From Candidatus Eiseniibacteriota bacterium (GTDB taxonomy: Bacteria > Eisenbacteria > RBG-16-71-46 > JABDJR01 > JAWXBZ01): a stretch of DNA of 13,271 nucleotides. Below the pieces are notes generated by a model that made no database searches, was not told the origin of the DNA, and was given only the letters and a program-made list of their open reading frames with translations. Where the stretch lies: the NCBI GenBank assembly GCA_034440375.1, contig JAWXBZ010000026.1, positions 1 through 13,271 on the forward strand, read 5' to 3'. How positions within the stretch are numbered: the first letter of the stretch is position 1; each line of letters opens with the position of its first letter. Both the position numbers and the translations under genes were made by a program. Shown piece after piece: positions 1 to 13,271 of the stretch.

Positions 1-1
1 A

Positions 2-589
2 GCCAAACTCCGGATGGATCAGCGGCGCCGGATGGGGAATGGCCGGCACCGCGCTGTGCAGGAGAAAGCCGGTCACGCCGTACCGGCTGGCCAGCCGGTG
101 CGACTGTTGGCCCGTCTGGGTTATCACCGCATGAGCCCGGGTCAGTCCACGGCGATACAGGAAGCGATCTCGCCAGTTGGCGGAGGCCTCCCAGCCCCCG
201 TCGACATTGGAATCATTCGATATCATGAAGACAAAGCGAAAGCCGTCTCGATGAGCCTGGTCGGCCAGAAGCCCGACGAACGGTGAGGCGGATCGGAGAA
301 TCACGACGTCCGGTCGCTCGCTTCGAATCACGTCGCCGAGCCTCTTTGCGGCAGTGAAGACGCCGAAGAAAGGAAGCCCCTGCCTTGCCGACCAGGCCTG
401 CCGAACGCGGACCCCCATGACGACGGCTTCCGCCGCGGTGTCATCCCCCTCGGTCAGGATGACCACCTCGTGCCCCCGCGCCGCCAACCCCCGGGCCAGT
501 CGCGTCACCTGGAGTTCGGCACCCCCGTGGATTCCCGGAGTGTCTGTGGCCACGTTCCATGCCTGCGGGCTGACGAAGGTGATGCGCAT
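2..589 (-). CDS. Glycosyltransferase family 4 (GT-B), N-terminal part; runs off the window edge
   Basis: Not in the ORF track; read manually. ATG at 589-587 overlaps the flippase TGA (TGATG). Open frame to the edge: MRITFVSPQAW...HGGAELQVTRLARGLAARGHEVVILT...RSERPDVVILRS..., a typical GT4 N-terminal motif set. Confidence 0.88.
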   Translation of the reverse strand, partial: MRITFVSPQAWNVATDTPGIHGGAELQVTRLARGLAARGHEVVILTEGDDTAAEAVVMGVRVRQAWSARQGLPFFGVFTAAKRLGDVIRSERPDVVILRSASPFVGLLADQAHRDGFRFVFMISNDSNVDGGWEASANWRDRFLYRRGLTRAHAVITQTGQQSHRLASRYGVTGFLLHSAVPAIPHPAPLIHPEFG

Positions 590-1905
590 CAGGGCCGACC
601 GCCGCCGGTCACTTGATTCCACAGCTGTGTCGCGGCGGCGGGATAGATTTTCAGATCCTCAACGGTCGGCACGAGGCACGACCGGTAGCCGGTGCCCGAT
701 ACGCGGACGAAGAGGACCAGCATTACGAGACCGTTCACGATATAGGCCAGCGAGGTGGCGATGGCCGCACCGGTCACGTTGAGGGCGCCGATCAGGAAGA
801 ACAGGAGCGGTATGTTGACGAGGAGCGACAGCACCGAGGCGATCGAGTTCAGTCTTGGCTGGCCAACGCCCGAGAGATATTTTGACAGCACCCGGTTCAA
901 CACGCTGGCCAGGATCCCCGGCAGCAGCAGGTTCATCGGTGTCACGGAGGCCCTGAATCCATCGCCATACAAAAGATTGATCACCCATGGCCCGGTGACC
1001 CACAGGCCGAGGCAGGCCACCGCGGTGATCAACATCGTGTGGCGACAGACCATCGGCGTCAGGCGGTTGGCTTCCTCGCGGCTGGAGGAAGCAACGCGCG
1101 GAAAGAGAATGCGCCCCACCGAATCGGGGAGATACCAGAGCACCTGCGCCATGCTGGTGGCCACTGAGAAGAGGCCCACCGCCGCGGCGCCTGCCAGCGA
1201 GGAGAGGATCAGCGTCGAGATCTGGTGATTGGCCCGCATGGCCATGTTGCCGACGTGCGTCACGGCGCTGTATCGAAGTTGATCCTTTGCCAGGCTACGA
1301 TCGATGCGCCAGTCAAAGCCGGTGCGTGTCACGAGCCCCACCACGTAAAGAATGCCGGTCAGGATCCACGAGGCGAATTCGGCGGCTACGGCCCCGGCGA
1401 CACCAGCTTTCAGCGGCACGAGCGCGATGAAAAGAAAGACTGCCCGCGACACATGCAGCGTGAGATTCCCGGCAATGAACCAGGAAAGTCGATTCATCGC
1501 AATCAGCATGCCATCGCCATAGTTCTTGAGCAGCATGAGCGGCAGTACCGCGAGGCCCGCCAGGACGAACCGCACGGGGACGTCGGGCACCACCTCCCGG
1601 ACAATCGGACCAAGCCCCGCGAGGCAGACCCCCAGGTACAGAATGCCCAGGCCGAATGCGGCAATCAGCGTATGGCTCACCACCCGCCGGGCGTCGACAC
1701 CCCGCCCGAGGAAGTAGGTGCTGGCCTCACCAATCGACAACGAACCGAGGCTGGCCAGGAAGCTGGGCAGGTAAAAAGCCAGGAGGGCGATTCCCTTTCC
1801 CTCCGGCCCCAGCAGCCGGGCGGTCAGGACCCCCGCGCCCATGCCGAACACCAACTGGATGATGCTGGTCAGGAAGATCAGCATCGATTGCCGGCGAATG
1901 CTCAA
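589..1905 (-). CDS. Wzx-like oligosaccharide flippase / polysaccharide biosynthesis membrane protein (MOP superfamily)
   Basis: 438 aa with many hydrophobic helices; motifs ARLLGPEGKG, AVGLFSVA, ILFPRVA, LYGDGF, GAAIATSLAY. The TTG start overlaps the upstream TGA; an alternative ATG lies at 1884. Confidence 0.88.
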   Translation of the reverse strand: MSIRRQSMLIFLTSIIQLVFGMGAGVLTARLLGPEGKGIALLAFYLPSFLASLGSLSIGEASTYFLGRGVDARRVVSHTLIAAFGLGILYLGVCLAGLGPIVREVVPDVPVRFVLAGLAVLPLMLLKNYGDGMLIAMNRLSWFIAGNLTLHVSRAVFLFIALVPLKAGVAGAVAAEFASWILTGILYVVGLVTRTGFDWRIDRSLAKDQLRYSAVTHVGNMAMRANHQISTLILSSLAGAAAVGLFSVATSMAQVLWYLPDSVGRILFPRVASSSREEANRLTPMVCRHTMLITAVACLGLWVTGPWVINLLYGDGFRASVTPMNLLLPGILASVLNRVLSKYLSGVGQPRLNSIASVLSLLVNIPLLFFLIGALNVTGAAIATSLAYIVNGLVMLVLFVRVSGTGYRSCLVPTVEDLKIYPAAATQLWNQVTGGGRP

Positions 1906-2999
1906 GCCATGACCTTTTCAAAGAGGGTGGACAGGGTTTCAACCGCCACCGGCACATCGTACCGATTCTCGGCCTCCAGGCGATTGTACCGGCCGATGAC
2001 GCGGCGTCGCTCCGGGTCGCGTATCAGGCCCCGCAGCGCTTCCACAAACCCTTCGATGTCGCCCGGCTCTCTCAAGTGGCCATGAATGTTTTCGGTCACC
2101 ATTTCCGGAATCACCGGCACATCGGTGGTCACGACCGGCAGCCCCGCGGCCATCGCCTCGAGCACGACGTTGGGAAAGATTTCGGCATAGGTCGGCAGGA
2201 CGAAGATGTCGGCGCCGGCAAAGAGAGCCGCCTTCTCGTCTCCCGAGCGATAGCCGTGGAAGACGAGATGATCGCCGAGGCCGAGTTCGGAAGTTCGTTC
2301 CCGGATCCAGCGCTCCTCCGCCCCGGTTTCGGCGATCCCGACCAGGTCGACTCGAAAGTTGGGGTCGGTCTCCTTCAGTTGTCCGGCCACCTCCAGGAGA
2401 TCGAACGCCCCCTTGTCGCGCGAGAGCCGGCCGACGAAGAGAATCCGTACCGGGCCTTCGCCGGTCCGTTCCAGAGGCGGGGCGATGGCTGACACGTCGA
2501 CCACATTCGGCAGGACAATGATCGGTTGCCCCGGGAACATCCGCCCGAAGATCGTCTGGAGGCCGGGGGAGAGGACGATCGTCACGCTGGCCATCCGCAT
2601 CGCGCGGGCCACCTGCCGCGGCCAGAACCCGGTTTCGGCGAAGAGGCGTCCCATCGGTCGGCCATGAAGATGACAGACCACCTTCAGGCCAAAGAGGCGT
2701 GCGATGGCCATCAGGGTGGCGTCGCGGATGAATCCGGTATCGCTGGTGGCCTTCAGGTAGACCAACCCCGGGCGGCGGCGGATCAGGCGCCCCACCATCC
2801 GGAGGCTGTTCCAAACCAGGTAGGGAAAGCTCCAGATGTCCGCCTGGCTGACCTTCACGTGCCGGACGTGCTTGGAGGTTCGAAGCAGGTCCAGGTCATA
2901 GCGGCGGGAAAGGTCGGACCGCAAGAGGAGGCTCATGTTGTTCCCCAGCCCGCCGAACGGGGGGGGAAAGGGTCCGACCATCAGGATTTTTGGCTTCAT
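1902..2999 (-). CDS. Glycosyltransferase family 4 (GT-B, retaining)
   Basis: 365 aa; KILMVGPFPPPFGG, ILFVGRLSRDKG, ADIFVLPTYAEIFPNVVLEAMAAGLPVV (E-x7-E motif). Confidence 0.93.
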   Translation of the reverse strand: MKPKILMVGPFPPPFGGLGNNMSLLLRSDLSRRYDLDLLRTSKHVRHVKVSQADIWSFPYLVWNSLRMVGRLIRRRPGLVYLKATSDTGFIRDATLMAIARLFGLKVVCHLHGRPMGRLFAETGFWPRQVARAMRMASVTIVLSPGLQTIFGRMFPGQPIIVLPNVVDVSAIAPPLERTGEGPVRILFVGRLSRDKGAFDLLEVAGQLKETDPNFRVDLVGIAETGAEERWIRERTSELGLGDHLVFHGYRSGDEKAALFAGADIFVLPTYAEIFPNVVLEAMAAGLPVVTTDVPVIPEMVTENIHGHLREPGDIEGFVEALRGLIRDPERRRVIGRYNRLEAENRYDVPVAVETLSTLFEKVMA

Positions 3000-3027
3000 A
3001 AAATGGTTTTCGGAAACCGCGCTGCAA

Positions 3028-3036
3028 ATTGTACCA
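3028..3036 (-). promoter_or_regulatory. Putative extended -10 promoter (TGgTACAAT) for the GT4-flippase-GT4 operon
   Basis: The minus strand reads TGGTACAAT 28 nt upstream of the ATG at 2999, in an AT-richer divergent intergenic region. Confidence 0.55.
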
Positions 3037-3096
3037 GAAAGACTTAAGCCGGACGATATTCCGACTTTGCCGGTGGGCGGTCAACGCGGAACGGGC

Positions 3097-3102
3097 TACC
3101 AT
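3097..3102 (+). promoter_or_regulatory. Possible -10 box (TACCAT) 7 nt before ATG 3110; leaderless-type arrangement
   Basis: ggcTACCATgggcggcATG; no SD before either in-frame ATG (3101, 3110). Confidence 0.4.
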
Positions 3103-3109
3103 GGGCGGC

Positions 3110-4237
3110 ATGCGAGTGGCATTTGTGGCCTCGACACTGGCAATGGGCGGGGCGGAGCGGATCACGGGCGAGGCATCGGAGCGGCTGGTCGCCCGGGGCC
3201 ACGAGGTCGTCTGGCTGCTCCTTCGTGAACCGGGTCTCGAGGGGGAGCGGCTCCTTAAGCGGGGCATGGTCATCGAATCGGGCCTCGGCCATCGACGATT
3301 CGATCCGTTCACGCCGGGGCGCCTGGCCGCGCGCCTAGAGGCCCACGGTGTCGAGGCGGTCTGGTGTCTTGATCATCAGAATGCGGTGGTCAATCTGGCG
3401 TTGGCGTCGCGCCGGTCGCCGATCATGGAGCGCCTTTTCCTTGCCGTCCACACCACCGGACTCTGGGGTGGCGGGTCGAGTGTTCCGCGTGGTGTGCGGG
3501 CGGTGTTGCCAATTTTCACAAATGTGATCGCGGTGGCCGAGGCGCAACGGCGGTATCTGGTTGATGGGCTTGGCATGTTGGAGGGGCAGGTGGTGGTGGT
3601 TCGGAATGGGATTGATGTTTCCCGATTCTCGGCGACGCTGGAACGAACCACCCGGGCCGTGGAATTCCGTCGATCCTGGGCCGGCGCCTCGACGGGCCCG
3701 ATAGTGGGAGTCATCGCGGCGCTTCGTCCGGAGAAGGGGCACATCGATCTGATCGACGTCCTCGCAACAAACGCCGATCGGCTCGGGTCGGTTCATCTCG
3801 TTCTCGTTGGTGACGGCCCGATGCGCAAGGCGATCGAAAAGCGGGCGGCGGGACGAAACGTCCGCGTCCATTTCCTCGGGGCCCGCTCGGACGTGGCCGA
3901 TCTGTTGCCGGCGTTCGATCTGGTTGTGCTCCCGTCGCGCCCCGTCGTCGAAACGTTGCCCCTGTCGGTCATGGAGGCGATGGCGGCGGGTCGGCCGGTT
4001 GTGGCCACCCGGGTCGGGGCGCTCGATGAGCTGATTGAGGACGGCGTGAGCGGCTGGCTGGTGCCGCCCTTGGACCCGGCCGCCCTGGCCGATCGCCTGG
4101 TTGCCTGCTTCGGCGATCCGGGTGGAATGACCCGGATTGGCCGGAACGCCGCGGAACGTGCCCGGTCCTTCGACATCGAAACCACCGTGGATGCGATGGC
4201 CCGACTTCTCACAGGCCCTCGTCAAGGATTGCTATAA
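3110..4237 (+). CDS. Glycosyltransferase family 4 (GT-B)
   Basis: MRVAFVASTLAMGGAER...LVARGHEV; VRNGID; ALRPEKGH; FLGARSDVADLL; ETLPLSVMEAMAAGRPVVAT. Start placed at ATG 3110 (GT4-like N-terminus) rather than the track's TTG 3029; ATG 3101 is also possible. Confidence 0.92.
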   Translation: MRVAFVASTLAMGGAERITGEASERLVARGHEVVWLLLREPGLEGERLLKRGMVIESGLGHRRFDPFTPGRLAARLEAHGVEAVWCLDHQNAVVNLALASRRSPIMERLFLAVHTTGLWGGGSSVPRGVRAVLPIFTNVIAVAEAQRRYLVDGLGMLEGQVVVVRNGIDVSRFSATLERTTRAVEFRRSWAGASTGPIVGVIAALRPEKGHIDLIDVLATNADRLGSVHLVLVGDGPMRKAIEKRAAGRNVRVHFLGARSDVADLLPAFDLVVLPSRPVVETLPLSVMEAMAAGRPVVATRVGALDELIEDGVSGWLVPPLDPAALADRLVACFGDPGGMTRIGRNAAERARSFDIETTVDAMARLLTGPRQGLL

Positions 4238-4238
4238 T
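4230..4238 (+). promoter_or_regulatory. Consensus extended -10 promoter (TGcTATAAT) upstream of the carbamoyltransferase fusion
   Basis: Perfect TGnTATAAT overlapping the GT4 stop codon (TAA 4235-4237). GGAG at 4262-4265 precedes ATG 4276. Confidence 0.6.
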
Positions 4239-4275
4239 CGTGCGTTCCATTCGCCTAGATCGGAGAACCTGACGC

Positions 4276-7200
4276 ATGATCCAGCCCTCGACCACGCACC
4301 GGATGATCCTGGCGCACCATCCCCGCTTTGGCCAGCTTTACGTGCCGGGGATCAACGCCCGCGTCCCGGGCCCGGCGGGGCCGTACTTCCTTTCGACCAA
4401 CGGCCAGGGTTTCCGCTCGGACTGGGAGTTCCGCCGCGAAAAGAGCGGCAAGCCCCGTATCCTGGTCTTCGGCGATTCGTATACCGCGGGGGATGGCGTT
4501 ACGAATCAAGCTCGTTTCGCCGAGAAACTGGGCGAAACCTACGGCGCTGAAGTTTTCAACTTCGGTGTCGCCGGCACCGGCACCGACCAGCACCTGATGA
4601 TTTTCGAGGAAGTGGCCAAAAGCGTCCCCGCCGACCTGATCATCCTTGCCGTGGCCGTCCACAACATCGATCGGATCAAGGTCGGCTACCGAGAATATAT
4701 CGAACGGACGACCGGCGAGCGGGTCCTCGGGGCAAAACCCTTCTTCGAGCTGGCGAATGGACAGCTCGAACTGCGCGGCGTGCCCGTCCCCATCGAGCGC
4801 CCGCGGGCGGCCGATGCCAGGAAGGGCACCTACGAAGAACCGGTCCTCCACGACAATGACGGCGGCTTCAGCCTCATCAACAAGGTCCGCGACGGCCTGC
4901 GGCTCCGCCAGTTCGAGTCGACGATCGAGAAACACGCACCCGATCTCAAGCCGTCGATTCGGGCTAAACTCCTCAGGGCCAGGAATTTCCAGCCGCACGA
5001 GGACTACCGCTCGGCCAACACGCCCGGGTGGCAACTCATGCAGGCGATCCTGGCGCGCTTCGTCGCCGGCTCCCGGCCGACGCCGCTCCTCATTGTGCCG
5101 ATCCCCACCTGGTACTTTTACTATGACGAAGTGCCGCCGATCTACCAGCCGCTCTTCGAATCGCTGGAAGACCGATCGAAGGAAGTCCACGTCATGGACT
5201 TGACGACACCGCTCGTCAGCCTGCCGCGCGCCGAGCGCCGCCGGATCCCGCTTGGAACCGACACACATTTTTCGCCGGAAGGGCATGCCCGAATCGCCGA
5301 CCTGATCGCCGCCGAGATCGACAAACGGGGGATCCTGCCCGGTCGACGCGAAGCCATGGCTTTGAGCGTCGTCGGACGCCGCGCAAGGTCAGCCGAACCG
5401 CCGCCCGGCGCCGGCAGTGACAAGCCGCGCTACATCCTGGGACTCTCCTGTTTCTACCACAATTCCGGTGCGGCGCTGCTCCGGGACGGCCAGATCGTGG
5501 CCGCCGCCGAGGAGGAGCGTTTCAGCCGCATCAAGAACGACCCGCGCTTCCCGGTGTCGGCCGTCAATTTCTGCCTCGAAGAAGGAAACATCCAGCCGAA
5601 CGACCTCGCGGCGGTCGTCTACTACGACAACCCCGCGCTGACCTTCGAGCGGATCTTTCACACCCTCCTGTCGCTGGGCGAAAAGGGGGAAGAGGCCTGG
5701 ATGCGCATCCTCCCGTTCTGGGTGGGGCAAAAGCTCCACATCCCCGAACTGGTTCGGGAAGCCCTCGGCTACGGGGGCCTCGTCCTGCAGGAGACGCATC
5801 ACCGAAGCCACGCCGCCAGCGCCTTCTATCCCTCCCCCTTCGCGCGAGCCGCCATCCTGACCATTGATGGCGTGGGGGAGTGGGCCACCGCCACCGTTGG
5901 CGTCGGCCGTGACGCCGACTTGACGCTTCTCCAGGAGATGCGCTTTCCGCACTCTCTTGGGCTTCTGTATTCCGCGTTCACCCAGTTCACCGGCTTCAAG
6001 GTGAATTCCGGCGAGTACAAGATGATGGGTTTGGCTCCCTACGGCGAACCGAAGTACGTCGATCGAATCCTCGAGAAGCTGGTCAGCCTCAAGGATGACG
6101 GCTCGATCGAGCTCAACATGGAGTATTTCGGCTTCCTGCACGAAGCCTCCATGACTTCGGACAAGATGGCTGAGCTCTTCGACGGCCCCCCCCGCGAAAT
6201 GGAAAGCCGCATCACCCGGCGTGAAATGGACATGGCCCGATCGGTCCAGGTCGTCACCGAAGAGGCCATGCTCCGCATGGCCCGCCACGCGAAGAAGCTC
6301 ACCGGTGAATCAAAGCTCTGCCTGGCGGGCGGCGTGGCGCTGAACTGCGTGGCCAACGGCCGTGTCCTGCGTGAAGGCCCGTTCGACGATCTGTGGATCC
6401 AGCCGGCGGCGGGCGATTCCGGCGGTGCTCTCGGCGCCGCCTACGACGTGCATCACAACTGGTTCAAGCAACCGCGCGTCAGGACGACCGACGGACGCGC
6501 GGCCATGAAGGCCTCCTGGTGGGGTCCGGGCTACTCCAACAACGAAATTGATGCCTTCCTGAAAACGTACGGCTGCCCGGCCATCAAGCTGGCGCCTGAG
6601 GACCGTGCTGGCCGCATTGCCGACCTGCTTGCCGAAGGCAAGATCATCGGTCACTTCGCCGGCCGCACCGAGTTCGGCCCCCGGGCGCTGGGAGCCCGTT
6701 CCATCATCGGCGATCCCCGCAATCCCGACATGCAGGCCAGGCTGAATCTCAAGATCAAGTTCCGCGAGTCGTTCCGCCCCTTTGCGCCGGCCGTCCTGGC
6801 AGAACGGATCGGCGACTACTTCGAGCTCGATCGCGAAAGCCCCTATATGCTTCTAGTGGCCCCTGTCCGCAAGGAACGCCGCCTGGTCCCCGAAAAGGTG
6901 GAAGGGGAGGACATGCTCGTCACCGTGAAGCAGCTCCGCAGCGACATCCCCGCCATTACCCACATCGACTACTCCGCCCGCGTCCAATCCGCAACCCGGG
7001 AAGACACTGGCCCCTACTACGACCTCATCAAAGCGTTCGAAACCAAAACCGGTTGCGCCGTCATCGTCAACACCTCGTTCAACGTCCGAGGCGAACCGAT
7101 CGTGAACACGCCAGCCGAGGCCTACCGCTGCTTCATGAAGACACACATGGATGCGCTGGTCCTGGGCGACTATCTCCTCCTGAAAGAAGAGCAGCCGGCG

Positions 7201-7614
7201 TCGTCGGCGCTGCCGGAGCCGGTATCGAAGGAAGCTCCCGCGCGCGAACTTGATCCCGCGACATCCGAGGAACTCCGCAAGATATACCGCGAAGAGTTTC
7301 TGCCGCTGGCGAAGCGGCTGGCCGGAAACGGCGTGGAAGTGTCCGAAAAGCCAACCGGCAAATCCAGCCTCTGGCGGGAACTCAACGAGTCCGCCGATCC
7401 CAGGGTCATCTTTCAGATTCCCGAGAGCCTGTCCGACCCGGCGGCGCCTCCCGCCGAGGCCGCCCGCGCCATCCTCGGCTATTGGTCCGAAGGCCCAGTC
7501 AAATCCGCCGCCGAACCGGTGCTGACGCGATTGCTGACGTTGAGCCGGAAGCTGCCGCTGGCGATCGACCAGGGGCACGCCACGGTTCATGACACGATTT
7601 ATGTAATGTACTAG
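4276..7614 (+). CDS. Fusion: N-terminal SGNH/GDSL hydrolase-like domain + NodU/CmcH/TobZ-family O-carbamoyltransferase + C-terminal extension
   Basis: 1112-aa uninterrupted ORF. SGNH blocks: FGDSY (Ser68), NFGVAGTG, HNID, TDTHFS (Asp329/His331). Carbamoyltransferase from about residue 386: EEERFSRIK, HHRSHAASAF, IDGVGE, GEYKMMGLAPYG, AGGVALNC, PAAGDSG, EFGPRALGARS, KIKFRESFRPFAP, THIDYSARVQ, NTSFNVRGEPIV. Confidence 0.93.
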   Translation: MIQPSTTHRMILAHHPRFGQLYVPGINARVPGPAGPYFLSTNGQGFRSDWEFRREKSGKPRILVFGDSYTAGDGVTNQARFAEKLGETYGAEVFNFGVAGTGTDQHLMIFEEVAKSVPADLIILAVAVHNIDRIKVGYREYIERTTGERVLGAKPFFELANGQLELRGVPVPIERPRAADARKGTYEEPVLHDNDGGFSLINKVRDGLRLRQFESTIEKHAPDLKPSIRAKLLRARNFQPHEDYRSANTPGWQLMQAILARFVAGSRPTPLLIVPIPTWYFYYDEVPPIYQPLFESLEDRSKEVHVMDLTTPLVSLPRAERRRIPLGTDTHFSPEGHARIADLIAAEIDKRGILPGRREAMALSVVGRRARSAEPPPGAGSDKPRYILGLSCFYHNSGAALLRDGQIVAAAEEERFSRIKNDPRFPVSAVNFCLEEGNIQPNDLAAVVYYDNPALTFERIFHTLLSLGEKGEEAWMRILPFWVGQKLHIPELVREALGYGGLVLQETHHRSHAASAFYPSPFARAAILTIDGVGEWATATVGVGRDADLTLLQEMRFPHSLGLLYSAFTQFTGFKVNSGEYKMMGLAPYGEPKYVDRILEKLVSLKDDGSIELNMEYFGFLHEASMTSDKMAELFDGPPREMESRITRREMDMARSVQVVTEEAMLRMARHAKKLTGESKLCLAGGVALNCVANGRVLREGPFDDLWIQPAAGDSGGALGAAYDVHHNWFKQPRVRTTDGRAAMKASWWGPGYSNNEIDAFLKTYGCPAIKLAPEDRAGRIADLLAEGKIIGHFAGRTEFGPRALGARSIIGDPRNPDMQARLNLKIKFRESFRPFAPAVLAERIGDYFELDRESPYMLLVAPVRKERRLVPEKVEGEDMLVTVKQLRSDIPAITHIDYSARVQSATREDTGPYYDLIKAFETKTGCAVIVNTSFNVRGEPIVNTPAEAYRCFMKTHMDALVLGDYLLLKEEQPASSALPEPVSKEAPARELDPATSEELRKIYREEFLPLAKRLAGNGVEVSEKPTGKSSLWRELNESADPRVIFQIPESLSDPAAPPAEAARAILGYWSEGPVKSAAEPVLTRLLTLSRKLPLAIDQGHATVHDTIYVMY

Positions 7615-8267
7615 CATGACATGCCCCTGACACTTCACTTCCTGCGCCACGGACAGACGCCCTTCAGTCGCGAGAATGTCTTCTGTGGATCCGGGCTGGA
7701 CCCGGACTTGACCGATGACGGTCTGGAGATGGCGAAAGGCTTTGCCGCGGTGTATCGCGTCACGCCCTGGAACGCCGTCTATGCCAGCCCGCTCCAGCGA
7801 GCGGTAGCGACCGCGCAGCCACTGTGTCGGGCGATTCCGATGAAAATGGAATTGCGTGATGACCTGAAAGAGATCAGCTACGGCAAGTGGGAGGGGATGT
7901 CGGCGGAGGCGGTGAACCGGGAATATCACGATGACTACATCCGGTGGTCAACCGATCCAGCCTGGAATGCGCCGACGGAGGGAGAGCCGGCCATCATGAT
8001 CGCGCGGCGGGGCCTGCGAGTGATCGAGGAGATTACCCAGGCACATCGAACCGGCAATGTCCTGATCGTCTCGCACAAGGCCACGATCAGAATCCTGTTG
8101 TGCAGCCTTCTGGGAATCGACCTGGGGCGCTTCCGATCCCGCCTGGCCTGTCCGGTAAGCTCCATCAGTTTGATTGAGCTTGGCAGCCAGGGGCCCCAGC
8201 TGAAGGTACTGGCGGATCGAGCCCACCTGAACGAGCGGCTGAGGCAATTGCCCGGGACATGACATGC
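7615..8267. repeat. 10-bp direct repeat CATGACATGC at 7615-7624 and 8258-8267, bracketing the phosphatase gene
   Basis: Exact match read directly from the sequence. The left copy contains the ATG (7621) and the right copy contains the TGA (8260-8262). Confidence 0.75.
7621..8262 (+). CDS. Histidine phosphatase superfamily protein (phosphoglycerate mutase-like, branch 1)
   Basis: 213 aa; LRHGQT (RHG), YASPLQRA, LKEISYGKWEG, LIVSHKATIR. Confidence 0.93.
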   Translation: MPLTLHFLRHGQTPFSRENVFCGSGLDPDLTDDGLEMAKGFAAVYRVTPWNAVYASPLQRAVATAQPLCRAIPMKMELRDDLKEISYGKWEGMSAEAVNREYHDDYIRWSTDPAWNAPTEGEPAIMIARRGLRVIEEITQAHRTGNVLIVSHKATIRILLCSLLGIDLGRFRSRLACPVSSISLIELGSQGPQLKVLADRAHLNERLRQLPGT

Positions 8268-8514
8268 GGCGAACAAGCGAAATGATACACGCACGACGCG
8301 CAGAGTCCGGTGAACATGGACGGTAATCCTATCAGCCACAATGGATGAGGGCGACCCCGGACCGGAGTGACGTACTGATTCAAGGTGAGTCAGGGAGAAG
8401 GCTGTGATCGCAAGCATTCGAGTAAAGAGTGCCGCCACCAGTAGTCAGCTTGATGCAGGTTGGTACGATCTCCCAGTCGACCCGTTCACATCGAGGCAGC
8501 AGGCCGCCTGGTGC

Positions 8515-8904
8515 CTATGTATACCGCCGCGACCCAGTACGCGGGTCGATCAATCCCCGGCCGAACGTGACGCGGAAGCCCGTCAGGACGGAGTCGGTGA
8601 TCCCGGAGAAGAGGGTTTCGAGTTGAGGAAGTTCAGGGCGGTTTTCAGACCAGGAGCTGCCAGTCTGTGGAAGAAGCCAGGGCAGGGCGGAGCCTAAGAG
8701 GCGTTGCCGAACCAGCCCCTTCCACCTGTATAAGGTGCGCGGCGAAACGAGTTCCTCGCCGTCCCCCGCTTCGGACGCCCGGAGACAGGCGGCCTCGACT
8801 CCGTCTCGAACCACATGAAGGAACGCTTTCAGGAGCGAGGGGATCGTGTAGCGGCCCCGCCAGAGCTGGCCGGGCAGGAGAGACACCGTCCCGCCCGTGC
8901 AGTG
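8515..8904 (-). pseudogene. Truncated transposon-associated ORF (DUF6431-like, with a helix-turn-helix remnant)
   Basis: The frame reads ...HCTGGTVSLLPGQLWRGRYT...VSPRTLYRW. This resembles the C..T.SLLP..L....Y / RTL.RW pattern of small Zn-ribbon/HTH proteins found next to Mu-like transposases. No intact N-terminus or convincing start. Recognised from memory only. Confidence 0.4.
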
Positions 8905-8962
8905 AGCGCTGGCTGGAGCTGGAGGCGATCGCGGCGGGCTCCGGAGAGTGAGAATCCCGGAG

Positions 8963-8993
8963 ACGACTTAGTCGTTAGTCAGCGATAGCTGAC
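8963..8993. repeat. Two adjacent perfect inverted repeats: ACGACT-T-AGTCGT (8963-8975) and GTCAGC-GATA-GCTGAC (8978-8993)
   Basis: Read directly from the sequence; intergenic, downstream of the kinase stop and upstream of the mobile-like remnant. Confidence 0.7.
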
Positions 8994-9027
8994 AGGAGCG
9001 GCGGACGACATCAGGGGTCATTCGTGA

Positions 9028-11277
9028 TCAGCGGCCGCCCGTCGTGCGTTTTAAACCTTCACGGGCCGTCCCCACTCTCTCATCACCGGCGGGGAGAATG
9101 GCCAGGACACGCTCGTACTGGAAGCGGGCGCTGTCGGCAATTCCCCGGGCCTCGTAAATGCGTCCAAGTTCCAGCCGGATCACGGACTCGTAGTCCGGTG
9201 TTTCCGCGAGCGCCGGGGAGCGCCCGGCCTCGAAAAGCACGCTCCGAGCCGCCGCGGAATCGCCGTTCTCGTTTAGAAACGTCGCGTACTCGTACGCGAC
9301 CTCAGGATTATGATCCGTCACATCCATGCCGGTTTCCAGGCATCGAAGGGCCTCTTCGACGTGACCGAGTTTCTGGTGAGCCCTGGACGCCAGCACATAG
9401 GTCCAGCTCCAACCCCAGCGTTCCTTCACGAGCGGTTCCAGAACTTCAATGCACGATTCAAACCGGCCGGCCGTGAAATATCCGCGGCCGAGCAGATAGG
9501 TGAAAAACCGGTTTTCGGGGTAGATCGTGCGGGCGGAAGAAGCCACCTGGATCACCCGCTCCGGCTCCATGGATACGACGGCGTCGATCACATCGATCTG
9601 CAGAGCGTCGCGCGGGGACGCTTGACCGCGCTGTGCTTTCAGCGTCGACAGGTTCTCCTGCACCCGGACTTCGTCGCCGAGATTCCAGTAGCCTCCCACG
9701 AGATCCACGCGGGCCGCGACGAACTGGCTGTCGAGCCCCACCGACTGCCCGGCGTAATTCACGGCCTCCCGCCAGCGGGAGGCAATGAAGGCCTCGTGCG
9801 CGCGCAGGTAGAGCCGGTAGGCGTCCGACGACGTCGTCGTGATGTCGCGCAGCCACTGGTCTTCGGCCCCCGCCCGGACCAGGTCGATTTCCAGCCAGGT
9901 CTGCAGCTTCGGAATGAGGCCGCCCGCGAGAAGGAAAAGATCGTCGGACGCCGGCCCCGAGAGCGCGTCGGCGTGAAGTATCCGGCCCCCTTCAACGTCC
10001 ACCACCCGGCACTGGATGCTGATGTCGCCGCCGGAGCGGAGAATGCTTCCGACGATGGCCCGGCCGATGCCGCGAGCCTTGAGACGTTCGAACATCGACG
10101 ACTGGAGATCGGCCGAGAGCTCCGTTTTCTCCAGGAGATTCGCCAGTCGCTGCGGATCGTAGACGTCGAGGTCCCGGGATCGAGCCAGAGCTGTTCCGAG
10201 AAGCTCCGGTAGCCCGCGGCCGATCCAGTCGAAGGAAGCGTCGCCGGTGAGATTATCGAACTCGAGCATCGCGATCGCCCGGGGACGGGCCGACTTTTCG
10301 AAAGACGGCCGGGTGGCGGGATGCCGGCGCACGGCGACGGCGAAGATCGCCAACGCGATCACCGGGAGCAGGGTGTACACCCACGGGTGGACATGTCGCG
10401 GCCGGGCTCGCCCTGACGCCGGAACTGATCCGCCGATGTTCTTCAGCGCATCGAGAATCTCGCGGGCAGAGGCGAAGCGCGCGGCCGGTTCCTTTTCGAG
10501 GCATCGCTTCACGATGGCCTCCAGCGTGGTCGGCACACCCCGTGCGGAGTCTGAGATCGGCGGGGGATCATCTTTGAGAATCGCCGCGGCGACCTCCGCC
10601 CAGGTGTTTCCGGGAAAGGCTCGCCGTCCGGTCAGGAGCTCATGGAGAATCAGCCCGAAGCTGAAGAAATCGGCGCGTTGATCGACGGGTCGGCCCAGGT
10701 GCTGCTCCGGAGACATGTAGCCCATGGTTCCCATGACGGTGCCGGGCGTCGTGACACTCGTGATCGTGGAGCTCAACTCGTCCGGTGATCCGGACGGAAT
10801 CGTGAACCGGGCCAGGCCGAAATCCAGAATCTTGACGCGCCCGTCCGGCGTGACCATCACATTTTCCGGCTTCAGGTCGCGGTGAACAATCCCGCGATCG
10901 TGCATCGCGGTCAGTCCCGAGGCCATCTGCCGCGCGATATCGATCACCTCAGGCGACGGAAGGGGCCCGGCGGCGAGTCTCTCCCGAAGCGTCGAGCCTT
11001 CGAGCAGCTCCGTCACGGCGTAGGTCGTTCCCTGCTCTGAGCCGACGTCGAACAAGGCCAGTATATTCGGATGCGCCAAGGCGGCGACGGCCATGGCTTC
11101 GCGACCGAATCGCGCCATCGCCTCCGGGTCCATCGTCGCCGCTTCGGGCAGGACCTTGATCGCCACCTCGCGCTGCAGCCGCGTGTCCCGCGCGCGATAG
11201 ACCTCCCCCATTCCTCCGGCCCCGAGGGGGGCGATGATTTCGTAGGGCCCGAGACGGTTCCCGGCGGAGAGCTGCAT
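9028..11277 (-). CDS. Hanks-type Ser/Thr protein kinase with a transmembrane helix, a TolB-N/FlgO-like domain and TPR repeats
   Basis: 749 aa; LGAGGMGEVY, VAIK, HRDLKPEN, KILDFGLAR, GTMGYMSPEQ. TM segment WVYTLLPVIALAIFAVAV, then AIAMLEFDNLTGD..DWIGRGLPELL, TTSSDAYRLYLRA and helical TPR-like repeats. Confidence 0.95.
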   Translation of the reverse strand: MQLSAGNRLGPYEIIAPLGAGGMGEVYRARDTRLQREVAIKVLPEAATMDPEAMARFGREAMAVAALAHPNILALFDVGSEQGTTYAVTELLEGSTLRERLAAGPLPSPEVIDIARQMASGLTAMHDRGIVHRDLKPENVMVTPDGRVKILDFGLARFTIPSGSPDELSSTITSVTTPGTVMGTMGYMSPEQHLGRPVDQRADFFSFGLILHELLTGRRAFPGNTWAEVAAAILKDDPPPISDSARGVPTTLEAIVKRCLEKEPAARFASAREILDALKNIGGSVPASGRARPRHVHPWVYTLLPVIALAIFAVAVRRHPATRPSFEKSARPRAIAMLEFDNLTGDASFDWIGRGLPELLGTALARSRDLDVYDPQRLANLLEKTELSADLQSSMFERLKARGIGRAIVGSILRSGGDISIQCRVVDVEGGRILHADALSGPASDDLFLLAGGLIPKLQTWLEIDLVRAGAEDQWLRDITTTSSDAYRLYLRAHEAFIASRWREAVNYAGQSVGLDSQFVAARVDLVGGYWNLGDEVRVQENLSTLKAQRGQASPRDALQIDVIDAVVSMEPERVIQVASSARTIYPENRFFTYLLGRGYFTAGRFESCIEVLEPLVKERWGWSWTYVLASRAHQKLGHVEEALRCLETGMDVTDHNPEVAYEYATFLNENGDSAAARSVLFEAGRSPALAETPDYESVIRLELGRIYEARGIADSARFQYERVLAILPAGDERVGTAREGLKRTTGGR

Positions 11278-11283
11278 AGGTGG

Positions 11284-11289
11284 AATCTA
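11284..11289 (-). promoter_or_regulatory. -10 box (TAGATT) 6 nt before the kinase ATG; probable leaderless mRNA
   Basis: The minus strand reads gcgcTAGATTccacctATG; no SD. Confidence 0.5.
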
Positions 11290-11351
11290 GCGCACGTCCG
11301 GGTGCCGGAAAAGCGCGACTGGCGCCTCAGCGTCCTGACGAAACACTTTCG

Positions 11352-11978
11352 TCATTGCTCATGAGGGTCCGGCGGACCGTCCTGCCTCTCTCTCCAGAGA
11401 CGCCGATACTCGTCGGCCACGCTCGGATCCAGTTGATCCGCCAGCTCGTTCGGCAGGTTGAGAATGCCGGTCAGATCCTGAACATCCGCCAGATCGCGCA
11501 GCCGCCGGTGAGGCGCCGTCATTCCGGAGGCCAGCTTGAGCTCGATCAGCTTCGCGAGAGAGATGACGCGGAAACCGTCACCGGGTTCACCAGCCAAGGC
11601 CGGGTCCGGGAACGACACGAGCTTCGGTTTTCCGTCACCCGGGAACTCACCCGTCGTCAGCACTTCGATATGAACTCCGGATTCCGTGTCCTGGAATGAT
11701 TTTCGAGCCCCGGAAAAAGCCGGAACGTATCCGCGCCCGACGAAATCACGGTGAAACTGATCCAGTCCTTCGGGCCTGAGGTGAATGTCCACGTCGCGCG
11801 TGAACCGTTCGTAGCCGTGGGCGATCAGCGCCAGGCCACCGATGAGAGCATAGGGAATACGTTCGTCGTCCAGATTCCGGGCGAGCCGCTGCAGCGACTC
11901 CCAGACCGGTCCCTTTTTCATGAAGAGGAGATCTCCCTCGCGGGCGGCGTTCCACGCGGGGCGGGGCGATTCAGCCAT
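11352..11978 (-). CDS. Pol-beta-superfamily nucleotidyltransferase (AbiEii-like / toxin-antitoxin-associated type)
   Basis: 208 aa; YALIGGLALIAHGYERFTRDVDI (GG.A...HG..R.T.D.D), then LIELKLAS...RLRDLADV. Confidence 0.8.
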   Translation of the reverse strand: MAESPRPAWNAAREGDLLFMKKGPVWESLQRLARNLDDERIPYALIGGLALIAHGYERFTRDVDIHLRPEGLDQFHRDFVGRGYVPAFSGARKSFQDTESGVHIEVLTTGEFPGDGKPKLVSFPDPALAGEPGDGFRVISLAKLIELKLASGMTAPHRRLRDLADVQDLTGILNLPNELADQLDPSVADEYRRLWRERQDGPPDPHEQ

Positions 11979-11983
11979 GCTTC

Positions 11984-11992
11984 ATCATAGCA
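11984..11992 (-). promoter_or_regulatory. Extended -10 (TGcTATGAT) 5 nt before the nucleotidyltransferase ATG; probable leaderless mRNA
   Basis: The minus strand reads ggTGCTATGATgaagcATG; no SD. Confidence 0.6.
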
Positions 11993-12006
11993 CCGGAGTC
12001 GGGCCG

Positions 12007-12425
12007 TCAACGAATCGGGCGCACCGCGCTCTGGTCGAAGAACACCCGGCTCGCCACCGATCTCCCTCGAGCTTGTGCCAGGCGAAGTTCTCCGGGCTCA
12101 TCCGGTTGTTCGTACCGTGGAGGGAGAGCGTTATGTTCCCGCGCGCCGGTGCGTCGAACTCCAGCGTGAACGCGCGCGTTTCGCGGGGACTGAGCCGCGT
12201 GTCCTCGACCCTCTCGGTCTTCGGAAACCATTTGTAGAGCGTGCCGATCCTCTCCATCCGTGTACCAAGCACGTTCCCCGCGTCATCCAGCGCGCGCGCG
12301 GTGATCTGGAGATGACGTTCGACATCAGACGTCGGCAGCGTGTGGCCGGCTTCGACGTTCGTCACGGTGAACGTGAGCGTCTGCCGCCCGGACGTCATAG
12401 CCTCCGGAAGATCGACCCAGTCCAC
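12007..12425 (-). pseudogene. 5'-truncated relic of the C-terminal beta-domain of a multiheme c-type cytochrome (c554-like), with a probable frameshift near 12060
   Basis: TFTVTNVEAGHTLPTSDVERHLQITARALDDAGNVL...DTRLSPRETR matches the N..AGH..PT....R...D.RL.P.E.R pattern of such domains. No CxxCH or signal peptide lies upstream, and an in-frame stop occurs near 12510. A more plausible tail (VASRVFFDQSAVRPIR*) lies in another frame ending at 12007. Confidence 0.55.
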
Positions 12426-12452
12426 GCGCGCTCTGTGTTGGCCCGCATGTTC

Positions 12453-12477
12453 TGATACTCTTGTCGTGCGTAGGAGG
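12453..12477 (+). promoter_or_regulatory. Putative extended -10 (TGaTACTCT, 12453-12461) and SD (AGGAGG, 12472-12477) for the small ORF
   Basis: Perfect AGGAGG 7 nt before TTG 12485. Confidence 0.5.
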
Positions 12478-12484
12478 AAGACCG

Positions 12485-12604
12485 TTGAAAAACCTGCACG
12501 ACGACCAGGTCATGAAGAAGGTGGACGATCTGGGAAACGTGCTCGGATTCTCGGTACTTCGAGTGAGCAGCTTGAAAGAAAAACCCCTGGAGATCGCACT
12601 CTAG
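12485..12604 (+). CDS. 39-codon DUF2283-like small protein, probably internally deleted (possible pseudogene)
   Basis: Absent from the ORF track, probably too short. Strong SD + TTG; MKNLHDDQVMKKVDDLGNVLGFSVLRVSSLKEKPLEIAL*. D..GNV.GF.VL..S resembles the C-terminal half of DUF2283 proteins. Confidence 0.6.
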   Translation: MKNLHDDQVMKKVDDLGNVLGFSVLRVSSLKEKPLEIAL

Positions 12605-12672
12605 CTCTCGCGCCGAGCAAGATATCAATCATGGAGTGTCAGCAATTGATCATCCAACGCGTATTTATGTAG

Positions 12673-13271
12673 ATGACACCGAGACCCCCGCCATCGGCAC
12701 GAATTCTCCAGGTCAACAAATTCCACTGGGTCAAGGGTGGCTCCGAGCGCTACTACTTCGATCTGGTGAACGGGCTGGCGGCACGCGGGCACGAGGTGGC
12801 GGTGTTCGCCTCGCATCATCCGAGCAACCTTGAAACATCATGGAGTCGCCACTTTGCGCCCGGGGCGGACTATCACGGCGCCGGGCCGCTGACGGCCCTG
12901 AAGCTGGCCGGCGAGGTAATTGACAACAAGCCGGCGGCGAAGGCGCTCGAAGGGCTGCTGGCCGATTTCCGCCCCGACGTGGCCCATCTGCACAACATTC
13001 ACCACCAGCTTTCCCCGTCGATTCTCCGTGTATTCGAACAAGCCCGCGTTCCGGTCGTCCAGACGTTGCATGACTACAAGTGGGTCTGCCCGGCCTATCT
13101 TTTTCTCTCCCATGGCAAGGTCTGTGAGCGGTGCGGGCCCGGAAATCGGTTCACGCCGGTGCTGCTGCGCGGCTGTCATCACGGCTGTCACTTGAAGAGT
13201 GCCATCGTGTGGAAGGAGTCGAGTGACTCGTGGGGGCGGGGTGATTTGGAGCGGGTGGGGCGGTTCCTGGC
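12673..13271 (+). CDS. Glycosyltransferase family 4 with a Cys-rich insert, N-terminal part; runs off the window edge
   Basis: Not in the ORF track; read manually from ATG 12673: RILQVNKFHWVKGGSERYYFDL..GLAARGHEV...FRPDVAHLHNIHHQLSPSIL...VVQTLHDYKWVCP...CERC...C. Confidence 0.9.
   Translation, partial: MTPRPPPSARILQVNKFHWVKGGSERYYFDLVNGLAARGHEVAVFASHHPSNLETSWSRHFAPGADYHGAGPLTALKLAGEVIDNKPAAKALEGLLADFRPDVAHLHNIHHQLSPSILRVFEQARVPVVQTLHDYKWVCPAYLFLSHGKVCERCGPGNRFTPVLLRGCHHGCHLKSAIVWKESSDSWGRGDLERVGRFL

Follow-up and report, generated by a model that had tools for sequence, protein, structure and literature searches.

In the acylation relays of the cell wall, as outlined in a published account (PMC12148441), the tyrosine of an FXYXXF acyl-shuttle motif is acylated in DltX and in the MBOAT protein PatA (the C-terminus of NgPatA reads FIYANF), after which an SGNH protein, DltD or PatB, takes the acyl group onto its serine and then delivers it to the polymer. 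The loaders in these shuttles are membrane proteins of the MBOAT or AT3 type, the carrier is a separate small protein (a transmembrane microprotein) or is fused to its loader, the cargo is acetyl or D-alanyl, and the target is an extracytoplasmic envelope polymer. O-carbamoyltransferases of the TobZ family form carbamoyl-adenylate from ATP and carbamoyl phosphate, and the known examples (TobZ, GdmN, NovN and VtdB) are stand-alone proteins of ~570-700 amino acids that act directly on the hydroxyls of small molecules. SGNH proteins and carbamoyltransferases also meet in gvg/PNP-1 (the esterase gvgA, the carbamoyltransferase gvgF and the small ORFs gvgB and gvgG) and in SxtI/J/K: both combine a NodU-type carbamoyltransferase with an SGNH/GDSL esterase and with small ORFs that are essential, and the conserved gvg core (gvgA, B, C and F) occurs in many bacteria. 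In the crocagin pathway, the slow peptide hydrolase CgnD cuts the C-terminal Ile-Tyr-Trp core from the 21-residue peptide CgnA, and the same pathway contains a carbamoyltransferase, CgnI (PMC10070186).

Here we describe a protein that carries an SGNH domain, a carbamoyltransferase (CT) and a small carrier-like domain on one chain, encoded in a 13,271-nt stretch of DNA (the window) from a Candidatus Eiseniibacteriota bacterium. Because its tail ends in the tyrosine motif of the cell-wall acylation relays, the protein probably passes a carbamoyl group along internally.

Domain architecture

The frame at 4276..7614 (+ strand) is open throughout and encodes 1112 amino acids; a likely ribosome-binding site, GGAGA, lies 10 nt 5′ of the ATG (4262..4266, +). 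Pfam and a full-length AF2 model (pLDDT 87.5, pTM 0.90) divide the product into an SGNH domain, a linker, a CT and a carrier tail. An earlier note on this DNA had described a single uninterrupted SGNH–linker–CT ORF, and the open frame and the Pfam domains bear this out; the assembly artefact near the linker that it had allowed for is excluded by relatives encoded by 328 species-level genomes. The whole fusion (SGNH, CT and tail) lies in one frame at 56 of the 79 genome loci that we retrieved, and the SGNH–CT junction does so at 8 further loci of the 79.

Also in agreement with that note, a Kyte–Doolittle scan found no signal or transmembrane segment: the top 19-residue mean was 1.51, at residue 113 within the SGNH core, and the maximum across the first 40 windows of the protein was 0.46. 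As the alignment of relatives and the model indicate, conservation sets in at about residue 8, and the N-terminus belongs to the SGNH fold. The best reading is that of a soluble, cytoplasmic protein with three modules on one chain; a cytoplasmic location is also what we infer from the CT, since as a loader it requires ATP and carbamoyl phosphate.

The SGNH domain and its similarity to CgnD

Pfam, the model and fold matches place a CgnD-like SGNH domain at residues ~8-356 (4297..5343, +), extended by beta structure at its N-terminus and interrupted by a helical insert. Pfam Lipase_GDSL_2 matches residues 64-133 (4e-9), and the flavodoxin-like fold retrieves dozens of GDSL esterases with Z scores of 13-17 over 165-190 residues. 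The best structural match is CgnD (PDB 8a2n; Z 22.4, rmsd 3.7, 239 residues, 18% identity, model range 8-348; Foldseek E 2.8e-9), which covers the N-terminal extension as well; the next match has a Z of 16.9. The profile search of PDB sequences with our alignment A2 did not list 8a2n at E<=1.

The SGNH part matches 88 database proteins, of which 84 (85 with the query) are 1000-1200 residues long; conservation counts for full-length fusions refer to these 85, query included. The proposed nucleophile, Ser68 (codon 4477..4479, +), sits in the block I context GDSYTAG, and is invariant both in the fusions, together with Gly66 and Asp67 (85/85), and in alignment A2 (54/54). The earlier note had called the Ser68/Asp329/His331 set intact. 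This holds for Ser68 and for His331, which is invariant within TDTHF in all 85 fusions, but only 55 have aspartate at position 329 (28 have glycine, one glutamate and one asparagine), and the replacement of Asp329 by glycine in 28/85 counts against the relay proposed here. In alignment A2, which includes 53 stand-alone SGNH relatives, Asp329 is invariant. Among the candidate block II glycines, G100 is present in 84/85 fusions and G102 in 81/85; at N130, the block III position, 52 fusions have asparagine, 29 serine and 4 aspartate, and alignment A2 has asparagine there in at least 90%. Five arginines (R29, R47, R61, R80 and R133) are invariant in the fusion alignment. Judged by the invariant Ser68, His331 and arginines, the domain appears active.

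The Asp329-Thr-His331 block V (5260..5268, +) has the spacing DxH rather than the DxxH typical of SGNH enzymes. CgnD has DxxH, although its Ser79/Asp325/His328 set is otherwise similarly laid out. The resemblance of the DxH motif to AlgX/AlgJ (PF16822) that had been pointed out earlier is real, but it is weak and local: Pfam ALGX matches residues 300-364 at 2.5e-6 and 27.8 bits (cut-off 26.5), with E values of 0.006 for AlgJ and 0.009 for AlgX, and the closest fold is CgnD. A full-length match to the ALGX SGNH-like domain was not obtained, as only profile positions 83-147 of 268 (65 residues) align, and an AlgX/AlgJ-like periplasmic location is not supported, as the N-terminal hydrophobic segment is absent. 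The nucleophilic serine is N-terminal in the GDS block, as in classical SGNH enzymes and unlike in AlgX/AlgJ.

Two features of this domain count against a relay: CgnD, its nearest neighbour among solved structures, hydrolyses peptides slowly and is not a transferase, and the canonical block II glycine appears to be retained, esterase-like, whereas the published account reports it replaced in the acetyltransferases PatB and OatA (PMC12148441). Both would fit a protein whose SGNH domain acts as a hydrolase on the tail or is regulated by it, and whose CT carbamoylates the final acceptor or its own tail; the hydrolase, which could remove carbamoyl or another acyl group, would then serve for editing or resetting as a decarbamoylase, or the tail would gate it as a pseudo-substrate. 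The complete transfer site of the CT (see below) speaks for such an arrangement too. We nevertheless consider it unlikely: it leaves unexplained why every informative system conserves a dedicated carrier bearing precisely the shuttle motif, a futile cycle of loading and hydrolysis would squander ATP, and the known systems bearing FXYXXF are transfer relays (PMC12148441).

CgnD itself suggests a further reading, in which the terminal tyrosine peptide is carbamoylated and then cut off by a CgnD-like SGNH peptidase as a small, modified, RiPP-like peptide, much as in the crocagin pathway and in core peptides that are fused to an enzyme. CgnD acts on a short peptide with a tyrosine near its free C-terminus, and its pathway likewise includes a carbamoyltransferase; in the gvg and PNP-1 clusters, too, small essential ORFs accompany a carbamoyltransferase and an SGNH esterase. 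The parallels have limits: CgnD works as a separate peptidase in a RiPP pathway whereas the SGNH domain here is part of a fusion, and gvg/PNP-1 and SxtI/J/K, though alike in gene content, make small molecules and include further enzymes absent here. The reading is also costly, as a 1112-residue enzyme would turn over once; the end motif is near-constant across many phyla, unlike most RiPP cores; no further RiPP enzymes or exporters are conserved near the fusion relatives in the loci compared; and the window is a glycan locus. We regard it as very improbable.

The carbamoyltransferase

A Pro/Gly/Ala-rich linker (residues ~357-385; 5344..5430, +) containing RSAEPPPGAGSDKP falls in gapped columns of the relatives' alignment and is poorly ordered in the model (pLDDT <50 at 367-380). 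It leads into Carbam_trans_N, the Kae1/ASKHA-like transfer domain (residues 387-722; 5434..6441, +; 2.6e-84, 284 bits against a Pfam gathering cut-off of 24), followed by Carbam_trans_C, the YrdC-like domain predicted to form carbamoyl-adenylate (residues 782-969; 6619..7182, +; 4.7e-69, 231.7 bits against a cut-off of 27). Fold comparison recovers GdmN, TobZ, NovN and VtdB, with E values of 1e-37 to 1e-41 and 30-34% identity (GdmN 7vzq, 2.4e-41; TobZ 3ver, 9e-39; ~620 aligned columns). In the fusion alignment, His395, His508, His512 and Asp531 are each at least 90% conserved and Asp714 is invariant, and these residues align with the GdmN motifs FHD, HHEAHA, DGRGE and HDAG; in the TobZ literature, the HxxxH pair and two aspartates make up the metal site of the transfer domain and the N-terminal histidine is catalytic. 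By its conserved residues, the CT appears to be a complete and active TobZ/GdmN-type O-carbamoyltransferase, one that differs from its stand-alone counterparts in its extra N-terminal SGNH domain and C-terminal, tyrosine-tailed carrier.

The carrier tail and its C-terminal tyrosine

The third module, absent from the earlier reading, is a small domain at residues 973-1112 (7192..7611, +). It matched no Pfam or NCBIfam family, but the fused tails are homologous to separate carriers of 100-127 residues found in split systems (HHalign 98.4%, E 9e-15, 111 columns including the C-terminus). Its last 22 residues are extended in the model (pLDDT 55-79), and the tail is acidic. The protein ends in the hexapeptide T-I-Y-V-M-Y-COOH (7594..7611, +), a shuttle-type motif whose Tyr1109 (codon TAT, 7600..7602, +) is the proposed site of carbamoyl attachment.

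The end x-[VIM]-Y-[VAE]-[ML]-[FY]-COOH, with tyrosine at position -4, is found exactly in 81/85 fusions, and the four without it are short proteins of 1001-1065 residues. Among 41 split-system carriers plus the tail of the window's protein, the tyrosine is the sole invariant column. An independent sequence library yielded 830 representative clusters with the carrier at E<=1e-3; in the best 150 of these 830 representatives, tyrosine stands at -4 in 149 and the end fits [FY]xYxx[FY]-COOH in 129. Across many phyla, the terminal motif is nearly identical. As a specificity control, we scanned 835 other ORFs of the same loci for a Y..[FYH] ending: 7 had one, of which two are carriers and the other five belong to MBOAT clusters and end in FIYFQF, and none of the remaining 828 did.

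The likeness to DltB/DltX/DltD, PatA/PatB and OatA lies in a strictly C-terminal hexapeptide whose third residue is an invariant tyrosine and whose last is aromatic; the split carriers read F[IV]Y[VA]M[FY], compared with FIYANF in NgPatA and FIYFQF in the MBOAT genes of the same loci. The fusions do not share the aromatic first position: the window's protein and the other fusions (81/85) fit only x-hydrophobic-Y-x-x-[FY], with S, T or A at position -6 where FXYXXF has an aromatic residue, and this non-aromatic position counts against the relay. Also in common with the MBOAT/AT3–SGNH shuttles are the Ser-His(-Asp) set of the SGNH partner and a carrier that is either separate or fused to its loader. 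The carrier here differs from the known microproteins in being a folded domain of 100-140 residues.

Fused and split systems

Among 80 metagenome loci with a stand-alone SGNH gene, a CT lies directly downstream on the same strand in 67 and elsewhere in the locus in 2, and in the other 11 the contig ends too early; none of the 69 informative loci lacks a CT. Wherever a split locus has sufficient DNA past the CT, a carrier is present (47/47): 44 are separate downstream ORFs, 2 are fused to the CT as tails and 1 is fused to an AT3 acyltransferase (L150). All 44 separate and both CT-fused carriers end in Y..[FYH], typically as (D/E)VSPF[VI]YVMF; the ending FIYAMF was seen in four of the 47 scanned carriers (L072, L074, L081 and L085) and in the CT-tail fusions L082 and L088. 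The start of the carrier gene overlaps the CT stop, mostly by 13 nt, and the gene layout indicates that the two are translationally coupled. SGNH, CT and carrier thus co-occur obligately, whether fused or split.

Since the SGNH and carrier modules have no conserved partners other than carbamoyltransferases, the CT is the sole candidate for the loader. It would be a soluble, ATP-dependent TobZ-type enzyme in place of the membrane MBOAT or AT3 protein of known shuttles; Pfam finds no MBOAT or AT3 domain in the fusion ORF, and L150 is the only AT3–carrier fusion.

Glycan context

As the earlier note had it, four GT4 genes and a flippase lie nearby, and the domain annotation of the neighbours agrees: a GT4 glycosyltransferase truncated by the window end (2..622, −), a Wzx/MurJ-type polysaccharide flippase (589..1905, −), a second GT4 (1902..2999, −), a third immediately upstream of the fusion ORF on the same strand (3029..4237, +), and a fourth truncated by the other window end (12673..13269, +). 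A histidine phosphatase (His_Phos_1; 7621..8262, +) starts 6 nt past the fusion stop; its cluster turned up in fewer than 3 of 80 compared sources. The association of homologues with glycan loci that the note had expected is common without being general: 38/79 relatives' loci contain one or more labelled glycan genes, and a further look at the neighbourhoods added a few cases. That about half of the loci lack nearby glycan genes counts against the relay, and suggests that the acceptor may vary between lineages.

The relatives' loci repeatedly contain polysaccharide deacetylases, hexapeptide acetyltransferases and MBOAT genes. Together with the catalytically complete look of both SGNH and CT taken alone, this would suit a pair of separate tailoring steps on a shared substrate, in which the SGNH domain unmasks a hydroxyl as an O-acyl esterase (for example by deacetylation), the CT carbamoylates it directly and the tail serves only as a structural brace. 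Such a division of labour does not account for a lone invariant tyrosine whose place, on an acidic and unstructured tail, is always four residues from the free C-terminus, for the identity of its motif with that of MBOAT proteins and DltX, or for the translational coupling of carrier and CT, and we think it decidedly unlikely.

A proposed carbamoyl relay

We lean, by a little, toward a relay in which the CT loads Tyr1109, and Ser68 of the SGNH domain takes the carbamoyl and hands it to a glycan precursor in the cytoplasm. The YrdC-like half of the CT would make carbamoyl-adenylate from ATP and carbamoyl phosphate, as is known for the family, and the Kae1-like half would place the carbamoyl on the phenol of Tyr1109, four residues from the free C-terminus on the extended acidic tail of the carrier domain (973-1112), rather than on the final substrate. 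The tail would then swing over to the CgnD-like SGNH domain, where Ser68, with His331 and Asp329, would form carbamoyl-serine; finally, the SGNH domain would transfer the carbamoyl to a hydroxyl of the precursor, possibly a nucleotide sugar or an undecaprenyl-PP-linked repeat made by the neighbouring GT4 enzymes, before Wzx flipping. What we infer is that carbamoyl-Tyr and carbamoyl-Ser occur as intermediates, which way the group travels, and what accepts it. The self-contained relay of the earlier note, with SGNH as the terminal transferase, thus gains partial support through a module it had overlooked, the carrier with its DltX/PatA-type tyrosine motif.

Because the CT retains its own complete transfer site, the SGNH domain is not required for transfer as such, and its role makes sense only if the acceptor of the CT is the tail tyrosine. 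TobZ-family enzymes carbamoylate their final acceptors directly, we know of none that uses a tyrosine phenol, and carbamoyl-serine enzymes are generally long-lived, as the chemistry of carbamate inhibitors illustrates; all three points count against the relay. If it is correct, a shuttle-type tyrosine relay would operate with carbamoyl as its putative cargo inside one polypeptide, and with all parts predicted to be cytoplasmic, whereas the known shuttles move acetyl or D-alanyl to an extracytoplasmic envelope polymer. We found no single-chain carbamoyl relay of this form in the literature searched.

The window's genome and its relatives also contain a second set of genes, consisting of a CT, a GDSL-like ORF and a DUF5989 transmembrane microprotein that ends in PFIY(A/T)(L/I)F.

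A single frame joins SGNH and carbamoyltransferase domains

The forward-strand ORF at 4276..7614, with GGAGA read from the sequence 10 nt upstream of its ATG, runs uninterrupted for 1112 aa. In its product, which we call the fusion, Pfam finds Lipase_GDSL_2 (residues 64-133, 4e-9), a short ALGX match (residues 300-364, 27.8 bits against a cut-off of 26.5), Carbam_trans_N (residues 387-722, 2.6e-84) and Carbam_trans_C (residues 782-969, 4.7e-69), which bears out the earlier note's claim that an SGNH domain and a carbamoyltransferase (CT) share one frame. That note had also described a protein free of an N-terminal signal or TM segment, set among four GT4 genes and a flippase. A hydropathy scan of the fusion detected no TM or signal segment (maximum 19-residue mean 1.51, within the SGNH core; 0.46 near the N-terminus), and the gene calls likewise show four GT4 genes, of which two run past the window's edges, and a Wzx/MurJ-type flippase. 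The fusion stop is followed after 6 nt by a probably co-transcribed histidine phosphatase gene (His_Phos_1, 2.4e-52; 7621-8262, forward strand), whose BLAST cluster turned up in fewer than 3 of 80 sources (the 79 loci of relatives and the window). Further on, before the last GT4 gene, the reverse strand carries a gene for a Ser/Thr protein kinase with TPR repeats at its C-terminus (9028-11277) and a nucleotidyltransferase ORF, weakly AbiEii/NTP_transf_5-like (11352-11978).

The same architecture is widespread. With the SGNH part as query we obtained 88 protein matches, and 85 of the 89 proteins, query included, are 1000-1200 aa long with the same Pfam domains, although databases label them merely 'carbamoyltransferase' or similar. 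Named sources include Candidatus Eisenbacteria, Minicystis, Sorangium, Phaselicystis and planctomycetes. Cultivable bacteria with a relative of the fusion are Minicystis rosea, Novipirellula herctigrandis CA13, Roseiconus nitratireducens and Aureliella helgolandensis, while Caballeronia sp. dw_19 and Paraburkholderia caribensis have the three-gene form. From a scan of one genome per species, which gave 328 relatives, we kept 79 loci from Acidobacteriota, Planctomycetota, Verrucomicrobiota, Lentisphaerota, Nitrospira, Gemmatimonadota, Chloroflexota, Myxococcota, Burkholderiales and others, and used on them HMMs of the three parts (SGNH, CT and C-terminal tail) built from the alignment. All three fall in a single frame in 56 loci, and the SGNH-CT junction does so in 8 more, whose remaining sequence is truncated or frameshifted. 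Of the last 15 loci, 9 are true split systems, with SGNH and CT as separate genes, 2 are contig ends and 4 are frameshifted MAG contigs. Because database relatives and genome loci carry the same one-frame fusion, we rejected an assembly artefact at the junction, which the earlier note had proposed to recognise by a stop or frameshift there in reads or relatives.

A C-terminal tyrosine motif, fused or on a separate carrier

Among 85 full-length fusions, 81 terminate exactly in x-[VIM]-Y-[VAE]-[ML]-[FY]-COOH, and the four without this motif are the short proteins. The window's version is TIYVMY, its tyrosine being Tyr1109. PMC12148441 describes a C-terminal 'acyl shuttle' hexapeptide, FXYXXF, in DltX and in PatA and other MBOAT proteins of bacteria. 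There the MBOAT enzyme acylates the motif's invariant Tyr, and the acyl group then moves to the Ser of an SGNH partner (DltD or PatB), which delivers it to the polymer. The NgPatA C-terminus is given there as FIYANF.

Stand-alone relatives of the SGNH part, about 336 aa long, gave 331 matches, and their gene lies immediately 5' of a ~620-aa CT gene in 9 genome loci. In 80 metagenome loci fetched with the stand-alone SGNH proteins (449 relatives), a CT follows directly 3' on the same strand in 67 and lies elsewhere in the locus in 2, while the contig ends within 300 nt in 11; none of the 69 informative loci is without a CT. A FastTree of every second SGNH row (67 of 132) fits a single change between fused and split forms, with weak support (58).

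We scanned 90 split loci for a carrier, that is, a separate small protein homologous to the fusion's tail (residues 973-1112); 37 of them are without the CT 3' end and 6 have less than 450 nt beyond it, which leaves 47 informative. A separate ORF ending 295-376 nt past the CT stop is present in 44 of these and a CT-tail fusion in 2, and every one of these proteins ends in Y..[FYH], typically as (D/E)VSPF[VI]YVMF. The end FIYAMF occurs in 4 of the 47 scanned carriers and in both CT-tail fusions. At locus L150 the carrier domain instead forms the C-terminus (PSPYIYAMF) of an Acyl_transf_3 (AT3) protein (PF01757, 3.6e-18), encoded at 7118-8977 on the opposite (minus) strand and converging on an SGNH and CT pair that has no carrier gene of its own. 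As a specificity control we took 835 other ORFs of the same loci: 7 end in Y..[FYH], namely 2 carriers and 5 genes (FIYFQF) of a cluster whose MBOAT label comes from a scan of its representative only, and none of the remaining 828 does.

The carriers are 100-127 aa long, and the only invariant column in an alignment of 41 of them with the window tail is the tyrosine. An HHalign comparison (98.4%, E 9e-15, 111 columns) shows homology between fused tails and separate carriers over their full length, and for neither the final 140 residues of the fusion nor the separate carriers was a family found in Pfam or NCBIfam; an ESM Atlas search with the tail returned no usable match. Among 1.84 billion representative proteins, a profile search picked up 830 carrier clusters at E<=1e-3, 550 of them at E<=1e-10. 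The best 150 of the 830 are all 104-160 aa long; 149 of these 150 representatives have Tyr at -4, the exception ending six residues short, and 129 end in [FY]xYxx[FY]-COOH. A word-based search for longer carrier-bearing proteins returned just two close relatives of the query and says little about other loaders.

We also considered the conserved CT end of the split systems, ...W..(Y/F/H)ELD, as a second tyrosine motif and rejected it, as several split loci have F or H in place of the Tyr. The carrier gene starts at this end: the carrier ATG mostly overlaps the CT stop by 13 nt (...W..YELD-stop with ..TATGA.., for example at L087:6831 and L096:6825), so that conservation at the protein level probably reflects translational coupling.

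A candidate carbamoyl relay

The parsimonious and most likely reading is a three-step relay, each chemical step of which we infer. The CT would act as loader, making carbamoyl-AMP and carbamoylating Tyr1109; the flexible acidic tail would then bring the aryl carbamate to the SGNH site, where Ser68 would accept the carbamoyl group and hand it to a cytoplasmic acceptor. In the window this acceptor is most likely a nucleotide sugar or a GT4-built lipid-linked repeat, before flipping by Wzx. An AlphaFold2 model of the full-length fusion is confident (pLDDT 87.5, pTM 0.90) except at residues 1-7 and 191-205 and in the linker (367-380), and the final 22 residues are extended, with pLDDT 55-79.

The CT part matches GdmN, TobZ, NovN and VtdB (E 1e-37 to 1e-41, 30-34% identity), and PDB titles list carbamoyl-adenylate complexes for TobZ, GdmN and VtdB. 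Across the 85 fusions Asp714 never varies, and conservation reaches at least 90% at His395, His508, His512 and Asp531; from the TobZ literature we take these residues to be the transfer-site base and metal ligands. The CT His and Asp residues align with the matching motifs of GdmN and, given this conservation, the CT looks complete, its own transfer site included. Together with both Pfam domains and the fold matches, this agrees with the full NodU/CmcH/TobZ enzyme that the earlier note had described. Known members of the family act directly, which weighs against the relay, as does the first position of the fusion motif, which is S, T or A.

In the SGNH domain Ser68 and His331 are invariant in all 85 aligned fusions, but position 329 is D in only 55 and G in 28, so that of the intact Ser68/Asp329/His331 set claimed for the window two members hold throughout these fusions. 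Also invariant are R29, N42, R47, R61, R80, D104, Q105 and R133; the arginines may bind a free C-terminal carboxylate or pyrophosphate. The loss of Asp329 in one third of the fusions speaks against the relay, and the apparently canonical Gly of SGNH block II does so as well. Sequence-level matches of this domain are confined to weak generic GDSL and weak AlgJ/AlgX hits. Modelled alone (pLDDT 87), it has a clear best fold match in the crocagin hydrolase CgnD (8a2n; Foldseek E 2.8e-9; VIA-align Z 22.4, rmsd 3.7 over 239 residues, model range 8-348). Generic GDSL esterases score Z 16.9 or less and cover the core from residue 59 only, PatB scores Z 13.4 (both VIA-align), DltD ranks 40th in Foldseek (E 7.8e-4), and AlgX and AlgJ are absent from the best 50 fold matches. 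According to PMC10070186, CgnD, whose triad is Ser79/Asp325/His328, slowly cleaves the C-terminal Ile-Tyr-Trp core off the 21-aa CgnA; the same pathway includes a carbamoyltransferase, CgnI. That the closest fold belongs to a hydrolase is a further point against transfer by the SGNH domain.

Compared with the known acyl-tyrosine relays, the proposed carbamoyl relay has the same logic and differs in loader, group carried, compartment and carrier. Acyl-tyrosine shuttles are a recent discovery, known to us solely for membrane MBOAT/AT3 proteins with SGNH partners that modify extracellular polymers. In the literature searched, no paper ties carbamoyltransferases to a tyrosine shuttle or describes an SGNH-carbamoyltransferase fusion. 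We consider the chances evenly balanced that no earlier tyrosine-shuttle relay is soluble and cytoplasmic or has an ATP-dependent TobZ-type carbamoyltransferase as loader, so that this one would be the first of its kind in both respects.

Membrane microproteins and likeness to gvg and Sxt genes

A second CT set lies on another contig of the same genome (C31; coordinates are those of locus L170), in the order GDSL-like gene (4256-5584), CT (5663-7558; 56% identical to the fusion's CT part), 200-aa ORF ending RYFRQF (7389-7991) and, about 3 kb further, a 79-aa DUF5989 frame (10713-10949; Pfam 1.7e-18) that has a single TM helix and closes with APFIYTLF, an FXYXXF motif. In three of four inspected split-type relatives the CT is followed by a membrane ORF and then by a ~50-aa TM microprotein ending PFIYALF, PFIYTLF or PFIYAIF (regions L166:905-1123 on the minus strand, L167:3149-3883 and L168:3322-3921 on the plus strand); the fourth, L169, has no TM microprotein within the 1.5 kb inspected. 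These TM microproteins are a membrane version of the Tyr-tail partner. The arrangement recalls SxtI/J/K and gvgF/gvgG. On a Paraburkholderia caribensis plasmid (L083 7528-13526), a class II aaRS-like fragment, SGNH, an ORF without Pfam match, CT and a carrier (SQFVYVMY) resemble in order, with no identity claimed, the gvgA-gvgC-gvgF core of gvg-like clusters. At L061, a locus that also has a full fusion, a second CT adjoins an SxtJ-domain ORF (PF19588; 17038-17445 and 17628-18791, minus strand).

If the relay is correct, a hitherto unnamed carrier family, which comprises 830 or more clusters (50% identity) and has an invariant Tyr four residues from the C-terminus, conveys carbamoyl from an adenylate-forming enzyme to an SGNH transferase, and one principle takes three forms: single-chain, three-gene and membrane-microprotein (DUF5989). 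It would account for long-puzzling small ORFs beside carbamoyltransferases (SxtJ/K, GvgB/G), assign a concrete role to the additional domains and the small genes found with many of these enzymes, and extend the DltX/PatA acyl-tyrosine mechanism past membrane acyltransferases and past acyl groups. The Tyr motif on a soluble carrier, always with a CT and an SGNH enzyme, would then point to a wider group-transfer principle. The relay also predicts O-carbamoylated envelope glycans across many uncultured phyla, and the window's single-chain form is a handy test object.

Neighbourhoods of the relatives

Of the 79 genome loci, 25 contain GT4 genes, and 38 have at least one labelled glycan-pathway gene (GT4, Wzx, Wzy, initiating sugar transferase, epimerases, UDP-glucose dehydrogenase, DegT, NeuB, AsnB, polysaccharide deacetylases, MBOAT or heparinase-like genes). 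For 39 of the other 41, those with the fusion among the called genes, we scanned 128 of 133 unlabelled flanking ORFs, at most three per side; this added a flippase (L015), GT2/GT4/AT3 genes (L064) and a nucleotidyltransferase (L036), the other flanking ORFs being unrelated. With labelled genes in 38 loci and these few more, association with glycan loci is frequent and valid for the window, though not universal.

Fifteen mostly acidobacterial loci (L027, L029-L032, L035, L037, L039, L042, L043, L047, L061, L062, L070, L073) have a convergent ~530-aa GINT1_N-domain protein after the fusion. Several of them (Acidobacteriaceae, Korobacteraceae) also carry SDR, AMP-binding, hexapeptide-transferase, ATP-grasp and LuxC/LuxE genes, a conserved, non-glycan-looking context. 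A verrucomicrobial MAG encodes a tandem pair of complete SGNH-CT-tail fusions (L026:9953-13294 and 13290-16610), and at L075 (15842-16114) an additional 91-aa frame about 2.5 kb past the fusion repeats the tail end (QVSESVYVMF) and may be a duplicated carrier fragment.

Follow-up and report, generated by a model that had tools for sequence, protein, structure and literature searches.

The locus and its fusion gene

The window is the whole stretch of 13,271 nucleotides from contig JAWXBZ010000026.1 of a Candidatus Eiseniibacteriota bacterium. It carries three GT4 glycosyltransferase genes, a flippase gene and a gene for a long fusion protein, with the following features (basis of each assignment in brackets).

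2–622, minus strand: GT4 glycosyltransferase gene (Pfam)
589–1905, minus strand: Wzx/MurJ-type flippase gene (Pfam)
1902–2999, minus strand: GT4 glycosyltransferase gene (Pfam)
3029–4237, plus strand: GT4 glycosyltransferase gene (Pfam)
4276–7614, plus strand: whole ORF of 1112 aa comprising an SGNH domain, a carbamoyltransferase (CT), a helical domain and a Tyr tail, without a membrane segment
4276–5391, plus strand: SGNH/GDSL domain, residues 1–372, CgnD-like (Pfam, conservation, domain model, structure search)
4477–4479, 5260–5262 and 5266–5268, plus strand: putative SGNH nucleophile Ser68, Asp329 and His331 (conserved residues)
5374–5415, plus strand: interdomain linker, residues 367–380 (AF2 pLDDT <50)
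5434–6441, plus strand: CT N-terminal (Kae1-like) domain, residues 387–722 (Pfam PF02543, E 2.6e-84)
6619–7182, plus strand: CT C-terminal (YrdC-like) domain, residues 782–969 (Pfam PF16861, E 4.7e-69)
7243–7560, plus strand: helical C-terminal domain, about residues 990–1095, some 105 aa (no Pfam family; pLDDT 88–97)
7561–7611, plus strand: flexible tail, residues 1096–1112 (low pLDDT, column counts)
7594–7614, plus strand: terminal hexapeptide T-I-Y-V-M-Y and TAG stop, with the Tyr1109 codon at 7600–7602

The translated ORF ends ...DQGHATVHDTIYVMY and a stop. Positions 7594–7614 read ACG ATT TAT GTA ATG TAC TAG, which gives Thr1107, Ile1108, Tyr1109 (position −4), Val1110, Met1111 and Tyr1112, with the stop at 7612–7614. 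DNA and translation thus bear out the first-pass annotation of this locus, which had described a protein ending in TIYVMY with Ile at −5, Tyr1109 at −4 and an aromatic last residue. It had also called the resemblance to known acyl-shuttle motifs imperfect, with Thr in place of Phe at −6, and Thr1107 is indeed there; of the two Phe residues of FXYXXF neither is present, −6 being Thr and −1 Tyr. Read-through into the next gene was considered and rejected, as the TAG is followed 7 nt on by a separate, ATG-started His-phosphatase ORF. AF2 models the full-length protein with a mean pLDDT of 87.6 and a pTM of 0.91, and the highest Kyte–Doolittle 19-residue window of the 1112-aa protein (1.51) falls within a core strand of the SGNH domain. 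By Pfam, an MBOAT domain is absent from the fusion protein and from the other ORFs of the window, and the window has no CgnB-, CgnC- or CgnE-type genes.

Domains of the fusion protein

The N-terminal domain matches Lipase_GDSL_2 over residues 64–133 (Pfam E 4.1e-9) and ALGX over residues 300–364 (27.8 bits against a cut-off of 26.5). The blocks of the SGNH superfamily are present as G66-D67-S68, G100/G102, N130 and D329-x-H331, the last being D-x-H and not D-x-x-H. Among 36 SGNH sequences G66, D67, S68 and H331 are invariant, and conservation reaches 90% or more at G100, G102, N130 and D329; S68 and H331 are also invariant in all 121 full-length homologues of the fusion. The Ser-His-Asp triad expected of an SGNH partner is therefore present, and Ser68, which the first-pass annotation had named as the SGNH residue, sits in the G-D-S motif. 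The domain is modelled at pLDDT 88.1 and its closest structure is CgnD (8a2n), with a Foldseek E of 2.3e-8 and a VIA Z of 22.3, the second-best Z being 16.9. The VIA alignment with CgnD spans 240 residues and covers the N-terminal extension and the inserts. Generic esterases resemble the domain at least as well as PatB (Z 13.3) and OatA-C (Z 14.2) do; overall the fold is matched at Z 13–22, and many plain carbohydrate esterases lie at Z 14–17. A profile of the domain searched against PDB sequences gave weak generic GDSL matches, AlgJ/AlgX at E 0.0045–0.012, and no CgnD at E up to 1.

The CT half has the Kae1-like then YrdC-like order of NodU/CmcH/TobZ-type enzymes (PF02543 followed by PF16861); the NodU equivalog NF041651 itself scores 128 bits against a cut-off of 1000. 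It aligns with GdmN from end to end (phmmer E 1.3e-85), and TobZ (3ver, Foldseek E 2.8e-40), GdmN, NovN and VtdB are its top folds. The motifs H-H-x-x-H-A, D-G-x-G-E, P-A-x-x-D-x-G, K-x-R-E-x-F-R-P-F-A-P and N-T-S-F-N align with GdmN and are invariant in the 121 sequences, as are H395, H508, H509, H512, D531 and D714 of the Kae1-like domain and K828, R830, S832, R834, H896, N932, T933, S934 and N936 of the YrdC-like domain. The metal-site and the nucleotide/carbamoyl-phosphate motifs are thus conserved, the roles of their single residues being putative. Judged by their conserved residues, both catalytic halves, CT and SGNH, look intact.

What follows the CT is less familiar. Pfam gives no match for the last 142 or the last 69 residues at E up to 10, and residues 990–1095 are modelled at pLDDT 88–97 as a helical domain in which W1033 is invariant and F1046 and W1070 are retained by at least 90% of the 121 homologues. 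Confidence then drops to block means of 74, 57 and 59 over the last ~22 residues, the lowest of the C-terminal region, in line with the flexible stretch that had been supposed to precede the tail.

Conservation of the tail in fused homologues

Is the terminal hexapeptide a peculiarity of this protein? All 121 full-length homologues (51–91% identity over the whole length) end x-[VIML]-Y-[VAMI]-[MLV]-[FY]-stop. Tyr stands at −4 in every one, without replacement and at the exact C-terminus, so the invariant Tyr anticipated in the first reading is found despite a variable linker. The last residue is always aromatic (Phe in 82, Tyr in 39), and −6 is Ser in 85, Thr in 16, Ala in 9 and Phe in 6, i.e. 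Ser, Thr or Ala in 110 of the 121. Beyond residue 973, W1033 and Y1109 are the sole invariant residues. It can be argued that the hydroxyl of Y1109 itself is needed, because −4 is never Phe while the last residue alternates between Phe and Tyr. The family consensus of the tail is acidic, E-E-V-S-E-S-V-Y-V-M-F, with a mean net charge of −4.0 over residues −18 to −7 in the 121 sequences; the window reads H-A-T-V-H-D-T-I-Y-V-M-Y and lacks the acidic run, having HATVHD in place of EEEVSE. In the family, then, a flexible acidic tail comes after a well-folded helical domain. A role of the hydrophobic tail as a membrane anchor was rejected, since an acidic run precedes the tail and the protein has no TM segment.

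A search with the last 143 residues matched 38 proteins of 76–426 aa, a list from which the full-length fusion is absent. Thirty-five end in Y-x-x-[FY], and in the other three the alignment stops at query residues 123–125. Most of these short matches start within the C-terminal domain of the CT and look like cut gene calls; they are therefore no demonstration of free-standing forms.

A split three-gene form

Such forms are found at the level of whole loci. Eighty loci were fetched with the SGNH domain, of which 69 have SGNH and CT and 11 lack an intact CT. The three-domain fusion occurs in 15 of the 80, all of them tailed, and a CT–tail fusion with a separate SGNH gene in two. By far the commonest arrangement has the motif at the end of a small ORF of its own behind the CT (51 of the 80 loci, or 51 of the 69 with SGNH and CT); only one locus has SGNH and CT without any tail ORF. 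The split tail is a soluble protein of ~110 aa (Kyte–Doolittle 19-residue maximum 1.41), encoded directly after the CT and ending ..VSPF[IV]Y[VA]M[FY], that is, in the full FxYxx[F/Y] motif, with Tyr at −4 in 51 of 51 and Phe at −6 in 44 of 51. As a check independent of the motif, the tail-protein body was modelled as an HMM with its last 10 columns removed. This gave 60 distinct matches, 57 with Tyr at −4 (56 ending in Phe or Tyr, one in His) and three weak ones to SxtJ-like ORFs. The helical domain of the fusion aligns with 34 split tail proteins, and a 'tail' HMM derived from the fusion picks up split tail ORFs with E values no higher than 1e-5. On these alignments, the fused helical C-terminal domain is homologous to the body of the free-standing ~110-aa tail proteins; across 38 sequences the Tyr is the sole invariant column. 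Carriers of the ending span many phyla, from Planctomycetota to an archaeon, and Minicystis rosea DSM 24000, a cultured organism, has the fusion.

How often does such an ending arise anywhere else? In 80 related loci, the strict motif closes 68 of 4520 mechanically called ORFs of at least 60 aa; 67 of the 68 either are a CT fusion or lie immediately after a CT. As SGNH, CT and tail also exist as three adjacent genes, the tail with full F-x-Y-x-x-F/Y, the Rosetta-stone argument runs in both directions.

The surroundings are often those of glycan assembly. Six of 12 fused loci have glycosyltransferase, Wzy or epimerase genes, five have no glycan genes nearby, and one of the 12 encodes the large chain of carbamoyl-phosphate synthase. 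Among 25 split loci most have glycan genes, and in nine a CE4 polysaccharide deacetylase gene directly follows the tail gene.

A membrane set and the CT phylogeny

Related CTs are accompanied by SxtJ, DUF5989 and membrane-anchored SGNH proteins instead of the ~110-aa tail protein. DUF5989-type ORFs occur in 49 of 80 loci of close CT relatives (53–61% identity). Gathered with an HMM lacking the last 8 residues, 50 of 50 such ORFs end F-[IVL]-Y-x-x-F, for example ..APFIYTLF. SGNH-like ORFs are present in 24 of 76 standalone-CT loci, many with an N-terminal hydrophobic anchor (Kyte–Doolittle 2.26–2.36). The genome of the window has such a set on another contig (C31), with an SGNH-like gene, a CT, an SxtJ-like ORF and a DUF5989 protein ending ...TPLAPFIYTLF. 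The ORF after this CT matches SxtJ at E 0.006, below the cut-off, and a PF19588 (SxtJ) profile search of the genome returned nothing at E up to 0.01. The earlier statement that DUF5989/SxtK proteins end in a sequence like FIYTLF is thus correct for this copy and, in its general form, for all 50. The fusion had further been expected to stand without separate SxtJ/SxtK genes, and no SxtJ or DUF5989-type ORF occurs in the 80 SGNH-linked fusion and split loci.

In the CT tree the fused proteins (n=18, support 98) and the split ones (n=53, support 99) form clades nested among DUF5989-linked CTs (supports 97 and 98). The CT phylogeny follows the type of tail partner. The gene in the window is the fused end-member of a widespread CT/SGNH/Tyr-tail module, because its parts recur as three genes and in a membrane version.

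Comparison with known systems

DltX and PatA are acyl-Tyr shuttles with an FXYXXF motif, and PatB accepts from an O-acetyl-Tyr hexapeptide, as given in PMC12148441; the first-pass annotation's statement that this motif carries an acylated Tyr agrees with that paper. DltX/DltB/DltD and PatA/PatB resemble the fusion in having a C-terminal hexapeptide that ends in an aromatic residue and has Tyr at −4 after a hydrophobic −5, together with an SGNH partner bearing a triad. There the motif is free-standing (DltX) or fused to the donor (PatA), and both arrangements recur here, the first in split loci and the second in the window. But the donor here is a soluble ATP-dependent CT and not an MBOAT with a catalytic His, the group would be carbamoyl instead of acetyl or D-alanyl, the fusion has neither a membrane helix nor an extracytoplasmic location, and −6 is Thr or Ser in the fused clade. 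OatA (AT3-SGNH), for which the same paper describes an invariant Tyr of the donor domain that is acylated and serves the fused SGNH domain (PMC12148441), likewise joins donor and SGNH in one polypeptide; unlike the fusion tail, its Tyr is internal to the membrane AT3 domain, and its donor substrate is acetyl-CoA.

The saxitoxin genes sxtI-J-K-L encode, in this order, a CT, two proteins listed as unknown and a GDSL lipase (PMC2679770). SxtI/J/K/L sets resemble the fusion in that its CT is 53–61% identical to DUF5989-adjacent CTs and an SGNH/GDSL partner is present. The endings compare as ..APFIYTLF for DUF5989, ..VSPFIYVMF for the split tail and ..TIYVMY for the window. DUF5989, however, is a ~50-aa single-pass membrane protein (Kyte–Doolittle 2.52) paired with the polytopic SxtJ, whereas the body of the window tail is soluble and helical; the latter has no match to the DUF5989/SxtK profile (PF19451) and no TM segment, and shares with that family the I-Y-x-x-aromatic ending alone.

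HypF also has YrdC-like and Kae1-like domains, and the tail of its partner HypE swings. According to PMC12130793, the Cys at the C-terminus of HypE, in its PRIC motif, finally receives the carbamoyl from carbamoyl phosphate, so that carbamoyl chemistry ends, as in the relay proposed below, on a motif residue at the extreme C-terminus. Unlike in the relay proposed for the fusion, the HypE acceptor is Cys, and dehydration turns the product into thiocyanate where an SGNH enzyme would otherwise take it over; PRIC is absent from the fusion, which ends TIYVMY. TobZ, GdmN, NovN and VtdB share the two-domain fold and motifs of the CT half, but they are stand-alone proteins of ~570–700 aa with small-molecule acceptors, at 30–34% identity, and none of their entries describes an SGNH domain or a Tyr tail. 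CgnD, which according to PMC10070186 releases an Ile-Tyr-Trp-derived core in crocagin biosynthesis, is a slow peptide hydrolase releasing a RiPP core and is 16–19% identical to the SGNH domain. The CgnD-like fold is all that the window has in common with a crocagin-type RiPP system, its neighbours being GT4, flippase and His-phosphatase genes.

A proposed carbamoyl-tyrosine relay

How could a CT, a Tyr tail and an SGNH domain work together? We lean slightly towards reading the fusion as a self-contained cytoplasmic carbamoyl-tyrosine relay that would decorate a sugar polymer, similar to DltX/PatA except that it would be soluble, CT-driven and free of an MBOAT. The CT half would make carbamoyl-AMP from carbamoyl phosphate and ATP, a reaction established for the family and suggested here by the intact motifs. 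The carbamoyl may then be loaded on the phenol of Tyr1109 in the flexible tail and not directly on a sugar. The tail would swing to the SGNH domain, where the Ser68/Asp329/His331 triad would accept the carbamoyl, and this domain could in turn hand it to a hydroxyl or amine of a glycan made by the neighbouring glycosyltransferases. The helical domain may serve as a docking body that keeps the tail close to both active sites. In the membrane version the corresponding parts would be CT, SxtJ, DUF5989 (..APFIYTLF) and a membrane-anchored SGNH protein. In favour of the relay are the unvarying tail Tyr and its low background among other ORFs, the split and membrane sets, the CT tree, the catalytic halves that look intact, the flexible acidic tail of the family, the glycan genes nearby and the precedents of DltX/PatA, HypF/HypE and sxtI-J-K-L. 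The Thr at −6, the lack of an acidic run in the window's tail and the five fused loci without glycan genes weigh against it.

This chemistry is something that we infer, because the tail is undocked in the AF2 model and the nearest structure to the SGNH domain is the peptide hydrolase CgnD, not a transferase of the PatB/AlgX type. What the first-pass annotation predicted on comparative grounds was all borne out; as for its question whether the tail docks in the active sites, AF2 gives a confident pose in neither the CT nor the SGNH site, with a tail pLDDT of 57–59. A complex prediction of the split SGNH and tail proteins of one locus (L138) scored 0.00 in both runs, the fold of the partner being uncertain, and has no bearing on whether the two bind. 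Judging by entry titles, the CT family members with solved structures (TobZ, GdmN, NovN, VtdB) transfer directly to small-molecule acceptors, so that a cytoplasmic enzyme could in principle do without a relay. When serine hydrolases are carbamoylated on serine, the adducts usually persist, and the second transfer would therefore be slow unless the SGNH domain is specialised. In the literature searched we found no O-carbamoyl-tyrosine enzyme intermediate and no published Tyr tail relay with a carbamoyltransferase, in keeping with the earlier statement that no description of such a relay was known. Nothing on a carbamoyltransferase–SGNH pairing appeared by title, a search on SxtK/DUF5989 gave no occurrence of DUF5989 among the papers listed, and one on SxtJ with carbamoyltransferase and polysaccharide gave only toxin-profile genomics.

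A broader reading is offered more tentatively, as a suggestion we consider somewhat short of probable: surface glycans of bacteria and archaea, as well as some natural products, may receive carbamoyl from a Tyr relay in which this CT clade loads an F-I-Y-x-x-F-type tail and a CgnD-like SGNH protein unloads it onto the acceptor, the module being built interchangeably as a soluble three-gene set, a ~1100-aa fusion or a membrane set. In the last of these, SxtJ and DUF5989 would stand in for MBOAT and DltX, bringing the group through the membrane to the anchored SGNH protein.

Alternative readings

Could the ending be a chance or lineage-specific feature without function? The imperfect −6 residue, and nothing else, speaks for this; conservation in 121 of 121 homologues at 51–91% identity, an ORF background of one unlinked motif ORF in about 4450 and the split loci rule it out, and its probability is practically nil. 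Two further readings are kept beside the relay because the SGNH domain is closest to the peptide-cleaving CgnD. In the one that we consider unlikely but worth weighing, the tail is a non-covalent docking or regulatory peptide (a plug, an oligomerisation or recruitment peptide, or an active-site lid), Tyr1109 serves binding, the CT acts on the sugar directly and the SGNH domain has a separate task, such as removing an O-acetyl group and so freeing the acceptor hydroxyl. The direct transfer by the solved TobZ, GdmN, NovN and VtdB fits this picture, as does an AF2 tail lying in no catalytic site. Conserved acidic and hydrophobic residues are common in docking tails, and conservation here is strongest in the hydrophobic residues and the acidic run. 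The SGNH fold, too, matches many plain carbohydrate esterases (Z 14–17), and the CE4 gene after the tail gene in nine of 25 split loci implies that deacylation chemistry belongs to the operon. A role in packing alone, however, would allow Phe at −4, where none of the 121 fused, 57 split or 50 DUF5989 sequences has it, even though Phe and Tyr alternate as the terminal residue. The motif is also always at the exact C-terminus, it matches the published acyl-carrying hexapeptide F-I-Y-x-x-F, and two scaffolds with no relationship to each other carry it, the TM microprotein and the soluble helical domain, in each case near this CT clade and an SGNH protein.

The other reading, which seems to us less probable still, is a RiPP-like maturation in which the tail or tail protein is a precursor that the CT modifies and from which the CgnD-like SGNH domain cleaves a small peptide, the fusion being a self-processing precursor with a single turnover. 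CgnD is by far the nearest solved structure of the SGNH domain (Z 22.3 against 16.9) and, according to PMC10070186, cuts a modified Tyr-containing C-terminal tripeptide, the crocagin cluster also encoding a CT, CgnI. A small split tail gene directly after its enzymes, best conserved at its last residues, would suit a precursor. Against this, spending a 1112-aa enzyme once per peptide is costly, and the supposed core is nearly identical from Planctomycetota to an archaeon, unlike RiPP cores, which diversify. Instead of CgnB/CgnE-type binders, dioxygenases or exporters, the neighbours are glycan genes (GT4, GT2, Wzy, Wzx, epimerases, CE4); the tail protein has a folded body (pLDDT 88–97), unlike a leader peptide, and the DUF5989 of the sister system is a membrane microprotein.

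Implications of the proposed carbamoyl relay

Acyl-tyrosine shuttles have been established recently, and are known only where MBOATs acetylate or D-alanylate envelope polymers. Should the tail described here carry carbamoyl, the Tyr relay would prove to be of general use, needing neither an MBOAT nor a membrane, and it would extend to ATP-dependent CTs, which are regarded as acting on their acceptors directly. The fused, soluble, single-polypeptide form in the window is the handiest object for testing this. If true, the relay would also give a function to DUF5989 and SxtJ (widespread, and 'unknown' in PMC2679770), to the ~110-aa tail-protein family and to the CgnD-like SGNH clade. The broader reading, if it holds, would provide the first mechanistic role for SxtJ, SxtK and the adjacent GDSL protein, and would suggest that the crocagin pair CgnD/CgnI derived from the same module.

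A three-domain protein ending in a tyrosine motif

The fusion gene closes with the codons ACG ATT TAT GTA ATG TAC TAG (7594-7614), giving the C-terminus ...DQGHATVHDTIYVMY, in which Tyr1109 occupies position -4 counted from the C-terminus and the final residue is also Tyr. Its Pfam matches are as follows.

Domain layout of the fusion
4276-7614 (+), whole ORF, 1112 aa
residues 64-133, GDSL/SGNH domain
residues 300-364, AlgX-type match, marginal (27.8 bits, cut-off 26.5)
residues 387-722, Carbam_trans_N
residues 782-969, Carbam_trans_C
residues 970-1112, no Pfam family matched at E up to 10

The NCBIfam NodU model scores the protein far under its cut-off. The carbamoyltransferase (CT) half resembles the TobZ, GdmN, NovN and VtdB folds (Foldseek, E about 1e-40), can be aligned with GdmN over its whole length (E 1.3e-85) and has the conserved family motifs. 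Across 36 fused and split sequences, the SGNH domain keeps G66-D67-S68 and H331 without exception, and G100, G102, N130 and D329 show conservation of at least 90%. Both halves look intact. In an AF2 model built on an alignment of 121 sequences (pLDDT 87.6, pTM 0.91), roughly residues 990-1095 form a well-folded helical domain (pLDDT 88-97), and the final 22 or so residues are of low confidence (74, 57, 59); the tail is flexible. No membrane segment was seen in the fusion; its top KD-19 window (1.51) is a strand in the SGNH core.

Is the terminal tyrosine conserved? Among the best 120 full-length homologues (1080-1173 aa, 51-91% identity) plus the query, all 121 end in x-[VIML]-Y-[VAMI]-[MLV]-[FY]-stop, and beyond residue 973 the only invariant columns are W1033 and Y1109. 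Upstream of the hexapeptide, the fused family conserves E-x-V and an acidic run. Position -1 varies between F and Y and position -4 is never F, which suggests that the Tyr hydroxyl itself is needed.

Residues at the C-terminus of the 121 sequences
-6: S 85, T 16, A 9, F 6
-5: V 73, I 32, M 14, L 2
-4: Y 121
-3: V 114
-2: M 109, L 11
-1: F 82, Y 39

In a phmmer search of the last 143 residues against 1.84 billion representatives, the 38 matching proteins measured 76-426 aa and included no fusion of about 1100 aa; the collection that supplied the full-length homologues is rich in such fusions.

Separate tail proteins in related loci

Searching genome contigs with the SGNH domain gave 80 loci with the following architectures.

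Architectures of the 80 SGNH-linked loci
15: three-domain fusion, every one with the tail
2: CT-tail fusion, with SGNH as a gene of its own (one of the two from an archaeal MAG)
51: three genes in the order SGNH, CT, small motif-ending ORF
1: CT, no tail ORF found
11: no intact CT inside the fetched stretch

The 51 split loci include a frameshifted fusion (L152), a locus on the same contig as another (L138, L003), a tail ending in His (L121) and an atypical ORF of 57 aa (L156). The split tail proteins span about 100-120 aa, usually start with MS[SL]T[DE] and end in [DE]-V-S-P-F-[IV]-Y-[VAT]-M-[FY]; all 51 have Tyr at -4, and 44 of them have Phe at -6. This ending is the FXYXXF pattern of the literature in full, closing with F or Y. 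Their bodies align with the helical domain of the fusion, and in a joint alignment of 38 fused and split tails the Tyr is the sole invariant column. The common N-terminus M-S-[SL]-T-[DE] of the free-standing proteins (L098-L161) also occurs as MNLTD and MSWTD, and their start often overlaps the final CT codons, which suggests translational coupling. Two tail ORFs, L056:10602-11174 and L121:9544-9885, have a terminal His, not F/Y (..SLIYALH, ..FVYVMH), and L156 offers only the short hydrophobic ORF (..SDLYILF), ending about 490 nt past the CT stop.

As a check independent of the motif, an HMM of the tail-protein body with the last 10 columns left out found 60 distinct matches: 57 with Tyr at -4 and three weak ones to SxtJ-like ORFs. 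The strict motif ends 68 of 4520 ORFs of at least 60 aa in the 80 loci, and 67 of these 68 are CT-linked. An invariant C-terminal Tyr motif is tied to one CT clade and its SGNH partner in three architectures.

The membrane counterpart and the carbamoyltransferase tree

Stand-alone CTs of roughly 605 aa make up most of the nearest relatives of the CT domain in genome contigs (53-61% identity). Of the 80 loci of these relatives, 49 contain a small ORF whose hydrophobic helix precedes ..APFIYT[LI]F; Pfam assigns these ORFs to DUF5989 (PF19451) and the gene in between to SxtJ (PF19588). An HMM built without the last 8 residues finds 50 distinct DUF5989-type ORFs, and all of them end in F-[IVL]-Y-x-x-F. 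None was found in the 80 SGNH-linked loci. SGNH-like ORFs akin to the SGNH domain of the fusion, many with an N-terminal hydrophobic anchor, are present in 24 of 76 stand-alone-CT loci. The gene table of PMC2679770 gives the order sxtI (carbamoylation), sxtJ and sxtK (both listed as unknown) and sxtL (GDSL lipase homologue). The genome of the fusion itself has three CT genes, and its contig C31 (L002) encodes an SGNH-like ORF, a 631-aa CT, an SxtJ-like ORF and a DUF5989 protein ending ..TPLAPFIYTLF. Two further C31 genes were observed.

5062-7317 (-), 751-aa ORF with FlgD-Ig and Por_Secre_tail-like C-terminal domains, between SxtJ and DUF5989
7910-9748 (+), 612-aa membrane protein with TPR repeats, its start overlapped by the DUF5989 ORF

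SxtJ-like ORFs (L062:9819-10235, L069:2762-3394, L074:9817-10230, L002:4519-4989) share a conserved end of their own, Y-x-x-Q-[FY] (RYFRQF, YDRQF, YENQY). Their weak matches to the soluble tail-body HMM (E 3e-4 to 6e-4) may reflect distant kinship or chance.

A FastTree phylogeny was computed for 154 CT domains, with five divergent paralogues as the root. The fused CTs group in a single clade (18 members, support 98), as do the split soluble-tail CTs (53 members, support 99), and these two clades are nested with DUF5989-linked CTs in a larger group (supports 97 and 98); the remaining 65 rows are DUF5989-linked CTs or CTs of loci where no DUF5989 was seen. Tail-partner type thus goes with position in the CT tree; the direction of change is left unclaimed because the root depends on the paralogues alone. 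The outgroup is a second CT of about 580 aa lacking the tail motif, seen in several split loci (L136:3794-5536, L138:11604-13346, L104:3299-5056, L123:4223-5959, L143:13378-15147), with HMM scores of 420-500 vs 870-950 for the main CT.

Stand-alone CTs of both the DUF5989-linked and split types have their own conserved C-terminus, ..W-[RK]-x-E-[FY]-x-L-D-stop (CT ORFs of L003-L162, e.g. L138:9009-10847; own genome L002:2664-4559). Its counterpart in the fusion, at about residues 979-991, is now the linker to the helical domain. This end could be a docking site for SxtJ or the tail protein.

Genomic context

Three GT4 glycosyltransferase genes and a Wzx/MurJ-type flippase gene lie upstream of the fusion gene. 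Downstream are:

7621-8262 (+), histidine phosphatase (His_Phos_1), ATG 7 nt past the fusion stop
9028-11277 (-), Ser/Thr protein kinase of 749 aa, TPR repeats at its C-terminus

GT, Wzy or epimerase genes adjoin the fusion in 6 of 12 fused loci, and no glycan genes were seen in 5 of the 12 (96/104 listed ORFs scanned). One fused locus has a carbamoyl-phosphate synthase large-chain gene (L092:12690-16370 (-), 1227 aa) about 1.7 kb downstream, which could be a dedicated supply of carbamoyl donor. Most of 25 split loci contain GT, epimerase or aminotransferase genes (84/159 listed ORFs scanned). In 9 of the 25, a CE4 polysaccharide deacetylase (Polysacc_deac_1) directly follows the tail gene, giving the set SGNH, CT, tail, CE4 (L104:13652-14494, L108:11080-12048, L111:11283-12134, L112:11277-12056, L126:11228-12103, L135:11350-12201, L140:3748-4836, L144:11347-12447, L146:11273-12133); the acceptor there could be a de-N-acetylated amino sugar.

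What does the tyrosine do?

The treatment of DltX and PatA in PMC12148441 has the acyl group borne by the Tyr of an FXYXXF tail, either free-standing or joined to the donor enzyme, and PatB taking it from an O-acetyl-Tyr hexapeptide. The account of the HypF route in PMC12130793 has the carbamoyl of carbamoyl phosphate ending on the C-terminal Cys of the HypE PRIC motif. By analogy, the CT half of the fusion would produce carbamoyl-AMP, whose carbamoyl group would move to Tyr1109; O-carbamoyl-Tyr1109 would hand it to Ser68, and carbamoyl-Ser68 would give it to a glycan. We lean, with some reserve, towards this relay; on the comparative side, the case for it is clearest in the soluble forms, the fusion and the set of three genes. 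One rival is a tail that docks non-covalently or regulates, and we consider such a role unlikely given that position -4 is never F.

The structural comparison speaks for two readings at once. The SGNH model (pLDDT 88.1) finds CgnD, from crocagin biosynthesis, far ahead of any other structure (Foldseek E 2.3e-8; by VIA Z 22.3, rmsd 4.0, 240 residues aligned, runner-up 16.9, OatA-C 14.2, PatB 13.3). PMC10070186 reports slow cleavage by CgnD of the modified C-terminal core (from Ile-Tyr-Trp) off the precursor, and a carbamoyltransferase, CgnI, in the same cluster. The modelled likeness fits an SGNH domain built for holding a Tyr-containing peptide C-terminus, and also keeps alive a peptide-processing reading, in which the fusion would be a RiPP-like precursor processed by its CgnD-like domain. 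The neighbourhoods of fused and split loci favour glycan decoration over peptide natural-product synthesis, and we regard the precursor reading as improbable.

No paper in the literature searched connects a tyrosine shuttle with DUF5989, SxtK or carbamoyltransferases, or reports O-carbamoyl-tyrosine as an enzyme intermediate. The MBOAT donor, membrane setting and Phe at -6 of the MBOAT/DltX family are all absent from the fusion, which is for this reason not placed in that family. If the relay chemistry holds, as we think somewhat probable, the fusion would be a variant of the acyl-tyrosine relay, set apart from the MBOAT/DltX family.
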